64,000 nt of DNA, from the sequence record MT135025.1; one strand, 5' to 3'. The position numbers and the translations under genes were made by a program. The notes beneath the pieces are model-generated. The model ran no database searches and had not been told where the DNA came from. It worked only from the letters and a program-made list of their open reading frames with translations. Below are positions 1-64,000 of this stretch, one piece after another. Numbering within the stretch: position 1 is the first letter of the stretch; each line of letters starts with the position of its first letter.

Positions 1-1
1 A

Positions 2-214
2 ACTGCACTTCTTCTAACTATGACTTTCTCTGCTGGTGCTTTCGCACACGGCTCAGGCGGTACGCTAGGTGGTAACCTTGGCATCGAAATGTGCAAAATC
101 GGAGCAATCAACTGCGGCTTCCCTAAACAAGAAGTTAAAGTTGAAAAAGAAGCACCAAAAGCTGAAAAGGCTGAGGTGAAAGAAGTTAAGCTGGCAACTG
201 ATCTGACAGCTTAA
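2..214 (+). CDS. 5'-partial small secreted protein
   Basis: Frame open from window start (TALLLTMTFSAGAFA, signal-peptide-like); followed by a terminator. Confidence 0.55.
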   Translation, partial: TALLLTMTFSAGAFAHGSGGTLGGNLGIEMCKIGAINCGFPKQEVKVEKEAPKAEKAEVKEVKLATDLTA

Positions 215-217
215 TTG

Positions 218-246
218 AAATGTGCAGATTCGTCTGCACATTTTGT
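218..246 (+). terminator. Rho-independent terminator
   Basis: aaatgtgcaga-ttcg-tctgcacatttt hairpin plus T run. Confidence 0.8.
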
Positions 247-275
247 TTAATAACGACTCATCGAGACATATACTA
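244..275 (+). promoter_or_regulatory. T4-like early promoter
   Basis: GTTTAA ... TATACT upstream of nadV. Confidence 0.55.
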
Positions 276-313
276 AAGTCTCACACAATCAAGCATAAAA
301 TGGGAGCCATACA

Positions 314-1807
314 ATGCTAAATCTTAATCAAAATATCGCAATCGCAACTGACAGTTACAAAGTTTCACACTGGTCTCAATTCCCTCGTGGTCTAGAGTAC
401 AGCCAATATTACGTCGAAAGCCGGGGTGGTAAGTTCGACAAAATTATGGTCGACGGTATGGCATACATGTGTCGTATTCTCGAAAAAGGTGTTTCGATGA
501 ACGATGTCAAGCGTGCGAAACGTCTGTTCAAAAAGCACTTCGGTTCTGAAGTCTTCAATGACAAGGGTTGGGACATCATCGTTAACGAACTGAAAGGCAA
601 ACTGCCTATTAAGATTCGTGCGGTCAAAGAAGGTACTGTAGTACCAGTTAAACACCCTATCTTGACGATTGAGAACACTGATCCACGTTTTGGTTGGCTG
701 CCTGGCTATCTTGAAACGTTCATCTTGCGTGCTCTTTGGTACCCGACGACTGTAGCAACGATCTCGTTCGAGGTGAAGAAAATCATTCGCCAATTCATGA
801 AGAAAACGGTTGATGATGAACGCATTGCAGAACAAGAGCCATTCAAACTTCACGACTTTGGTTCTCGTGGTGTATCAAGTGGCGAATCTGCGGCTATCGG
901 TGGCTCTGCTCACTTGAAAAACTTCTTGGGTACTGACACTGTAGAAGCACTTGTTGCAGTTGAAGAACTTTACGCTGAAGATGTTGAAGACTTCATTGCA
1001 GGATTCTCAATCCCTGCACGTGAACACTCAACAACTACAATCTACAAAGAAGCTGGTGAAGACCAAGCATTCTTGAACTCTATTGAGCAATGGGGTGCTG
1101 CATTATACGCTTGTGTAATGGACAGCTACGACTACGAAGCAGCAATGAATCGTGTCTCGACTGGTCGCTTCAAAGAGCTAATCATCAGCAAAGGCGGTAC
1201 GTTTGTTGCTCGTCCTGACTCTGGTGTGCCTGTAGATGTAGTAATGAAAGGTCTTGAGATTCTTGGTAAAAACGTTGGTTATACAATCAACAGCAAGGGT
1301 TACAAAGTATTGCACCCTAGCTACCGTATCATTCAAGGTGACGGCGTGAACATCGAAGAAATTCGTCGAATCTTGTCTTACATGGAAAGTAAAGGCTGGT
1401 CGGCAGAAAATATTGCATTCGGCATGGGTGGTGGGTTGCTTCAACAACTTGACCGTGATACTCAACGCTTTGCAATGAAAATGTCAGCGGCAATCATCAA
1501 CGGCGAATACGTTAGCGTGTTCAAAATGCCGAAGACTGATCCGACAAAAGCATCAAAAGCAGGTTTCTTGGATTTGATTGCAGTTGATGCAGACAATCCG
1601 AACCCAGCGGCTCGCGGTTACGTGACGTTCTCTTCTGAAGATTACGACAATCGCGTACACTCGAAAAGCGTGATGCAGACAATCTTCGAAGACGGTGTAA
1701 CAGTTGCCGACTTCTCACTAGAAGAAGCGCGTAAACTGTCTGACGTACAAGCTGATTTCCTGAACGAAGGTGAATGGAAAATCGCGAAAAAGATTCAAAC
1801 TGCGTAA
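314..1807 (+). CDS. nadV: Nicotinamide phosphoribosyltransferase (NAMPT)
   Basis: TDSYKVSH, LHDFGSRG, PAREHST, RPDSG, QGDG, FGMGGGLLQ motifs. Confidence 0.95.
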   Translation: MLNLNQNIAIATDSYKVSHWSQFPRGLEYSQYYVESRGGKFDKIMVDGMAYMCRILEKGVSMNDVKRAKRLFKKHFGSEVFNDKGWDIIVNELKGKLPIKIRAVKEGTVVPVKHPILTIENTDPRFGWLPGYLETFILRALWYPTTVATISFEVKKIIRQFMKKTVDDERIAEQEPFKLHDFGSRGVSSGESAAIGGSAHLKNFLGTDTVEALVAVEELYAEDVEDFIAGFSIPAREHSTTTIYKEAGEDQAFLNSIEQWGAALYACVMDSYDYEAAMNRVSTGRFKELIISKGGTFVARPDSGVPVDVVMKGLEILGKNVGYTINSKGYKVLHPSYRIIQGDGVNIEEIRRILSYMESKGWSAENIAFGMGGGLLQQLDRDTQRFAMKMSAAIINGEYVSVFKMPKTDPTKASKAGFLDLIAVDADNPNPAARGYVTFSSEDYDNRVHSKSVMQTIFEDGVTVADFSLEEARKLSDVQADFLNEGEWKIAKKIQTA

Positions 1808-1839
1808 AACGTGACATTGTTCACTAAAAATCGTAAATT

Positions 1840-1866
1840 TAGGGTTGCTTCGGCAGCCCTTTTTTC
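1840..1866 (+). terminator. Terminator overlapping a sigma70-type promoter
   Basis: agggttgc-ttcg-gcagccct + T6; TTGCTT-N17-TATTAT overlaps it. Confidence 0.75.
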
Positions 1867-1914
1867 GTATTATAGCTACATCGAAACGACATCGACTAAC
1901 AAAGAGAGAATATT

Positions 1915-2244
1915 ATGCAACTAACTACTAACATGACTAAATCGCAAAAAACTAAAGTTGTTGAAGGTTTCAACTTCGAGCGTGAAACAGGTCAAAGTCA
2001 ATACAAATACCGTAACGGTACTTACAACATGGAAGGTGGTGATGTTGCACGTCGTTTCAATCTAATGTCGCAGCTAGTAACCGGTAAGCCAACTATCCCG
2101 GCAGAAGCCACAGTCGCTGATTTTGATAAAATCATTCTTATGCAAACTGTAACAGATCAGTTCTTCACAATGGGCGCGAATCGACGAATCTCTAAAGAAG
2201 AATCTGACGAATTTGGCAAATTAGCACTTGCACACTTCGCTTAA
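1915..2244 (+). CDS. Hypothetical protein
   Basis: ORF with GAGAGAA RBS. Confidence 0.8.
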   Translation: MQLTTNMTKSQKTKVVEGFNFERETGQSQYKYRNGTYNMEGGDVARRFNLMSQLVTGKPTIPAEATVADFDKIILMQTVTDQFFTMGANRRISKEESDEFGKLALAHFA

Positions 2245-2285
2245 TTCGTTTAGAATACTCACATCAACTGAGAAGAGAGAACATT

Positions 2286-2528
2286 ATGAAAGCAACTATC
2301 CCACAACTTAAAAAGAAAATCAATTCACTTGCTGACAAATACGGTTACGCTTTTGATAAAAACGCACCGTACTACGTAAACGACGGTCGCATCAAAGCAA
2401 TCGAAGCTGCCATCATTACTGTCAAAGAAGACGGTGAAGCGAATCCAACTCGTCGCTACGAAATCAGCGAAAAGCAGCTTGTATCATTGAACAATTGGGT
2501 TCGTGATTTGAAACGCAAATATCTTTGA
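2286..2528 (+). CDS. Hypothetical protein
   Basis: ORF with GAGAGAA RBS. Confidence 0.8.
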   Translation: MKATIPQLKKKINSLADKYGYAFDKNAPYYVNDGRIKAIEAAIITVKEDGEANPTRRYEISEKQLVSLNNWVRDLKRKYL

Positions 2529-2534
2529 GGTAGA

Positions 2535-2774
2535 ATGTACGCAATAAAAGCAACAAGTCATTTCGTTCAATTCGTTCTAAAGAGCGTGAGCGTAAATGGC
2601 TTCCCGAAATACGTGCCAATGTATACGTTTAATTTGGGAATCATAACAACATTCGCAACTCTTGAAGAATGTCAAAAGTTCATCGACGAGTACGATCCCA
2701 ACCCCGACGCATGTCTTCCATGGCGTGCATATAAACTACACGAACTTGAAATCGCTCAACTGGAGACAAAATAA
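2535..2774 (+). CDS. Hypothetical protein
   Basis: GAGG RBS, coupled to next gene. Confidence 0.75.
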   Translation: MYAIKATSHFVQFVLKSVSVNGFPKYVPMYTFNLGIITTFATLEECQKFIDEYDPNPDACLPWRAYKLHELEIAQLETK

Positions 2775-4042
2775 TGGGTTCATTTAACACTACTTGCGCA
2801 ATCACTCGTACGCCAATTCAAGAAGGTGGTCTTGCGCGTGTCTTTTTCTTAGAAATGGACGCATTTGCAACAAACTATTACGGTCGTCAAGGTCTGTTTA
2901 AGAACATCATGATGGGATGTGGTTGCTACCCGTGGGATAACTTCAAGATCATCGGTTACCCTTTGCTTGGCAAATATGCTGATTACAACAATTACGAGTT
3001 TGAAGATGCAGATATGGCTAATATGACGCTGGCTGCAATCAACAAACGATACGTACCAAATCGAGTAGCTGAAGGCAAGACGCTTGAAGATTACAATGAA
3101 TATCATGATTACATGGAAATCGACGAGATTTCAGACATGAGTCAGCTTCAAGATATGGAACACAGTGGTTCGCTTCGAGTTAAAGGTGCGCATGGTAATG
3201 TAACTGCGGTTGTTAAAATGGCAATGCATGAAGAAGTGTACCAAATGATGCTTGAAGGTAACGTGACTGAGGGTTGGGGTGATGATGCGAAGACATATTC
3301 ATTTGCCGACGATTTGAAACGTCTCACAGATAAGTATAGTGGTTCAGTATCAGGTTTTGATGCATTAACCGAGCAACAACAGAAGCGAATGAATGACATG
3401 CGTGATGAGCTTTACGCTAAGGCTGACGCGGGCGAAATCAATGAACGCACTGGCGAACCATATACTCGTGAAGAGGCTGATAAGAGCTTCAACCAAATGG
3501 TTGAATGGCTTGCTGAAGACCGTATTGAGCTTGGCGGCGAACGCGCTGAATGGTTTGCACATTCATCACATAACCGAGACATGGCAGATCTTAAAGACAA
3601 TCAAGAACTAGTTCGCAAACTAGCTGAAGCAGTCGTCGGTGCAAAATGGTGTGCTCGTTGGATGATGTGCAATAACTATGAATTCGCGCCAGTGATGACA
3701 TGCGGTCAAGATTACGATACTGCTTCTCATGCGTCGCGTCTTCGTAAGCTTGCAGACATCATTGAATCGAAGAAAAACAAATATCACTACGAAGAGCACG
3801 TTGAACTTGATGTAGTTCGTTATGAGCGCGTTGAACTATCTCTGAGTAATCTGAAAGAGCGTTTTGCTGATTGGTACGATGAAGGTGATGAAGAATACCA
3901 AAATTTACTGTCAGCGATTGAAAGTGTAAAAGAACAATCAAGCTTTGTTTACGGTGATGGTTCTATTTTCGATAAATTCATTGAAGAATACGACGTTCTA
4001 CGTGATGTTGAAGAAAATACACAAATTCATTTCAAAAAGTAG
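2774..4042 (+). CDS. Hypothetical acidic protein
   Basis: 422-aa ORF; N-terminal MGSFNTTCAIT. Confidence 0.85.
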   Translation: MGSFNTTCAITRTPIQEGGLARVFFLEMDAFATNYYGRQGLFKNIMMGCGCYPWDNFKIIGYPLLGKYADYNNYEFEDADMANMTLAAINKRYVPNRVAEGKTLEDYNEYHDYMEIDEISDMSQLQDMEHSGSLRVKGAHGNVTAVVKMAMHEEVYQMMLEGNVTEGWGDDAKTYSFADDLKRLTDKYSGSVSGFDALTEQQQKRMNDMRDELYAKADAGEINERTGEPYTREEADKSFNQMVEWLAEDRIELGGERAEWFAHSSHNRDMADLKDNQELVRKLAEAVVGAKWCARWMMCNNYEFAPVMTCGQDYDTASHASRLRKLADIIESKKNKYHYEEHVELDVVRYERVELSLSNLKERFADWYDEGDEEYQNLLSAIESVKEQSSFVYGDGSIFDKFIEEYDVLRDVEENTQIHFKK

Positions 4043-4102
4043 TTGACAGAGCGTGTGAGTGGCTGTAATATGTCACTCAACGCCTAACGAGAGAACAATA
4101 TT

Positions 4103-4363
4103 ATGAAAGATGAAATTACGCTGCACATTAAGAATCATTGGTTGCACCGTCGCGCATATTTCGTACTTTACAATAAACCGATGAAATTCAGAAAGAAAGC
4201 ATTAGCTGAGTGGGAAGAAAAACGCAGTGAATTCTGGTACGTTGTCAAACGTCTTAATCCTGAGTTTTTCGCACAATGTCCTGACGGTATGCAACCGTAC
4301 TTGACTTGCGTACCAACCCCGCGCAATGGTTCACAATACTTCTACATCAAATTTGACAAATAA
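4103..4363 (+). CDS. Hypothetical protein
   Basis: TTGACA-N17-TAATAT promoter and RBS upstream. Confidence 0.75.
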   Translation: MKDEITLHIKNHWLHRRAYFVLYNKPMKFRKKALAEWEEKRSEFWYVVKRLNPEFFAQCPDGMQPYLTCVPTPRNGSQYFYIKFDK

Positions 4364-4374
4364 GAGAGAACAAC

Positions 4375-5094
4375 ATGAAAAAATTAATCGCAATCGTAGC
4401 ACTAGCAGCATCTGTAGCAATGACTGGCTGTACTGACACCATTGACAATTCAGCAACTGATCAGCTAAAAGCAGCTATGCCAGTTCTTTCTCAAACTGAA
4501 AAAGACATGCTGAACGTATTCGCTGCTCCGAACTTCTTGAGCCGTTACGACAACATGTATGCAGAAGTTGTCAAGAATCGCGTACACTTCGGTCAGAAGC
4601 CGATCCCTCGTGCCGATACAGAAGTTCCTTTCTGTGATGTAATCGACGCTGTAATCGCAGCAGAGCGCGAAAACAATCTAACAGAACGTGATTACTCACT
4701 GAGTAATCAATGGAAGATGAAATACGGCATCACACTTCTTGAGCAATGTAATCAATCAGACCGTGCTCGTATTGAAATGCAGATCGCTAAAGCAAAAGCC
4801 GATGCTGAAGCAGCTAAAGATCGCGTAATCATCGAAGAACAAGAATTCAGCAAGAAAGAAATCAAAGCTGAGAAAATCATCGAAGACACCGTTGTAATCA
4901 AAGATGATGTGCTACTATCACCTGAACTTGTTCGTGAACTACGTGGCTCAGTTAAAGACTGTAATCGCGCTAAAGTCAAGCTAATGAGTGTAGTTGATGC
5001 TGGTGAGCAGCTAACTACAAAGCACTACGACGAAGTTAAAGGTCTAGTTCTACAGTGTGAAATGTTGAAACTAGAAGTCGAACTCAACAAATAA
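4375..5094 (+). CDS. Lipoprotein
   Basis: Signal peptide with lipobox-like VAMTGC. Confidence 0.75.
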   Translation: MKKLIAIVALAASVAMTGCTDTIDNSATDQLKAAMPVLSQTEKDMLNVFAAPNFLSRYDNMYAEVVKNRVHFGQKPIPRADTEVPFCDVIDAVIAAERENNLTERDYSLSNQWKMKYGITLLEQCNQSDRARIEMQIAKAKADAEAAKDRVIIEEQEFSKKEIKAEKIIEDTVVIKDDVLLSPELVRELRGSVKDCNRAKVKLMSVVDAGEQLTTKHYDEVKGLVLQCEMLKLEVELNK

Positions 5095-5105
5095 CATGAC
5101 TTGAA

Positions 5106-5132
5106 TAAAAAAGCCCCAATTAAGGGGCTTTT
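5106..5132. terminator. Bidirectional terminator
   Basis: aaaaaagcccc-aattaa-ggggcttttt between convergent genes. Confidence 0.85.
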
Positions 5133-5137
5133 TCGTT

Positions 5138-6190
5138 TCAGTTTACCATTTTGATTTGAATTTGATTGTCCATGTAAGCCATTTTCTTTTCAAATTCAAC
5201 ATCATATTCTGGTCGATGTTCGTATTCGACTGAAAGCATTTGCTTCAGACAACGGTACAATTCCGACTTGTAATACCCTTCTTTCATTCCCTTCATCTGT
5301 TCATATTGCTTTTTCATAGCAGCTTTGATTATCTTCGGGTCCATGAATTTGATTGACATTTCTCGCGGTGCTTTTACTGTTCCAAAGTCAACAAACACCT
5401 GAGCCTTTTCTGCTACTTGAATGAAGTCATAAATCGTGTCATAACTCATTCGACTTAGCGTGTGGTGCATACAAACATGTTTGCTATGTTCTTTTAGCAA
5501 CGGTACATTTGCAAGCATCAAGTCGTGGTCGATGTTCTGACGAATGTATTCGTTTCGCTCTTTTCCGCCGTCACATGAAATTGTAAACACTAGACGATGT
5601 TTGTACTTTTTACATATGGCTAGAATCTTCTTCGCAAGTGGCGTATGCAACACAGTACCATTTGTCAGAATGTAAACTTCCGCATTTGTTTCTTCCATGA
5701 CTTCAGTCAGAACTTCGACTGTTCTCTTGTCCATGAACGGTTCGCCGCCGTATAGCACAACAGTTTCAACACCCTTCGGGATACTGAAATCGAGTTGTGT
5801 GTAATCGTAGTGGTCGTCAATGTCATACAAGTCCATGTATGTTTTGCTATTCTTGCCATAGCACATTCGACACGCTAGGTTACATTTGTTTGACATCAAT
5901 ATTTGAATTGTTCTAGGATGCTCTTCGAGTGCTTCATATTCGAAGTACTTCTGATCAGACAATTCGCCATAACTCATGCATTCTTTGCAGTATTCTGGTA
6001 AAGTGTCATACTCAAACATTTTGGCACGATGTTCATTGATTATGTCACTGTGCCACCAGTCTTCAACGTTCGGGAATGGTTCACTTAGCTGAGAACAGCA
6101 AATGTGATACCCATCCGGTTTTGCGTCACGTGTATTAAAGGGAGAGCCACAAAGTGGTCTCTTCCCGTCTTTAAATCCGAATTTATCCAT
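5138..6190 (-). CDS. Radical SAM protein with N-terminal Cys-rich (twitch/SPASM-like) region
   Basis: CNLACRMC (CxxxCxxC), GGEPF; N-terminal CGSPF, CC, CKEC. Confidence 0.85.
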   Translation of the reverse strand: MDKFGFKDGKRPLCGSPFNTRDAKPDGYHICCSQLSEPFPNVEDWWHSDIINEHRAKMFEYDTLPEYCKECMSYGELSDQKYFEYEALEEHPRTIQILMSNKCNLACRMCYGKNSKTYMDLYDIDDHYDYTQLDFSIPKGVETVVLYGGEPFMDKRTVEVLTEVMEETNAEVYILTNGTVLHTPLAKKILAICKKYKHRLVFTISCDGGKERNEYIRQNIDHDLMLANVPLLKEHSKHVCMHHTLSRMSYDTIYDFIQVAEKAQVFVDFGTVKAPREMSIKFMDPKIIKAAMKKQYEQMKGMKEGYYKSELYRCLKQMLSVEYEHRPEYDVEFEKKMAYMDNQIQIKMVN

Positions 6191-6462
6191 TAATCTAGCT
6201 CATCAAGAAGTGATTGAAATTCTTCGTCGCGTTCAGCGTCGATTGTACCAGTCATCAACTCTGTTAGAGTCTTCAACGACTTGATCTCTGGTGGTTGAGG
6301 GCGTAGATCTTCGAGAATGTGAATGATTGACTCGACCGGGAGATCGTGATTTACAATCTCGTCTGGCAGGTGGTGTTTGTAAACGCAGTCGTCGCCCCAA
6401 TCAATAACTACTGCATGTTCCCATTTGTCGATTTCTAGTATTTTAAAATTTGGTTTCATCAT
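6190..6462 (-). CDS. Hypothetical protein
   Basis: Translationally coupled between GT and radical SAM genes. Confidence 0.75.
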   Translation of the reverse strand: MMKPNFKILEIDKWEHAVVIDWGDDCVYKHHLPDEIVNHDLPVESIIHILEDLRPQPPEIKSLKTLTELMTGTIDAERDEEFQSLLDELD

Positions 6463-7460
6463 AAGCCCCAGAGTTCTTTCCAATGTGTTTTAGCATCTTG
6501 TCGATACTTCTCAATGTCAAATTTTTGATATTTCTGTTCGATTGCATCATCAATGACGCGGATCAACGTATCATTGTTTATATCAGCACGAATCACTGGG
6601 AAAATAAAATCCCTTGTGTAAGGTGCGTCATGCTGAACAATACAAGGTATGTACTGACATGCTTCTAATAACGCATATGGCATAATCTCGATTCTAGACA
6701 TATGAAGCAAAACTTTACTTTTCATCATATGTGCTATGACTCGCTCACGCCGCTGACAAGTTTCGACTATACAATCAACACCATTCGGGATTCTTATTGA
6801 TTCGGTTGTGAATAGACGAATTTTAAGACCGCTGTATGCAAGCGCGTTTAGCATTTCGGGTATCTGCTTACGTTTGTATGCACCTGACACGATAATCACG
6901 TCAGACTCTTCAGCAGCGTCAATATCAGCTTGTGATATGGACGGAAGCTCAAAAGGTTCAAATGCAGTCACATGTTTGCCACCGATTACTTCTCGACCCC
7001 ATTGTGCAATCCCGTTCGATTGAGCAATGTTAGTGACTAATGACGTTGACATCATGTGTCGCCATTGAGGTAAGTTGTAAATTTGATGAATGTCCATGTA
7101 TTCGCGATATGAATCTGGTACTATCAAGTCACCGAAATGATGTTGGTTGTAACAACGGCGCTTCGCTTCGATACATGCGCGGAGTGCTTCATATGAATGC
7201 GTATAGATAATCGCTTCGCTATCAATCGCGTTGATAACCATTGCGTTTGCCTTGTAGTCTTTATAAGACCGTTTCGTTAAAATGAAGTCACACCCGAAAT
7301 CCCATTTACTCACGTGTGGACACGATTCGTCTCCGAGTACAATAACTTTGACATCACAGTTTAGTGATTGCATTAAACGAACGTGATCTTGAATGAATGT
7401 GTAAATACCGCCGCCAATTCCCAACATAAAGTCAGTTACTACGTAGCGAACTTTTTTCAT
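6459..7460 (-). CDS. GT-B fold glycosyltransferase (family 1/4-like)
   Basis: N-terminal GGG loop; EIMPYALLEA acceptor-side signature. Confidence 0.7.
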   Translation of the reverse strand: MKKVRYVVTDFMLGIGGGIYTFIQDHVRLMQSLNCDVKVIVLGDESCPHVSKWDFGCDFILTKRSYKDYKANAMVINAIDSEAIIYTHSYEALRACIEAKRRCYNQHHFGDLIVPDSYREYMDIHQIYNLPQWRHMMSTSLVTNIAQSNGIAQWGREVIGGKHVTAFEPFELPSISQADIDAAEESDVIIVSGAYKRKQIPEMLNALAYSGLKIRLFTTESIRIPNGVDCIVETCQRRERVIAHMMKSKVLLHMSRIEIMPYALLEACQYIPCIVQHDAPYTRDFIFPVIRADINNDTLIRVIDDAIEQKYQKFDIEKYRQDAKTHWKELWGL

Positions 7461-7529
7461 AAAAAGTGTTGACTCCTACTGTGTTTGTCTGTAGACTAAT
7501 TGTATCTCAAGCAGAATGGGAATTAAACA

Positions 7530-7736
7530 ATGCGACTATTATCTCAAGACTTAGTTCGCTTGCGTGTAGAAGAGCTACCGTTCGTGAATTTAAGTGTTGA
7601 AACGCAGATCAAAATATGCGATTATCTCAACACTCTAGATGATGAGACTATTTACTCGCTTGAGAAGCATACTGAGACACCGCAAGGTGCAAGAAAACTA
7701 TTAAACTTTCTATTAAAGAAGATTGGAGACACATAA
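7530..7736 (+). CDS. Hypothetical protein
   Basis: TTGACT...TAGACT promoter and RBS upstream. Confidence 0.65.
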   Translation: MRLLSQDLVRLRVEELPFVNLSVETQIKICDYLNTLDDETIYSLEKHTETPQGARKLLNFLLKKIGDT

Positions 7737-7737
7737 T

Positions 7738-8214
7738 ATGGCATATGAATCAGTTTTTAACGGTACAAACCGTTACAAAGTTCTACGTGAAGGTCGTGAA
7801 TACATCAACAAAGTTGCACATCGTCATGGAGCAGTTGACAAAGGTATTTACGTCACTATGGACTATCACGTGATTGATCGCATCATGGATCATTCGTTCC
7901 CTGCACGTGTATTTGAAATCATCGTTGGTCGATTGATCAAAAATCACCAAGACGAGATTTTGAAAATCGCGAATATGCCAGCAGAAGAACGACCGAAGCA
8001 CATCAATGTGTACGGCAACAAGCCAGATTCGCCGTACATGGTTGGCATTACAATCAACAAAGCGCAAACAGGTAAAGTTTATGTGAACTTGAGAACGTGC
8101 TATAAAGAACGCAACAGCAAATACCGTCAACGCATCATCGAAGCATACAAGATTCGTGTAAAATCTTCTTCAGAACTTGAAGGCGCAGAAAGTGAGGTTG
8201 ATTCAGATCAATAA
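7738..8214 (+). CDS. Hypothetical protein
   Basis: GGAG RBS before ATG at 7738. Confidence 0.75.
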   Translation: MAYESVFNGTNRYKVLREGREYINKVAHRHGAVDKGIYVTMDYHVIDRIMDHSFPARVFEIIVGRLIKNHQDEILKIANMPAEERPKHINVYGNKPDSPYMVGITINKAQTGKVYVNLRTCYKERNSKYRQRIIEAYKIRVKSSSELEGAESEVDSDQ

Positions 8215-8243
8215 ATAGAAAACAATTAACAAACGAGGGAATT

Positions 8244-10472
8244 TTGATGCTTGTAGTGAAGTCTTCTGGCATTACAGAAGAATTTGAAGAAAGTAAATTG
8301 ATGCGCGTACTTAGTGACGCATGTAAGAATACGACAATTGATCCACATCAATTACTTGCCCGCGTGAAAGCTCAACTTAGCGACGGGATGACGAGCAAAG
8401 ACATTCAAAAGGCAGCGATCAAAATCGCTGCCGATAGCATTTCAGTAGAAGAGCCAGATTATCAATACGTCGCGGCTCGACTGGCTATGTATGGTCTTCG
8501 CAAAGATGTATATGGTCAATTCGACCCTATTCCATTCAAACAACTCATTGAAAGAAACACTGCAATCGAAGTTTACGATTCCGAGATTCTTGAAAAATGG
8601 TCAGACTCAGAACTAGAATACCTGGAATCTCAAGTCAAGCATGAGCGCGACTTTGATTTTGCGTATGCAGGTGTAATGCAATTCAAAGAAAAATACTTGT
8701 GCAAAAACCGTGGTACTGGTGCGATTTACGAAACACCGCAATATGCTTACATGCTCATTGCTATGTGTTTGCACCAAGAAGAGAAATACGACCGATTAAA
8801 GCACGTTATTGACTTTTATAACGCTGTTTCAACTCAAAAACTTTCGCTACCTACACCGATTATGGCAGGCGTTCGTACCCCGACACGTCAATTTAGCTCG
8901 TGTGTGAAAATCGAATCTGGCGATTCGCTGCGTTCGATCAACAAGGTATCTGAAGCTATCGTTGATTACATTAGTAAACGTGCGGGTATTGGCGTAAACG
9001 GTGGTGCAATTCGAGCAGAGGGTTCGGTTGTACGTGCGGGTGAAATTCGTCACACTGGCGTAATTCCTTTCTGGAAACACTTTCAGACTGCGGTTAAATC
9101 GTGTTCTCAAGGTGGTGTACGTGGCGGTGCTGCGACTCTGACTTACCCGATCTGGCACTTAGAAGTAGAAAAGCTTCTTGTTCTGAAGAACAACAAAGGT
9201 GTTGAAGAGAACCGTATTCGTCATCTTGACTACAGCGTATCAATTAACCGATTGATGATGCAACGCCTGGTTAATAACGAGTACATCACGCTATTCAGCC
9301 CCGATGAGCGTCACGGTGCGCTTTACGGTGAGTATCACACAAACCCAGAAGAGTTTGAGCGTCTTTACCTAGAGCTTGAAGCTGATCCGAAAGTGCGCAA
9401 GAAACGCATCAAGGCAACTGAACTATTCAGTATCTTTGGTCAAGAGCGTTCAAGTACGGGTCGTATCTACCCGATCTTCGTAGATAACTTGAATGCACAG
9501 TCACCGTACATCGAAGCGATCAAGCAATCTAACTTGTGTATGGAAATCGCGCTACCGACGTACCCGCTTGGTACTTCATATGAAGAAATCGCACTTTGTA
9601 CGCTTGCTGCTTACAACTTAGGTGCAATCGAATCGCCGAGTGAATTTGCTCGACTGGCGCCAATCGTTATTCGTGCGCTTGATAATCTACTAGATTACCA
9701 AGATTATCCAGTAGAAGCCGCTGAAAAAGCAAAATATCGTCGCGCATTGGGTATCGGTATCACTAACTTTGCATATTTCTTGGCAAAGAACTTCGTTGGA
9801 TACGACTCATCAGCTAAGTATCTCGTGCATGAATGGATGGAAGCAATGTCTTACTACAACATTCAAGCATCAATGATGTTAGCAAAAGAGCGTGGCGCGA
9901 ACAAATGGCATCGTAAGACGCGCTGGGCTAAAGGTCAGTTGCCAATTGACTGGTACAATAAAAATGTTGATAAGCTTGTCAAGCCGAATTATAATCTAGA
10001 CTGGGAAGCACTTCGCGCTGACGTAATTCGTTACGGTATGCGAAATGACACCACTTCAGCTTTCATGCCATGTGAAAGTAGTTCTCAGATTAGCAACAGC
10101 ACGAACGGTATTGAGCCACCACGTGGTCTAGTATCGACTAAGCAATCAAAAGATGGCGTTTTCAACCAAGTTGTGCCTGAAGTTGACTTGCTGAAAGATG
10201 AATACGGACTTGCGTGGAAAGTTTGTGAGAAAGATAACTTTGGTTATCTGACGCTAGTTGCAATCATGCAGAAGTTTGTTGATCAAAGCATTTCAGCGAA
10301 CCAATATTACGATCCTTCTAAATTCCCAAATGGGAAGATTCCGATGGAACGTATTTTTGAAGAACTAGCGTTCTGTAGCCATTACGGTATCAAGACTCTT
10401 TATTATTCTAACACTCGTGACGGTGCTGACGGCACTGAAGACGGGGAAGATTGTGATGGGTGCAAAGTTTAA
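8244..10472 (+). CDS. nrdA: Class Ia ribonucleotide reductase alpha subunit
   Basis: ATP cone, PTPIMAG, QFSSC, QSNLCMEI, TLYY, C-terminal CxxC. Confidence 0.97.
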   Translation: MMLVVKSSGITEEFEESKLMRVLSDACKNTTIDPHQLLARVKAQLSDGMTSKDIQKAAIKIAADSISVEEPDYQYVAARLAMYGLRKDVYGQFDPIPFKQLIERNTAIEVYDSEILEKWSDSELEYLESQVKHERDFDFAYAGVMQFKEKYLCKNRGTGAIYETPQYAYMLIAMCLHQEEKYDRLKHVIDFYNAVSTQKLSLPTPIMAGVRTPTRQFSSCVKIESGDSLRSINKVSEAIVDYISKRAGIGVNGGAIRAEGSVVRAGEIRHTGVIPFWKHFQTAVKSCSQGGVRGGAATLTYPIWHLEVEKLLVLKNNKGVEENRIRHLDYSVSINRLMMQRLVNNEYITLFSPDERHGALYGEYHTNPEEFERLYLELEADPKVRKKRIKATELFSIFGQERSSTGRIYPIFVDNLNAQSPYIEAIKQSNLCMEIALPTYPLGTSYEEIALCTLAAYNLGAIESPSEFARLAPIVIRALDNLLDYQDYPVEAAEKAKYRRALGIGITNFAYFLAKNFVGYDSSAKYLVHEWMEAMSYYNIQASMMLAKERGANKWHRKTRWAKGQLPIDWYNKNVDKLVKPNYNLDWEALRADVIRYGMRNDTTSAFMPCESSSQISNSTNGIEPPRGLVSTKQSKDGVFNQVVPEVDLLKDEYGLAWKVCEKDNFGYLTLVAIMQKFVDQSISANQYYDPSKFPNGKIPMERIFEELAFCSHYGIKTLYYSNTRDGADGTEDGEDCDGCKV

Positions 10473-10481
10473 GGTAGATAC

Positions 10482-11606
10482 ATGTCTAAGACGATTTTCA
10501 ATAAAAATAAGGTTGACCATCTTGGTCAACCTCTTTTCTTGGGCGAAGACCCAAACATTTCACGATTCGAAACGGTAAAACACGGCGTATTCGAACAGCT
10601 TACAGAAAAACAACTTTCATTCTTCTGGCGACCAGAAGAAGTCGATTTGACTCTTGACTCTCAAGAATTTGATCGAATGCCCGAACACTGGAAACACGTG
10701 TTCACGCAAAATCTGAAGTATCAATCACTGCTAGACTCAGTGCAGGGTCGTGCGCCTAATATCGCGTTCTTGCCTATCTGTAGTGACAACTCGCTTGAAA
10801 ACTGGATCACGACGTGGGACTTCAGTGAAACTATTCACAGTCGCTCTTACACGCACATCATGCGCAACTTGTATTCAAACCCGAGTGCGGTGTTTGACGA
10901 AATTGTTCTTGACAAGTCAATCATGGCACGTGCTGAAGCAGTTACCGAGCATTATGACAAGCTAATTGCCGAAACGCAAAAGCTAAATCAGCTCAAAACT
11001 ATGAATCTAGATGAAGCTCACATTCTTATGCAAGAGAGTGCAGTGAAAGAAGCTCTTTATCTGTGTATGCACGCAGTAAATGCTCTTGAAGCTATTCGAT
11101 TCTACGTTTCATTCGCGTGTACGTTCAACTTTGCCGAGCAAGGCATTATGGAAGGTAACGCTAAAGTAATGAAGCTGATTGCCCGTGATGAACAGCTTCA
11201 CTTGAAAGGTACACAAGCGTTAATCAGCATCTGGCAGAACTACAAAGACGATCCAGAAATGGCAGAAATTTCGCTTCGTCTTCAACCAGAAGCCGAAAAG
11301 ATTTTCATGCAAGTCGTTGATCAAGAGAAAGAATGGGCACATTCTCTGTTCTCACAAGGTACAGTTCCAGGTCTAAACGCTCAAATTCTTTGTGAATATG
11401 TTGAATATCTTGCAGATAGTCGTATGCGTTCAGTTGGTTTGAATAGTCCGTACCCTCGACGTAAACATCCACTTCCATGGATTCGTAAGTGGCTAAATAG
11501 TGATTCAGTACAAGTGGCAGCGCAAGAAGCTGAACTTAGTTCGTACCTTGTTGGTCAGATTGACTCGACAGTACGCCCTGAATTCCTAAAAACGTTAGAG
11601 GTGTAA
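10482..11606 (+). CDS. nrdB: Class Ia ribonucleotide reductase beta subunit
   Basis: FFWRPEE, LDSVQGR, SETIHSRSY, IARDEQLH, AAQEAELSSY. Confidence 0.97.
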   Translation: MSKTIFNKNKVDHLGQPLFLGEDPNISRFETVKHGVFEQLTEKQLSFFWRPEEVDLTLDSQEFDRMPEHWKHVFTQNLKYQSLLDSVQGRAPNIAFLPICSDNSLENWITTWDFSETIHSRSYTHIMRNLYSNPSAVFDEIVLDKSIMARAEAVTEHYDKLIAETQKLNQLKTMNLDEAHILMQESAVKEALYLCMHAVNALEAIRFYVSFACTFNFAEQGIMEGNAKVMKLIARDEQLHLKGTQALISIWQNYKDDPEMAEISLRLQPEAEKIFMQVVDQEKEWAHSLFSQGTVPGLNAQILCEYVEYLADSRMRSVGLNSPYPRRKHPLPWIRKWLNSDSVQVAAQEAELSSYLVGQIDSTVRPEFLKTLEV

Positions 11607-11607
11607 T

Positions 11608-11907
11608 TTGGTAGAAATATTTGGTTGGGACGAAAGCGATTTTCGCTGCGTTCCTTGCTTGAAAGCAAAACGACTAGCTGAAACACGCGGCATGATCTTT
11701 GACTTCATCCCGCTTGCAAAAGAAAAGGTAACAGACGCACACAAACACAATCGAGAAGAACTAGAAAGGCGAATGCATGAAATGGGTAAAGAGCTAAAGA
11801 CTCTTCCTCAAGTGTTCTTCGACGGTGTTCATGTGGGTGGTTTTGACGACTTCAAGGCTAAGATACATTCCATTGAAGAAGCTCGTTGGGATGCACGCAT
11901 CAAATAA
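11608..11907 (+). CDS. nrdC: Glutaredoxin (T4 NrdC-like)
   Basis: CVPC, TLPQVF, HVGGFDD; TTG start with GAGGTG RBS. Confidence 0.9.
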   Translation: MVEIFGWDESDFRCVPCLKAKRLAETRGMIFDFIPLAKEKVTDAHKHNREELERRMHEMGKELKTLPQVFFDGVHVGGFDDFKAKIHSIEEARWDARIK

Positions 11908-11981
11908 TTAAAGAAAAGGGTTGACACATGTCAGCCCTTTTTTGTATGCTTCGTTTGCTAAATCGACAAAGAGTGAGAAAT

Positions 11982-12554
11982 ATGAAAAAGCTAATGACAC
12001 TGCTTCTAGCAGTTTGCGCGTTCAATGCATCTGCAAGCAATGTATGTCACGTCAAGTTCAACGGTCAAGAACTATCCGAGAAGCAATGGCACAATGTTCG
12101 TGCTGTGTTCATCAACGGTTGGTACAATGACTTGAGTTGGTCACTTGCTGCTATCGCTATTGTCGAATCTAGTGCTGGTGAGCAAATGATTAACAATCGA
12201 ACGAAAGATTATGGTTTGATGCAAAACAACATCAAAACTGCGACTGCTCGATTGAAACGTTGGGAGAAAGCAGGTCGAGACTTCGGTCCCTATGATCTCA
12301 ACAATCCAGAAGATGTAAAAACAATATTGCTTACTGACCGTACGGTTTCCGTTCAGCTTGCCATTGAAGAGCTTGAATACTGGAAGAAGATACGCGGTAA
12401 AAACAACTGGCGTGAAATCTATGCGAGTTACAATGGGGGTTTTTACAAAGATAAAACATGGGAAGCGCGTGCTGAAAAGTACTCTGAAAAAATCGTAATG
12501 ACTATGCGCAAACTAAAACCTTGCAAAGAGCAACTATTGAGAGGGTTATACTAA
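11982..12554 (+). CDS. Secreted SLT/lysozyme-like transglycosylase (T4 vs.1-like)
   Basis: Signal peptide, AIAIVESS catalytic Glu, GLMQ, YNGG. Confidence 0.8.
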   Translation: MKKLMTLLLAVCAFNASASNVCHVKFNGQELSEKQWHNVRAVFINGWYNDLSWSLAAIAIVESSAGEQMINNRTKDYGLMQNNIKTATARLKRWEKAGRDFGPYDLNNPEDVKTILLTDRTVSVQLAIEELEYWKKIRGKNNWREIYASYNGGFYKDKTWEARAEKYSEKIVMTMRKLKPCKEQLLRGLY

Positions 12555-12739
12555 TGGGACAGATATTAATTTGGGCAACTGCGTGGGCGATTGTGATGAA
12601 CAATCAGTGGATGTTGAAAATCTTTTGTGCGTTTGGTTGGCACACGTGGGAATATACGAAAGGCAGTAAGCGCGTATGTAAGCATTGCCAGAAGCGTCAA
12701 AGCCTAATTCGTGTCGGCAATGACACTGAATGGAAATAA
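12554..12739 (+). CDS. Small hypothetical protein with possible Zn ligands
   Basis: FCAFGWH...CKHC; coupled start. Confidence 0.65.
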   Translation: MGQILIWATAWAIVMNNQWMLKIFCAFGWHTWEYTKGSKRVCKHCQKRQSLIRVGNDTEWK

Positions 12740-12837
12740 ATTAAAAAAATGAAAAAAGTGGTTGCGTTGGTCTCAAAAATCATTAATATAGACGGTGTTG
12801 AAGAGAACAACGCAACTAACTAAAGAGAGAACATTAT

Positions 12838-13842
12838 ATGCAAGCTATCATCACTAACGCACTTTACCGCAACACTGAAATCAACGGCACTTACACTCTA
12901 ATCGAGAAAGTTTGGAATAGCTCAGACGCAGCACCAAAAAATGGTCGTATGAAAATCATGCTTGACGGTGCAGTACGTACTATTCGCGTTAACAAAGAAG
13001 ACGTGCAATACGTTGATGAAGCTGACGCATCACAAACAGCAGTACCTGCACTTGCACCAGTAATTGAAGCTGAAACTGAAGAGCAAATCGCACAACGCAT
13101 CACTGAAGCGTTTGAAGCAATGGACATTTTCACAATCGGTGCTATCGCTGGTCACGTTAAATCACTGATTATCTCTGGTGCAGCAGGTGTTGGTAAGACG
13201 TTCACACTTGAGCGCGAACTAAACAAAGCTCAAGAACGCGGTGACATCAACTTCAAGAAAGTTGCTGGTACATGTTCTGGTATCGGTCTGTTCACTAAGC
13301 TTTGGGAATGTCGCAACCCAGGTGATGTTCTTCTCCTAGATGACGTAGACGTTTTCAAAGACGAAGATCAGCTAAACCTTCTTAAAGCAGCACTAGACAC
13401 TGGTGAAGAGCGTTGGGTTTCTTGGATGAAAGCAAGTTCTTACCTAGAAGAGCAAGGTATCGAACAAGAATTCTTGTTTGAAGGTACAGTAATCTTTATC
13501 TCAAACAAAGACTTTGACCGCGAACTTGATGCAAACACAAAGTTATCACCGCACTTCAGCGCACTGATTTCACGTAGCATCTACCTTGACCTTGGTGTTC
13601 ACACTAAAGAAGAAATCATGGTTCGCATCAAGCAAGTTGTTACAGCAACTACAATGCTCGAAGATCTTGGTCTAAACGGCGAGCAGATTGCTGAAATGCT
13701 AGTGTGGATTGAAAAGCACATGCTTGAACTGCGTACACTATCACTACGCACATGTTTACACATTGCAGACATGATGCTAACATCGCCTACTAAATGGGAA
13801 ATGCTTGCGAAGATGACTATGCTATCTAAGAAGCGTAAATAA
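12838..13842 (+). CDS. AAA+ family ATPase
   Basis: Walker A GAAGVGKT, Walker B LLLDDVD, sensor FISN, SRS Arg finger. Confidence 0.85.
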   Translation: MQAIITNALYRNTEINGTYTLIEKVWNSSDAAPKNGRMKIMLDGAVRTIRVNKEDVQYVDEADASQTAVPALAPVIEAETEEQIAQRITEAFEAMDIFTIGAIAGHVKSLIISGAAGVGKTFTLERELNKAQERGDINFKKVAGTCSGIGLFTKLWECRNPGDVLLLDDVDVFKDEDQLNLLKAALDTGEERWVSWMKASSYLEEQGIEQEFLFEGTVIFISNKDFDRELDANTKLSPHFSALISRSIYLDLGVHTKEEIMVRIKQVVTATTMLEDLGLNGEQIAEMLVWIEKHMLELRTLSLRTCLHIADMMLTSPTKWEMLAKMTMLSKKRK

Positions 13843-13887
13843 ACTCTTTGAGGGGCTGAAAAGCCCCGTTTTTCATATGAGGGATAT

Positions 13888-15174
13888 ATGCAACGTACAC
13901 TATCAAGTATCGTTAATGACGAAGCGTTAGAATACGCTATGTATACCATCGAGAACCGCGCACTGGCAAACGGGATTGATGGACTTAAACCTGTTCAGCG
14001 ATTTGTTCTGTACAACGTGATTAAAGACGCTAGTACATCGTTTGACAAGGTCGCAGCGTTAGGTAGCTCAGTGTCAAAGATTGGTTACAATCACGGTGAG
14101 ACTTCGGCACAAGACGCTCTAGCACTAATGGCAGCAGAATGGCAGAACAATGTCCCGATTGTACAAGGTCGCGGCAACTTCGGTTCTCGAATGGTTAAAG
14201 AGTCGGCTTCTGCTCGTTACGTTTATGCAAAGCTGCATGACAATTTTGATCTGTACTTCAAAGACATTCACTTGTCGCCTGAACATAAAGATCTCGAACA
14301 CGTGCCGCCACAGTTTTATGTGCCTGTACTTCCGATGATTCTCATGAACGGTGTTCAAGGGATTGCGACGGGTTTCGCGTGTAACATTCTACCGCATGAC
14401 CCTGAGTGGGTTAAGAAAGCTGTTCTTGAATATCTAGCGGGTAAAGAAATCAGCGAACCAGTTGTTAAGTTCCCTGAGTTTTACGGCAAGATTGAAAAGC
14501 TCGAACATAACAAATATGCTCAGATTGGTACAGTTGAAATTAGCGGTCTGACTGCGGTTGTTACTGAAATCCCGACAGGATTCGATCACGCGAAATACAT
14601 CATTGAACTTGACAAACTCGTTGAGAAAGGTAAAATCAGTAGCTACGTAGACGAGACTAGCGAAACGTTTCAGTTTCGTGTGCGATTCAAACGTGGCGCG
14701 AAGATGACTGAAGAATCTGTAATCAAGACTCTGAAGCTGCAAAGCACATTCACGCAGAACATCAACGTCATCGACGAGAACTATCAAATTCGTCATTTTG
14801 ACGACGTGAGAGAACTTGTGAAGTGGTTTGTTGATTTTCGCATGTCGTTCTTACCTAAACGCATTCAAGACTCGACAGAGCGCACAGAGAAGCGTGCTTC
14901 TCTAGCAATTGCAAAAGTTGAGTTTATCAAACGTGTTGTTTCGGGTACAATTATATTATTCGGTAAGAAGCGTGCTGAAGTAGCAGCAGAACTTAAAGCC
15001 GATGAAGCATTTTCTGAGCATGTTACAGAGCTTCTAAATATGTCGGTCGACAAAATGACTGACGATGAGATTGCTCGTCTTGAGAAAGATGCCGCAGTAG
15101 CTCAGAAAGAACTTTCCTACTGGCAGAAAACAACTGCACAGAAAGAGTTTATCAAAGACATCAAGGCAATATAA
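13888..15174 (+). CDS. 52: DNA topoisomerase II medium (GyrA-like) subunit
   Basis: IDGLKPVQR, YNHGE, GNFGS, ARY catalytic Tyr. Confidence 0.95.
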   Translation: MQRTLSSIVNDEALEYAMYTIENRALANGIDGLKPVQRFVLYNVIKDASTSFDKVAALGSSVSKIGYNHGETSAQDALALMAAEWQNNVPIVQGRGNFGSRMVKESASARYVYAKLHDNFDLYFKDIHLSPEHKDLEHVPPQFYVPVLPMILMNGVQGIATGFACNILPHDPEWVKKAVLEYLAGKEISEPVVKFPEFYGKIEKLEHNKYAQIGTVEISGLTAVVTEIPTGFDHAKYIIELDKLVEKGKISSYVDETSETFQFRVRFKRGAKMTEESVIKTLKLQSTFTQNINVIDENYQIRHFDDVRELVKWFVDFRMSFLPKRIQDSTERTEKRASLAIAKVEFIKRVVSGTIILFGKKRAEVAAELKADEAFSEHVTELLNMSVDKMTDDEIARLEKDAAVAQKELSYWQKTTAQKEFIKDIKAI

Positions 15175-15416
15175 TGAACATAATCGTCGAAAACGGCAAC
15201 ATTTTGCCGACTGATCAAGCGACGTTATTTGCTGACGAAGAAGTATTGAGAGTGCCTGGCACTTTCAATCTTACTGACTTGGTTTGTCATCTTGGTCTTT
15301 ACAAATCAAAATCACAAGCCAGACAAGCGAATCGTGTCGGTGAAATCCCGACTGGTTACACTGAATTCAAAGGCAATAAGAAAACGCCTTTGTACGTCTG
15401 GAATCCAACAGAGTAA
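15174..15416 (+). CDS. Stand-alone S4-like RNA-binding domain protein
   Basis: DLVCHLGLYKSKSQARQ resembles the TyrRS/S4 motif. Confidence 0.5.
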   Translation: MNIIVENGNILPTDQATLFADEEVLRVPGTFNLTDLVCHLGLYKSKSQARQANRVGEIPTGYTEFKGNKKTPLYVWNPTE

Positions 15417-15424
15417 GGTAAATT

Positions 15425-16306
15425 ATGCAGGTAAGATGGACAGAAATGTTTTACAGCATTCAAGGCGAAGGGAAATACACTGGTCAAGCTAGTTTATTCT
15501 TTCGCTTCTGGGGTTGTAACTTAGAATGTCACGGCTTCGGGCAAGAAGATCCGACGAATAAAGATACATGGGTATTAGACTTCAAAGACTACGACCCGAA
15601 AGCGAACAACGTGACTTCAGTCGAAGATCTGCCTGTATGGACTCGTGGATGTGACTCTTCTTACACGTGGGCTAAAAAGTATGCTCATCTTGCTTCAAAG
15701 TCTGAAGTCGCAGATGTATGCGAAGCAATGCTTGAGAAACTGCCTAATCGAGTTTGGGGAGATATTCATTGGGTAATTACAGGTGGTGAGCCGATGATGA
15801 ATCAAGCTCAAATCATCGAAATGATGAATTACTTCATCAAAATTGACAATTATCCAAAACATGTCACGATTGAAACTAATGGTACGCGAGAACTCAAGCC
15901 AGAATTTGCAGAGCGTTGGGCGCTAATTCAGTGGAATACGCATCGTAATGTTCACTTGAGTTTCAGCGTGTCGGCTAAGTTGTACAACGTAACGGGCGAA
16001 GTGCATGAAAAAGCAATCAAGCCAAAAGTTGTCAACAAGTATGCACGCATCGGAGAAGTCTGGCTCAAGCCAGTCGTCGTAGACAAGGAAGCGTGTTGGG
16101 ACGAGCTTGATGCTGTGATCGCACAGTTCAAAGCAGAACGCAACTTACACAACGTTCCAGTGTATATCATGCCATGTGGTGCTACTCAAGAAGAGCAAGA
16201 ACAAGATGGTTATATGGCGTCAATCGCAGGGAAAGCATTGGCGCGTGGTTACAACGTTTCTGTACGAACTCACGTATGGATTTGGGGTAACGCGGTGGGC
16301 ACGTAA
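15425..16306 (+). CDS. queE: 7-carboxy-7-deazaguanine synthase (radical SAM)
   Basis: FYSIQGEG, FRFWGCNLEC...CDS, TGGEP, ETNGT, C-terminal RTHVWIWG. Confidence 0.9.
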   Translation: MQVRWTEMFYSIQGEGKYTGQASLFFRFWGCNLECHGFGQEDPTNKDTWVLDFKDYDPKANNVTSVEDLPVWTRGCDSSYTWAKKYAHLASKSEVADVCEAMLEKLPNRVWGDIHWVITGGEPMMNQAQIIEMMNYFIKIDNYPKHVTIETNGTRELKPEFAERWALIQWNTHRNVHLSFSVSAKLYNVTGEVHEKAIKPKVVNKYARIGEVWLKPVVVDKEACWDELDAVIAQFKAERNLHNVPVYIMPCGATQEEQEQDGYMASIAGKALARGYNVSVRTHVWIWGNAVGT

Positions 16307-16341
16307 GTGCCCTTTTATTCCCTTTGAAGTGAGAAATTATT

Positions 16342-16596
16342 ATGATTCTATTTGGTCACGTAGTTGGTACAATCGGTATGATTCTAATCTGTCTAGCATT
16401 CTGGATGGTGACGAGTGAAAAATATAAGCCTACCGATGATAAGTACTTGTGGACTAATATGTCGGGTGCTATACTGCTTACGATTAGCTTGCTAATCAAC
16501 TTCAATCTAGGTAGCTTCATGATTGAGCTATTCTGGATTTACATTAGCGGCACCGCGCTATACAAGAACTACAAATTGCGAAAAAACGCTAAATAG
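16342..16596 (+). CDS. Small 3-TM membrane protein (CBU_0592/PQ-loop-like)
   Basis: GTIGMILICLAF...YLWTN...FWIYIS pattern. Confidence 0.65.
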   Translation: MILFGHVVGTIGMILICLAFWMVTSEKYKPTDDKYLWTNMSGAILLTISLLINFNLGSFMIELFWIYISGTALYKNYKLRKNAK

Positions 16597-16661
16597 TAGT
16601 TGATAAGCTTGTCGATTCGTGTATAATCAACTGCGAATCGACAAACAAACTGGAGAATCTA

Positions 16662-16820
16662 ATGTCTAAAAATAAAAAGCCAAGCAATAAGCCACAAAAC
16701 TTCGTTGCAAAGCACATGAATACTTTCAATCATGCTTCAGTTGAAGAAGATAGAAAGAAGAAATCAAAGCGTTTAACTAAGCGCAAAATGAAACACAAAG
16801 GGAAAGCCTATGATGAATGA
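16662..16820 (+). CDS. Small basic protein (T4 30.9-like), below ORF-track cutoff
   Basis: MSKNKKPSNKPQNFVAKHMNTFNHASVEEDRKKK...; GGAG RBS; TTGATA-TATAAT promoter. Confidence 0.65.
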   Translation: MSKNKKPSNKPQNFVAKHMNTFNHASVEEDRKKKSKRLTKRKMKHKGKAYDE

Positions 16821-17109
16821 TGTTTTAGCTGGTATACCCATGCCGCCTCAGAAACCCAAGTTCATCCCAGAATCTGACGACCATCAATTCTTTCACGATT
16901 GTGCTGGGTTTGATTGGTTCTATCAATTCAGTGATGATCACAGCGTATATCTTCGCGGTGAACGTGAATTGTCTAAGCTAAAGTCGCGAATGACAAACGA
17001 ACGCAGAAATAAAATCTATGAAGCGTGGTGTCAGTATATGTTCAGCGGTCCCAATTTCGGGCTAGAGCAACACCCTGAACCAAAGTGGGAAGATTTTAAA
17101 GATGCATAA
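16810..17109 (+). CDS. Hypothetical protein
   Basis: Coupled ORF. Confidence 0.75.
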   Translation: MMNDVLAGIPMPPQKPKFIPESDDHQFFHDCAGFDWFYQFSDDHSVYLRGERELSKLKSRMTNERRNKIYEAWCQYMFSGPNFGLEQHPEPKWEDFKDA

Positions 17110-17371
17110 AGATGTACTCGGCAATGTAATCGAAATGAAAGATATTGTGTTTCGTCTTTCGAAAGAGAGATTATGCGTCGAACCGTGCATCGTAACCGGG
17201 TTTACACAGTACAAAGTGCTGTTAAATGATGGTCTTCAATGCGACCCAAATCGTGTCGTCGTTGTGACCGAACAAATTCAAAATAACGGTATCGACTTGT
17301 GGTCAAACACACTCGAATTCAAATATCGTGAGTATATCATCAAAGGCTATAAACGCCTGCAAAATAAGTGA
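17102..17371 (+). CDS. Hypothetical protein
   Basis: Coupled ORF. Confidence 0.7.
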   Translation: MHKDVLGNVIEMKDIVFRLSKERLCVEPCIVTGFTQYKVLLNDGLQCDPNRVVVVTEQIQNNGIDLWSNTLEFKYREYIIKGYKRLQNK

Positions 17372-17378
17372 GAAAAAC

Positions 17379-17651
17379 ATGACATTCTTTCAAAAACTAG
17401 TAGCAATCTTCACCAACACTCCTCGTCCAACAGAAGACATTCTGGAAGACATGAATCAGAAAGCGAACGAACTTCGCGCACGTGCTCAATTTGACCAAGA
17501 ACAAATTGAAGCAAACGAAGCTGAAGAGCGTCGCGCACGTGAAGAAGTAGAGCGTCGTGCGCAAGAACTAGCAGCGCGAAATGCCGTTCATGCGCAGTCT
17601 AAAGAGCGTGCAGAACGTGTTGCGAAGCGAGTTGAAGAATTCACTGCGTAA
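17379..17651 (+). CDS. Coiled-coil hypothetical protein
   Basis: GAGA RBS before ATG at 17379; E/R/A-rich helix. Confidence 0.7.
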   Translation: MTFFQKLVAIFTNTPRPTEDILEDMNQKANELRARAQFDQEQIEANEAEERRAREEVERRAQELAARNAVHAQSKERAERVAKRVEEFTA

Positions 17652-17765
17652 TGTTCTAGAAACGTAACATAATCCCTAAAAAGCCCCGTTAATGTGCTAA
17701 TTCAGTAACATTATCACGGGGCTTTTTTGTGTCTGTCATAAATACAAATAAAATGTGAGGATGCA

Positions 17766-18884
17766 ATGAAAAATCTAAAATCTTTTATGGAAGAACTTCA
17801 ATCATTGAACGAAGTCTTCATTCGTGGCGGTCGACCACGAAACGGGTCTAAGGTTCTTGCGAACGGCAAGAATATTTGGGTGTGGAATAGCGATAGAGAG
17901 TTCGAACGTCTAGCGCCATTTATCAATCGTGAACTCGGAACCGACTTTGAAGAAGAGTACGATCTAGACTCTTGGTACGAAGAGGGCGCACAAGCGGTAT
18001 ACGCGACGATTGAAAACGGCAAGCTAGATATGCAAGGGCAATCATCTTATCGCCCGTCTGTAGCGTCTGACACGCTTCGCAAGACTATTAAAGCCCTTAA
18101 CCTGAACGGCGTGACTCGTCGAACGCAATCATTTAACCCTGATTACGATGAAGTTGAGCACGATTTCGAGACCGACCGTCGAGAATTCAACAAGAAACTG
18201 TCTCAGAAGACGTTCTATCACGGTACATCGACTACGTTCATCGAATCAATGTTGAAATTTGGTCTGAAACCGAATCCGAATGAAACGCAATTCGATAATA
18301 TTGAACATGCTGATAAAGTCTTTATTACAACAGAACTTGACAAAGCAATGTTCCACGCGACACACTCAGCGAACCGAAACAACTCGTTCCCTGTGATTAT
18401 CGAGCTACGTATTCCAGACGAAAGCAAGCTTGTATCTGATTATGACGTTGTAATTGATGTTCTAGGCGCTAATTCAGAAGAAGCATCCGAGCTTGGGTAT
18501 GCTGACATCTTCTATCAAATGCCACATTCGCGTGGTGACGGTACGAAGTATCACAGAGACGACATCGAAAGTCGATTTGGTAAACGTCTAGGGGGATTGA
18601 GTACTCGCATCGGTATCTTCGGGTACAAAGGTCGAATCCCTGCAAGTCATTTCAATTTCATCTACGCTGACGGTGACGTGATCGAAGAGTCAATGCCAGA
18701 AATGTATTGGGAAATGGACGGCGAATTCGACATGGCAGAAATGCGTACTGAATCAGTCAATCACCGTTCGTTCGACTACTGGGATCAATTCAAACCCACT
18801 AAATTCATTGCTCACTTCGAAGAACTTTGGGATGATCTCAAAGATGAATACGAAGACGAGGAAGAAGACGAAGATTGGGACTAA
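17766..18884 (+). CDS. ADP-ribosyltransferase-fold (KptA/PARP-like) protein with capsid-targeting-like N-terminus
   Basis: FYHGTS...GLKP, VFITT, VIIELRIP; CATAAATA late-type promoter; MKNLKSFMEELQSLNE leader. Confidence 0.6.
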   Translation: MKNLKSFMEELQSLNEVFIRGGRPRNGSKVLANGKNIWVWNSDREFERLAPFINRELGTDFEEEYDLDSWYEEGAQAVYATIENGKLDMQGQSSYRPSVASDTLRKTIKALNLNGVTRRTQSFNPDYDEVEHDFETDRREFNKKLSQKTFYHGTSTTFIESMLKFGLKPNPNETQFDNIEHADKVFITTELDKAMFHATHSANRNNSFPVIIELRIPDESKLVSDYDVVIDVLGANSEEASELGYADIFYQMPHSRGDGTKYHRDDIESRFGKRLGGLSTRIGIFGYKGRIPASHFNFIYADGDVIEESMPEMYWEMDGEFDMAEMRTESVNHRSFDYWDQFKPTKFIAHFEELWDDLKDEYEDEEEDEDWD

Positions 18885-18925
18885 ATACTAGGGAGCAATA
18901 ACGCTCCCTTTTTTAGGACTGAATC

Positions 18926-19411
18926 ATGTATAAATGTAAACATTTCAAAATCCAAGAGCTTGTAACTCCACAAATGCACGCTGCATGGGGTGAAAGATGT
19001 TGGTCACTTTTCGACGACCGTCTATTACGCACGCTAGACGCGCTCAGAGAACGTTTCGGTCCCTGCACCATAAACGATTGGAGTTGGGGCGGATCGTTCA
19101 AATACAGCGGTTTCAGAGACGAAAACTTCTACGGATCGACACAAAAGTACCTTGATAGCCGTTCTCAGCACAAATACGGTCGTGCAGCCGACTGCAAATT
19201 CAGAAATCACACCGCAGATCAAGTGCGTAAATACATCTTAGAGAACCCAGAAGAATTCCCTTATGTGAAATTCATTGAATGTAGCCCGCTTGCAAACGGA
19301 ACATCTATGTCATGGGTTCACATCGACGTACGTAACAGCGAAGATGTTCAATGCTGGTCTCCAAAAGAAGGCTTTATTGATGCTGACGAAGTAATCCGCA
19401 GAAAACTTTAG
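18926..19411 (+). CDS. Peptidase M15 family (endolysin-like)
   Basis: SGFR, SQHKYGRAAD, WVHID Zn-peptidase motifs. Confidence 0.85.
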   Translation: MYKCKHFKIQELVTPQMHAAWGERCWSLFDDRLLRTLDALRERFGPCTINDWSWGGSFKYSGFRDENFYGSTQKYLDSRSQHKYGRAADCKFRNHTADQVRKYILENPEEFPYVKFIECSPLANGTSMSWVHIDVRNSEDVQCWSPKEGFIDADEVIRRKL

Positions 19412-19475
19412 TTTATCTGCCGATACATTGCCGTTACTATAAATCTGTCAAACAACACAACAAAAGGTCTACTAC

Positions 19476-20183
19476 ATGGGCAAAAAGAAGAACTCTGAAG
19501 AACGCACACTACAACGCATCGAGTTACTGACCTTCAACCAAGAGCAATACGCGGCTGCATTGCAGGAAGAAGTCGGTGAAGACGGCTCAGGTGCATTTGT
19601 ATTTGCGATTGGTTCTGCGGGTACAGGTAAGACATGGCTTGCAACGACTCTAGGTGCAGACATGTACTCAGCTTTTGACTACACCGAATTCATCATCTTG
19701 AAGCCGACGCTTTCATGCGGTGAAGAACTCGGTTACTTACCCGGTACTCTTGAAGAAAAGATGGAACCTTGGATTCAAACAGTAACGCAGCCATTGAAAG
19801 ACCGACTAGGCGCAGATAAATTCAAATGCGACTGGAACAAACGCATTCACGCTGAACCTATTCAATTCGTTCGAGGCAAGACATTCGACAACTGTTTTAT
19901 CGTCGTCGATGAAGCTCAGAACTTAACTAAAACTGAAATTCAGACCATCATGACTCGTATCGGCGAGAATACGAAAATGGTTTTCTGTGGTGACTTGAAA
20001 CAAGACGACCACAAGATGATCTATCGTACTGGTCAGAAAGAAATCAGTGGTCTAGCGTGGATGGTCAATGAAATTCGTAATCAGCAACGCTCAGGCATCG
20101 AGATTATTGAGTTCACAAACAAGGACGTAGTTCGTTCTGGTGCTTGTAAGCTTGCTCTTGACATCATCGACAAGGCTCAATAA
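19476..20183 (+). CDS. phoH: PhoH-like ATPase
   Basis: GSAGTGKT, LGYLPG, RGKTF, DEAQN, TRIGE, GDLKQ. Confidence 0.93.
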   Translation: MGKKKNSEERTLQRIELLTFNQEQYAAALQEEVGEDGSGAFVFAIGSAGTGKTWLATTLGADMYSAFDYTEFIILKPTLSCGEELGYLPGTLEEKMEPWIQTVTQPLKDRLGADKFKCDWNKRIHAEPIQFVRGKTFDNCFIVVDEAQNLTKTEIQTIMTRIGENTKMVFCGDLKQDDHKMIYRTGQKEISGLAWMVNEIRNQQRSGIEIIEFTNKDVVRSGACKLALDIIDKAQ

Positions 20184-20491
20184 TGGGAAAAATGATTGTA
20201 AATCAGACTGTGAAAATCACTGATACAGGCAATTTCAATACACTAGTCAAGTACTGGTATGCAGTCGGCGGAACTAACGATTCGGTTGAACTTCAGTTAG
20301 AAGTCGGCGAAATCGTTAATATCAAGACGTTCCAAGACCCGACAGTTCCTGGTGGCGTGTATTCTCACATCACAAAAACTTCGAAGCATTACACGAACGT
20401 GCTCGGCGTTTTAATTCAAGACCGTAATTCACCGGATTACGACATGAAGAAAGACCGACATAGAATTCAGGTAACTTCGAAACTCAATTAA
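20183..20491 (+). CDS. Hypothetical protein
   Basis: Coupled to phoH; terminator follows. Confidence 0.7.
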   Translation: MGKMIVNQTVKITDTGNFNTLVKYWYAVGGTNDSVELQLEVGEIVNIKTFQDPTVPGGVYSHITKTSKHYTNVLGVLIQDRNSPDYDMKKDRHRIQVTSKLN

Positions 20492-20559
20492 CAAAGCGCC
20501 TTCGGGCGCTTTTTTTGTTTAGAACTCCCTAAACTTACATTAAAATATCTAGACGGGAG

Positions 20560-20781
20560 GTGTCGATGAAAGACAAGCAACAATTGAAAGTTCGATGTTC
20601 TATTCATATCGCAGAACAACTAATGCAGTTACCCGAATTTCGTGACATGTCGGTTACGAAAATCTTCCAAACACTATCTACAGATTATCTCAACAGGAGT
20701 GCGTTTCAGCACGTCGGGGCGATTAATGGAAAGAGCAGAAATCATCATTCCTACAAAAAGTGTAAGGAATGCGGGGTATGA
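20560..20781 (+). CDS. Hypothetical protein (possible ribbon-helix-helix)
   Basis: GGAGG RBS, GTG start. Confidence 0.5.
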   Translation: MSMKDKQQLKVRCSIHIAEQLMQLPEFRDMSVTKIFQTLSTDYLNRSAFQHVGAINGKSRNHHSYKKCKECGV

Positions 20782-21457
20782 GTTCGAAGTGATCGATACT
20801 AGCAAACTTGATCACTATCACGTGCGCTGTGTTACAAACACACTGTACGACAATAGAATCAAAGGGTCAAAACTAGATGGTTTCAGAGCAGAAATTACGC
20901 TAATGGACGCGGAATCACTAGTTTTTTTAAACTCGATGAATCTATATGCTAACTTCACTGAATCTAACAGAGCAAACAACGGCATGAAGCGTATCAAATC
21001 GGCAAGATACGACTATCATCATTATTATCAGCAACAAGAAGATTGGTTCAAATCAATATTACGTCAACACAAAATCAAAGTGAAATATCCAAACGGAGAG
21101 ACTCGCGAGAAATTACCGATGTTCTACACGTGCGGGTTGCGACTTTCGAACGTTCGACGTTCAGCGGATAAAGCATGTGCAATGCTCGTTCTAGATGAGA
21201 ATCAAAAGCCGAAGCTGTATGCATTTGCAATAGGTAAACTTAGGTATGTTGTAGACGCTTATGACAAGACTGCTAACCTAAACTGTCCGGCGCAGATCGG
21301 GAAGAAGACGGTTGACGTTATTGAGTGTTTAGACTATAATGATGAAGACGATTGGAATGATGAAAATGAACTCGAAGAAGTTCACAAAAAGATTGTTATT
21401 CCAGATGTATCCGATTTAGATAAAGTATTAATGTCGTTAGACGAAGAAGAGTTTTAA
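20726..21457 (+). CDS. Hypothetical protein
   Basis: ORF with acidic C-terminus. Confidence 0.75.
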   Translation: MERAEIIIPTKSVRNAGYEFEVIDTSKLDHYHVRCVTNTLYDNRIKGSKLDGFRAEITLMDAESLVFLNSMNLYANFTESNRANNGMKRIKSARYDYHHYYQQQEDWFKSILRQHKIKVKYPNGETREKLPMFYTCGLRLSNVRRSADKACAMLVLDENQKPKLYAFAIGKLRYVVDAYDKTANLNCPAQIGKKTVDVIECLDYNDEDDWNDENELEEVHKKIVIPDVSDLDKVLMSLDEEEF

Positions 21458-21460
21458 TTT

Positions 21461-21760
21461 ATGAAAGAAGTATCAACAACAACTTACAAAAGCACTCCAG
21501 AACTGGCTCTTGATATTGCAGCATATGCATCACTGTTAGTCAAGATGGGATATGATGAGTGTGTCACAAATCAGAAACTCTTTGTTGAAATGTGCAATGA
21601 AGCAGGATTTAGAACTACAACGGGCAAAGAATTCACGCAGATGTCGTTTCGACAAATGTTTGCTCGTCTTCCGCAAGGGACTAAGCGCGAAGTTCGTGAA
21701 TCGTTCTCGTGGGGTAATGTCCCGCAAGGTGAATCAATTTTAGAAAGCATTTATGTTTAA
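21461..21760 (+). CDS. Hypothetical protein (recombinase-type DNA-binding motif)
   Basis: NEAGFRTTTGKEFT. Confidence 0.65.
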   Translation: MKEVSTTTYKSTPELALDIAAYASLLVKMGYDECVTNQKLFVEMCNEAGFRTTTGKEFTQMSFRQMFARLPQGTKREVRESFSWGNVPQGESILESIYV

Positions 21761-21768
21761 GGTAAATT

Positions 21769-22065
21769 ATGAATTTTGGAAATGCACTTGAATCTTTAAA
21801 AGCCGGTCGAAAAATATCACGCGAAGGTTGGAATGGTAAGGGTATGTTTATCGTTCTTATGCCAGCACTTTACTTGCCGCCTTTTAACACGCAAGACACA
21901 ATGCGAAAAGTCAATGATCGAACTGCAAAACACATCGGCGAAGATACGCCACTAGACAGTCAACCGTACATTGCAATGTTCACGGCTGAACAGAAATGGC
22001 AACCGGGATGGGTAGCGTCTCAGGCTGATATTTTAGCTGAAGATTGGGTCGTTCACGACGAATAA
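21769..22065 (+). CDS. DUF2829 protein, Tad2-like anti-Thoeris sponge
   Basis: MNFGNALESLKAG.KISREGWNGKGMF ... WVASQADILAEDW. Confidence 0.8.
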   Translation: MNFGNALESLKAGRKISREGWNGKGMFIVLMPALYLPPFNTQDTMRKVNDRTAKHIGEDTPLDSQPYIAMFTAEQKWQPGWVASQADILAEDWVVHDE

Positions 22066-22069
22066 AGAA

Positions 22070-22105
22070 AAGGGAGAGTACAACTGTTACTCTCCCTTTT
22101 TTTTG
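22070..22105. terminator. Bidirectional terminator
   Basis: aaaagggagagta-caactgt-tactctcccttttttt. Confidence 0.85.
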
Positions 22106-22106
22106 G

Positions 22107-22682
22107 TCACTGTACTTTCTTAGTTCGCTTGTCAATCTCGTGAACTTTACTTTCAAGATTGTCAATACGAGTATTAAGCATTTCTCCATCTTTCCCCGTA
22201 AAGCGGTCAGTTGAATCAATGTTAATCAATGTCTCGACTCTGGCTAAATCAGTCTCAATCTTAGAGTAACGTGAGTGGGTACCGTCTATCTTAGTAATAA
22301 TGGCGTTCTGAGTACTTTTAATACTCTCCACTGAGTTTACTAGATTTTTGTCGCCCAACTCCGACGCACTCCTCAATGCTCTTACTTCGCTCTCAAGACT
22401 ACCATAGTTTACAAGCACTTGATCTTGCTTTTTAACGATAAGAGCTTGCGCCCCTTCTAAGCCAATCAGTTGTTGTGCCTGCGTTGCGTTTGTTAGTTTG
22501 ATGTCAGTTATTTCTTGCATGATTTTAGCGTTTTGAGCAACTGCGGTTTTACCTTGTTCTTGGACAACTTGTAATGCTTCTTGCATACTACCGTAGTTTG
22601 TCGCAACGCTCATTGAGGTGATAGCCAGAGGGATAAGAATAGTACCTATAACAGCTAACAAAAATTGCGCCATTTTACTCAT
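22107..22682 (-). CDS. Membrane-anchored coiled-coil protein
   Basis: N-terminal TM, heptad-rich body; TATAAATA late promoter at ~22730. Confidence 0.7.
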   Translation of the reverse strand: MSKMAQFLLAVIGTILIPLAITSMSVATNYGSMQEALQVVQEQGKTAVAQNAKIMQEITDIKLTNATQAQQLIGLEGAQALIVKKQDQVLVNYGSLESEVRALRSASELGDKNLVNSVESIKSTQNAIITKIDGTHSRYSKIETDLARVETLINIDSTDRFTGKDGEMLNTRIDNLESKVHEIDKRTKKVQ

Positions 22683-22732
22683 AGTATTGGTTCCTATGTT
22701 GGTTTATCTTATTCTCTGACTGTCAGGTGTAT

Positions 22733-25700
22733 TTATAAACGAAGCAACTTCTTCCACCATGGGCGTTTAAGCTCTTGTACTTCGTTCTGAAGCGTGTCTA
22801 CTTTTGCATTAAGCTCTTTGATAGCTTCAATCAAAAGACCGTTCATATTGCCGTACGCGACTGATAGAATACGATCTTCGTCGTCACTTTCCATCACTGC
22901 TTCTGGCAGTACTTTTTCCACTTCTTGCGCAATCACACCCGTTTCACGAATATATTCGTCGGAATCGAATGAACTACGCTTGTCATATGTATACCCGTTT
23001 AATTCACCTACTTTATTGAGTGCATTGTCAATAAGCTTGATGTTTTTCTTCAAACGTCGGTCTGAGTACGCTGTCACGTTACCCGGAGCAGTGAAGTTAC
23101 CAGTTGAATACTGAAATGACCACTGCTTAGTCGTTGAGCTATTCAGAGACGATACGATCTGAGCCGTATGCGCTCCCGAAGAACTCAAAATTGCACCGAA
23201 TGAGTGCTGATAACGACCACCCGAGTGGTTAATATCACCTTTCATGAAAGCATGATATTCACTACTACCCGAACTTGATTTGTAGTGATAAAACGGAGCT
23301 TGTGACGTGTAATGCGAAGCATATGCATAAGATGCCGCAGATCCGTAAGCCGTCATCCTACCCGTAGACAACAATGCACTTTGAACTGTTACATCAGTAA
23401 AGTCATTCCCATAGTTGACAATCAAGTTTGACGTTGTACCTACTAATGCTCGCTTATCACGAATCTTGAAATCTTGACCGCCATTTGAGCTAATCAAAGA
23501 AGACCCGAGATAGGTTGCTGTGGTAGCAGTCGTAGCCGATGTCGCCGTCGTAGCGTTGCCACTCAGAGAACCCACGAATGTCGGCGCTGTTACACTATGC
23601 GCAAACACCGCAGTTCCGTTTTCGTTCAATCTGAAATCATCAGATGCACTACCGTTGTATCTAAACGCCATGACACCGTTTTGATGGTCAAGCTGCCAGT
23701 AGTTATCGCTGTACGTACTGTCCATCAAGTTCAACTGAACGTTTGTGTGTCGAATCGTCAACTGTCCATTGATCGTATCCCCTGCTTTGCTAACCGCACC
23801 AATTTCAGCCAATGACCATGCAACGTTAGCAGATCCGTTTACTGATTTGCCAGTATTACCGATTGTCAATGTACGAGCATTAGCCCATGTCGTTGCTGTA
23901 CTTGCATTCCCACTCAGTGGGCCTACAAAGCTACCACTCATAGTCCCACCGATAACTGATATATTACCAGACGAATTGCAGTCTAGGCGAATGTCATAAT
24001 CAGCCGTGCTATTAGTCGTGTGGAAATCAATATATCTCGCAACTTCAAGCACACCAGCAGATGTAACTTTTGCTAGGTATTTGTTAACAATCCCTGCGAA
24101 TGTTTGAGTTGTCGAGAACTCGGAATTTTGTGCAAATCGAGCATCGGATTCAGATTCAGTGTAGTACCGACCATCGTGAGTATGAGAGTCATTTGCCACA
24201 GTAACTGTCATTGTCGCATTTGAGCTACCGTCAAACGAAACTGCGCCACTTACATCGCCGTTTAGCGTCAGCGTACGAGCAGTAGTCCATTTGTCAGCAT
24301 TTGGATGATAACCGTCATGAAACACATTGTTGCTTCCGTATTTCAAAACCCCATCAACTGAAGACAATACCCCGTCAATACCCCAGAAATTTGAGTGATA
24401 GTTGCCGCCCGTATTGACAAACTCATGGTAAACTTCAACAGTATAGTTCGATGTGTGCCATGTCGAAACAGCAGGATCGCCATCTACATCAATGAAGAAA
24501 TTGATTCTATTACTACTTGCCGCAGATTGAGTAGTATTAACAACCGTCCATGCACCGTTGATATTAGTGAATGTCGCGCTAGATGCCGAGTCAGTAGTTC
24601 CAGTGCCCGTAATTACAGCTCGTACACGGATAGAACCTTGCGTAATCGCAGCCCCATTTTGGTCTAACAACTTAGCAGGAGCATTGATGTTTACTGCATA
24701 TTCTCGGCGATACTTGTACATCCCTCCGTAGAAATCACCCGTGATCTCTTTAGCTGTCCATGTTACATTACTCGTACCATCTACTGACTTACCAGTGTTA
24801 CCGATTGTCAACGTCCTTGCAGTTGTCCATTTATCAGCATTCGGGTGATAAGCATCGTGAAACACACGTTGGTTTACTTTCGCGAAAATCTCACCTTCAA
24901 CTTCAAGACCAGCAGGTGATGCAATTGAGCCATTATCACGAATGATCAATGCTTGACCGTTGCCACCAGCCGTGTTAATATCACCGTCAATGATCTCGTG
25001 AATCAACTCAAGGTTTTGACCAGCACTTGTAATCCAGTTGATGCCTGAATTGTTGTTTGCGTAATCAGTTTCATTGAAACTCAAACGCCCGCCAGCTTTG
25101 CTAATTGCAACGTTACCAGTGAACGTATCGCCAGCCACGTTAGCAAAACGAGCATCAGATTCTGTTTCAGTGTAGTAACGACCATCATGCGTGTGTGAAT
25201 CGTTCGCTACAGTCGCTGTAACGGTCACAGTTGCGTTAGCCGACCCATCAATCGTCATAGACGCAGAACCGCTTACATCGCCCGTTAGAGTCGTTGTGAG
25301 CGTGCGTGCAGTTGTCCACTTATCAGCATTTGGATGATAACCGTCGTGAAACACATTGTTATCTTTGTACTTGATCGCAGTTGTATTAACAACAAACCCA
25401 CTTGCAGTCGCTGAACCGACTTGCAACGTACCATCAGTACGAACTAGAGACGAGCCGAAGTATACCCCAGTTGTAAATGCGGCTTGGTCATTGATTCTCA
25501 ACCATGAATCAAATCCGCGAAATGCAGTTTTCGCGTTGATGTCAATGTTCTCAATGCCGAAGTTTGCTGCCGTTGCATCAATACGAAATCGAGTTGTCGC
25601 TGTATCATTTTCACGTAAACTAAAATTACCACCATCGTTGATCAGATACCAACGCTTTGTACCGTCATTATCTTGAAGCAACAGACGCGGAGAACCACCT

Positions 25701-25990
25701 CGAATCTCAATTTCATTCGCCGTATTTGTCAGTTTACCCGTCATCGTATCGCCGATCTTTTGAACGTAGCCACCGCCCGCAATCGGGGCAAATCGAGCAT
25801 CAGATTCAGCTTTTGTAAATGCAGAAGTCGTCCCACCGTTACCTAGTTCGCCTGGCAGTGGTGTGTCGTGTTCTGTGTAAATTTTGTAGCCTTGGTAGCG
25901 GATAGTCTCGCCTTGCGGGTCAAAGCGAAGATTTCCTCCGTGCCAGACTATATTACCACCAATTGCGGTAGTTGATCTTAGTTCTGCCAT
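22733..25990 (-). CDS. Long tail fibre (distal/gp37-like) with peptidase S74 chaperone, paralogue 1
   Basis: C-terminal SDRRLKKNI...GVIAQEVE...VAYGNM; repeated YHPNADKWTTARTL modules. Confidence 0.9.
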   Translation of the reverse strand: MAELRSTTAIGGNIVWHGGNLRFDPQGETIRYQGYKIYTEHDTPLPGELGNGGTTSAFTKAESDARFAPIAGGGYVQKIGDTMTGKLTNTANEIEIRGGSPRLLLQDNDGTKRWYLINDGGNFSLRENDTATTRFRIDATAANFGIENIDINAKTAFRGFDSWLRINDQAAFTTGVYFGSSLVRTDGTLQVGSATASGFVVNTTAIKYKDNNVFHDGYHPNADKWTTARTLTTTLTGDVSGSASMTIDGSANATVTVTATVANDSHTHDGRYYTETESDARFANVAGDTFTGNVAISKAGGRLSFNETDYANNNSGINWITSAGQNLELIHEIIDGDINTAGGNGQALIIRDNGSIASPAGLEVEGEIFAKVNQRVFHDAYHPNADKWTTARTLTIGNTGKSVDGTSNVTWTAKEITGDFYGGMYKYRREYAVNINAPAKLLDQNGAAITQGSIRVRAVITGTGTTDSASSATFTNINGAWTVVNTTQSAASSNRINFFIDVDGDPAVSTWHTSNYTVEVYHEFVNTGGNYHSNFWGIDGVLSSVDGVLKYGSNNVFHDGYHPNADKWTTARTLTLNGDVSGAVSFDGSSNATMTVTVANDSHTHDGRYYTESESDARFAQNSEFSTTQTFAGIVNKYLAKVTSAGVLEVARYIDFHTTNSTADYDIRLDCNSSGNISVIGGTMSGSFVGPLSGNASTATTWANARTLTIGNTGKSVNGSANVAWSLAEIGAVSKAGDTINGQLTIRHTNVQLNLMDSTYSDNYWQLDHQNGVMAFRYNGSASDDFRLNENGTAVFAHSVTAPTFVGSLSGNATTATSATTATTATYLGSSLISSNGGQDFKIRDKRALVGTTSNLIVNYGNDFTDVTVQSALLSTGRMTAYGSAASYAYASHYTSQAPFYHYKSSSGSSEYHAFMKGDINHSGGRYQHSFGAILSSSGAHTAQIVSSLNSSTTKQWSFQYSTGNFTAPGNVTAYSDRRLKKNIKLIDNALNKVGELNGYTYDKRSSFDSDEYIRETGVIAQEVEKVLPEAVMESDDEDRILSVAYGNMNGLLIEAIKELNAKVDTLQNEVQELKRPWWKKLLRL

Positions 25991-26061
25991 GTTATTCTCT
26001 CATTGAGTACGTTTATCATGTATTTATGAAGATACAAAAAAAGCTCCCGAAGGAGCTTTTA

Positions 26062-29000
26062 TTAACTTAGTAGTGCTTCTAGTCTAGCGATTCGTTCTTC
26101 AAGAGCTTCGCGTTTGCGCTTCTCTTCTTTGATACCCTCGATCAATAGACCAACCATATTTCCGTATGCAACTGCATAGTGACCATCAGCATCGCCACCG
26201 GATTCAACAACAGCTTCTGGTAGAACTTCAAGAACTTCTTGAGCAATTACACCAGTTTGTCGCGGACATTCAACGTCTGTACGATCATATGTGTAACCAT
26301 TCAGACGGTCAATCTTCTCAAGCGGATTTGTGATTCGCTCAACGTTAGTCTTGACTCGCGCATCCGAGTATGCTGTAATATTACCAGCAGATTGAATGCT
26401 TTGATAGTAGTAGAAACCACTTGTCGCATCAGTTGAGTTATGAATCCATGATGTATTACGAGCTCCGAAATGCCATGTCTTACCGTTATCAGAACGGAAA
26501 AGCCAGCTACCTTCGTTCGATGAGTTCTGCATGTATCGTGTAGTATCGCCACCCAATGCAATGACGTTCTTAACCATCAGGTTACCGCCAGTCGTCAAAG
26601 ACATTGCCCCATCAGTCGCTGCGTCACCCTCATCACGCCACAAGAATCCACGATCCGTATCGTTGTTCATTGTGAACGTCATTGCGTAGTCATTCAACCA
26701 ACCAAAGGATTGTCCGCTTGCCATGCCGATTGTATATGAACCACTAGACCACACTCGAATCTTATCATAAGAAGAAACACCAGTTGAGATCAATGTCCCA
26801 TTGACTGTGAAGCTTCCATCAGAATGAGTATGATTGTGTGAATCATTCGCAACCGCAACAGATAATGTAACGTTTGCGCTACCGTCGATTGAAGCAGAAC
26901 CACTTACATCGCCGTTCAGAGTCAGAGTACGAGCCGTAGTCCACTTATCTGCCAACGGGTGATAAGATGAGTTGTAGTTCGCACGCCATCCCGGTGAATA
27001 GCTAGACCCATTATCAATGTAGATGAATTCTTGTCTAGTTGTCGCACCAGAAGCAGTTGTCGGTGTAATAACTTTGATTGTGCAGTTTGTAGTTGAAGTA
27101 CCATGAACTTCAATCACAGAACCCGCAGTCCCAAACACACCAAAACCAGTGTCTACCGTCACCTGAGCAGCATATGACCAACTACCACGACATGTCCAAT
27201 ACCAAGTTGAGAACGCGCCTTGTGCAGACAGCAATGAAATAAATTCAGCAGTCGTTACTCGATTATTTGTCCCAAATGAAATTTGACCTGCACCGTTAGT
27301 GCCTGTAACCTCTTGAGGAGACCATGATACGTTAGCTGTACCGTTTACAGACTTGCCAGTTTTCCCGATTGTCAACGTACGAGCAGTTGTCCACTTCGTC
27401 GCTTGTGTAGCTGAAGTCGCAGATGTTGCAGTCGTAGCGTTACCACTCAATGCCCCGATGAATGTCGGTGCTGTGATATTCACAGTCGATGTAATTGAAG
27501 TACTCTTAACTGAAAATTGTTTATTGTCAGCTAGTATACCACCGACGCCAAGAACAACCTCGCCTGCCGTGTTTGAGTTGTGCAAATACACCGCAGTGCG
27601 GTTACCAATCAATCCAAATTTATCAACTTTAACCGTTTCAGATGCAGGAGCCGTATTGCCAGCAGAGTCAGTGATGATCAATGATGAACTCATCGTATCA
27701 CCAGTTTTCTGTACGTAGCCGCCGCCCGCAATAGGTGCGAATCTCGCGTCTGCTTCAGTCTCGGTGTAGTATCGACCATCGTGCGTATGTGAGTCATTAG
27801 CAACCACAACAGACAAGGTAACGTTTGAGCTACCGTCGATTGAAGCAGAACCACTTACATCGCCGTTCAGAGTCAATGTTCTTGCAGTTGTCCACTTATC
27901 AGCCAATGGGTGATATTCATCATCGAAGATCTTCATCCACGCTGAACTAACACCAGACTCTCGACGCTTCCACCATAGGCGATTACTATTCTGACCCATA
28001 GCAAGAGTCATTGCATAACCGTTACCGTTGTTGTGCTCAGTATGAACACCCCACATCCAACCAGTTTCTTCAGCAGGCTTACCCGTGATTGAGCTATTTA
28101 CATCAATGAAACCGCTTCGTTGGTAATCATCAATGTCACCGGAAGATAGCTGCATCGAGCCGATTTTTCCGCCAGATGTTCCACCAAAACCGTAAACCAC
28201 GTTACTTGACTGAGCTTGTGTAGTAGGTACATTCAAGTAACCAGTCATCGTATCGCCAGTCGCGTTTACGAAACGAGCATCAGATTCTGCTTCGGTGTAG
28301 TAACGACCATCGTGAGTATGAGAGTCGTCAGCAACTGTAACTGCGAGTGAAATATTCGAGCTACCATCAAACGAAACTGATCCACTAACATCACCAGATA
28401 ACGTCAACGTTCTTGCAGTTGTCCACTTATCAGCTTCTGGGTGGTAGTCGGTGTGGTACATATAAACCCAGTCTTCCCACACGTCTGCGTATCTCGTACG
28501 AAGTGCAATTGTACCTGAGTTACCGCTTATACCATATGGATAAGCAACTTGAGTCGCGTTAGTAGTCGAACCATATGTCATTGTCTGAGCATACCAGTAA
28601 CCAGTAAACCCAGCAGGTCGATTTAGACCCTGTGACAGCTTGTTGTAAAATCCACCACGATAAAGAGTATCCCAGTCCACTGTAGTATCAACACCCGATA
28701 GAGTACGCCCCGTAGCGATATACTCTGGGTTACTCGCGCTCAGACCGACTTCAGCGTATGTCGTATGATTCGGGACAACTGTACTAATCGTGACGTTTGA
28801 ACTACCATCAATTGAAACTGAACCAGTTACTTCGCCCGATAGAGTAAGCGTTCTTGCAGTCGTCCATTTATCGGCATTTGGGTGATAGTTGTCTGCAAAA
28901 ATTCGCTGCGTTGTGTTTAGATACCCAATACCGTTGATAACAACGTTGTTGTTTGATCTAGAACCGTACATGACAACCGATTCAGAATTCGATTCACGTC

Positions 29001-29337
29001 TGATAATCTGCCATTGATTGACATCACCATCATAGTGATAACGCACACCGTGATTTCCGTTGTCTTCCGTTAGATATAGACTTGCATCGGTGTTTGCAGT
29101 ACTGCTCAAATGCAATTGCGCAGTCGATTTAGCGATTTGCAAATCGCCACTCATGACATCACCAGCACGTTTAACAACAGACTCGGTTAAATCTGTATGA
29201 GGGTCTGGCTTGTCATTTTCTGTATAAAGTTTGTAGCCATTGTAAAGTACTGTTTCTCCTTGCGGATCGAAACGCAAATTACCGCCATGCCAAACTATGT
29301 TACCGCCAATCGCGGTTGTTGAACGTAATTCTGCCAT
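26062..29337 (-). CDS. Long tail fibre (distal/gp37-like) with peptidase S74 chaperone, paralogue 2
   Basis: Same N-terminus MAELRSTTAIGGNIVWHGGNLRFDPQGET; SDARVKTN...GVIAQEV. Confidence 0.9.
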   Translation of the reverse strand: MAELRSTTAIGGNIVWHGGNLRFDPQGETVLYNGYKLYTENDKPDPHTDLTESVVKRAGDVMSGDLQIAKSTAQLHLSSTANTDASLYLTEDNGNHGVRYHYDGDVNQWQIIRRESNSESVVMYGSRSNNNVVINGIGYLNTTQRIFADNYHPNADKWTTARTLTLSGEVTGSVSIDGSSNVTISTVVPNHTTYAEVGLSASNPEYIATGRTLSGVDTTVDWDTLYRGGFYNKLSQGLNRPAGFTGYWYAQTMTYGSTTNATQVAYPYGISGNSGTIALRTRYADVWEDWVYMYHTDYHPEADKWTTARTLTLSGDVSGSVSFDGSSNISLAVTVADDSHTHDGRYYTEAESDARFVNATGDTMTGYLNVPTTQAQSSNVVYGFGGTSGGKIGSMQLSSGDIDDYQRSGFIDVNSSITGKPAEETGWMWGVHTEHNNGNGYAMTLAMGQNSNRLWWKRRESGVSSAWMKIFDDEYHPLADKWTTARTLTLNGDVSGSASIDGSSNVTLSVVVANDSHTHDGRYYTETEADARFAPIAGGGYVQKTGDTMSSSLIITDSAGNTAPASETVKVDKFGLIGNRTAVYLHNSNTAGEVVLGVGGILADNKQFSVKSTSITSTVNITAPTFIGALSGNATTATSATSATQATKWTTARTLTIGKTGKSVNGTANVSWSPQEVTGTNGAGQISFGTNNRVTTAEFISLLSAQGAFSTWYWTCRGSWSYAAQVTVDTGFGVFGTAGSVIEVHGTSTTNCTIKVITPTTASGATTRQEFIYIDNGSSYSPGWRANYNSSYHPLADKWTTARTLTLNGDVSGSASIDGSANVTLSVAVANDSHNHTHSDGSFTVNGTLISTGVSSYDKIRVWSSGSYTIGMASGQSFGWLNDYAMTFTMNNDTDRGFLWRDEGDAATDGAMSLTTGGNLMVKNVIALGGDTTRYMQNSSNEGSWLFRSDNGKTWHFGARNTSWIHNSTDATSGFYYYQSIQSAGNITAYSDARVKTNVERITNPLEKIDRLNGYTYDRTDVECPRQTGVIAQEVLEVLPEAVVESGGDADGHYAVAYGNMVGLLIEGIKEEKRKREALEERIARLEALLS

Positions 29338-29401
29338 TAGTTTCATTCCATTTATTGAAATTTTTCATATGACAGTATTTATTATGCCGTAAAAAAGGGC
29401 G

Positions 29402-29932
29402 CTATTTGCGCCCCTTACGATTTGCCTTATTTGCTTTTCTTTTTGCTCTACGCAATTCTTTGCGTTTTGCGATTTTGTCTGCACGTCTAACTGCATCATA
29501 ATCCGCAGCACACGACGCAGCAAACGCATCAGGCTTGAAAACGGGTTCTTGACCCACGTATCCCAAGATAGTGCCCTTAGCTTCGTTATACGCAACGTGT
29601 GAACGATGGGATGGGTCTGGGTTGATGTCAACGTGAACTTCAAACCCACGAGTACCACACATTGGCTTAACACGCAGGGCGGTTTCACCTGCTTTATAGA
29701 CTTCATTCATCAAACGACTACGAATACCATCTTTACAAGACATGTACGCTGGTTCAGTTTCGATAGATTTGAATACTTGAGCGCCTTTACTACCCTCAAG
29801 GTGAATGATGATTACAGTAGCGTAACTAATCATATCACTCTTACGCTTGCTATCACACCCAACATAAATCGTACTGTTCGGATGACTGTTATTGATAGCT
29901 GTTTCAATTGCTTCCCAATCGAACATTTTCAC
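29402..29932 (-). CDS. RNase H-like YkuK-family protein
   Basis: IYVGCDS, RLMNEV, EVHVDIN, KPDAFAASCAAD. Confidence 0.8.
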   Translation of the reverse strand: MKMFDWEAIETAINNSHPNSTIYVGCDSKRKSDMISYATVIIIHLEGSKGAQVFKSIETEPAYMSCKDGIRSRLMNEVYKAGETALRVKPMCGTRGFEVHVDINPDPSHRSHVAYNEAKGTILGYVGQEPVFKPDAFAASCAADYDAVRRADKIAKRKELRRAKRKANKANRKGRK

Positions 29933-29976
29933 CTCTGTACAAAAAAGGGCAGCACAATGCCGCCCTTATCACTTAT

Positions 29977-31413
29977 TTAAAAGCTGTAGCGATCAACGCC
30001 TACAGTTTTCAGCATGATCTTGACTGGCTCAAGCTCACCACCCAACAATGAAGTCAGGATAGATGGGCTACAACCCGATACCAGTGCAGTACCCGCTTCG
30101 CCAGCTTTAACCGGAACGTTGCCAAGACGACCACGAATGTTCCAGAAGACTAGTTGTGGCATTTCATAGCCAGCACGTGCGTACATAGCTTTGATTGCGT
30201 CGAAGTTTGCACGTTCGCCGCGACCATACCAGCCGCCACCAGTGTTTGCTTGGTCGAATTCCATGTCGCTCATGATAAGCAACTTGGTTGGCATTTCTTC
30301 TTGTGAAAGATTTGCACGTTTCGCACGCTCTAACAGAACGTTAAAGCATTTACCGATGTTTGTGCTCATGTCTTCACCTGAGCGATTCATGTTGTCAAGA
30401 CGCTCTTTTAGTGAGCTACCGCGCAACTGGTGGAAGTGCGGATCGCTTGAGAACGAAATGAACTGATCTTTGAAGATGCCTTCATTGCGTTCAGCAACAT
30501 AGATGCCAAGAGACATTGCAACTTGCTTACAAGTCACACCCGAACGATCTGTACCTGCGTTGATTGGCGTGCTCATAGAGCCAGATACGTCAACAACAGG
30601 GATGATGCGCTCATCAGAGCCTTCCATGTAGTTCGGCAGAGCTTTCCATTGCTCGTTCGCTACAGACGCATTGCCATGACTAACGCTCTTAACGACATCA
30701 TATGGGAACAATGCACCAGCGTTGATCTTCGCTTCACCTTTTTGAAGTGACTCGATGTAGCTTGTGTAACGAGCAGAAGCGTTACGACCGAATGCTTGTT
30801 GATAACGAGCAGACGCTACAGATGGCAACTTACCAAAGTCGATTGCATCCCATTCTTGAGCACACATCTTCTGTTCAACAGTGTCAGACAAAAGTGCTAG
30901 AATCTTACGCCACTGCTTCGCAGTTACACCAAGAGACTTGATTGTGCGCTTGAACACATGACCGTTTTTGCTGTTTTCACGTGGGAACCACTTAGCAGCA
31001 AGACCGTTCTTGTCGTTTACAATCGCGTTTGACCACAATGTGATCGCGTCTTTCTCAAGACTTGTACCGAACGCAGAAATCAAGTCGTCGAAACGACCTA
31101 GTTCTGGAATTTTCGACATTACAGCACGAGCTACGTCAGGCTGCTCATTACAAAGTTTAGTGAATAGAGTACGGAAAGTACCACGTTCACCCGCACCACC
31201 GCGAACATCACGAGACCATAAAAGAATGCGTGTCGCTAGTTCGGGGTTTTCTGCAAACGCACGACCGAACAGTGTTTTAGACTGATCGTTACCACGCATA
31301 GCAGCAATACCGAAGAACAAGTTTAGACACTCGTTACCTGAAGTGCTGTGAGTAACTGCACCGTTTGCTGTACGTGAATCGTTTGATTGCATAGCGTTCA
31401 TAAATGCTGACAT
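29977..31413 (-). CDS. Ro60/TROVE-like DUF2828 protein with C-terminal vWA domain
   Basis: RTANGA..STSGNECLNLF, RDVRGGAGER, GRFDDL, AKWFPRE, VVDVSGSM, SDMEFD, VFWN. Confidence 0.85.
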   Translation of the reverse strand: MSAFMNAMQSNDSRTANGAVTHSTSGNECLNLFFGIAAMRGNDQSKTLFGRAFAENPELATRILLWSRDVRGGAGERGTFRTLFTKLCNEQPDVARAVMSKIPELGRFDDLISAFGTSLEKDAITLWSNAIVNDKNGLAAKWFPRENSKNGHVFKRTIKSLGVTAKQWRKILALLSDTVEQKMCAQEWDAIDFGKLPSVASARYQQAFGRNASARYTSYIESLQKGEAKINAGALFPYDVVKSVSHGNASVANEQWKALPNYMEGSDERIIPVVDVSGSMSTPINAGTDRSGVTCKQVAMSLGIYVAERNEGIFKDQFISFSSDPHFHQLRGSSLKERLDNMNRSGEDMSTNIGKCFNVLLERAKRANLSQEEMPTKLLIMSDMEFDQANTGGGWYGRGERANFDAIKAMYARAGYEMPQLVFWNIRGRLGNVPVKAGEAGTALVSGCSPSILTSLLGGELEPVKIMLKTVGVDRYSF

Positions 31414-31448
31414 TGTTTATTCCTCATATTAAATTGCTGTAAAATGTC
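31409..31448 (-). promoter_or_regulatory. Translation-initiation hairpin of the Ro-like gene carrying the CAGCAA motif
   Basis: RNA GACAUU UUA CAGCAA uuuaauau GAGGA auaaac AAUGUC; helix includes the AUG, SD lies in the loop. Confidence 0.7.
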
Positions 31449-31462
31449 GTTTTGATGTGATG

Positions 31463-31491
31463 ATTATACACGGATTTGAACCCGTGTAAAC
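31463..31491 (-). promoter_or_regulatory. T4-like early promoter for the Ro-like gene
   Basis: GTTTAC-N17-TATAAT. Confidence 0.75.
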
Positions 31492-31504
31492 ACTTTTTTC
31501 AATT

Positions 31505-31819
31505 TTATCGAAAATTCATTCGTGTGAGATTCGTACCGTTTTCGTAAATCTCAACGAGAACACGACCGCCCGTTTCGTAAGACGTGCGAAGAGAACGATA
31601 ACCATGCTCTTCGAAGAATGTACGAATAATAGTCGCACCACGCTTGTCTTTATCAGCAGCGTGAATAGGCACTTTCACGATGATAGGGAAACTAGACCCC
31701 GACTCAACTGCGTGCATGAATTCTTTCTCACATTCGCTCGTGTAATGCTCGGTAAGAATTCGTTTTTCTTCTGCTTCACGAGCGTGAATTTGTTGTTTGA
31801 GTTCATTATGATTAATCAT
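31505..31819 (-). CDS. Hypothetical protein
   Basis: Coupled ORF. Confidence 0.75.
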   Translation of the reverse strand: MINHNELKQQIHAREAEEKRILTEHYTSECEKEFMHAVESGSSFPIIVKVPIHAADKDKRGATIIRTFFEEHGYRSLRTSYETGGRVLVEIYENGTNLTRMNFR

Positions 31820-32151
31820 TGAAACCCCGCTTGTTTGTTTTCTCGAATTGTCAATTTGACAAAAGAATATGAGTAATCTCTCATATCACGCGGATCGCCA
31901 GAGTAATGTCCGAACTGTGCGTCGAAGTTATGAAAACCCTCGCGTCGCATGACGCCTTTGATGAGAGACATCATTTCATCACAACATTCATTGCGGTCAA
32001 CATTCACCTGAATCGTGATTGGAAACTGAAACCCAGCAACGCCACCGATTTTACGTTCGATTGCTTTGCGCATTTCAACTACGAAGAGTTCTTCACGAGT
32101 TGAGCGATTCTGTTTGACTTTTTGAATTAATGTATCGTATAAATTACCCAT
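31816..32151 (-). CDS. Hypothetical protein
   Basis: Start MGNLYD at 32151 with GGA RBS. Confidence 0.75.
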   Translation of the reverse strand: MGNLYDTLIQKVKQNRSTREELFVVEMRKAIERKIGGVAGFQFPITIQVNVDRNECCDEMMSLIKGVMRREGFHNFDAQFGHYSGDPRDMRDYSYSFVKLTIRENKQAGFQ

Positions 32152-32518
32152 CAATATATTCCTTAATCGGCTTAGAAAAGTGACGAATACAAGAACTGTC
32201 AAGTCGTTTACGACCATCACCATCTATATCAGGTAGTGTGTATTCGTCATTAAACGGCTGACCGCTTTCTTTCGCAATCTCATAGGCATCGGCTCGATTG
32301 AAGTATTCACCACAATAGTTGATAAACCCCTGACCGCGATCCCCGAGTTCGTTTCGATGTTCATATGTACAACCTAGTTCTTTCAATAACTTAAAGACTG
32401 ATTGCATGTTTCGACCGAAATGGCAGCTATCAGCAACAACAATGTCGCGCACTTCACCGTTCGGTAGTGTCACTCGAATTGCATTAGCAGCAGACGATAT
32501 TACATTGACGTGCGACAT
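32144..32518 (-). CDS. Conserved phage hypothetical protein
   Basis: QGFIN..GEYFNR.DAY.IA...GQ pattern. Confidence 0.75.
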   Translation of the reverse strand: MSHVNVISSAANAIRVTLPNGEVRDIVVADSCHFGRNMQSVFKLLKELGCTYEHRNELGDRGQGFINYCGEYFNRADAYEIAKESGQPFNDEYTLPDIDGDGRKRLDSSCIRHFSKPIKEYIDG

Positions 32519-32856
32519 GTATCGTACCTCATAAAAATTGAACCAACGCGCTTATACTGTCCAGAGTGAGAAAGCAACCGAGCCATTTTACTATGACCAA
32601 CGGGATTGCTTGTCACTAGAACAACAGTGCGCGGAAAATTACGATGATCAATCGCATGAGAGAGAATATCATACCCCTCTCTACCAACATCATCACCTAG
32701 GTCATTATCCATGAATAGAGTGATGTCAGTTAGATTTGTGTGCTTGACGAAATTCATACCGTATTCGAATGTACGAAGAACTAGCTTTTCATCGTCGCGT
32801 ACGTAATCTGACGTGAACTTATTAATATCACGCAGATCATCAATCATAACGTACAT
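32500..32856 (-). CDS. Cyclic-phosphate-processing receiver-domain protein
   Basis: IDDLR, DNDLG, GYD, TSNPVG motifs. Confidence 0.75.
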   Translation of the reverse strand: MYVMIDDLRDINKFTSDYVRDDEKLVLRTFEYGMNFVKHTNLTDITLFMDNDLGDDVGREGYDILSHAIDHRNFPRTVVLVTSNPVGHSKMARLLSHSGQYKRVGSIFMRYDTCRTSM

Positions 32857-32918
32857 AATATTTCTCTTTCGTTAGTGTTGATAAATACATCATACAGGTT
32901 CAACAAACGGAAGTCAAC

Positions 32919-33290
32919 ATGAACGACGAAAAAATTATTTCTTTTGATGAATATCTAAATGAAGGGTGGTTTGAAAGGCAATGGGCTAGATATAAGGCAG
33001 GTGAAGATGCACGCAGCATAAAGAAACTAGCTAAGATGCATACCAAGCTTCTGCACATCGAACAGAAAGCAAAGCAAAACAAATACCGATACGAAGCCGT
33101 ACGGTTCAACTACGAACACATCAAAATGAATGTGCTCGATGCCAAGAAGATAATTAACAAGCTGCGATACAAGAAAGGAATTAGTCAAGAGCTAGTTCAG
33201 GCAATGGATAAACTAGACATTGAACTCGATAGACTCAACGACTTTGCCGTTGAGGGATTGCATGAGCTAATGATTCAACATAAGCTATAA
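32919..33290 (+). CDS. Putative internal head protein
   Basis: GATAAATA late-type promoter; N-terminus SFDEYLNE. Confidence 0.7.
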   Translation: MNDEKIISFDEYLNEGWFERQWARYKAGEDARSIKKLAKMHTKLLHIEQKAKQNKYRYEAVRFNYEHIKMNVLDAKKIINKLRYKKGISQELVQAMDKLDIELDRLNDFAVEGLHELMIQHKL

Positions 33291-33291
33291 A

Positions 33292-33320
33292 AGAAAAGCC
33301 CCGTTTTTGGGGCTTTTTTG
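33292..33320. terminator. Bidirectional terminator
   Basis: aaaagcccc-gttttt-ggggcttttttg. Confidence 0.8.
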
Positions 33321-33321
33321 T

Positions 33322-33534
33322 TTAATGTGAGTGGCGTAACTTCTTTTCGATCATTCGATCTACAATCGTGGAGTACATAAGATGCTCTTTGTAGTATTTC
33401 TCATCAACTCGGTTGCACTGGAATTGTCGAAAATCTTTGCGTAAGCGGGCAATGAATTTATTAAGTGCTTTGCGCACTTTGCAAACTTCAGACAGTTCCA
33501 TGCTTTTTAGTGTATCTTCAGAAAGTATTTCCAT
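33322..33534 (-). CDS. Hypothetical protein
   Basis: GAGG RBS. Confidence 0.7.
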   Translation of the reverse strand: MEILSEDTLKSMELSEVCKVRKALNKFIARLRKDFRQFQCNRVDEKYYKEHLMYSTIVDRMIEKKLRHSH

Positions 33535-33560
33535 GATTGTTCACCTCTTAGTTAATAGAA

Positions 33561-33609
33561 TACGGGAGACACGGGAATCGAACCCATTGCCTTGACCACA
33601 TATCTCCCA
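33561..33609 (-). ncRNA. Minimal tRNA-like RNA (acceptor + T arm, no anticodon arm)
   Basis: GGGAGAU/GUCUCCC stem, AUGGG-UUCGAUU-CCCGU T arm, 14-nt linker with UGGUCAAGGC. Confidence 0.55.
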
Positions 33610-33632
33610 CTGAGAGTTACGCCAATCTGAGG

Positions 33633-33863
33633 TTAGTGTGCTAGACGCATCAAACGGCGCATACGTTCGCGTTCAGATAAATCTTCCAAATTTTCTTGTT
33701 TCACCTCTTTGATTTCTTCTTCGGGTTCTTCAGCTTCCTTTTTGATTTTTTCAGCATCAGGACCGATGTTTTTCCAAAGCGAAGCATTTCGCCAGTTATC
33801 GTTAAAACCATTACCTAAACCGCGCCCTTCACGCGCATGAGATTTTTGATGAATGTTTTTCAT
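33633..33863 (-). CDS. Hypothetical protein
   Basis: Coupled to upstream gene. Confidence 0.6.
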   Translation of the reverse strand: MKNIHQKSHAREGRGLGNGFNDNWRNASLWKNIGPDAEKIKKEAEEPEEEIKEVKQENLEDLSERERMRRLMRLAH

Positions 33864-34069
33864 TATTCGTTAGATTTCTTTGTTACTTGTCTTGCTACGC
33901 CAACAGCAGCAGCACCAGCAGCTACTTTAGCACCTGTTTTTGCCGCCTTACCGGCTTTTTTAGCGCCCGACTTGATACGATCTTTTACAGAACGTTTCTT
34001 TTTCTTTTTGTCTTCTGGGCGCGACTCTTCGATTTCTGACATGAATTTGTCAAAGGTTTTCTCACTCAT
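33863..34069 (-). CDS. Putative basic internal head protein
   Basis: CTAAATA late-type promoter; MSEKTFDKFMSEIEE leader; K/A-rich body. Confidence 0.7.
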   Translation of the reverse strand: MSEKTFDKFMSEIEESRPEDKKKKKRSVKDRIKSGAKKAGKAAKTGAKVAAGAAAVGVARQVTKKSNE

Positions 34070-34106
34070 GACCTATCTCCAGTTAATTGAGTTCATTTGT
34101 ATTTAG

Positions 34107-34484
34107 TCATGAGAAAATGTGTTTTCGGCTCAACTGCACATCAAATTCATTTTCGAAGCGACAGCGTTCAGTCCCGTAAAGTACATCATCAAGCGTGAAT
34201 CGTTTTCGCTTTCGTGTGTGAAGGTTCATATAACGCTCTAGAGCAGTGTCTGAGTCGAATTCAATACGTTCACAACGTCTTTGTTCGGATGTCTGTGAAT
34301 AATCGCTTACAGTGCGATACAGAAACAATCCGCGTACCACTACTGCGTTAAGTGTATTTGAACTTTTGATTGTCACGCCGTCAATATTTTCATAACGACT
34401 CAAGGTAAAGATTATCTCTGAGTCTGGCATTTCAGCGACGCGCTTCATTTTGGATATTGATGTTCGTTTGTTTGATTTGTACAT
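34107..34484 (-). CDS. Hypothetical protein
   Basis: GAGG RBS before ATG at 34484. Confidence 0.7.
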   Translation of the reverse strand: MYKSNKRTSISKMKRVAEMPDSEIIFTLSRYENIDGVTIKSSNTLNAVVVRGLFLYRTVSDYSQTSEQRRCERIEFDSDTALERYMNLHTRKRKRFTLDDVLYGTERCRFENEFDVQLSRKHIFS

Positions 34485-34530
34485 AGTTATCACCTCATAA
34501 TGACTGTACATGATTTATCATGCGCTATAA

Positions 34531-34557
34531 ACAAAAAAACCTGCTCAAGGCAGGTTC
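34531..34557 (-). terminator. Terminator closing the RNA cluster
   Basis: aacctgc-cttga-gcagg + T8 on the minus strand. Confidence 0.75.
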
Positions 34558-34563
34558 TAATGT

Positions 34564-34824
34564 GCAATACACAGACATTCGAGAAGTGTTTTATCGTCTT
34601 TGCTTAAATCTCAATTGACTATCTCGATGTTTCTCATCGAGAAAATACCCATGATTCGGCATGAGACCTATTTCGTTTTACAGTACGAACACCGTCTTAA
34701 TGGTCATTTCCTACCACGAGAATGCGACAGGCTCACGTCATCACTGAGAAAGCAGCTAGTGCGCCTCATTACTATTAAAGTTTGCTTCTTTGATTAGTAA
34801 TATTGCTGTACAATGTCTTATTGC
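34564..34824 (-). ncRNA. Large structured RNA L1 (261 nt) with terminal helix + CAGCAA
   Basis: 5' GCAAUA-AGACAUU pairs with 3' AAUGUCU-UAUUGC; core shared with L2. Confidence 0.7.
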
Positions 34825-34829
34825 GAATT

Positions 34830-34918
34830 TGGCGGAGATACTGGGAATCGAACCCAGAGAACGCTATTAACGTCCGACACCTTAGCAGGGTGCTGTCATA
34901 CCTTTAGACCATATCTCC
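34830..34918 (-). tRNA. tRNA-Ser(GCU)
   Basis: Cloverleaf with long variable arm, CCA. Confidence 0.92.
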
Positions 34919-34923
34919 GTAGA

Positions 34924-35103
34924 TCATTTCTTACCACGCTCTGCTTTGCTAATCTCGACAGCAGCGATTTGCGCGTTGGCTTCTTTCTCAGTGTCATGAG
35001 TACCAAGTACTCGACCTTTAGATGAAAGAGCAACCCATTTGTCGCCACGCTTCTCGACTTTCTCAACAAGCTTGTGGTATTCATCAAACGTTTTAAGTTT
35101 CAT
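34924..35103 (-). CDS. 59-aa putative internal head protein (missed by ORF track)
   Basis: TATAAATA late promoter, GAGG RBS, MKLKTFDEYHKLVE...GDKW...LGTHDTEKEANAQ. Confidence 0.75.
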   Translation of the reverse strand: MKLKTFDEYHKLVEKVEKRGDKWVALSSKGRVLGTHDTEKEANAQIAAVEISKAERGKK

Positions 35104-35154
35104 TTGTCATCCCTCAGTTAGTTTATTGTATTTATAACTGAACGACTTTTAAAC

Positions 35155-35355
35155 AGTGGCATGCTGCTCTCATGCTCAGACACATATTTGCTCTTATTGC
35201 AGGCGTGTGCCACGCGCAGCGCAGATCCCTTTTGATAATTTAATGACCAGCGGGACTCTTAGCAGGTCTTACACATAGCCTTTCAGCTATATCTTCTTTT
35301 AAGACCATAGTGTCGTACGGTCTAATCACTCTCTTTCGATTCGCGTTGCTAAGTG
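35155..35355 (-). ncRNA. Unidentified multi-hairpin RNA
   Basis: Non-coding; hairpins at 35159-35175, 35275-35290, 35302-35323. Confidence 0.45.
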
Positions 35356-35359
35356 AATT

Positions 35360-35436
35360 TGGTGCCCAACCCGAGATTCGAACTCGGATCATCTAGTGTT
35401 TGAAACTAGCGCCTCTGCCAATTGGACTAGTTGGGC
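35360..35436 (-). tRNA. tRNA-Leu(CAA)
   Basis: Cloverleaf, CCA. Confidence 0.92.
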
Positions 35437-35439
35437 TTG

Positions 35440-35550
35440 AATGAGCTGCCGCAACTCTTTAATCCCTAACGCCTGTCAGCTTTCGCCCGGCTGAGACCGT
35501 TTTCAACGGCGGTAGTCTAGCTTCGTGTAGAACGCGGCTTATGCTAGAGT
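35440..35550 (-). ncRNA. Unidentified GC-rich structured RNA
   Basis: GCCGC/GCGGC closure; CCGUU-GAA-AACGG and UCAGC..GCUGA hairpins. Confidence 0.45.
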
Positions 35551-35551
35551 T

Positions 35552-35628
35552 TGGTACGCACGGGCGGATTCGAACCGCCATCCCTGAGATTTTAAGCCTC
35601 ATGCCTCTGCCAATTGGACCACGTGCGC
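35552..35628 (-). tRNA. tRNA-Leu(UAA)
   Basis: Cloverleaf, CCA. Confidence 0.92.
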
Positions 35629-35630
35629 AG

Positions 35631-35704
35631 TGGAGCCCGAACAGAGAATCGAACTCTGACCGCGGGATTTGCAATCCCTCATACTTCCATTATACGATTC
35701 GGGC
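35631..35704 (-). tRNA. tRNA-Cys(GCA)
   Basis: Cloverleaf, CCA. Confidence 0.9.
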
Positions 35705-35712
35705 AATTTGTT

Positions 35713-35806
35713 AGTGCATTGCATGGACTACTGGCGATCTTAATGGGTATCTCAAGCATTCAGAATTCCCATGCGCTACTACAATGCTTTTTTCGCTAAA
35801 TGCACT
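35713..35806 (-). ncRNA. Unidentified RNA with 8-bp terminal stem
   Basis: AGUGCAUU/AAUGCACU termini; inner AUGGG/CCCAU. Confidence 0.4.
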
Positions 35807-35807
35807 T

Positions 35808-35884
35808 TGGGGTGACAGACGGGGATCGAACCCGCATCTTCCGGAATCACAACCCGGGGGTATTTCCACTTCACCCACTGCCAC
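35808..35884 (-). tRNA. tRNA-His(GUG)
   Basis: Cloverleaf, C discriminator, CCA. Confidence 0.88.
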
Positions 35885-35938
35885 ACCAAAGTACACTTTG
35901 GGATGTTTACGACATCAAACGAATGCGCTCCCTGTGCA

Positions 35939-36178
35939 TTAATCAGTTTTCTTTAAGTAGATACTATCAGGCGATAGCTCTCTCGTAAACATATTTTTGA
36001 AATAAATTTCGATGTCATCAGAAGTTGTTGAAGACTCAATTTCAAGAGCACGTTCTAAAATCTTACCGCGTTTATAACCAGCGCGCCAACAGTCAAACAT
36101 AAGTCTGTCCATGCGTTTCAGTTTTTCAATTTGGTTTTGATTTACGTATTCGTGAGTTTCAAGTAATACAGGCGTCAT
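35939..36178 (-). CDS. Hypothetical protein
   Basis: GAGAAA RBS. Confidence 0.7.
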   Translation of the reverse strand: MTPVLLETHEYVNQNQIEKLKRMDRLMFDCWRAGYKRGKILERALEIESSTTSDDIEIYFKNMFTRELSPDSIYLKKTD

Positions 36179-36201
36179 AATTTATTTCTCATCATAAAGA
36201 A

Positions 36202-36275
36202 TGGTAGTCCCTAGTGGAATCGAGCCACTTCTTTCTCTGTGTAAAAGAGACGTACTGCCATTATACTAAGGGACC
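36202..36275 (-). tRNA. tRNA-Val(UAC)
   Basis: Cloverleaf; T loop CUCGAUU variant. Confidence 0.85.
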
Positions 36276-36280
36276 AAAAT

Positions 36281-36354
36281 TGGAGCGGGTACACGGACTC
36301 GAACCGAGACGAACGACTTGGAAGGACGTCATGCTACCATTACATCATACCCGC
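36281..36354 (-). tRNA. tRNA-Gly(UCC)
   Basis: Cloverleaf, CCA. Confidence 0.88.
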
Positions 36355-36358
36355 ATTG

Positions 36359-36516
36359 TTAATCTGAAGCGTCGAACAAATCACGTATTGCACGCAGATT
36401 CGTAAGCTCTACAGTAAGTGTTCTTATAAAGAACGGGTTGGTCTCTTTCGCGAGACGATTTTCAACACAGCGAATCTTATCGCGTATGTTGCCCTTGCTT
36501 AGTGTAAAGTAGTCAT
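36359..36516 (-). pseudogene. Small gene with an apparent 1-nt frameshift
   Basis: GAGGA RBS + ATG gives MTTLH*; the open frame SKGNIRDKIR... continues in a shifted frame. Confidence 0.4.
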
Positions 36517-36541
36517 GCTTCTTATCCTCTTTGCTTGAATT

Positions 36542-36617
36542 TGGTGGAGACACCGATACTCGAAATCGGATCTAATGGCTTATGAGACCATTGCTCTACC
36601 ACTTGAGCTACATCTCC
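36542..36617 (-). tRNA. tRNA-Met(CAU)
   Basis: Cloverleaf, CCA. Confidence 0.88.
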
Positions 36618-36621
36618 AAAA

Positions 36622-36840
36622 GTAGTAATTAACTCATTTAATCGCACACGGGCTGACACCATATATTCATGGTCTGAGCGAGGAACCACATAGTGGGTAC
36701 TATTACCTCATCTTAGTTTTGATTGTTTTACATGACGATAACTAGAAACGTTCATAATAATGCCACGCGATACTTCCTGTATCACGGCTAACTGAGTTAG
36801 CATATCGTGCCTTTCGGCTGTAGTGTCGTTTCCGACGAAT
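36622..36840 (-). ncRNA. Unidentified multi-hairpin RNA region
   Basis: Hairpins GUCG-GAAA-CGAC, GCC-GAAA-GGC, GCUAAC-UCA-GUUAGC, GAUAC-AGGAA-GUAUC, ACCAU..AUGGU. Confidence 0.45.
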
Positions 36841-36847
36841 TAAGTAC

Positions 36848-37061
36848 AGACAATACCGAAGTGTTTTTTCGTCTTTAACATGAATCGGAGTTGACTATCT
36901 TGTTGCTTCTCAACAAGCAAATATCGTCTGTTTCAGCGACGCGCCTATCTGACTATTTCTAGGCAGAGAGAATCTTTCCTTTCAAGCTGCACCGAAGCAC
37001 TGCCCAGGTTAAGATCATTACCATTTTTAGTAAGATTTTAATTTGTTGCTGTATATTGTCT
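36848..37061 (-). ncRNA. Large structured RNA L2 (214 nt), paralogue of L1
   Basis: AGACAAUA/UAUUGUCU termini + CAGCAA; shared core with compensatory changes. Confidence 0.7.
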
Positions 37062-37122
37062 CTCAAACCATGCTCGTGATATGCCGAAGCAAGTATCATT
37101 CGCCGCATGATAGAGCTTAATC

Positions 37123-37198
37123 TGGCATCCCCAGAGGGATTCGAACCCACAACCCACGACTTAGAAGGTCGTTGCTCTTCCAATTGAGCTATGAGGAC
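37123..37198 (-). tRNA. tRNA-Arg(UCU)
   Basis: Cloverleaf, CCA. Confidence 0.92.
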
Positions 37199-37207
37199 GT
37201 TGAAAAG

Positions 37208-37273
37208 AATTCGATCCATGAGCTATTGCGTAGAAGATGGTAGTAAAGAGACTCTACACTCATGTGATCGAAA
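37208..37273 (-). ncRNA. Long imperfect hairpin RNA
   Basis: UUCGAUC..AUGAG..UAGA / UCUA..CUCAU.GAUCGAA. Confidence 0.4.
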
Positions 37274-37275
37274 TT

Positions 37276-37350
37276 TGGTGGACACGCAGGGAGTCGAACC
37301 CTATCTTCCTCATTGCAAGTGAGGCGCTTTCCCAATTAAGCTAACGGCCC
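37276..37350 (-). tRNA. tRNA-Ala(UGC)
   Basis: Cloverleaf, CCA. Confidence 0.9.
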
Positions 37351-37357
37351 ATAATTA

Positions 37358-37567
37358 TTACAACTGTGTGATTGAAATATGATCCCAGCCGTATAGACCT
37401 TCAAGCTCTTCAATCGGCTCACCAACAATATCAGAAATATATTCAGCAACTTTTGCTTCAATTTCTTCATCAGATAGTTTTTCATCAACGGAAAAAGCAT
37501 CTTCGTTATTGTTGCCACCGAAATAGCCACCAATGTCATATTCACACCATATTGAAATATAGTTCAT
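37358..37567 (-). CDS. Acidic hypothetical protein
   Basis: GAGAA RBS before MNYISIW. Confidence 0.7.
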   Translation of the reverse strand: MNYISIWCEYDIGGYFGGNNNEDAFSVDEKLSDEEIEAKVAEYISDIVGEPIEELEGLYGWDHISITQL

Positions 37568-37592
37568 GTTATTCTCACAGTTGTTTAGAAAA

Positions 37593-37668
37593 TGGTGCCC
37601 TGACACGGATTTGAACCGCGAACCTGCTCATTACAAGTGAGCTGCACTGCCAGTTGTGCTATCAGGGC
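37593..37668 (-). tRNA. tRNA-Thr(UGU)
   Basis: Cloverleaf, CCA. Confidence 0.92.
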
Positions 37669-37674
37669 GTTACT

Positions 37675-37787
37675 GAGTGTTATTACTTGCGTCGTCCAGA
37701 CCAGAGATACCAACTCTGAAAGGGAATCGAACCCCAAACATTTCTTTTCGTAAGAAGAATATTAGTAATTGTTTGCTGAAAACACTC
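37675..37787 (-). ncRNA. YrlA-like Y RNA (permuted tRNA mimic)
   Basis: Order: terminal stem + CAGCAA, T arm (GUUCGAUU), loop-closed acceptor CAGAG/CUCUG, D arm GUC-UGGAC-GAC, 3' strand. Confidence 0.75.
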
Positions 37788-37796
37788 TTCGGTATT

Positions 37797-37870
37797 TGGC
37801 AGGGGATAACGGATTCGAACCGGTACTGCGTGAGTCAAAGTCACGTATGCTGCCTTTACATCAATCCCCT
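37797..37870 (-). tRNA. tRNA-Gln(UUG)
   Basis: Cloverleaf, CCA. Confidence 0.9.
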
Positions 37871-37889
37871 ATTATTCTTAAATTATCTT

Positions 37890-37965
37890 TGGCGGAACCG
37901 ACGGGGCTCGAACCCGCTTCCTTTCCCGTGACAGGGGAATATGCACCCAGTTACACCTCGGCTCC
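37890..37965 (-). tRNA. tRNA-Asp(GUC)
   Basis: Cloverleaf, CCA. Confidence 0.9.
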
Positions 37966-38033
37966 CCAAAGACAACTTAAATTAGTTGCTTTGTTTTTCA
38001 AGTTCACACTTAACGGTAGTGACTCTCCGAATT

Positions 38034-38109
38034 TGGCGCTTCATGTTGGACTCGAACCAACGACTCTCTGATTAACAGTCAGACACTCTACCAACTGAGT
38101 TAATGAAGC
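38034..38109 (-). tRNA. tRNA-Asn(GUU) 1
   Basis: Cloverleaf, CCA. Confidence 0.92.
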
Positions 38110-38110
38110 G

Positions 38111-38185
38111 TGGCGGGCGTGGAGAATTTCGAAATCTCGACCTTCAAGTTAACAGCTTGCTGCTCTGCCTCTGAGCTACACACCC
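38111..38185 (-). tRNA. tRNA-Asn(GUU) 2
   Basis: Cloverleaf, CCA. Confidence 0.88.
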
Positions 38186-38189
38186 TTTA

Positions 38190-38260
38190 AATTAAACAGC
38201 AATCCTTTTCTCTTTTTCCAAATAAAAGTTTTGTATTGTTTGCTGAAAGATTGCTTAATT
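38190..38260 (-). ncRNA. Minimal Y-like RNA Y2
   Basis: AGCAAUC/GAUUGCU stem + UUU CAGCAA; shares UUCAGCAAACAAU with the YrlA-like RNA. Confidence 0.6.
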
Positions 38261-38263
38261 CTG

Positions 38264-38452
38264 TTACAACGTAAACTGCTCGACTTTACAAGAGTCAACA
38301 TCGTCAAACTTTTCGATTCGTCTAGCTAACATTTTAGCCTTTCGCTCAATCGAACGATCTTCGTAACCGAATTCAGATTTGTTATTGTCACAAGCTAATG
38401 CGCTCGACTTGACAACAGTCGAATCATTCATTACCATCACTAGTCTGTACAT
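38264..38452 (-). CDS. Hypothetical protein
   Basis: GAGGTG RBS. Confidence 0.6.
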   Translation of the reverse strand: MYRLVMVMNDSTVVKSSALACDNNKSEFGYEDRSIERKAKMLARRIEKFDDVDSCKVEQFTL

Positions 38453-38468
38453 AAACACCTCTGATAAT

Positions 38469-38542
38469 TGGCAGGGACATAGAGATTCGAACTCTAACGA
38501 ACGGGTTTGGAATCCGTCATGCTGCCTTTACATCATGTCCCT
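38469..38542 (-). tRNA. tRNA-Trp(CCA)
   Basis: Cloverleaf, CCA. Confidence 0.9.
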
Positions 38543-38548
38543 AAAATT

Positions 38549-38622
38549 TGGTAGCCCCAGACAGACTCGAACTGTCAACGTGCGATTATCGGTCGCGTGT
38601 TTTACCGTTAAACTATGGAGCT
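38549..38622 (-). tRNA. tRNA-Ile(GAU)
   Basis: Cloverleaf; loop CCGAUAA (C33). Confidence 0.85.
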
Positions 38623-38686
38623 AAAGTGAGCACATTACAGTGCTCGTGTTAATCGGTTAAGCGACTAAACTTCCCGGTTAACTAAT

Positions 38687-38785
38687 TGGCGGAAGACTAG
38701 GGATTCGAACCCTAACATCACCTCCCGGTGACCGACGGTTTTCAAGACCGTTGCCGCTACCCAGAATCTTTCGGCTAAGCCTTCC
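38687..38785 (-). tRNA. tRNA-Ser(UGA) with enlarged D loop
   Basis: Long variable arm; D loop AAAGAUUCUGGGUA. Confidence 0.85.
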
Positions 38786-38792
38786 ATTAATT

Positions 38793-38869
38793 TGGTTGCG
38801 TGGGGCTGGATTCGAACCAGCGTTCTCCGGCTTATGAGACCGACGAGATGACCACTTCTCTACCCCGCA
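38793..38869 (-). tRNA. tRNA-Met(CAU), initiator-like
   Basis: GCGGGGUAGAGAAG..UCGUCGG body; one bulged acceptor nucleotide. Confidence 0.8.
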
Positions 38870-38879
38870 ATTATTCAAC

Positions 38880-38963
38880 AGCTTGCGTTCTTTGGTCTGT
38901 TTATCGCTGTCTGAGTACTCGTCTAGCGATCAATAGATTAAGTTGAATTGCAGTATGCAAGCT
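38880..38963 (-). ncRNA. Minimal Y-like RNA Y3
   Basis: AGCUUGC/GCAAGCU stem + AUA CUGCAA; inner AUCGCU/AGCGAU helix. Confidence 0.6.
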
Positions 38964-38968
38964 AAAAC

Positions 38969-39054
38969 TGGTGGAGCGTAGAGGAATCGAACCTCTCTAC
39001 CCGTTAAGGGTCAGGGATTTACAGTCCCCTGTCTCACCTTGAGACGTACGCTCC
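38969..39054 (-). tRNA. tRNA-Tyr(GUA)
   Basis: Cloverleaf with variable arm, CCA. Confidence 0.9.
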
Positions 39055-39060
39055 AGAATA

Positions 39061-39135
39061 TGGTTCTCCCGACGAGATTCGAACTCGCGCACTTCACCTT
39101 GAAAGGGTGATGACCTACCGTTAGTCCACGGGAGA
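39061..39135 (-). tRNA. tRNA-Glu(UUC)
   Basis: Cloverleaf, CCA. Confidence 0.92.
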
Positions 39136-39198
39136 ATTAAATTGTATATTGATTTGCAAGCTATTTAACTCGCAAAGCGATACACAATGTATCTAATT

Positions 39199-39275
39199 TG
39201 GTACGCCGCCCTGGACTCGAACCAGACACCTGAGAGTTAAAAGCTCCCTGCTCTTCCATGATGAGCTACCGACGC
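39199..39275 (-). tRNA. tRNA-Lys(UUU) 1
   Basis: Cloverleaf, CCA. Confidence 0.9.
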
Positions 39276-39286
39276 ATTATAAAATC

Positions 39287-39361
39287 TGGTGGGTCGCATG
39301 AGATTCGAACTCACACCGGTCTGGTTAAAAGCCAGATGTACTACCGTTATACGAACGACCC
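39287..39361 (-). tRNA. tRNA-Lys(UUU) 2
   Basis: Cloverleaf, CCA. Confidence 0.9.
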
Positions 39362-39367
39362 AGAATG

Positions 39368-39442
39368 TGGTGCACCCCCTCGGAATCGAACCGAGCACTG
39401 CGGGACTTCAATCCGCCGCTTTTCCTGATAAGCTAAGGGTGC
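39368..39442 (-). tRNA. tRNA-Phe(GAA)
   Basis: Cloverleaf; loop UUGAAGU. Confidence 0.85.
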
Positions 39443-39443
39443 A

Positions 39444-39520
39444 TGGTACGCATGAAGAGATTCGAACTCTTATCATTCGGCTTCTAAGACCGACGCCTCT
39501 GCCAATTGGGCTACATGCGC
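39444..39520 (-). tRNA. tRNA-Leu(UAG)
   Basis: Cloverleaf, CCA. Confidence 0.9.
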
Positions 39521-39545
39521 ATTAAATTTTGTAAACTTCTTTTCT

Positions 39546-39576
39546 TCATTGTACATGATGTTTATATCGTTGTAAA
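39546..39576 (-). promoter_or_regulatory. T4-like early promoter within the RNA cluster
   Basis: GTTTAC-N18-TACAAT. Confidence 0.6.
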
Positions 39577-39739
39577 CATCTTTTTGAAATATTTTGAAGA
39601 ACTTAACGTTTTCATTTCTATGTGTTAATATTAACACTCACTCAAGACATCTTAAACACTAATTTGTGAAAAAGTTCGTTAAATTCTATCATCACGACAG
39701 TACTTAACGAGATACGGTCCTAAGCGTATCATATAAATT

Positions 39740-39863
39740 CAGAATGGTGAGACTTGAACTCACTTCGAGTAATAGCGTAAACTAACAGTTGTTGCCAGAG
39801 GCTATCAATTATTCTCTACCGAGTATGTTGCAACTCTGCATTTCCCCATTTCTAGGCATTCTG
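39740..39863 (-). ncRNA. tRNA-body chimera C1 (expanded anticodon arm, no CCA)
   Basis: CAGAAUG/CAUUCUG acceptor, GUGAG-UUCAAGU-CUCAC T arm, insert with AGAG/CUCU then GGCAAC. Confidence 0.6.
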
Positions 39864-39868
39864 AAATA

Positions 39869-39944
39869 TGGCACCCAATACAAGATTCGAACTTGTAACC
39901 TTCGCCTTCGTAGGGCGCTGCTCTTCCAATTGAGCTAATCGGGC
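39869..39944 (-). tRNA. tRNA-Arg(ACG)
   Basis: Cloverleaf, CCA. Confidence 0.92.
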
Positions 39945-39952
39945 ATTAAAAC

Positions 39953-40029
39953 TGGTCCGTGACAAGCGATTCGAACGCTTAACTTCTCCGCCCCAAACGG
40001 AGTACTCTACCAGATTGAGCTAGTCACGG
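39953..40029 (-). tRNA. tRNA-Pro(UGG) 1
   Basis: Cloverleaf, CCA. Confidence 0.9.
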
Positions 40030-40038
40030 ATTTTAAAT

Positions 40039-40112
40039 TGGTCGGGACGAAGAGACTCGAACTCTTACCACATGCTCCCAAAGCATGAACGCTGCCTTTA
40101 CGCCACGTCCCG
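40039..40112 (-). tRNA. tRNA-Pro(UGG) 2
   Basis: Cloverleaf, CCA. Confidence 0.9.
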
Positions 40113-40187
40113 TTTGTTCTTTAACTTTGTTTATCATACTCTGCATTCAAAGTACGTTAAACAAAATTTTTTGATTTCCTTCGCCCA

Positions 40188-40213
40188 TAAAAAAGGACGC
40201 TACGTGCGTCCTC
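40188..40213 (-). terminator. Terminator
   Basis: aggacgc-acgta-gcgtcct + T6 on the minus strand. Confidence 0.75.
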
Positions 40214-40481
40214 AAGTATACTTCTATGTTATACTATTGGACTACGTTTGTGGAGACCACTCTTGTTTCGCACACGGATTCGCTAGATACACGAATTCTG
40301 AGCGCAGAAAATCGCTGCGTAAAATCATATCAGAATGTGTATTCGAATGTGTCATGGAAACTCTCTAAACGTTAAAATAAAAATGTTTTTGTTTGTATAA
40401 TAGTACTTATAACACCAATTTTGACGATTTGCGGTATTTTCGCAGAAAATTGAAAAAAAAATTCAACTTTCTGCGATTTTC

Positions 40482-40715
40482 TTATCGACCTAGGTGTTTT
40501 CGCTTGTTCATTTCAACAAGAATTTCATCGTTGTAATGGCGGTTCAGTTCAACATACTTCTTGTGTTGATCTGAAGTCAACTCGTTAGTGTCATTCAGAT
40601 GCTTCAAGAACCCAAGAGGTTTGCGAAACGACTTGCGATATTCGTTCAGACGCTCGTCCGTTAGATTATGCAGTTGTTTCGGAGTCAGTAAAGTTTTATT
40701 GATGTCAAAACTCAT
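40482..40715 (-). CDS. Hypothetical protein
   Basis: GAGGT RBS before MSFDINK. Confidence 0.7.
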   Translation of the reverse strand: MSFDINKTLLTPKQLHNLTDERLNEYRKSFRKPLGFLKHLNDTNELTSDQHKKYVELNRHYNDEILVEMNKRKHLGR

Positions 40716-40740
40716 GTTGTACCTCACTTGTTATTAAAAT

Positions 40741-40856
40741 TGGTAGTCGGGGCTGGATTCGAACCAGCGACCACGTGCTTAACAGGCAATTGAAGGAGTG
40801 CTGGAGCGATACTTGTCAGTATCATTCTTCGTGCTCTACCACTGAGCTACCCGACT
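40741..40856 (-). ncRNA. tRNA-Asn(GUU) body with a 41-nt insert in the anticodon stem (C2)
   Basis: Removing the insert gives CGUGC-CUGUUAA-GCACG; insert has GAUACU-GACA-AGUAUC + CAGCAC. Confidence 0.8.
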
Positions 40857-40861
40857 ATGAA

Positions 40862-41383
40862 TTATTTAACTTTGAACTTCAAATTACGCCAGTCAAAGTT
40901 TCGTTTGTTCTTTGTGCTATAGAACGTGCCCCAATCAATAGCAATAGGACAGTTCTTACTCCCCACACGAGCGATAAAGACATCGTGAGTCTCGCTGTAA
41001 CGCTCTCTAAGCTCTTTTACGCGCTTATCGTAGTTAGCGATATACTCTGCACAAGCTTTGTTGTAATCAGCTTTAGAGAAGCGTTCATTGCTTGCAAAGA
41101 CACGCCCGAGGTACGGTCGAATAACACGCACTCGCTCTTTAGACCAGCCCATACTGAAGCTGTTTTCAATCTCGCCAGTGATTTTACCAGTCTTCTTACA
41201 TCTAGCAAGAATAACCCAACAACGCTCACGTCGAAAATCTTTTCGTACGTACACGTTAACGTGCTTGTCAATGTACTCTTGGTAACGAGCGTTATACTCA
41301 GCACGCAGTTTATTGCGTACTTCAGGAGACATTGCAGCGCGTTCTTCTTTCGAAAACGCTTGTGCGAATTTCAATGGTTTCAT
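40862..41383 (-). CDS. Hypothetical basic protein
   Basis: GAGGA RBS before MKPLKF. Confidence 0.8.
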   Translation of the reverse strand: MKPLKFAQAFSKEERAAMSPEVRNKLRAEYNARYQEYIDKHVNVYVRKDFRRERCWVILARCKKTGKITGEIENSFSMGWSKERVRVIRPYLGRVFASNERFSKADYNKACAEYIANYDKRVKELRERYSETHDVFIARVGSKNCPIAIDWGTFYSTKNKRNFDWRNLKFKVK

Positions 41384-41396
41384 TATAATTTCCTCT

Positions 41397-41636
41397 TGGC
41401 GCCGCTCGTGTGAATCGAACACACGTCAAACACAACACCTCGTCCACCCGATTAGAGTTTCGAAGTAAGAGCTAATCAGCATTTCGGAGCAGTCGAGCGT
41501 TATTTCTACGAGTGAGCTTTCGACAACTCACACGCACTTTCTACTCGGTCCCAGTGATTCGGTACCAACACAGGTTGCGAACCTATGTCTGCACTAATGT
41601 TGGGAAAACACTGCGTATTGTACACCAGTTAGCGGC
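41397..41636 (-). ncRNA. 240-nt tmRNA-shaped RNA with tRNA-like ends
   Basis: GCCGCU/AGCGGC acceptor, GUGUG-UUCGAUU-CACAC T arm, G-CCA end; ~190-nt multi-hairpin interior. Confidence 0.7.
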
Positions 41637-41643
41637 ATTTTAT

Positions 41644-41874
41644 TTAAAGATAGCTGTCAAATACATCATCATCAACTTCTTCAATATTGATGTCAGCGTA
41701 ACATTCATTCGCAATTGCTTGAATTTCATCTATTGAAACTGTACCTGAGTACAAAACAACAGCGTCATCCGGAATCACAACATCACACATGTATTTGTTA
41801 AACATTGCAGTTCTGAAATCAGAATCAACAGAGTAACCGTGCATTGATGTGATAACTAGCAATTTATGTGACAT
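41644..41874 (-). CDS. Hypothetical protein
   Basis: TTGACA-N17-TAGTAT promoter, GAGGA RBS. Confidence 0.75.
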   Translation of the reverse strand: MSHKLLVITSMHGYSVDSDFRTAMFNKYMCDVVIPDDAVVLYSGTVSIDEIQAIANECYADINIEEVDDDVFDSYL

Positions 41875-41951
41875 AATGTTTTCCTCGTGTAGTTGATAAT
41901 GTGTATACTACACGTTGATGAAACGCCTGTCAACAACTTTTTCAATTTTTT

Positions 41952-42028
41952 TGGTAGCCCCTCTCGGATTCGAACCGAGAACCTGACGATTATGAGTCGT
42001 CTGCTACTACCGTTACAGCTAAGGGGCT
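41952..42028 (-). tRNA. tRNA(CAU), Ile2-like
   Basis: GCCCCUUAGCU...GACUCAUAAUCG resembles lysidine tRNA-Ile2. Confidence 0.85.
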
Positions 42029-42395
42029 ATCGTTCTAGAAATCGACCGACTTTAGCAGCGAAGATGTTTGCTTCTTCTGCAATCAAAGCAGTTGATTTCA
42101 TTTGATGAAAAGCGTCTTGTTGATGCAGGACATCTAGTTTACCAGCGCATTTCATCAGTTCTTTTACTGATTGCATAATCTCAATGTTATCAATCTGACT
42201 CGTGTCAGGGTGATGGTTGAGACTATCCAAGATAGGGAGTACTTGTTGATAGTAACCCATGCCGATGAAGTTTATCATAAGTCTGTACTGCATTTCAACA
42301 GCAAATGTACAATATTTTCGAAGATTGCGTTTTACAATCTCACAACGATGCAAGATACAATCAAGCTCGTCATTTATGTCATCAAACTTATTCAT
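42027..42395 (-). CDS. Hypothetical protein
   Basis: GAGG RBS before MNKFDD. Confidence 0.7.
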   Translation of the reverse strand: MNKFDDINDELDCILHRCEIVKRNLRKYCTFAVEMQYRLMINFIGMGYYQQVLPILDSLNHHPDTSQIDNIEIMQSVKELMKCAGKLDVLHQQDAFHQMKSTALIAEEANIFAAKVGRFLER

Positions 42396-42409
42396 AAAAC
42401 CTCGAAAAT

Positions 42410-42533
42410 TGGTGGAGAGTGATGGATTTGAACCACCGACCAAAAGATTTACCTAGTTATTAAGGTTTGCAGCATGAATGCTTGTCAGTATTCTTTAACA
42501 TTCTTTTGCTCTACCAGACTGAGCTAACTCTCC
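42410..42533 (-). ncRNA. tRNA-body chimera C3 (anticodon loop replaced by motif domain, CCA present)
   Basis: AAAGA/UCUUU stem encloses GAAU-ACUGACAAGC-AUUC + AUG CUGCAA. Confidence 0.75.
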
Positions 42534-42543
42534 AGAATTTGAG

Positions 42544-42654
42544 GGTGAAGTACAGGACTCGAACCTGCGACCTCCGGCGTGCAATACATGCAGCATGAAA
42601 TCTTAACAGATTTCTTTTTAGGCCGGCATTCTAACCAACTGAACTAACTTCACC
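42544..42654 (-). ncRNA. tRNA-Asp-like body chimera C4
   Basis: CCGGC/GCCGG stem encloses GAAAUCU-GUUA-AGAUUUC + AUG CUGCAU. Confidence 0.75.
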
Positions 42655-42664
42655 AATGTAAAAA

Positions 42665-42802
42665 CATATAGTTGCGGGTGTAGGATTCGAACCTACATCA
42701 CGATCTTATGAATGATATGCGAAATTGGTTGCCGTACAGATTCTTATCAGAATCAGTTTTGTGCTACGTGTGCTACCACTTACACCAACCCGCAACTATA
42801 TG
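42665..42802 (-). ncRNA. tRNA-body chimera C5 (CAU loop retained, extended acceptor stem)
   Basis: Insert GAUUCU-GAUA-AGAAUC + UGUA CGGCAA; ~15-bp terminal helix, no CCA. Confidence 0.75.
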
Positions 42803-42869
42803 CTTTCGGGATGCTTACGCAGGTTCTTCTCTACGTAAGCACAGATCCTCAATGTATATTTTGCCTTAG

Positions 42870-43025
42870 CTAATCACAACACAACCCAATATCGTGCGCT
42901 TTAATTACGGGATTGATGACCCGTTCGCATGTGATTAGCGTAAAAGTATGATTACGCACCTTTTCTTCTTCAATGTCCAAGGCAAAGAGGACTATGAATA
43001 CCAGTGCGAGAAGATATACAATCAA
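42870..43025 (-). CDS. Small membrane protein
   Basis: GAGG RBS + TTG start; N-terminal hydrophobic stretch. Confidence 0.45.
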   Translation of the reverse strand: MIVYLLALVFIVLFALDIEEEKVRNHTFTLITCERVINPVIKAHDIGLCCD

Positions 43026-43048
43026 ATTGCTCACCTCGCTTAATAAGT

Positions 43049-43195
43049 GAGAGTACATTGGTCGAGTGTAACGGAATCGAACCGTTCCCACGATCTCCCT
43101 ATGATATGCGTAAATTGGTTGCTGAATATAATCATGTCTGATTACAGTATGCTACGTGTGCTGCCACTACACCAACACTCGACCAATATACTCTC
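43049..43195 (-). ncRNA. tRNA-body chimera C6 (paralogue of C5, extended acceptor stem)
   Basis: Insert UAAUC..GAUUA + UUCAGCAACCAAUUU; ~20-bp terminal helix. Confidence 0.75.
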
Positions 43196-43200
43196 GATAT

Positions 43201-43344
43201 TTTAAATGTGCGCTACTTGCACGCCGACTGAGCGAATTTTAACTCAGCTAGTTTTTGTTTGAGACATCGTCCGCTAAGACTATTCTCTGCATGCCAGAAC
43301 TTATACTGGCTCTATGTATTCATTTCGGCTAACGCACATTTAAA
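43201..43344 (-). ncRNA. Unidentified ~144-nt structured RNA
   Basis: 12-bp terminal stem UUUAAAUGUGCG/CGCACAUUUAAA; GCCAG..CUGGC and CUGAG..CUCAG hairpins. Confidence 0.55.
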
Positions 43345-43349
43345 ATATT

Positions 43350-43583
43350 ACTCATCTTCAGAGAAGAGACAGAAACGATGAGTCTAGTCTGTTTAATCAA
43401 TGTTGTTCATCTTCAAGAAGAGGCGAGAACGATGAACTTAGCTCGCTTAATCAATTGTGTTAATCTTATCAGCTTCTCAGCGAAAGTCAACATCTTTTTT
43501 CAAATATTTCATCGAGTTGAAAGTTTGTTTTCTGTCTCTCGACTCGATGAAATACATTCTACATCCTTTTCAGATGAAGTCAA
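43350..43583 (-). promoter_or_regulatory. Tandem promoters and structured leader of the RNA operon
   Basis: TTGACT-N16-TAGAAT (43583-43556), TTGACT-N16-TAAGAT (43490-43463); three leader hairpins. Confidence 0.7.
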
Positions 43584-43599
43584 CAACTATTTTAACTTT

Positions 43600-43854
43600 T
43601 TAAACGGAAATGATAATGCCGCTTTCAGTCTCACCTCGTTCAAGCGCAGCGTGCTTGATCTGAAGTTGTGATACTGCTTGCTGAAGTTCAATAATAGCTT
43701 TGTCATAAAGCTTGTTGTTCTCTTTAAGCAAAGCAATCTGATCGGTCTGCATACCAATGATGTACGTTAGTAGAACAACGTTCTCATCAGTCGTCAGCGT
43801 TTCAGGCGCTTCATTGTACTTCTTCAGCACCGCTTCGGTAGATAGATCAGTCAT
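43600..43854 (-). CDS. Coiled-coil hypothetical protein
   Basis: Coupled to 57B. Confidence 0.7.
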   Translation of the reverse strand: MTDLSTEAVLKKYNEAPETLTTDENVVLLTYIIGMQTDQIALLKENNKLYDKAIIELQQAVSQLQIKHAALERGETESGIIISV

Positions 43855-44302
43855 TATTAGCAACCCATTCTAGATCTAATGGTTCGATATATTCATCGAC
43901 AAGGCGAACCTCTGTATTGATGAACATAGGGGTGATTACGTCGTCATAAGACAATGTGACGTGCGGAGTATAGTCAGGGTAATCGTGAGTACCACCGATA
44001 GAGATAAGGTCTTCGTGACGTTCTACAAGAGCAGGACATGACATCTTAGCAACGACCGCGTGTTTACCGTCTTGCGTTTTCCAACAGTCAACTTGTTCAA
44101 CAGTGGCAACGAAAGTGGTATCTACAACAGGCACATCAATTTGCTTACGACTATAAAGCACAGTCACGTGAAATTTATCTGGATCTAACGGATTTTTTAG
44201 ACGAAGCGTTTTTTGCAAGCGAACTAGCTCTTGCTTACTTGCTTCGTCTAATTTGATACCAACGTAAGTTCCCTGACTCTCAAGGAACTTAGATAGTTTC
44301 AT
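43847..44302 (-). CDS. 57B: 2H phosphoesterase gp57B / Acb1-like anti-CBASS nuclease
   Basis: Two HxT motifs (FHVTVLYS, PHVTLSY); T4 synteny. Confidence 0.88.
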   Translation of the reverse strand: MKLSKFLESQGTYVGIKLDEASKQELVRLQKTLRLKNPLDPDKFHVTVLYSRKQIDVPVVDTTFVATVEQVDCWKTQDGKHAVVAKMSCPALVERHEDLISIGGTHDYPDYTPHVTLSYDDVITPMFINTEVRLVDEYIEPLDLEWVANND

Positions 44303-44568
44303 TATTCAGCTTCTTTCTCTTTTTCGCCGTCGCCTTCTACAGGGCGTTCAGCTTTACCGGTTAGATAAGCGACTTCATCAACATAGTTCTGTAGAGAACT
44401 TGCTTTTTCTTGATCGAAGTCTAGCAGTTGAGCTAGTACACCAACGAATTGACCAAATGAATTGCGTTCAGCTTGAAGTGCTTCTTGCAAGTCAAATGTA
44501 CGAACTTTCAGATCTTTGATTTGCGCTTCTTTCTGTTCGATTACTTGTTCTGGAGTTTGTTGTGACAT
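44302..44568 (-). CDS. 57A: Tail-fibre assembly chaperone
   Basis: LKVRTFDLQE coiled coil; synteny between genes 1 and 57B. Confidence 0.75.
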   Translation of the reverse strand: MSQQTPEQVIEQKEAQIKDLKVRTFDLQEALQAERNSFGQFVGVLAQLLDFDQEKASSLQNYVDEVAYLTGKAERPVEGDGEKEKEAE

Positions 44569-44577
44569 TTCTTCACC

Positions 44578-45216
44578 TTAAAATAATTTGTTGATTTGTT
44601 CATGTAGTTCTTCAAGAGAACCATTATTGTCTATTTGAATTGCGCCTTCAATAAAACCCAATTCAGTATCGCTAACGTGATTAGATGCAAGCGAACCTTC
44701 TCGGTTAACTTGAAGCATCGTGCCACCAAGCTCTTGTACCAATTCTAATTCGTTTTGAAAACGAACATCAGTGATTATAAACACCAAATCCGAGTTTTTA
44801 AACACTAGCTCATTGTATTTATTACGTGCGTAATTGATCCAATGTTGATCATCAAGCGAACGTGCAACGTCAGTGCCAGTCATTTGCAGTAAATCACGAA
44901 TGCTGAACAGTTTCGTGTGAGGGAGCAACGTGTAGTAGACATAATCATAATCAGCGTCTACATTCGCGTACTCACAACAAGTCAAAACAAGTTCAATTGC
45001 TTCGTCGAGGGTAAATGTCGGGACTTCTCTATCAAAATTGTTTTGCCCGTCGATGTCTGCATACTCATAGCCATATTCTTTCAATCCAATGTACAAACCC
45101 TCTTTAATCGGGTCTGCAAACTTGTAAATGTAAGCATTATCACTATGAATATCTTGAATGGCTTGAGCTACAGTATCTTTGCCTGAGCGTTTTTGTCCAT
45201 TTATTCCTATTATCAT
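44578..45216 (-). CDS. 1: Deoxynucleoside monophosphate kinase
   Basis: GQKRSGKDT, FADPIK, LLQMTGT, ITDVRFQNE. Confidence 0.92.
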   Translation of the reverse strand: MIIGINGQKRSGKDTVAQAIQDIHSDNAYIYKFADPIKEGLYIGLKEYGYEYADIDGQNNFDREVPTFTLDEAIELVLTCCEYANVDADYDYVYYTLLPHTKLFSIRDLLQMTGTDVARSLDDQHWINYARNKYNELVFKNSDLVFIITDVRFQNELELVQELGGTMLQVNREGSLASNHVSDTELGFIEGAIQIDNNGSLEELHEQINKLF

Positions 45217-45296
45217 AATGAGTTACCAGTCAATAGTGTGTTTCGTCTCTTGATTATACGACGAAAGTGCTATCTTCTAAACATGCACCAGCCATA

Positions 45297-45359
45297 CTAG
45301 TTTCTCTAATATTTCTAATATCCCTAACTTCACTAAAACTACTAATACTACTAAGATGA
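45297..45359. repeat. Seven CTA-started units with exact 9-bp period (iteron-like)
   Basis: CTA at 45297, 45306, 45315, 45324, 45333, 45342, 45351. Confidence 0.75.
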
Positions 45360-45448
45360 TGCCCAATTTTTGGGCCTCAAATCCAAACCTGCCGCTTCGC
45401 TCTAGATTTAGATACAAAAAAGCCCCGAAAGGGGCTTATTGCTTGTGT

Positions 45449-45982
45449 CTAACCCATATAGGGTGTGATGACTTCTTCTTTGCCATCGACTTTATGGATC
45501 ATTTCAAAGTATGAGTATTCAAACTCAACATCACACGTTACAGTTTCAACATCACCTGCTTCAGTGTAGTTCCATTCAATAGCACTTAGAGACTTTGGAA
45601 ACGCATTGACAAAGCGATACGTTGCAACAATCTTGTCTTTGTTATTGTCTAAAACATGAAGCAACATAGTAACTGGAACAATCCCGTCACTTGTACTAGC
45701 ACCAGTTGGGTTATTCATAGTGATTAACCACTTGTATAACTCAGCATAAGTACGCATTTCTTCATCGACCAGAAACTGAATCGACAGGTCATCGTAAGAT
45801 GTACCAGAACCTGCTACATGGTTGTTAGCTAGTTTGGCATATTTGGGACCTCGTGTAATACTTGCAATTTCCATATTAACACCCGGGATAGTGGCAGTTT
45901 GAATCTGCCACTGAAACGTTTGTGTTGCGTTGTTATCTGGGATGTCGATTCGGAAATTATTCTTCATCGTCAAGTTTTTCAT
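45449..45982 (-). CDS. 3: Tail completion / tube terminator
   Basis: NNFRIDIP, TIPG, FLVDEE, LHVLDNNK, EWNYTE match T4 gp3. Confidence 0.85.
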   Translation of the reverse strand: MKNLTMKNNFRIDIPDNNATQTFQWQIQTATIPGVNMEIASITRGPKYAKLANNHVAGSGTSYDDLSIQFLVDEEMRTYAELYKWLITMNNPTGASTSDGIVPVTMLLHVLDNNKDKIVATYRFVNAFPKSLSAIEWNYTEAGDVETVTCDVEFEYSYFEMIHKVDGKEEVITPYMG

Positions 45983-47952
45983 TAGTTCACGTTACCTCTT
46001 GTAGACGGAATCTTAGCTTCACCGCTTGTAGTCAATGGACGAGTGAAGTTGGTTGTATTTTGCACTGAGCTTACAGCGTTGTTGACGAAGTTCGTCCCAA
46101 CTTCTTTTGTTTGCTGTGCTGCTCTGTATGCTGCTTCACGCGCTGCTACAGCTTCTAAGATTACTGAACGCTTAATCTCTTGGAATGGCTTAATCAACCC
46201 TTCTTCAATCATACGTTGTCTCTCAGCAGCAACGATAGCGTCTTCTTGCATTTGCTTCTTCTCAACTTCAGCCGCTAGGAACTTGTCTAGGGATTCAGTT
46301 GAACTTGCTAATGACTCGACAGGTCGTTTGATTGCATCGGCAGCGTTCTTAGCACCGTCTATAACCGCTTGTGCTGTATTCTTAGCACCGTCTACGATCA
46401 TATCCCCTGCTTTCCCTAGATAGTCAGTTTGATAGCGTGCATTGAGTCTGTCCTTGACTTCAGCCTTGCTTGCGTCAATACGCGCTCGGTTGCCTTCGAT
46501 GTCTGCGCCAGCAATGAACTTCTCCATGCCTTCTGACTTCAGAAAATCAGGTAGTGCATTTAATGCATTCACGACGAACTCTTTAACGTTTAACATTAGG
46601 TCATCTATTGCTAACATAAGAAGTCTGAATGAGTCAGGAATTGATAGCCAACTTGCAATGATCTTATTAACCGCATTGACATACATTTGAAACGCACTTC
46701 TAACGAAAGAAGTTACTTTCTCGAAGCCAGATACGATTCCCTCAACTGCGCCTTCTGGTACAGCGTCTTTGATGTTTTCACCAACGATTCCGAACCATTC
46801 ACCAATCCCTCGAACCATATCCGTGAACCAGTTCGAGATTATACTGAATAGCATTGCTCGTTTTTCGGGGTCGCTAAAAATGTTCTTCAGCGCGCCGAAG
46901 ATTCTGTCTAGCTCTTCTTCGAAGATTTTGTAAATACCATAACCTGCAACCATTGCAACTAGAGCCGCTGGGTTTAGCATTATCGCAACCATTCTACCTA
47001 GACCTAAGAATAATTGACGAACAACAGTCCACATCCATCCTTTTATGGTGCCGCTCATATCAGTAGCAAGAGCTTGAACTATATTACCTGTTCCTTTACT
47101 AAACTTACCGAACCCTAGAAGAATGTTAGATGCGATTTTACCGAGCGTTCCGAATTTTGTTGCAGTCGAAGCAGCCATTGCCATTGATGTACTGAATGTC
47201 ACCAATTGACCGCCTAACATTACTAACCCAACACCGACAAGTCTGAATAATTTAGCAATCCAGCCTAGTTTTTCACCAGCAAGGTGATTCGCGATACGTC
47301 GCAGATCACTAGCTTGATTGCGCTGAACTTTCATATTCTCTTTGTAGCGTAGTTGTTCAGTCTTACGATTGCGAGTTTCGGTAACGACTTGATACGCGAA
47401 AATTTTCTTGTACAATGCGCTTATAAAGCCCACAGTCAACGGGGCGTTGTTACCCGCACCGTTCTGTAGAAAACTGTTTAAATCGTCGGCAGCCGTCTTC
47501 TGAAGCCCTATAACGCGCTTCATGTCGTTGACTCTAAAGATCAGACGTTCAAACCAACGATTAAAGCCCTCCTGCATACGTGCGAACTGCATTTTTGCAG
47601 TTAAGCGCATTTCTTGAATGCCACGATCAATACGAGACAAATGTCCTTTAAAGTCAAGAGTAGTCTTGATAATATCCGTTAGTGATATAATCGAAGCACG
47701 AACTTTATTGGAAGTTTGCTCAAAGTTTTCGATAACGCGCTGAAACAGATTCTTTTGCTGCGCCACCGCCTTTTCGTTTGTTTTAAACACCGACTGCATA
47801 GTTTCGAGCATAGACGTGGTCGTAATATCAATGTTGTTGATATGACGAGCGACGCGCTGCATCGTATAAACTTCAGGTCGGTCTTCTTGTTGGAGAATGA
47901 TATGATCTAATCTTCCGATTATCTCATTCATTTTCTTGTCGTCAGCCGCCAT
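45982..47952 (-). CDS. Tape-measure/baseplate hub protein (gp29-like)
   Basis: Long amphipathic helical protein with hydrophobic segments inside the baseplate block. Confidence 0.6.
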   Translation of the reverse strand: MAADDKKMNEIIGRLDHIILQQEDRPEVYTMQRVARHINNIDITTTSMLETMQSVFKTNEKAVAQQKNLFQRVIENFEQTSNKVRASIISLTDIIKTTLDFKGHLSRIDRGIQEMRLTAKMQFARMQEGFNRWFERLIFRVNDMKRVIGLQKTAADDLNSFLQNGAGNNAPLTVGFISALYKKIFAYQVVTETRNRKTEQLRYKENMKVQRNQASDLRRIANHLAGEKLGWIAKLFRLVGVGLVMLGGQLVTFSTSMAMAASTATKFGTLGKIASNILLGFGKFSKGTGNIVQALATDMSGTIKGWMWTVVRQLFLGLGRMVAIMLNPAALVAMVAGYGIYKIFEEELDRIFGALKNIFSDPEKRAMLFSIISNWFTDMVRGIGEWFGIVGENIKDAVPEGAVEGIVSGFEKVTSFVRSAFQMYVNAVNKIIASWLSIPDSFRLLMLAIDDLMLNVKEFVVNALNALPDFLKSEGMEKFIAGADIEGNRARIDASKAEVKDRLNARYQTDYLGKAGDMIVDGAKNTAQAVIDGAKNAADAIKRPVESLASSTESLDKFLAAEVEKKQMQEDAIVAAERQRMIEEGLIKPFQEIKRSVILEAVAAREAAYRAAQQTKEVGTNFVNNAVSSVQNTTNFTRPLTTSGEAKIPSTRGNVN

Positions 47953-48119
47953 TATTGTTGTTCCTTATTCTTTTCTTGAATGTAATGTATAAGCTGTGCG
48001 GCATAGATTTCACGCTCGAATAGAACCATCGTTTCTAAGTCGTGAAGAGAAAAATTGCCATGAGTGATCATGGCAAAGTTTTCCTTGTAATACTCTTCGA
48101 GTGAGTATCTACCGAGCAT
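47952..48119 (-). CDS. 51: Baseplate hub assembly protein (gp51-like, 55 aa; missed by ORF track)
   Basis: YYKENFAMITH..SL..LETMVLFEREIY; coupled at both ends. Confidence 0.75.
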   Translation of the reverse strand: MLGRYSLEEYYKENFAMITHGNFSLHDLETMVLFEREIYAAQLIHYIQEKNKEQQ

Positions 48120-48967
48120 TATACGAAAAAATCTTCGATGCCTCTTAGCGTAACTTTCTCGTGATTACCACACTTAGGACATTTAACGTCAACGTATGTC
48201 GTAATTCGTGGAACTGAATCGACGAATGTCTGAACTTTTTTGAATGCTGCCGTATCAAGTTCGCCCATGATGTTCACAAGCTGACCTTGCTCTTCAAGTT
48301 CTTCTTTGGTGTAAACAGTATCACCAACATGAACTTCTTTAATTGATTCAACCGCAATATTGAACAGACCTTGTGGTGTATTCGGGTCGTTGTTCTCATA
48401 CACTCGAATTGTCGGGTGTTGGAGTTTGATAACAACTTTTGGGTTGACTCGAACTGTATCTTCACCTGTAAATTCAGGCACGAATGCAGCTTTCAAGTCG
48501 ATATTGGTTCTGATACGTTCACCGCATAAGTGCTTCTCAGGTGCAAACACTGCTTCAATCGCTTCTTCGTTTGATTGATTCATAATCTCGGCAAAAATAT
48601 CATCAGCCGATTTAGCCAGTTCAGCCTCTTCTTCTTCAGAAAGCTTTTGAAGTTCTTCTTCTGACTTCGGAGCACAGCAGTTGTATTCTGCTTGAATGTT
48701 AGTCACACCGTTACTGTTCATATACATATGCAGAAACAGATACTCAGAGTCACCAACCGTTAGGTCATCCATTTTGATGTCAGATACAATGCAGTTTTCA
48801 AGACACTGTTCGATTGCGTCAATCTTCTCATCAGATTCATTTGCGATAAGCAATGCTTTATGCTCTTTTGCAAGCATTGCACGCAGTTTAATTTCTTCAC
48901 CAGTTGATGGTAGTTTTACAGTATATTGTGGCGCAGCAAGTACGCTAATATCAAATGCTTTAGTCAT
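48119..48967 (-). CDS. 26: Baseplate hub subunit
   Basis: Y..KLPSTG..I..R; C-terminal KCPKCG...LRGIEDFF. Confidence 0.85.
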   Translation of the reverse strand: MTKAFDISVLAAPQYTVKLPSTGEEIKLRAMLAKEHKALLIANESDEKIDAIEQCLENCIVSDIKMDDLTVGDSEYLFLHMYMNSNGVTNIQAEYNCCAPKSEEELQKLSEEEEAELAKSADDIFAEIMNQSNEEAIEAVFAPEKHLCGERIRTNIDLKAAFVPEFTGEDTVRVNPKVVIKLQHPTIRVYENNDPNTPQGLFNIAVESIKEVHVGDTVYTKEELEEQGQLVNIMGELDTAAFKKVQTFVDSVPRITTYVDVKCPKCGNHEKVTLRGIEDFFV

Positions 48968-48978
48968 GATGTTTTACC

Positions 48979-49725
48979 TTAGAATAGACCTGAAATGGCT
49001 TCAGCGCCTGTATTGAAAAAGCTGTTATATGTTTTCTCGAAGTTTTGAGTAATACCCAGTTTATCCGAGATTGTGCTTGATAGATCTTCAGTCATGTATG
49101 TTGCGCTTTCGTAAACAAACTCGACTTCGAATTCAGCCACTGCGTTGTTATTCTCGTATCCTAACTGAACCCCACCTACTCGAATCGGATACGCATTCTT
49201 CAAGCTAGTCATCGTAACCATTTCTGCGTTACGATTGTATGTGTAAATCTCAATTGTTCGAGCATAGTTCGAGAAGAATCCGACTTGAGCAGAATCATTT
49301 GAATAAATCTGCTTAAACCAACCAAGTAACATTTTACGTTCTGGGTGTGTTGGTGACAGATACAATGACATGGTCACTGTTTCGTCGGTTTTCGCTTTTA
49401 CTACGTGATGTGGCTTACGTCGAGTTTTATCTACGTCAGTTTCGTATGACGACCCTGGGATATTAACTGATTTCACCATCATTCCGATGTTTCGTTCGAA
49501 CTCAAACCCTGAGCCGAAAAGAGAAGCAGTTGACGCAAGGGCATCTTGTACCCCTACGCCTTTGATGTCTGAAAAGTCAGCATTCAAAAATGACTCACCT
49601 GTATTCATCAACTGCTTTGCTGTATCTTGTAGCGATGCAAATCGCACCGCATACAAGTTTTGTCTGGCTAAGTCGTTCTTTGTAATTTGAGATAAGAACT
49701 TCTTAACATCTATTCCGATTGCCAT
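48979..49725 (-). CDS. 54: Baseplate tail-tube initiator (tube fold)
   Basis: DLARQNLY, VNIPG, AYPIRVG, FEVEFVY. Confidence 0.75.
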   Translation of the reverse strand: MAIGIDVKKFLSQITKNDLARQNLYAVRFASLQDTAKQLMNTGESFLNADFSDIKGVGVQDALASTASLFGSGFEFERNIGMMVKSVNIPGSSYETDVDKTRRKPHHVVKAKTDETVTMSLYLSPTHPERKMLLGWFKQIYSNDSAQVGFFSNYARTIEIYTYNRNAEMVTMTSLKNAYPIRVGGVQLGYENNNAVAEFEVEFVYESATYMTEDLSSTISDKLGITQNFEKTYNSFFNTGAEAISGLF

Positions 49726-49728
49726 TCG

Positions 49729-50325
49729 TTATCTCCTTCTATAACGATCATCGTAAGCACGAACAGCAGAAATGTTGCGACCATTTTTAGCAACGAATTG
49801 TTGCAATGGCATGTGAATAACGTTGTACCAGTCATGTGGCTTGACTTCTTCAAGCGACCCTTTAATTCGCTTGAGAATGTATAATTTCACCATATGTTTA
49901 CTGAACTTTATGTTTTTCACTCGACCCCAATCGATCATTAATCGTGTGGAGTTGCTCACTGTTTTCGTGTTAGCATATCTAAGTAATGTGGTTAAAAATT
50001 TCTCGCGATCTTTGGGTGGGATGTAATGCAAGTTCAAGCCTAGCATATAGCCTTTTTGTTGCCCCAAGCAGATGATGCACGGAAATTTATCCCAGTAGGG
50101 TAACTGGTGTTTAGTTTTTGCGTCGTACGCGAAAACATACATGTTGCCTTTGTGAGGAACTTGCACTTTTCGACTACGAATTGCATCATGAACGCGCTTT
50201 TTGAACCACGCCAGTGATTTACGCTGATTCTTTGCAATTGGAGTACGACCAAGCTCGTGCGTTTGAGCTTTGAAGCTGTCAAGAAGACTCTCTTTTTTCT
50301 TCTTTGCTCTTTCTGGTCTAGCCAT
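49729..50325 (-). CDS. 2: DNA end protector protein
   Basis: YDAKTK..LPYWDKFP, GLNLHYIP. Confidence 0.92.
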   Translation of the reverse strand: MARPERAKKKKESLLDSFKAQTHELGRTPIAKNQRKSLAWFKKRVHDAIRSRKVQVPHKGNMYVFAYDAKTKHQLPYWDKFPCIICLGQQKGYMLGLNLHYIPPKDREKFLTTLLRYANTKTVSNSTRLMIDWGRVKNIKFSKHMVKLYILKRIKGSLEEVKPHDWYNVIHMPLQQFVAKNGRNISAVRAYDDRYRRR

Positions 50326-50780
50326 TACACTCTCAGTCCTATTAGTTTACGAAGTCCGACTTCAGTCAAGACTTTGAATTGCCATCCTTTCTGCTTTGCG
50401 AATTTAATCGCAGCAGCCCACTTGTCTTGGTTTACTTGATACGTATATATCTCTTTCAGTAAACGCTTCTTAGCTTTTTCAGTAAGTCTCTGTGGTTTCT
50501 CGGGTGGCAATGTTTCTTTGTTGGGTTTGATCTCGAATATGAATTCTCGACCGTCACTGAACTTCACGTAAAAGTCCATGAAATATCTACGTTTTTTACC
50601 GCCGTCAGCCGAGCTAACATACGGGATAACGATTTCTTCAGAGTTCCAGCGAACTACATGCGGGTTATTGTCACACCAGCGCATGAAAGACAATTCCCAT
50701 GAGCTTCTGTACTCAATTTTCTGATAGTTGCCTTTGTATTTCGATTTGTTTGTTGGAACGTATTTGCCAGAATATGCCAT
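50325..50780 (-). CDS. 4: Head completion nuclease
   Basis: MAYSGKY.P.N..KY.G, YRSSWE, WNSEE, RYFMDF, EIKP. Confidence 0.93.
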   Translation of the reverse strand: MAYSGKYVPTNKSKYKGNYQKIEYRSSWELSFMRWCDNNPHVVRWNSEEIVIPYVSSADGGKKRRYFMDFYVKFSDGREFIFEIKPNKETLPPEKPQRLTEKAKKRLLKEIYTYQVNQDKWAAAIKFAKQKGWQFKVLTEVGLRKLIGLRV

Positions 50781-50846
50781 AAAACGCCTCCTTTCATTTA
50801 TTTAGTATCGAGTCTAAATACAGATATATTTTAAAGGAGATCTAAC

Positions 50847-51986
50847 ATGGGATTTTTAAGTTACGTCGGTCTTAACGGAAAACAAAGTGATACTCTTGAT
50901 CGTGTACTGTCTTTTGATGGGGGCGTTGAAAGTAGCACAACTGAGATTACCCAAGACACAGATCAGGGCAGAGTTAGCACGTCTAATATAGTTGCACTGA
51001 CATATCCGCCCAATCTTGGCGCGAGATCTGGACACTCGAACTTTTTTATTTTTCGAGCGTATGACTTGGCTAGCACAACAAAGCAACATTACACTGACAT
51101 GCGGCAGTCATTCACAGCATCATCGAAAGAATCTAAGCAGGCGTCTGAAATTCCTAGTGAGTTGATGGCAACTATGGCTCTTTACGCGCCAAACTTAGTT
51201 GAAGAAGTTTCGCATGAATATGACAAAACACCGACTTCAGTTTTAAATGACTTCTTAGCCGCAGCCGCTACAGCAGCCGGTGCAGATACTGTTTCTCAGG
51301 GTGTAGAAGCGGGTAAGAAAGCCGTAGCAACCGCAGCCGGTGCTACGTTAGCACAGATCAAGCGTTCATTCATTCAATCAAATGCTGCCGGTCAGCTTGA
51401 GAAGAACAGCAGCGTAGTTACGGATAACGTTACTGTAACTGCATACAAAGGGACCGCTCAACGTCAGCAAACATTGATGTATCAATTTCACCCGAAATCA
51501 CTAGATGAACTGAAGATCGTCGGTGAGGTCATTAAAACATTCTATCGACTTTCTCTACCAGTGAAAGGTCAGATTAGTTCTGATTTGCTGGATACTGGTA
51601 ATGCTGCATTAGGTTCAGGGTTTTCAAATGGCTTTGCGAAGTATGCAACGCTATTGAAAACGCCGCCAGTGTGGATGATTGAAGAAGTTTCAGATGTTGA
51701 CGCGACACGATACACCCCGCGATTCGTTTTCGGACCTGCGGGTATCACGTCAGTGAAATTAAACAGAACACCAGATCAGTATTGGCGCACATTTCGCGGT
51801 ACAGCAGGCGACCCAGCAGGTATTGAACTTGAAGTAACGTTCACTGAGCTTATCCCTATGGATCGTGCAATGTACGAGCGAGATCAAGCAAGTAGCATTC
51901 GTGGTTACGACAATGGTACCACTACTGCAAGTGGTAACCGTAATGATTCTGGTTCATTCTTTGGTGATATTGGGAGTTTATTCTAA
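50847..51986 (+). CDS. 48: Baseplate tail-tube cap
   Basis: Y.G...R...F.F.PKS, PAGITSV, IELEVTFTE. Confidence 0.8.
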   Translation: MGFLSYVGLNGKQSDTLDRVLSFDGGVESSTTEITQDTDQGRVSTSNIVALTYPPNLGARSGHSNFFIFRAYDLASTTKQHYTDMRQSFTASSKESKQASEIPSELMATMALYAPNLVEEVSHEYDKTPTSVLNDFLAAAATAAGADTVSQGVEAGKKAVATAAGATLAQIKRSFIQSNAAGQLEKNSSVVTDNVTVTAYKGTAQRQQTLMYQFHPKSLDELKIVGEVIKTFYRLSLPVKGQISSDLLDTGNAALGSGFSNGFAKYATLLKTPPVWMIEEVSDVDATRYTPRFVFGPAGITSVKLNRTPDQYWRTFRGTAGDPAGIELEVTFTELIPMDRAMYERDQASSIRGYDNGTTTASGNRNDSGSFFGDIGSLF

Positions 51987-52564
51987 TGATTTTCGCGATA
52001 TTTGACAAGACTGAATATCTTGGTGTTGAGACTGCGAATATTTTCAAGAATTTGAATTATTATCATAAGCAGATCATCCCATCATTCACGACTATTCAGT
52101 ACAAAATCAGGGGCGACTATCGCCCTGAACAGATTGCATATGAACTGTATGGCGATACGTCGTTATACTGGTTGATTATGCTTCTAAACGAACGAGTTGA
52201 CCCTTTTTATGATTGGGTTCAGCCCAACGAATCGGTTTCTGAGAACGCTATTTATCGTTATCAGTTTATTGGCGGCAACGAGCAAGTTCATCATCACGTA
52301 GATGAGCAAGGTCGATGGTGGTATGACGTGGTCGAAGACCCAGAAAATCCTCGAAATTGGTACAATAAATTCGATTGGGAAAACAACGCGCCTGAAGAAG
52401 GGCAGGAAGATTATCGTGAGCTTCTATATCACGGCGTGATGATCCCTGTTTCCGTTGACGAATATGAATTCAACCGAAACGAAGAAAATCGCGTAATCAA
52501 TGTACTATCGAGGGATGATGTTAGTACTTACATTAGCACATTCATGAAATTAGCAGGGGTATAA
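51986..52564 (+). CDS. 53: Baseplate wedge subunit
   Basis: LysM-like RPEQIAYELYGD..LYWLIMLLN..DPFYDW. Confidence 0.9.
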   Translation: MIFAIFDKTEYLGVETANIFKNLNYYHKQIIPSFTTIQYKIRGDYRPEQIAYELYGDTSLYWLIMLLNERVDPFYDWVQPNESVSENAIYRYQFIGGNEQVHHHVDEQGRWWYDVVEDPENPRNWYNKFDWENNAPEEGQEDYRELLYHGVMIPVSVDEYEFNRNEENRVINVLSRDDVSTYISTFMKLAGV

Positions 52565-52565
52565 C

Positions 52566-52586
52566 ATGTTTGAAATGCAAATTTAA
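52566..52586 (+). pseudogene. Truncated start of the next structural gene (MFEMQI*) at a sequence discontinuity
   Basis: GGGGT RBS + ATG, immediate stop, then an abrupt AT-rich non-coding block. Confidence 0.5.
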
Positions 52587-52800
52587 ATCTAAATAAATAA
52601 AATATATATATATAATAATAATGTCTTTTAATTTAACTACTATATATATAAGCTTTATTATGAATAATTCCTATGGTTTAGCAAGATATTAGTTTTAACG
52701 GACTAAATGCTAGTTGTGTGCAAAAAACTTGCGCAATTGCGCAAAAAACGACATGACTTTGGGTAACAACTAGTAATAGCAACAATAAGTAACCTTAATT
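52587..52800. other. AT-rich origin-like block X with TGYGCA motifs
   Basis: (TA)n runs, then AGTTGTGTGCAA and TTGCGCAATTGCGCAA. Confidence 0.45.
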
Positions 52801-52855
52801 TCGGACTCATTTTGACAAGTTGTCCGAGATCCAGTACAAAACGGAGTATTGAACT

Positions 52856-53350
52856 ATGCAAGTAGCTATGATTGATTTACATGAGTGTATGCCGGGGGCG
52901 AACCGATATCCGAAAATTCTCCCTGAAACGCCCATCGCCGAAACGCCCTACGCACAAGGTGAAACGCCCTGCAACACTTTGGTGGACTATGAGGTCTATC
53001 CTGAGATGACTTTTCACTTCTACGATGTTAGTTATGAAGAGTTAATGCACAAGGTTGAGCCTTTCGATTACGATCTAATTGAGCGCGAGGATGCTTACGG
53101 TGCAGAAGTTAAGCTTTATGTCCAACCGGAACTTAAAAAGCTTATTGAATGGGAAGTTGATAGGCATACTAATCAATTGGAGTTGCGTTTGTTACAGGAA
53201 CATTCTGCTTACAACTCAAAGTGTGTTGAGCTTGCTAAGTACAAGCAAACAGTTAATCAAATGAAATATTGGTTGTTAGGTCTTAGCGCAGTAGCATCGA
53301 CGTTGGCGATCGCGACGACCACTGTGGTCACAATGCTGCTCTCAAAATAA
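52856..53350 (+). CDS. Hypothetical protein with C-terminal TM
   Basis: GGAG RBS. Confidence 0.75.
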   Translation: MQVAMIDLHECMPGANRYPKILPETPIAETPYAQGETPCNTLVDYEVYPEMTFHFYDVSYEELMHKVEPFDYDLIEREDAYGAEVKLYVQPELKKLIEWEVDRHTNQLELRLLQEHSAYNSKCVELAKYKQTVNQMKYWLLGLSAVASTLAIATTTVVTMLLSK

Positions 53351-53796
53351 AACTGGCGATTAAAAAAACTGGCGGTTCGCTCTAGCCTAGCGAAATTGGC
53401 GATCCGCCAGCATTACCTTTCTTTAGCTGTTTAGATTTATATTTCTTTAGAAGTGTGATGTGCAGCGATATCCCGACCGTTACCCGAAAAGCTGCACATT
53501 GCGAACAGCTTGGCTCGCAAGCTTCCGAGTCGCTGTATGCGCGTGTGCGCGGCGTTGTGCTGCGATCAATACCATTGCATTGGCTAGGGGGTTAAAACGG
53601 CTGTGTGTGCCGTTTAACGTGCTTCATTTGGGTAGCTTTTATATTATATGTATGCGCACGTTGCACAACTAGGCTAACTTTGCAAGCTTTGCCGACAACT
53701 ATTTTACCTTTTTAGTTCACTAATTCATGATAATGTGCAGTAGCGCACACTTTTAAACGGATTGTGACTTTTTTGCTATTTTATTTAAAAATTCGC

Positions 53797-53826
53797 TTTA
53801 CACGTGAGTGAATATTTCGCATTATG
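53797..53826 (+). promoter_or_regulatory. Strong sigma70-type early promoter
   Basis: TTTACA ... TATTAT with A-rich UP region. Confidence 0.65.
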
Positions 53827-53886
53827 TACACACAGCAACGGGGTACAGCAATAAAGCAAAACCCCACTATATAAAAGGTAAATATT

Positions 53887-54156
53887 ATGTCTAAGCTAAC
53901 AACTACTTCAGCAGTAAAAGCACTTCGCGCAGCAGCTAAAGCAGCAGGGGTACAAATTGGTCGCATCGCTATCAACGACCGCGACGCAAGTGGGTTAATC
54001 GACAACAGCACCAAAGTGTGGTCAGGTCGCATTCAGCTGCACTGGTGCAAGGGTAGCGCGGAACTAATGCAGCGTCATTTAGAAAACACTAATTTAGTGT
54101 TAGTAGCTCGACCATGCGCCGACAGCCACTTCTCGGTAAGCGTTAACCTAGCGTAA
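53887..54156 (+). CDS. Hypothetical early protein
   Basis: ORF after promoter. Confidence 0.75.
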   Translation: MSKLTTTSAVKALRAAAKAAGVQIGRIAINDRDASGLIDNSTKVWSGRIQLHWCKGSAELMQRHLENTNLVLVARPCADSHFSVSVNLA

Positions 54157-54234
54157 TAGGGTTGTTATACAGTGCATCGCGTGCGGTGCACTAATAACCA
54201 TCTTATTACTAACTACCTAAAGGGGTATAGCACT

Positions 54235-54693
54235 ATGTCAACTATCAAAACTTACGCAAACAAATCTGGTCTAATCAAAGCTCTTCGTCGTGCGGGTGTT
54301 GCAGACGCTGACCACATGCCGCAGCAAAACGACGAGGGTCGTTGGTTCCAAGGAACTCCGAAGGTTGTCATTCCTAACGTTGTTAACTCGGTTGCTGCGC
54401 TTGCGGGTGTTGCATTACCTTGCGAAGCACCTAAAACGGTGAAACTATTTGGTCGCGGTATCAAAATTGAGAAAAACCGTGAAGAGCGAAATGGCATCAA
54501 ACGACCTAGCATTGGTGGCGCGTGTCGCGCTGTGTGGGACGAATGTGACCGCATCCATGCTGAAACGGGTTTAGTACCAATGCCGAAGCAGCTTAAAGCG
54601 TGGGCGCGTGAAGTGGGTGCTAACGAAAACAACGCAGTCATCGAGCTGTACGTATGGCGCAAGTTCATGGGGTTCACTAAGTCAAAAGCTTAA
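54235..54693 (+). CDS. Conserved phage early protein
   Basis: KIEKNREERNGIKRPSIGGACRAVWDECD motif, which I recall from siphoviruses. Confidence 0.75.
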   Translation: MSTIKTYANKSGLIKALRRAGVADADHMPQQNDEGRWFQGTPKVVIPNVVNSVAALAGVALPCEAPKTVKLFGRGIKIEKNREERNGIKRPSIGGACRAVWDECDRIHAETGLVPMPKQLKAWAREVGANENNAVIELYVWRKFMGFTKSKA

Positions 54694-54809
54694 TGTGCCG
54701 CGTTTTGAAGTGGTTAGTGCTAATCGCTGTACTAGCCACTATAATCCCCGTAGCAGCTTATTTATTCTTAATCCTATTAACAATGGTTCGCAAACCGGAG
54801 TAGCTTATT

Positions 54810-55142
54810 ATGTCAAATATTATTAACATCGAAAACCGCATCGAGGTGCGCAATTGGTTCACCGCACAGCTTAAAGCGCAAGGTATTTCTTATGTTCGCT
54901 TGTACAGCAATAAAGCGAAAAAGCATCCTAAAGCTGTACACGGCTATAGAATGAAGTATTACGCCGTAAAGCGCGACCAACACCGAAACGTGTCGATTGT
55001 CACTCGCTTGGAATTTATTAACGCTAAAGCTAAAGCACTTGGTATACCTTTTGCATTGGAACGCGACCTAAGCCTTAACGGTTACTTGCACACGGTACAA
55101 AGCTTGCGAATTGTCCCTGTAAGCGCTTGTACGAGCGATTGA
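54810..55142 (+). CDS. Hypothetical protein
   Basis: GGAG RBS. Confidence 0.75.
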   Translation: MSNIINIENRIEVRNWFTAQLKAQGISYVRLYSNKAKKHPKAVHGYRMKYYAVKRDQHRNVSIVTRLEFINAKAKALGIPFALERDLSLNGYLHTVQSLRIVPVSACTSD

Positions 55143-55569
55143 CCTTCACCTTGCTCTTAGTATTGATCTTGCGCTAACGTCGCAAATCAACTTATCCACA
55201 GAAGTTCAAGGTGGGCGTACAGCGAATTCCCGTACATGTGGTCATAAGCTGTACGTCCTTGTGGATAACCTGTTTAGAACTCTTCTTACAAAAGTGTGCA
55301 CTAACGCACACTTTTTTCGTTGACATACACCCCATAAATTCATATTATATGTACATACCAAAGGGGGTAAGCAAATGTTCACACTATTGTTCTTTATATT
55401 ATTTTTCCCTGTAGCTGCACTAATTGGTGCAGTGTTCAACCTCGATGAGAAGTGGGGTTAGTATGCCATTCGCTGATTTATTCCATAACATGTACGCGCT
55501 TGCGGGTGTGTTGTTTATCGCTGTTATTGTTGTTTCTGTTATTACTGATTTATTTTAGGAGTTTCTAAT

Positions 55570-55956
55570 ATGCACACTTTTAAACTACAAACCGAAGATT
55601 TTCTAACTTGCGACGCTGCGATATTTGCAGCAGCTGAAAGTAACGAAGTTGTTACAGTGCTTAACATCGAGTTCGATTATGCAACTGGTGAATGTACCGT
55701 ACAGTGTACACACCCCGTTACTATGCGCGAAGCCGATGCGTTCGCACGTCACTGTGTAGCACATGCACCACTTACACGCTATGTTCTAGATAACAATGGT
55801 GATATCACAGATTACTTGTGGTGTGCGCTAGGTAGCAATGACCACGCTGTTATAAACCGCACCACAGGTGAAACTCACTGGTGCTACAATCCCGAAGCTG
55901 TTACACAGTACCTATTCGATAACGATGTATATGCACCATATGCACAGTTCGAATAA
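55570..55956 (+). CDS. Hypothetical protein
   Basis: AGGAG RBS; terminator follows. Confidence 0.75.
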   Translation: MHTFKLQTEDFLTCDAAIFAAAESNEVVTVLNIEFDYATGECTVQCTHPVTMREADAFARHCVAHAPLTRYVLDNNGDITDYLWCALGSNDHAVINRTTGETHWCYNPEAVTQYLFDNDVYAPYAQFE

Positions 55957-56021
55957 GCAATAAGCATACCAGCTAAGCACCCTATCGGGTGCTTTTTATT
56001 TCCCCTTTATATAAGCATTCC

Positions 56022-56111
56022 CTAATAGAACTATTCCTAATAAACACCCACCTAATAAAGCATATACTAATACATCCATTCCTAATATAGTCTTTACTAA
56101 TACATCTTAAT
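56022..56111. repeat. Six CTAATA motifs with exact 15-bp period
   Basis: CTAATA at 56022, 56037, 56052, 56067, 56082, 56097. Confidence 0.85.
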
Positions 56112-56534
56112 GCTGTATGTACAGCTTACGACTCAGTGTACAGCTTTCATGTCATTAATGAACTATTCGCTGCACGTGCCACGAGGGGGTGGGCCATGAT
56201 GGGCGACTTTGATGTCATCGGGAGGATGCCACATCGATTATTTATATCGTCACCTACAGCTCACCCTGTATATACATACAGTATGACGTTGATACAACTT
56301 ATCGATGTATGTACAGCTTTGAGCATGATAACGACCCATTCGCTGCACATTCATCGACATGCCGACCGTGCATCAAACCGCCGGGGGCCCGATGATCGTC
56401 GACAAGATGTGCCGGCCATGATGGTGCTAATTTTATCCGCCGTCCAAAAAGATTTGAGGTTTTAGAATGTTGTCTAGTAATGCGCTACACACTTTGTATA
56501 ATGTACATACTTTCTGCAACAACATAAGGTCTGT

Positions 56535-56927
56535 ATGATGGAAATACCTAACGAAGTAAAACAGGATGTGTTGTCCTACATTGAGTGGTATGAAGCAACA
56601 TACCCTGAATACAATCAGTGGACGTGCACTGCAATTAAAACATGGATCCTTAACAAGTACAACACAGGGCAAGAGAACCTGTCCGTGCACGCGAACCAAT
56701 TCAACCGTGTGCGCACAATGTGGTCATCCCTGCTCAACCAACACTGTGGCAACAAAGGTTACACATTGGACTTCTGTGCACACCCGTTCCTTCACCTGTC
56801 TAAGGCTTATTTCGGCATTGAATTGCTAACCACACCGGAAGATGAGGGCAAGGTTTACGCACGTATTGAGGTGGAGCGTAAAGAATTCATTGAATGGGTT
56901 AAGAAGGAGTTGACCACATGTCCGTAA
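56535..56927 (+). CDS. Hypothetical protein
   Basis: First ORF of an operon. Confidence 0.7.
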   Translation: MMEIPNEVKQDVLSYIEWYEATYPEYNQWTCTAIKTWILNKYNTGQENLSVHANQFNRVRTMWSSLLNQHCGNKGYTLDFCAHPFLHLSKAYFGIELLTTPEDEGKVYARIEVERKEFIEWVKKELTTCP

Positions 56928-57241
56928 TAGTTAATCCCGCTCTTGCTCCTGCGGTGATTGCAGTTGCAAACAATTCATCTAGCAGTGTGCCACCTGAAAT
57001 TGGTATACTGCAATTCTTGGTATTTACGCCACTTATTTGGGTCTGCATCTGGATGATAGGTGCAATGTGTGACCGTTGGTTTTGGCGTTGGTTTTGGCAC
57101 GCAGGGGTTGGATCGCTGAGCTTAATCCTTGCAATTCCATTTTTACTAGCGCTGGACGTGCTAGGTGTACCGCGGGCAATGTGGCTCGCAGAACGAATCG
57201 TTGCAACTTTGGAGATATTACATAATGCACTCTTTACCTAA
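56918..57241 (+). CDS. Membrane protein
   Basis: Two hydrophobic segments. Confidence 0.7.
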   Translation: MSVIVNPALAPAVIAVANNSSSSVPPEIGILQFLVFTPLIWVCIWMIGAMCDRWFWRWFWHAGVGSLSLILAIPFLLALDVLGVPRAMWLAERIVATLEILHNALFT

Positions 57242-57485
57242 AGCAGCTTCCATGTGGAAGAAAGGAAACAAAGAAGAAGCTACTAAAGCAGTTCAAACAA
57301 TGTTTAACCACATTAAGAAAGCTTCTGATTTTACTTACGGCTTTGAATATGCGTTTAAAGGAATGAACGCACGTATCGTACCTTCTGACACGCACTTCAC
57401 TTTGATTTGCGGGTCGGATCGTTGTAGCGTACCCCGTAACCTAGACGCGGGGGTACTTGGTTTCAATCCTAAGAAAGGACGTTAA
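57225..57485 (+). CDS. Hypothetical protein
   Basis: GGAG RBS, overlapping start. Confidence 0.7.
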   Translation: MHSLPKAASMWKKGNKEEATKAVQTMFNHIKKASDFTYGFEYAFKGMNARIVPSDTHFTLICGSDRCSVPRNLDAGVLGFNPKKGR

Positions 57486-57486
57486 A

Positions 57487-57717
57487 ATGGCACTGAGTGT
57501 TTTACAGGTAAAAGTGTCCGTTATGGACACCGAACCAATGAACGAGTTGATCTCAATTATTTGTGGTTGGGATCGTAGTAAGCTTCCAGTTGAGTACAAA
57601 GACCAACTGGAAGGATGGGCAAACAAATTCCTAGATGGAGAACCAGATGAACCTGCAAAGCCTGGAAAAGCTGAACAGCTTGTTGAAGCAGCACGAAGCG
57701 CTTCTACAGAAGATTAA
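57487..57717 (+). CDS. Hypothetical protein
   Basis: AGGA RBS. Confidence 0.6.
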   Translation: MALSVLQVKVSVMDTEPMNELISIICGWDRSKLPVEYKDQLEGWANKFLDGEPDEPAKPGKAEQLVEAARSASTED

Positions 57718-57937
57718 AACCATTCGTGACATGGACATCGAGTTTGGCTTTATTCGACGTATTGATGGGCACGACCATATACACGGCAAACTTCGCAACG
57801 AGCCTAAACTGAAAGACCATGTGGTCAAGTTCTGGCACGACGAAGCTTACGAAATTGAAACTCAACTTGAAGCGTTGGGTTTTGATGTTACTTCGTTAGA
57901 GACCCGTTGCAGCCCACCACCACAACCCACTGAGTAA
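57635..57937 (+). CDS. Hypothetical protein
   Basis: Overlapping ORF; true start uncertain. Confidence 0.6.
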   Translation: MENQMNLQSLEKLNSLLKQHEALLQKIKTIRDMDIEFGFIRRIDGHDHIHGKLRNEPKLKDHVVKFWHDEAYEIETQLEALGFDVTSLETRCSPPPQPTE

Positions 57938-58005
57938 TCTAGCTTTTGAACGTTCTAAGCGGTATATTAACACTATACCGCTTTTATTGTATTTGGAGAT
58001 TAGAA

Positions 58006-58188
58006 ATGGTTAAGTGTGTACATTGTTCATATACTGTTGGTTGGGTTGGAGATGAGCGTCTTGAGCACCCTGAGGGTGAGTTCTACAAGGTGGGTGAAGC
58101 GAACCGCTTCCATGGTGACAAAAACGATATGTTTGTTATGGGTTGTCCTCGCTGTCACAAAATTTTCCTTAGCGAAGAGGATATTTAA
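58006..58188 (+). CDS. Small CxxC...CxxC Zn-ribbon protein
   Basis: CVHC and CPRC; GGAG RBS. Confidence 0.7.
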   Translation: MVKCVHCSYTVGWVGDERLEHPEGEFYKVGEANRFHGDKNDMFVMGCPRCHKIFLSEEDI

Positions 58189-58189
58189 A

Positions 58190-58879
58190 ATGAAAGATCC
58201 AGTTAAGTTATGCGAAGACGAAGTGCTGTTTCAACTTTCGCAGGAAGAAGATAAACTAATGGAAGAGTTCATTCAAGCGAAGCGCGGTGAGATAGATCTA
58301 AACCGTGAAGTGGAACTGGACAAGAAATACCGTGAAAATGTTCGCGTCGGTGCACTTGGTGAGCCAATGGACGCAACCACTCGCGCAATGTTGCTCAACG
58401 GGCAGTTTGGTAAACACGGTTCAATTGATAACAAGTTCTACGAAGAGCTTGCTGAACGTAACAAAATTGCAATTGCACACATCGAGGGTAGTACAGAATC
58501 AGCTGTGCAAGCTTTCCGCTCACTAGCGGGTGCAATGCAGAAGTGCGGGCATGACTTAGCTCAGTTTGCGTATGTTGTGACCACAAGTGCACGCGACAAC
58601 CTTGTGGAGCAGGGTTATTCACCGGATATGTTCATTGTTAGCGACGAGTTCCCTCGCATTGACGAGCTGTTACCCAAGGGTGGTGAAGTTGTCCTTATGG
58701 GTGGTCGTGGTGGCGGTAAGAACACCCTTGCAGCTGAGCTCGTTGAGAGCATTGCAAAAGCGTATATTAAACCTCAACACCGTGGCTGTCATAAACACGC
58801 TGAACTAGGTGGTCGCACAAGTAAGGGAGACCGTCGTCGTAAGCGTCAGCAATGGAACCGCCCTCGAGGTACTAACTAA
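58190..58879 (+). CDS. Hypothetical protein
   Basis: GAGG RBS before MKDPVK; contains GGRGGGKNT (P-loop-like, isolated). Confidence 0.75.
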   Translation: MKDPVKLCEDEVLFQLSQEEDKLMEEFIQAKRGEIDLNREVELDKKYRENVRVGALGEPMDATTRAMLLNGQFGKHGSIDNKFYEELAERNKIAIAHIEGSTESAVQAFRSLAGAMQKCGHDLAQFAYVVTTSARDNLVEQGYSPDMFIVSDEFPRIDELLPKGGEVVLMGGRGGGKNTLAAELVESIAKAYIKPQHRGCHKHAELGGRTSKGDRRRKRQQWNRPRGTN

Positions 58880-59142
58880 TGTTTATGCGGGGTAGCTTAG
58901 AGCATGACGTGTTCTGCACCATTGTCACGCTAAACCGCTTTACATATAGTGAACTTAGCTGTAATATGGGTGTTAGTTCAGCACGTATTAGGCGTGCAAT
59001 TAAGTCCCTTAGACAAAAGGGTGTACTTATTCAAACAACTGGTGGTGGCAAGGGTTCCGGAATGGAACAAGAGCGTTTCCTTGAGTACAAGGGGCATCTA
59101 CCGCCTAAACAAAAGAGAGGATTACATGGCAACCCTAACTGA
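58879..59142 (+). CDS. Winged HTH DNA-binding protein
   Basis: TYSELSCNMGVSSARIRRAIKSLRQKG. Confidence 0.75.
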   Translation: MFMRGSLEHDVFCTIVTLNRFTYSELSCNMGVSSARIRRAIKSLRQKGVLIQTTGGGKGSGMEQERFLEYKGHLPPKQKRGLHGNPN

Positions 59143-59401
59143 ACTTCGTGTAAAGAAATTGCAAGATAAAGTTCTCAACGCGCGAATGGAAATGCAAGCT
59201 GCGGAAGAATCTTTGCAGTACGCGCGCGCAATGGAAGACGGTCAAACCATTAATTTAGGTTCTGCAATTGGTAGCTTTGACATGTCTAAAGAACAGCTTG
59301 TTGCAGCAGCTGAGAAGACTTACAAGGAAAAGAAAGGTTGTTATAACGTAATGTGTAACGGTGTTGATAGTTTCCTAACTGGTATGGGGATTGAATTATA
59401 A
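59126..59401 (+). CDS. Hypothetical protein
   Basis: GAGG RBS before MATLTEL. Confidence 0.75.
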   Translation: MATLTELRVKKLQDKVLNARMEMQAAEESLQYARAMEDGQTINLGSAIGSFDMSKEQLVAAAEKTYKEKKGCYNVMCNGVDSFLTGMGIEL

Positions 59402-59649
59402 TGGCTAAAGTAACCACAATTATCTGTGACGGGTGTGGCGACCCAATCACCAAAGAGAAAGACAATGACAGCCGCGCGTTAATTCGTCTTGTTTACCCTA
59501 GTGACAACCACAACGGTTTCGAAGCAATGGAAACTAACGACCTGTGTTCCGCGTGTTACTGCAAAGCACAAAGCGCGGTACTTGAAATCCTTAAACCTAA
59601 AGCGTGGACCCTTCACCATGATGCGCGTCTCATGCTGGACGTGGAGTAA
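59401..59649 (+). CDS. Zn-finger-like hypothetical protein
   Basis: CDGC ... DLCSAC. Confidence 0.75.
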   Translation: MAKVTTIICDGCGDPITKEKDNDSRALIRLVYPSDNHNGFEAMETNDLCSACYCKAQSAVLEILKPKAWTLHHDARLMLDVE

Positions 59650-59656
59650 TGTGGTC

Positions 59657-59851
59657 ATGCACTTTCCAATTGAAGATTTTATTAAAGCGCGTCGAAAAGA
59701 ACTAGCTGACGGTGAACGTTACGCGGGCAACCAAGGGGTTCGCAAGGGTAAGAAGACGACCAAGAAACAGCGCGAAGCTTTGGAGCAGGGTCAAAAGGCT
59801 TTAGCTGAGAAGCGAAGAATGCAACGGGAAGTTCGCAAGTCGTCTAGCTAA
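59657..59851 (+). CDS. Basic hypothetical protein
   Basis: GGAG RBS before MHFPIEDF. Confidence 0.6.
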   Translation: MHFPIEDFIKARRKELADGERYAGNQGVRKGKKTTKKQREALEQGQKALAEKRRMQREVRKSSS

Positions 59852-60024
59852 CTAACGGAAGGGTGTGTAATATAATTGCATACCCTTTTTATTTGGTGGC
59901 GGTATGGAATTCAAATTGGAAAAGTGGCTCAAAGAGAGTTACAAGTCCCGTAAGCAGGGTCAAGCATACGCAAGGACTAACATTCGGGACAACATGAAGA
60001 ACTATTGGAAACAGGAGAAAAGAA

Positions 60025-60486
60025 ATGGCAATTGTAAACGAAAAGATGAAAAAGGGCTTTGAGGAGCTCTACCGCATTGGTGCAACAGCAAACGTACTTC
60101 AGCAGTTCATGCGTGACGACATTGAGTACACATACAGCATGGAAGATATTCGAGCTATGGGGGAACTCAGCTTGGAGTGTCAAAACGGGTTTAACCTTAT
60201 CAAACTTGGTATGCAGGAAGTGATGGTTGAGCAGGAAGAACATATTGAATTTCTTGGTCGTAAACTAACCAAGAGCGGCGACGTGCGTTTTCCTAACGCG
60301 GAAGCTTTGTTAGTGCGTTTAAACGTTAACAGTGACCGCATTGTGTGGGGCTTAACACCCGATTGTTACTACCGCATGAAAAGCGAATTAGAGTCAAAGG
60401 GTTTCCCGTTTACGATTATCCCTTGCGGAACGGTGGCGGATAATGGTACAACTATTTGCACTAAAGAGGTAAGCGATGAAAAGTAA
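60025..60486 (+). CDS. Hypothetical protein
   Basis: GGAG RBS. Confidence 0.75.
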   Translation: MAIVNEKMKKGFEELYRIGATANVLQQFMRDDIEYTYSMEDIRAMGELSLECQNGFNLIKLGMQEVMVEQEEHIEFLGRKLTKSGDVRFPNAEALLVRLNVNSDRIVWGLTPDCYYRMKSELESKGFPFTIIPCGTVADNGTTICTKEVSDEK

Positions 60487-60895
60487 ACTTATTGACCACA
60501 TTACACAACCGTGCTCAAAGTCGTGCCAATCTGCGTGTATGGCTATGTTGACGGGTCTGCCAGTTGAAAAACTTATTGACCGTCACCACGAAGATTTGAT
60601 TAGTGGTAATAAGCGCTTCCACGAAATCTGTACCAAGTACGGTGTCGAAGTTAGCACACCAGAAGACTTGGAAAACATATTCGCGGGGTCAATCTATGTA
60701 TTGATTGTGTCTAGTGGTTTACTAACCGAATTGCACATGATCATTGTAGACGCCAGAAACGCTGAGGATATCCGCGTTTATGACCCCGCAACCTGCTATC
60801 GTCAATCTATTAATCCAGGAGAGGGTGAGGTCTTACTTCGCTCGTTTGTAGTTCGCTACCGTGTAGACCTAGCTCCACATTTGGGGGTGCTATAA
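60476..60895 (+). CDS. Peptidase C39-like cysteine protease
   Basis: Q-x5-C (QPCSKSCQSACMAM), LHMIIVD, VYDP. Confidence 0.7.
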   Translation: MKSKLIDHITQPCSKSCQSACMAMLTGLPVEKLIDRHHEDLISGNKRFHEICTKYGVEVSTPEDLENIFAGSIYVLIVSSGLLTELHMIIVDARNAEDIRVYDPATCYRQSINPGEGEVLLRSFVVRYRVDLAPHLGVL

Positions 60896-61323
60896 TGGTT
60901 CATGTTGTTAATAAGGGTAAAGAAGGTGAGCGCGAGTTTATCAAATTCCTGCAACCAATGGTTGACGAAGTTTACGAGAAGTTAGGTTTAGAACCTGTTA
61001 AACTATTCCGCAACCAAAACCAATCAGCTTTGGGCGGTTACGATATTGATGGAATTCCTTGGTTAGCTATTGAAATTAAGCGTCAGGAACAGCTTAGTAT
61101 TAATACGTGGTGGAACCAAGTCCTGAAAGCTACTGGTGAACACCAAGTACCGCTTTTGGCATTCCGTCAAAACCGGAAGCAATGGCGCTTTATGGTGTGG
61201 TCACACATCCATACAGGCGGATCCGGTTACGTTCAAGTTCGTTCAGAACTTAACAAGGAAGACTTTGAGCGTTGGTTCAAAGCACGGCTTGCTTATGAAG
61301 CAGTTCAGGAAGGTGGTGTATGA
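60895..61323 (+). CDS. Holliday junction resolvase (Hjc-like PD-(D/E)XK)
   Basis: KGKEGERE, YDI, AIEIKR, P.L.FRQNRKQW. Confidence 0.8.
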   Translation: MVHVVNKGKEGEREFIKFLQPMVDEVYEKLGLEPVKLFRNQNQSALGGYDIDGIPWLAIEIKRQEQLSINTWWNQVLKATGEHQVPLLAFRQNRKQWRFMVWSHIHTGGSGYVQVRSELNKEDFERWFKARLAYEAVQEGGV

Positions 61324-61607
61324 TTAATGTGTGGTATCTGTTCGGTACTTTAGGCGCGTTATTAGCTGTACTCGCTTATTTCCTAGTTGCATCCTCCCTA
61401 TGGAGCGCTACTGGTGAACGTTACAACCTTTGTAACTTAATATCTAGTGTGCTTATGGGGCTGAGTTTGGTTGGCGCTGCTGACCAACGTGCACTAGTTG
61501 TAAGCGTGGGGTGGATGGTGGTGAGCTTGTATATGCTCTATCGCTTGAAGCGTGAAAGGGGTAAGCTGTACGTGTTTGATTGGGTAACACGTTTGCGCCC
61601 AAAATAG
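61320..61607 (+). CDS. Small 3-TM membrane protein (CBU_0592/PQ-loop-like)
   Basis: GTLGALL...AYFL...YNLCNL..S..M...W..VSLY; same pattern as 16342-16596. Confidence 0.65.
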   Translation: MINVWYLFGTLGALLAVLAYFLVASSLWSATGERYNLCNLISSVLMGLSLVGAADQRALVVSVGWMVVSLYMLYRLKRERGKLYVFDWVTRLRPK

Positions 61608-61703
61608 CTAAAATAAGTCTTGCATAGAATTGTTCCTTACATTATTATAAGGGTGTTGCTTCGGTAACACCCTTTTTTATTAATTCTGCAAAGGACATGA
61701 ACT

Positions 61704-62765
61704 ATGTTTAAGCCGATGTTAGCTGCTACAGCACAACTTGATGCACTTAACGAAACATTTCTACAATCTATCAAACTGGAAGGTGTACGCGCACAGTTTA
61801 CACCAGATGAAGGTTTGGTAACACGCCAACTTAAACCTTTCAACAACACAATCATCTATGAGCGCTTTGATGCGGTTGAGCGTTACTGCTATGACCACAA
61901 CATTATGCTTGAGGGTGAATTCTACGTGCACGGTTGGGACTTCAAGCGCATTGATAGCTGTTGTCGCGGTGAGGGTAATATTGACGCCCGTCAAATGGAA
62001 TTCCACGTGTTTGACTGTTGGGATCCAGAGCAACCAGACCTACCTTTTGAACAACGTTACGAGCTTTACAAAACGCACGTTGCGGCGCTGTGTGCACTTG
62101 TGGGCCACATTGTACATGCGGTGCACCAATACCCCTATGTTAGCGAAAACGACGCTATGCAAGCCTATGCGTGGGCTATTGAGCACGGTTACGAGGGTCT
62201 TTGCTTTAAGCGCAAGGATCTAGGGTACAAACTCGGACGCTCTACTGTTAAACAGGGTTACTTCCTACGTATCAAACCGGAAAACCCATATGACGGGATT
62301 GTTCTAGGGTTTATCGAACGACAACACAACCTATGTGAAAGCCAAACGAACGAACTAGGTCATTTGTACAAACCGCAAAACAAAGACATGAAGCGTGCTG
62401 CGGGTATGGTTCAAAATGCTTTGGTGTACACACCTGAGATTGATAAAATTCACAAGGTTGCTATGACACGTGGCTTAACCGACCCTGACCGTGCAATGCT
62501 TTGGGATACGCAAGATCAATATATGGGTTGCGGAATTCAGTGGGTTGGTATTCCAGTTCCAGGACAGGACATCCCACGTTCCCCGCGCTTTGACAAATGG
62601 CGACACGACATTCAACCGACGTTCCTTGCGCATGATAGCGGTTCGCTTATGGTTGAATGGGACGCAGACAAGGTTGCAAGTTACTTGGAAAGCGGTTGCG
62701 ATTCTATTCCATTGACCACATTCTTGGAGCGTGTTGCTAGCGGTGAGTGGCAACTCGGTAAGTAG
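61704..62765 (+). CDS. ATP-dependent DNA ligase
   Basis: Motif I K-L-E-G-V-R, LEGEFY, FHVFD, EGLCFK, LRIKP, OB-fold PRF. Confidence 0.88.
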   Translation: MFKPMLAATAQLDALNETFLQSIKLEGVRAQFTPDEGLVTRQLKPFNNTIIYERFDAVERYCYDHNIMLEGEFYVHGWDFKRIDSCCRGEGNIDARQMEFHVFDCWDPEQPDLPFEQRYELYKTHVAALCALVGHIVHAVHQYPYVSENDAMQAYAWAIEHGYEGLCFKRKDLGYKLGRSTVKQGYFLRIKPENPYDGIVLGFIERQHNLCESQTNELGHLYKPQNKDMKRAAGMVQNALVYTPEIDKIHKVAMTRGLTDPDRAMLWDTQDQYMGCGIQWVGIPVPGQDIPRSPRFDKWRHDIQPTFLAHDSGSLMVEWDADKVASYLESGCDSIPLTTFLERVASGEWQLGK

Positions 62766-63039
62766 AAGTCTAAGGTTTATTAATAGCGTGGTTTATTTGA
62801 ATTAACTTTGCTATTAGTTGCTTATACCACATGAAGCCTTGTTAACTATAGCAAGGCTTTTATTTTGACTTAAAGATGGGTATTGCGCCAAAGCTTAGTT
62901 TTTAAAATTCAAATGTGGCATTATCTAATTGCACTTCATAGACTTATGCTTTGCTATAGTTGAATGTGGTTTAGCAATGCCGGGATGACCCGTATTACGA
63001 ATAATACAAACTTTATTGCAAGAACGCACTGTTGGCAGC

Positions 63040-63400
63040 AATTAAACTTGTGTGTGCACACCAAAAAAGCTATATAAAACAAGGGTTTAGGGGCGAAAAT
63101 GCACAAGTGTGCAAGTGCGCCAGCGAGGTTGGCCTATTTTTGGGGATCCTTTGCTGCGCACTTTGCACACTTGTTTCTGCTTAAACCATTGCAGACATAA
63201 AAGCAACAAATAGTAAAATATAGAATATAAAATAAAAGCTTATAACGTAATATATATAATGTGTGTATTTAATTAATAAAAGTCTATTAGTAGTTGGAAC
63301 TTAAAGTTAATTAGGATAATACTTCTAGTGGTATTAATGGAATGTACAGTTGTGTGCAATTTTCTGGCGCACTTTGGGGTAAGTTGCGCAATGAACGGTT
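63040..63400. other. AT-rich origin-like block Y with clustered TGYGCA/TGCAC motifs
   Basis: Several GTGCA/TGCGCA/TGCAC motifs flank an AT-rich core; shares AGTTGTGTGCAA with block X. Confidence 0.45.
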
Positions 63401-63631
63401 TTGTCTATGCTTTACTGCAAGAAATATGTATAGTAGCAACATAAAGCCTATGGCTTACCCTTAGTAACCGCGAGCCAACATACCGGCAGCGGCACACGGT
63501 GCAGTGTATACACGTGGTCACCGTGTTTACGCAGCCACTTTCGGGGGTGCTACGGGGTTTTAACTAGCGATCGGTGCAGTTGTACCGGCATTATTAACAA
63601 AGCGGCCCACAGGGGCTTACAGGGGTTTAGA

Positions 63632-64000
63632 ATGGTAGCTGTAACATTACAAGAACCAAAGGCAAGTAAAAACATTATTACACTACGTGAAACTATTCAA
63701 TTTGGACGTTTCCGTGGTTGCACTGGTGCGGAACTTATGAAGTCTGGTGAAGGTACTTCTTACCTAGTTTGGATTTTCAACAACACAGACATCCAGATCG
63801 AAGCTCCAATTGTTAACACCTTAGCTGCGCAAGGTCTTGTGAAGTTAGACACAGAGCGTCGCAACCAGAAAGCGGGTGGTGCTCAACTTGATACCAATAA
63901 GGCGATTACACTTGCCGAATGGGGTGGTACAGGTCAAATGATGGTTGACGCTGCTCGCGCTGCTGCACGCTTGGAACATTGCATTAAAGACAGTGTTCCA
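63632..64000 (+). CDS. 3'-partial protein with N-terminal FG(K/R)(Y/F)xG...YLxW motif
   Basis: MVAVTLQEP...IQFGRFRGCTGAELM...SYLVW; open to window end. Confidence 0.65.
   Translation, partial: MVAVTLQEPKASKNIITLRETIQFGRFRGCTGAELMKSGEGTSYLVWIFNNTDIQIEAPIVNTLAAQGLVKLDTERRNQKAGGAQLDTNKAITLAEWGGTGQMMVDAARAAARLEHCIKDSVP

Follow-up and report, generated by a model that had tools for sequence, protein, structure and literature searches.

tmRNA (SsrA; RF00023, RF01849-RF01851, RF02544), whose genes are carried by some phage genomes, is built on a tRNA-like domain in which an acceptor stem is stacked on a canonical T arm, the D stem is replaced by a loop with a conserved GG, and a long helix, P2, leaves at the site of the tRNA anticodon stem and bears the rest of the molecule (PK1, the messenger region and PK2-4). 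The elbow-forming GG and T loop are used by RNase P and by the CCA-adding enzyme. In the engineered 'tRNA scaffold', a foreign structured RNA is placed at the anticodon-stem position of a full tRNA, D arm included, and processing by the tRNA enzymes gives a stable product; the mascRNA of MALAT1 is a natural tRNA-like processing signal. YrlA (RF02553), a non-coding RNA that functions in a complex with protein, has an internal module that mimics tRNA, and its ends form a long Ro-binding stem. In phage T4, two RNAs that are not tRNAs, RNA C (species 1, rnaC) and RNA D, lie in the tRNA cluster downstream of gene 57B and are co-oriented with the tRNAs. RNA C is 139 nt long and has a terminal stem and a canonical T arm (CCGGG-UUCGAAU-CCCGG) followed by N-ACA, with two hairpins in cloverleaf-like placement, whereas RNA D has no T arm. 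Both are stable RNAs whose role is still unknown (PMC3014915, PMC9697503).

In a window of 64,000 nucleotides from sequence record MT135025.1, a 240-nt element was located at 41397-41636 on the (-) strand. Its nearest counterpart in shape is the tRNA-like domain of tmRNA and its nearest counterpart in genomic context is T4 RNA C. The element belongs to neither family, since the defining features of tmRNA fail and T4 RNA C shares only the tRNA-like end. It represents an undescribed structured RNA family that, as far as we have seen, only KVP40-type vibriophages carry; T4-like phages of enterobacteria may have an analogue. All features given below are on the (-) strand; position 1 of the RNA is 41636, and a window coordinate is 41637 minus the RNA position. 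A sequence-only reading of this DNA had described a tmRNA-shaped RNA lacking alanine identity, running 5' GCCGCU...GUGUG-UUCGAUU-CACAC-G-AGCGGC-G-CCA 3', and the observation was confirmed as a whole.

The element locus is a T4-type tRNA cluster, downstream of gene 57B and on the same strand as the tRNAs, as for RNA C and RNA D of T4. The window contains 28 tRNA genes according to ARAGORN and 31 Rfam tRNA hits, every one on the (-) strand. Five further tRNA-shaped genes in the same cluster have the anticodon region replaced or expanded, and neighbouring tRNA genes with 38-54-nt inserts are annotated as pseudogenes in KVP40. The element exactly occupies the gap between two ORFs. Its 5' end is 7 nt past the stop of the ORF at 41644-41874, which encodes a 76-aa protein (phrog_18680) found only in the KVP40 and ValKK3 clades. 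At the other end, the CCA directly abuts AGAGGAA (41390-41396), the RBS of the ORF at 40862-41383, which encodes a strongly basic 173-aa protein (phrog_15953). A promoter-like TTGACA-17-TAGTAT, a consensus match only, is present at 41905-41933 upstream of the 76-aa ORF. No terminator-like site was found beside the element or between the promoter-like site and the RNA. With no adjacent terminator and the promoter-like site lying upstream of the preceding ORF, a separate RNA would have to be cut from a longer transcript.

The element was 100% identical to the corresponding sequence of Vibrio phage V07, 99.6% to that of phi-pp2 and 97.9% to that of KVP40, a reference T4-like phage since 2003. Matches were found in 49 records, all of them KVP40-type Vibrio phages (Schizotequatrovirus, Mylasvirus), and no natural deletion of the element in an otherwise intact relative was seen among them. 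In these records the region is unannotated or overlaid with spurious ORF calls. With D482-type phages, DNA similarity was confined to positions 82-340 of a 421-nt query, corresponding to the RNA (85-324) and the RBS; the flanking ORFs fell outside the similarity to these distant phages. Pattern searches with the conserved motifs recovered only KVP40 and VH7D from IMG/VR, together with five chance matches that failed the profile, and gave zero matches in JGI metagenomes and zero in GTDB genomes. A literature search, which left aside the KVP40 genome paper, found nothing linking KVP40 to tmRNA or to a tRNA-like RNA.

The fold of the single sequence was only mildly better than those of its shuffles (MFE z-score = -2.6), and therefore the case for a structured RNA rests on the comparison between phages. 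A pattern made of the 3' strand of P2, the T arm and the acceptor stem matched the 64 kb only at the element (in two overlapping registers), with 0.01 matches expected by chance. Ten sequences were aligned: the window sequence, identical to V07, and those of KVP40, ValKK3, D482, F86, QD01, nt-1, 1.081.O, VS1 and CZ01. The RNAalifold fold comprised the acceptor stem and T arm, a long-range helix and two arms in the interior, each backed by compensatory changes. When runs that pair throughout and covary were searched for exhaustively, an 8-bp helix, P6, emerged and P2 grew to 12 pairs; three small hairpins that RNAalifold had placed in the 3' interior showed no covariation and were superseded by P6. 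The final model contained 70 pairs, with standard pairs in 94.3% of pair cells compared with 37-46% when the partners were slid by 1-3 columns. Both sides had changed in 36 of the 70 pairs, and none of 500 shuffles matched the alignment on any of five measures. Covarying pairs were present in each of the acceptor stem, P2, P3, P4/P5, P6 and the T arm.

In RNA positions, the layout is P1 (1-6/231-236), a 10-nt loop, P2 (17-29/199-210), P3 (33-87), P4/P5 (90-143), P6 (158-189), a 9-nt joint, the T arm (213-229) and G-CCA. The interior is a nested four-way junction with three arms. A discrete, structured element, as earlier proposed, is conserved with covariation across ten diverged phages. Of the hairpins read from the sequence, AGGU-UCGCA-ACCU and GUGAG/CUCAC are real and covary, whereas CAACA/UGUUG is lost in relatives and GGUACC..GGGACC does not pair as drawn; the consensus fold pairs the bases of both differently.

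The ends of the element are a tRNA-like domain of the tmRNA type. The acceptor stem is formed by GCCGCU (41631-41636) and AGCGGC (41401-41406), with 100% of cells paired and four of six pairs changed on both sides, a covariation that supports both strands. We give the length of this stem as 6-7 bp. The T arm, GUGUG-UUCGAUU-CACAC (41408-41424), has the canonical G53, U54, U55, C56, A58 and C61; four of its five stem pairs show double-sided changes, and its loop, GUUCGA.UC, never varies. The 10-nt D-loop analogue, AACUGGUGUA (41621-41630), has no D stem; its G11 and G12 are invariant and it is unpaired in the consensus fold. An alternative D hairpin, GUGU/ACGC, was considered and rejected, being broken in the ValKK3 clade, which still keeps P2. 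The 5' strand of the connecting helix P2 is at 41608-41620 (RNA 17-29, with U20 bulged) and the 3' strand at 41427-41438 (RNA 199-210), ending 2 nt before the T arm; its 12 pairs are 100% paired and three changed on both sides. As in tmRNA, then, the acceptor stem is stacked on the T arm, a GG loop takes the place of the D stem, and a long P2 leaves at the anticodon-stem site and bears the rest of the molecule. No tRNA cloverleaf, with D arm and 7-nt anticodon loop, was called on the element by ARAGORN or Rfam.

The similarity to T4 RNA C is narrower. Both have a terminal stem and a canonical T arm, and the N-ACA tail of RNA C resembles the D482, F86 and 1.081.O versions of the element, but RNA C is shorter and has two hairpins and no long-range P2. 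When model R1, a covariance model built from the Vibrio alignment, was run on the T4 locus, the tRNA-like end of rnaC scored only 13.4 bits, not above the level of true tRNAs. The element resembles the engineered scaffolds in that a structured RNA is mounted at the anticodon-stem position of a tRNA body; unlike them, it is natural, conserved and without a D stem. In contrast to YrlA, it carries its acceptor stem at the ends of the molecule. The YrlA model did not hit the element, its sole hit in the window (30 bits, gathering score 69) being at 42475-42596, over a pair of neighbouring tRNA genes.

The 3' end differs between clades. In this phage, discriminator G and an encoded CCA are at 41397-41400. 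An encoded CCA is confined to the KVP40 and ValKK3 clades, the remaining clades having N-ACA or C-ACG, and the discriminator varies between G, A and C across the ten sequences. In the D482-like metagenomic phage L023, 12 of 13 true tRNAs encode CCA. As CCA is missing from the element outside the two clades though true tRNAs there encode it, a tRNA-like 3' end may not be general. The variable discriminator and the clade-limited CCA also argue against any fixed amino-acid identity, contrary to the earlier suggestion that the RNA has one other than alanine. The absence of alanine identity itself held: C3:G70 rather than G3:U70 and discriminator G were correctly read for this phage, and the corresponding pair (alignment columns 3:241) is C:G throughout the ten sequences.

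Conservation is highest in the body of the element. Arm P3 (41550-41604, RNA 33-87) is a long irregular hairpin with the invariant internal-loop sequences CAUUAG and GAAUCAC, and 11 of the 19 pairs in its two helices (3 and 4) changed on both sides. In arm P4/P5 (41494-41547, RNA 90-143), a 4-bp base helix is followed by two A-rich joints, AGAAA and GAAAUAA, and by hairpin P5, whose loop, GUCGAA (41519-41524), is invariant; both sides changed in 12 of 15 pairs (helices 5 and 6). In arm P6 (41448-41479, RNA 158-189), the 8-bp helix CUGAUUAG/CUAAUCGG closes an invariant 16-nt loop, CUCUUACUUCGAAACU. It is 100% paired in all ten sequences, with two pairs changed on both sides and two on one side. 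The single-stranded joint between P6 and P2, GUGGACGAG (41439-41447), is conserved according to the conservation line of the alignment. Five kissing pairs could form between UUCGA of the P6 loop and UCGAA of the P5 loop; we put this forward only as a proposal, because neither loop side ever varies.

The possibility that the element rescues ribosomes, as an RNA that carries a non-alanine amino acid and codes for a tag, was suggested by its tRNA-like domain, which has the topology of that of tmRNA, and by the 28-codon frame GCA GAC...UAG that is open, together with an encoded CCA, in V07, KVP40 and ValKK3. ARAGORN and Rfam, the searches that the sequence-only reading had proposed, found no tmRNA on the element, the latter at gathering scores. 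At E<=10, with queries of 3.1 kb and 266 nt, the only Rfam tmRNA match was a partial beta_tmRNA match of 8 bits against a gathering score of 84, aligning the 3' half of the element to the tRNA-like part of beta-tmRNA. The acceptor stem and T arm, the missing D stem, the GG loop and P2 are all present, while G3:U70 and discriminator A are absent. None of the pseudoknots PK1-PK4 appears in the consensus fold, which offers one possible loop-loop contact only, and no messenger region (resume codon, conserved tag frame and in-frame stop) was found among the ten sequences. The 28-codon frame is present in this phage, as had been noted, but it is open only in the three close relatives named above: it ends at RNA 56-57 in 1.081.O and F86, after 4-5 codons, at 96 in D482 and at 107 in VS1. 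When its conservation was checked, as that reading had advised, the stops differed and indels of 1, 2 and 3 nt lay inside it, the first two not multiples of three. With C:G at 3:70 in 10 of 10 sequences, a discriminator of G, A or C, an unconserved frame, silent detectors and no pseudoknot set, a tmRNA with a tag was rejected, and a rescue RNA of this kind is very unlikely. Compared with tmRNA, the element lacks G3:U70, a fixed discriminator, a conserved CCA, a resume codon, a tag frame and a stop, and its 240 nt hold a four-way junction where tmRNA has PK1, the messenger region and PK2-4. The earlier interpretation was therefore supported in part: the ends are tmRNA-shaped, but the RNA is not a tmRNA, having no messenger part, no conserved stop or resume context and no pseudoknots. 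Its tmRNA-type ends and the three-armed body in place of the tag region make it a tRNA-mimic RNA, not a ribosome-rescue RNA.

The sole frame open in 10 of 10 sequences encodes ..FETLIG..CC.. and was considered as a small protein from the conserved 3' interior (MLISSYFETLIGWTRCCV in V07). This frame is ATG-started and 18 codons long, and half of its variable positions are third codon positions. However, no RBS precedes it, the start is GUG in D482 and is lost behind a stop in F86, which also has a 1-nt insertion, and the stop is not conserved, the frame running through the T arm in five phages. Moreover, the 'synonymous' changes at its variable third positions are compensatory partners in helix P6. 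The covariation of P6 and the unconserved start and stop of the shared frame led us to reject both a tag and a small protein, and a coding function of the conserved stretch is extremely improbable.

A decayed tRNA gene holding an inserted selfish element or intron, without function, would fit a place among tRNA genes whose neighbours have 38-54-nt inserts and are annotated as KVP40 pseudogenes. Against this, every arm covaries strongly, and several loops are invariant across phages whose flanking DNA no longer aligns. The ends joined without the body cannot form a tRNA, having no D arm and no anticodon loop, and Rfam gave no group I or group II intron match on the element; the interior of ~170 nt is also too short for a group I intron. 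Decay of this kind is thus highly unlikely.

Our preferred reading is that the element is probably a non-coding RNA of KVP40-type phages, stable and structured, that acts in trans, is matured by the tRNA pathway and likely binds protein. It would consist of two modules. The first would be the tRNA-like handle, in which the acceptor stem on the T arm and the GG loop would form a tRNA elbow. The U at -1 is invariant in all ten phages (A-U-G(+1) invariant), and among the tRNA genes of this phage U-1 is found in 22 of 31 and an encoded CCA in 29 of 31. Both ends of the element thus resemble those of the neighbouring tRNAs. The host tRNA machinery would excise the RNA, with RNase P cutting at G+1 after U-1 and 3' trimming to or near the CCA. 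Because the RNA lies inside a polycistronic tRNA-cluster transcript without its own terminator, the handle most likely serves excision, and it may also shield the ends of the RNA. The second module would be the compact four-way-junction body of ~170 nt, with its three arms and its invariant loops, two of which may make contact, joined by the 12-bp P2 at the position of the tRNA anticodon stem. The body would be the functional part and most likely the one that binds protein.

RNA from seawater was consistent with such a product; a search for RNA-seq runs of KVP40-type infections returned none. In each of two libraries from one sample, a 229-nt contig covered 41398-41626 only, with zero depth on both flanking ORFs. 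The contig was assembled at a word depth of 3.6-4.5, may reflect DNA carry-over and shows 18 differences to the window, so it comes from a relative. It agrees with, and weakly points to, a stable species of about this size. This result also bears on a cis-acting role, in which the element would be a leader or punctuation whose tRNA-like end frees the downstream mRNA before its RBS and whose body tunes translation or stability. The RBS begins right after the CCA position in all Vibrio clades, the RNA and the protein gene are constantly adjacent, and the spacing from RBS to element is similar in two distant counterparts described below (L019 and LPCS28). However, the library contig ends at the CCA with zero ORF depth, an extra small ORF intervenes between the RNA and the 173-aa gene in nt-1, CZ01 and D482, and a mere processing site needs no ~170 nt of covarying, partly invariant structure. 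We consider a purely cis-acting leader quite unlikely and prefer a trans-acting RNA.

The phrog_15953 protein adjoins the RNA in every Vibrio clade examined, with the RNA upstream and the protein downstream. It has a pI of 9.3-10.2 and about 23% K+R. A colicin D identity was considered for the 173-aa protein and dropped, the Pfam match (E=0.039) being below the cut-off and no fold match supporting it. No fold in PDB or the AFDB clusters matched the AlphaFold model (pLDDT 83), and an ESM Atlas search gave sub-threshold hits only. The same arrangement was seen further away. On a divergent contig, a 255-nt element (L019:601-855) matched the covariance model over its full length directly upstream of a homologue of the protein, scoring 22.8 bits with model R1 compared with 13-18 for plain tRNAs. 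Brute-force pairing was too noisy to find the 5' partner of its acceptor stem, and the position 601-855 is that given by the covariance model. In the Cronobacter phages S13 and LPCS28 and the Citrobacter phage Ci1, a 269-nt element (L025:1489-1757) immediately precedes the protein gene. It combines a 6-bp acceptor stem and a T arm with a GGUG loop and G-CCA (G-CCG in Ci1), and its interior gave no alignment with the Vibrio family. No such RNA was found upstream of a more distant homologue of the protein (L020). The repeated adjacency of RNA and protein across genera suggests a functional link, as a shared complex or as coupled expression. The basic 173-aa protein would be the best candidate for an RNA partner, a tentative choice made from adjacency and charge, and the cut that releases the RNA would also create the 5' end of its mRNA.

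Alternatively, the RNA could act in trans as a sponge or decoy, titrating or redirecting during infection a host factor that binds the acceptor/T-arm elbow of tRNAs, such as SmpB, EF-Tu, RelA, the CCA-adding enzyme or tRNA-directed defence nucleases. It might do so in concert with the cluster's other expanded tRNA-like genes. The tmRNA-type anatomy, with a D-stem-less GG loop and a long P2, is in favour of this, as is the fact that the only Rfam echo is the 8-bit match to the tRNA-like part of beta-tmRNA; the five tRNA-shaped genes with an expanded or replaced anticodon would also suit non-decodable binders of tRNA enzymes. However, the handle alone would suffice for a decoy and yet the body is the most conserved part, and an RNA that mimics a charged or CCA-ended tRNA would not be expected to vary in its discriminator and 3' tail. 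We therefore regard a decoy as unlikely and prefer a protein-binding RNA matured through its handle. A bolder form of this preferred reading, to which we would give only a modest chance, is that the element is the RNA subunit of a new phage RNP built on a tRNA mimic, together with the basic protein and the five expanded tRNA-shaped genes, with the module also present in T4-like phages of Cronobacter and Citrobacter, and acting on host tRNA-directed machinery. If true, the RNP would decoy tRNA-cleaving defence enzymes or translation factors, or would process the insert-bearing phage tRNAs.

The element would be a second natural architecture on the tmRNA-type tRNA-like domain, with the same handle and a completely different body, and the handle may thus be reusable as a maturation and stability module. 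It would also be a better-conserved and more structured relative in kind of T4 RNA C and RNA D, which makes the old question of the role of such cluster RNAs more open to experiment. In combination with the basic protein conserved beside it and the tRNA-like genes that bear inserts, the element points to an unexplored way in which phages manipulate tRNA biology.

Two paralogous tRNA-shaped genes, located at 43058-43186 and 42671-42797 on the minus strand of the window, were called neither by ARAGORN nor by Rfam at its gathering scores. Both have D and T arms, a terminal stem of 10-12 bp and approximately 55 additional nt; the 12-bp terminal stem is longer than the acceptor stem of any tRNA. 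The two genes share the sequence GCAACCAAUUU(A)CGCAUAUCAU..GAUCGUG, and one of them contains the hairpin GAUUC-UGAUAA-GAAUC. A further tRNA was found by Rfam at 37279-37350 (minus strand; 44.9 bits), with an acceptor stem beginning GGGCCGU; this gene was missing from the ARAGORN list.

The gene directly downstream of the 240-nt structured RNA (41397-41636, minus strand), KVP40.0317, is annotated in KVP40 from an upstream GTG (window 40862-41422, minus strand), so that the RNA and the coding sequence overlap by 26 nt at the 3' end of the RNA. A likelier start is the ATG at 41383, which is preceded by a good ribosome-binding site. Small ORFs are annotated over the RNA, on either strand, in several other records. 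As for the record itself, MT135025.1 (Vibrio phage V07; 100% match to the window) is 349,331 bp long, compared with approximately 244-250 kb for close relatives, and the assembly may contain duplicated or foreign sequence.

Upstream of the tRNA cluster, the gene 57B homologue of a D482-like metagenomic phage (L023:624-1079) matched Pfam Acb1 (PF23474), a family of anti-CBASS phosphodiesterases. Gene 57B is labelled 'RNA ligase' in the T4 RefSeq and PG216 records.

An unannotated element of 269 nt ending in an acceptor stem and T arm was identified in Cronobacter phage LPCS28 (L025:1489-1757), with an identical copy in S13; the version in Citrobacter phage Ci1 (L026:901-1168) is 81.5% identical. 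In LPCS28 it is preceded by three expanded tRNA-like genes and followed directly by a homologue of the 173-aa basic protein encoded next to the Vibrio RNA. The element is a possible analogue of the Vibrio RNA, from which it differs in its interior.

Three minus-strand tRNA genes of the window (42544-42653, 42413-42533 and 40744-40856), annotated as 'tRNA-Pseudo' in KVP40, carry 38-54 additional nt within the anticodon loop. The first resembles tRNA-Asp, with 38 nt in place of G34 and U35, and is the only tRNA gene in the window without an encoded CCA near its 3' end, having CUC. One RNA-library contig matched both of its halves, joined by GU in the loop CUGUCAC; since the remainder of this contig is dissimilar to the window, it probably represents the tRNA-Asp of a different organism. 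All three inserts have a hairpin of 5 bp with a 6-nt loop, UGACAA or UGUUAA. Because this hairpin was also present in the orthologous insert-bearing tRNA genes of LPCS28 (L025:1063-1310) and in the divergent contig L019, the inserts are old and conserved, and decay does not explain them.
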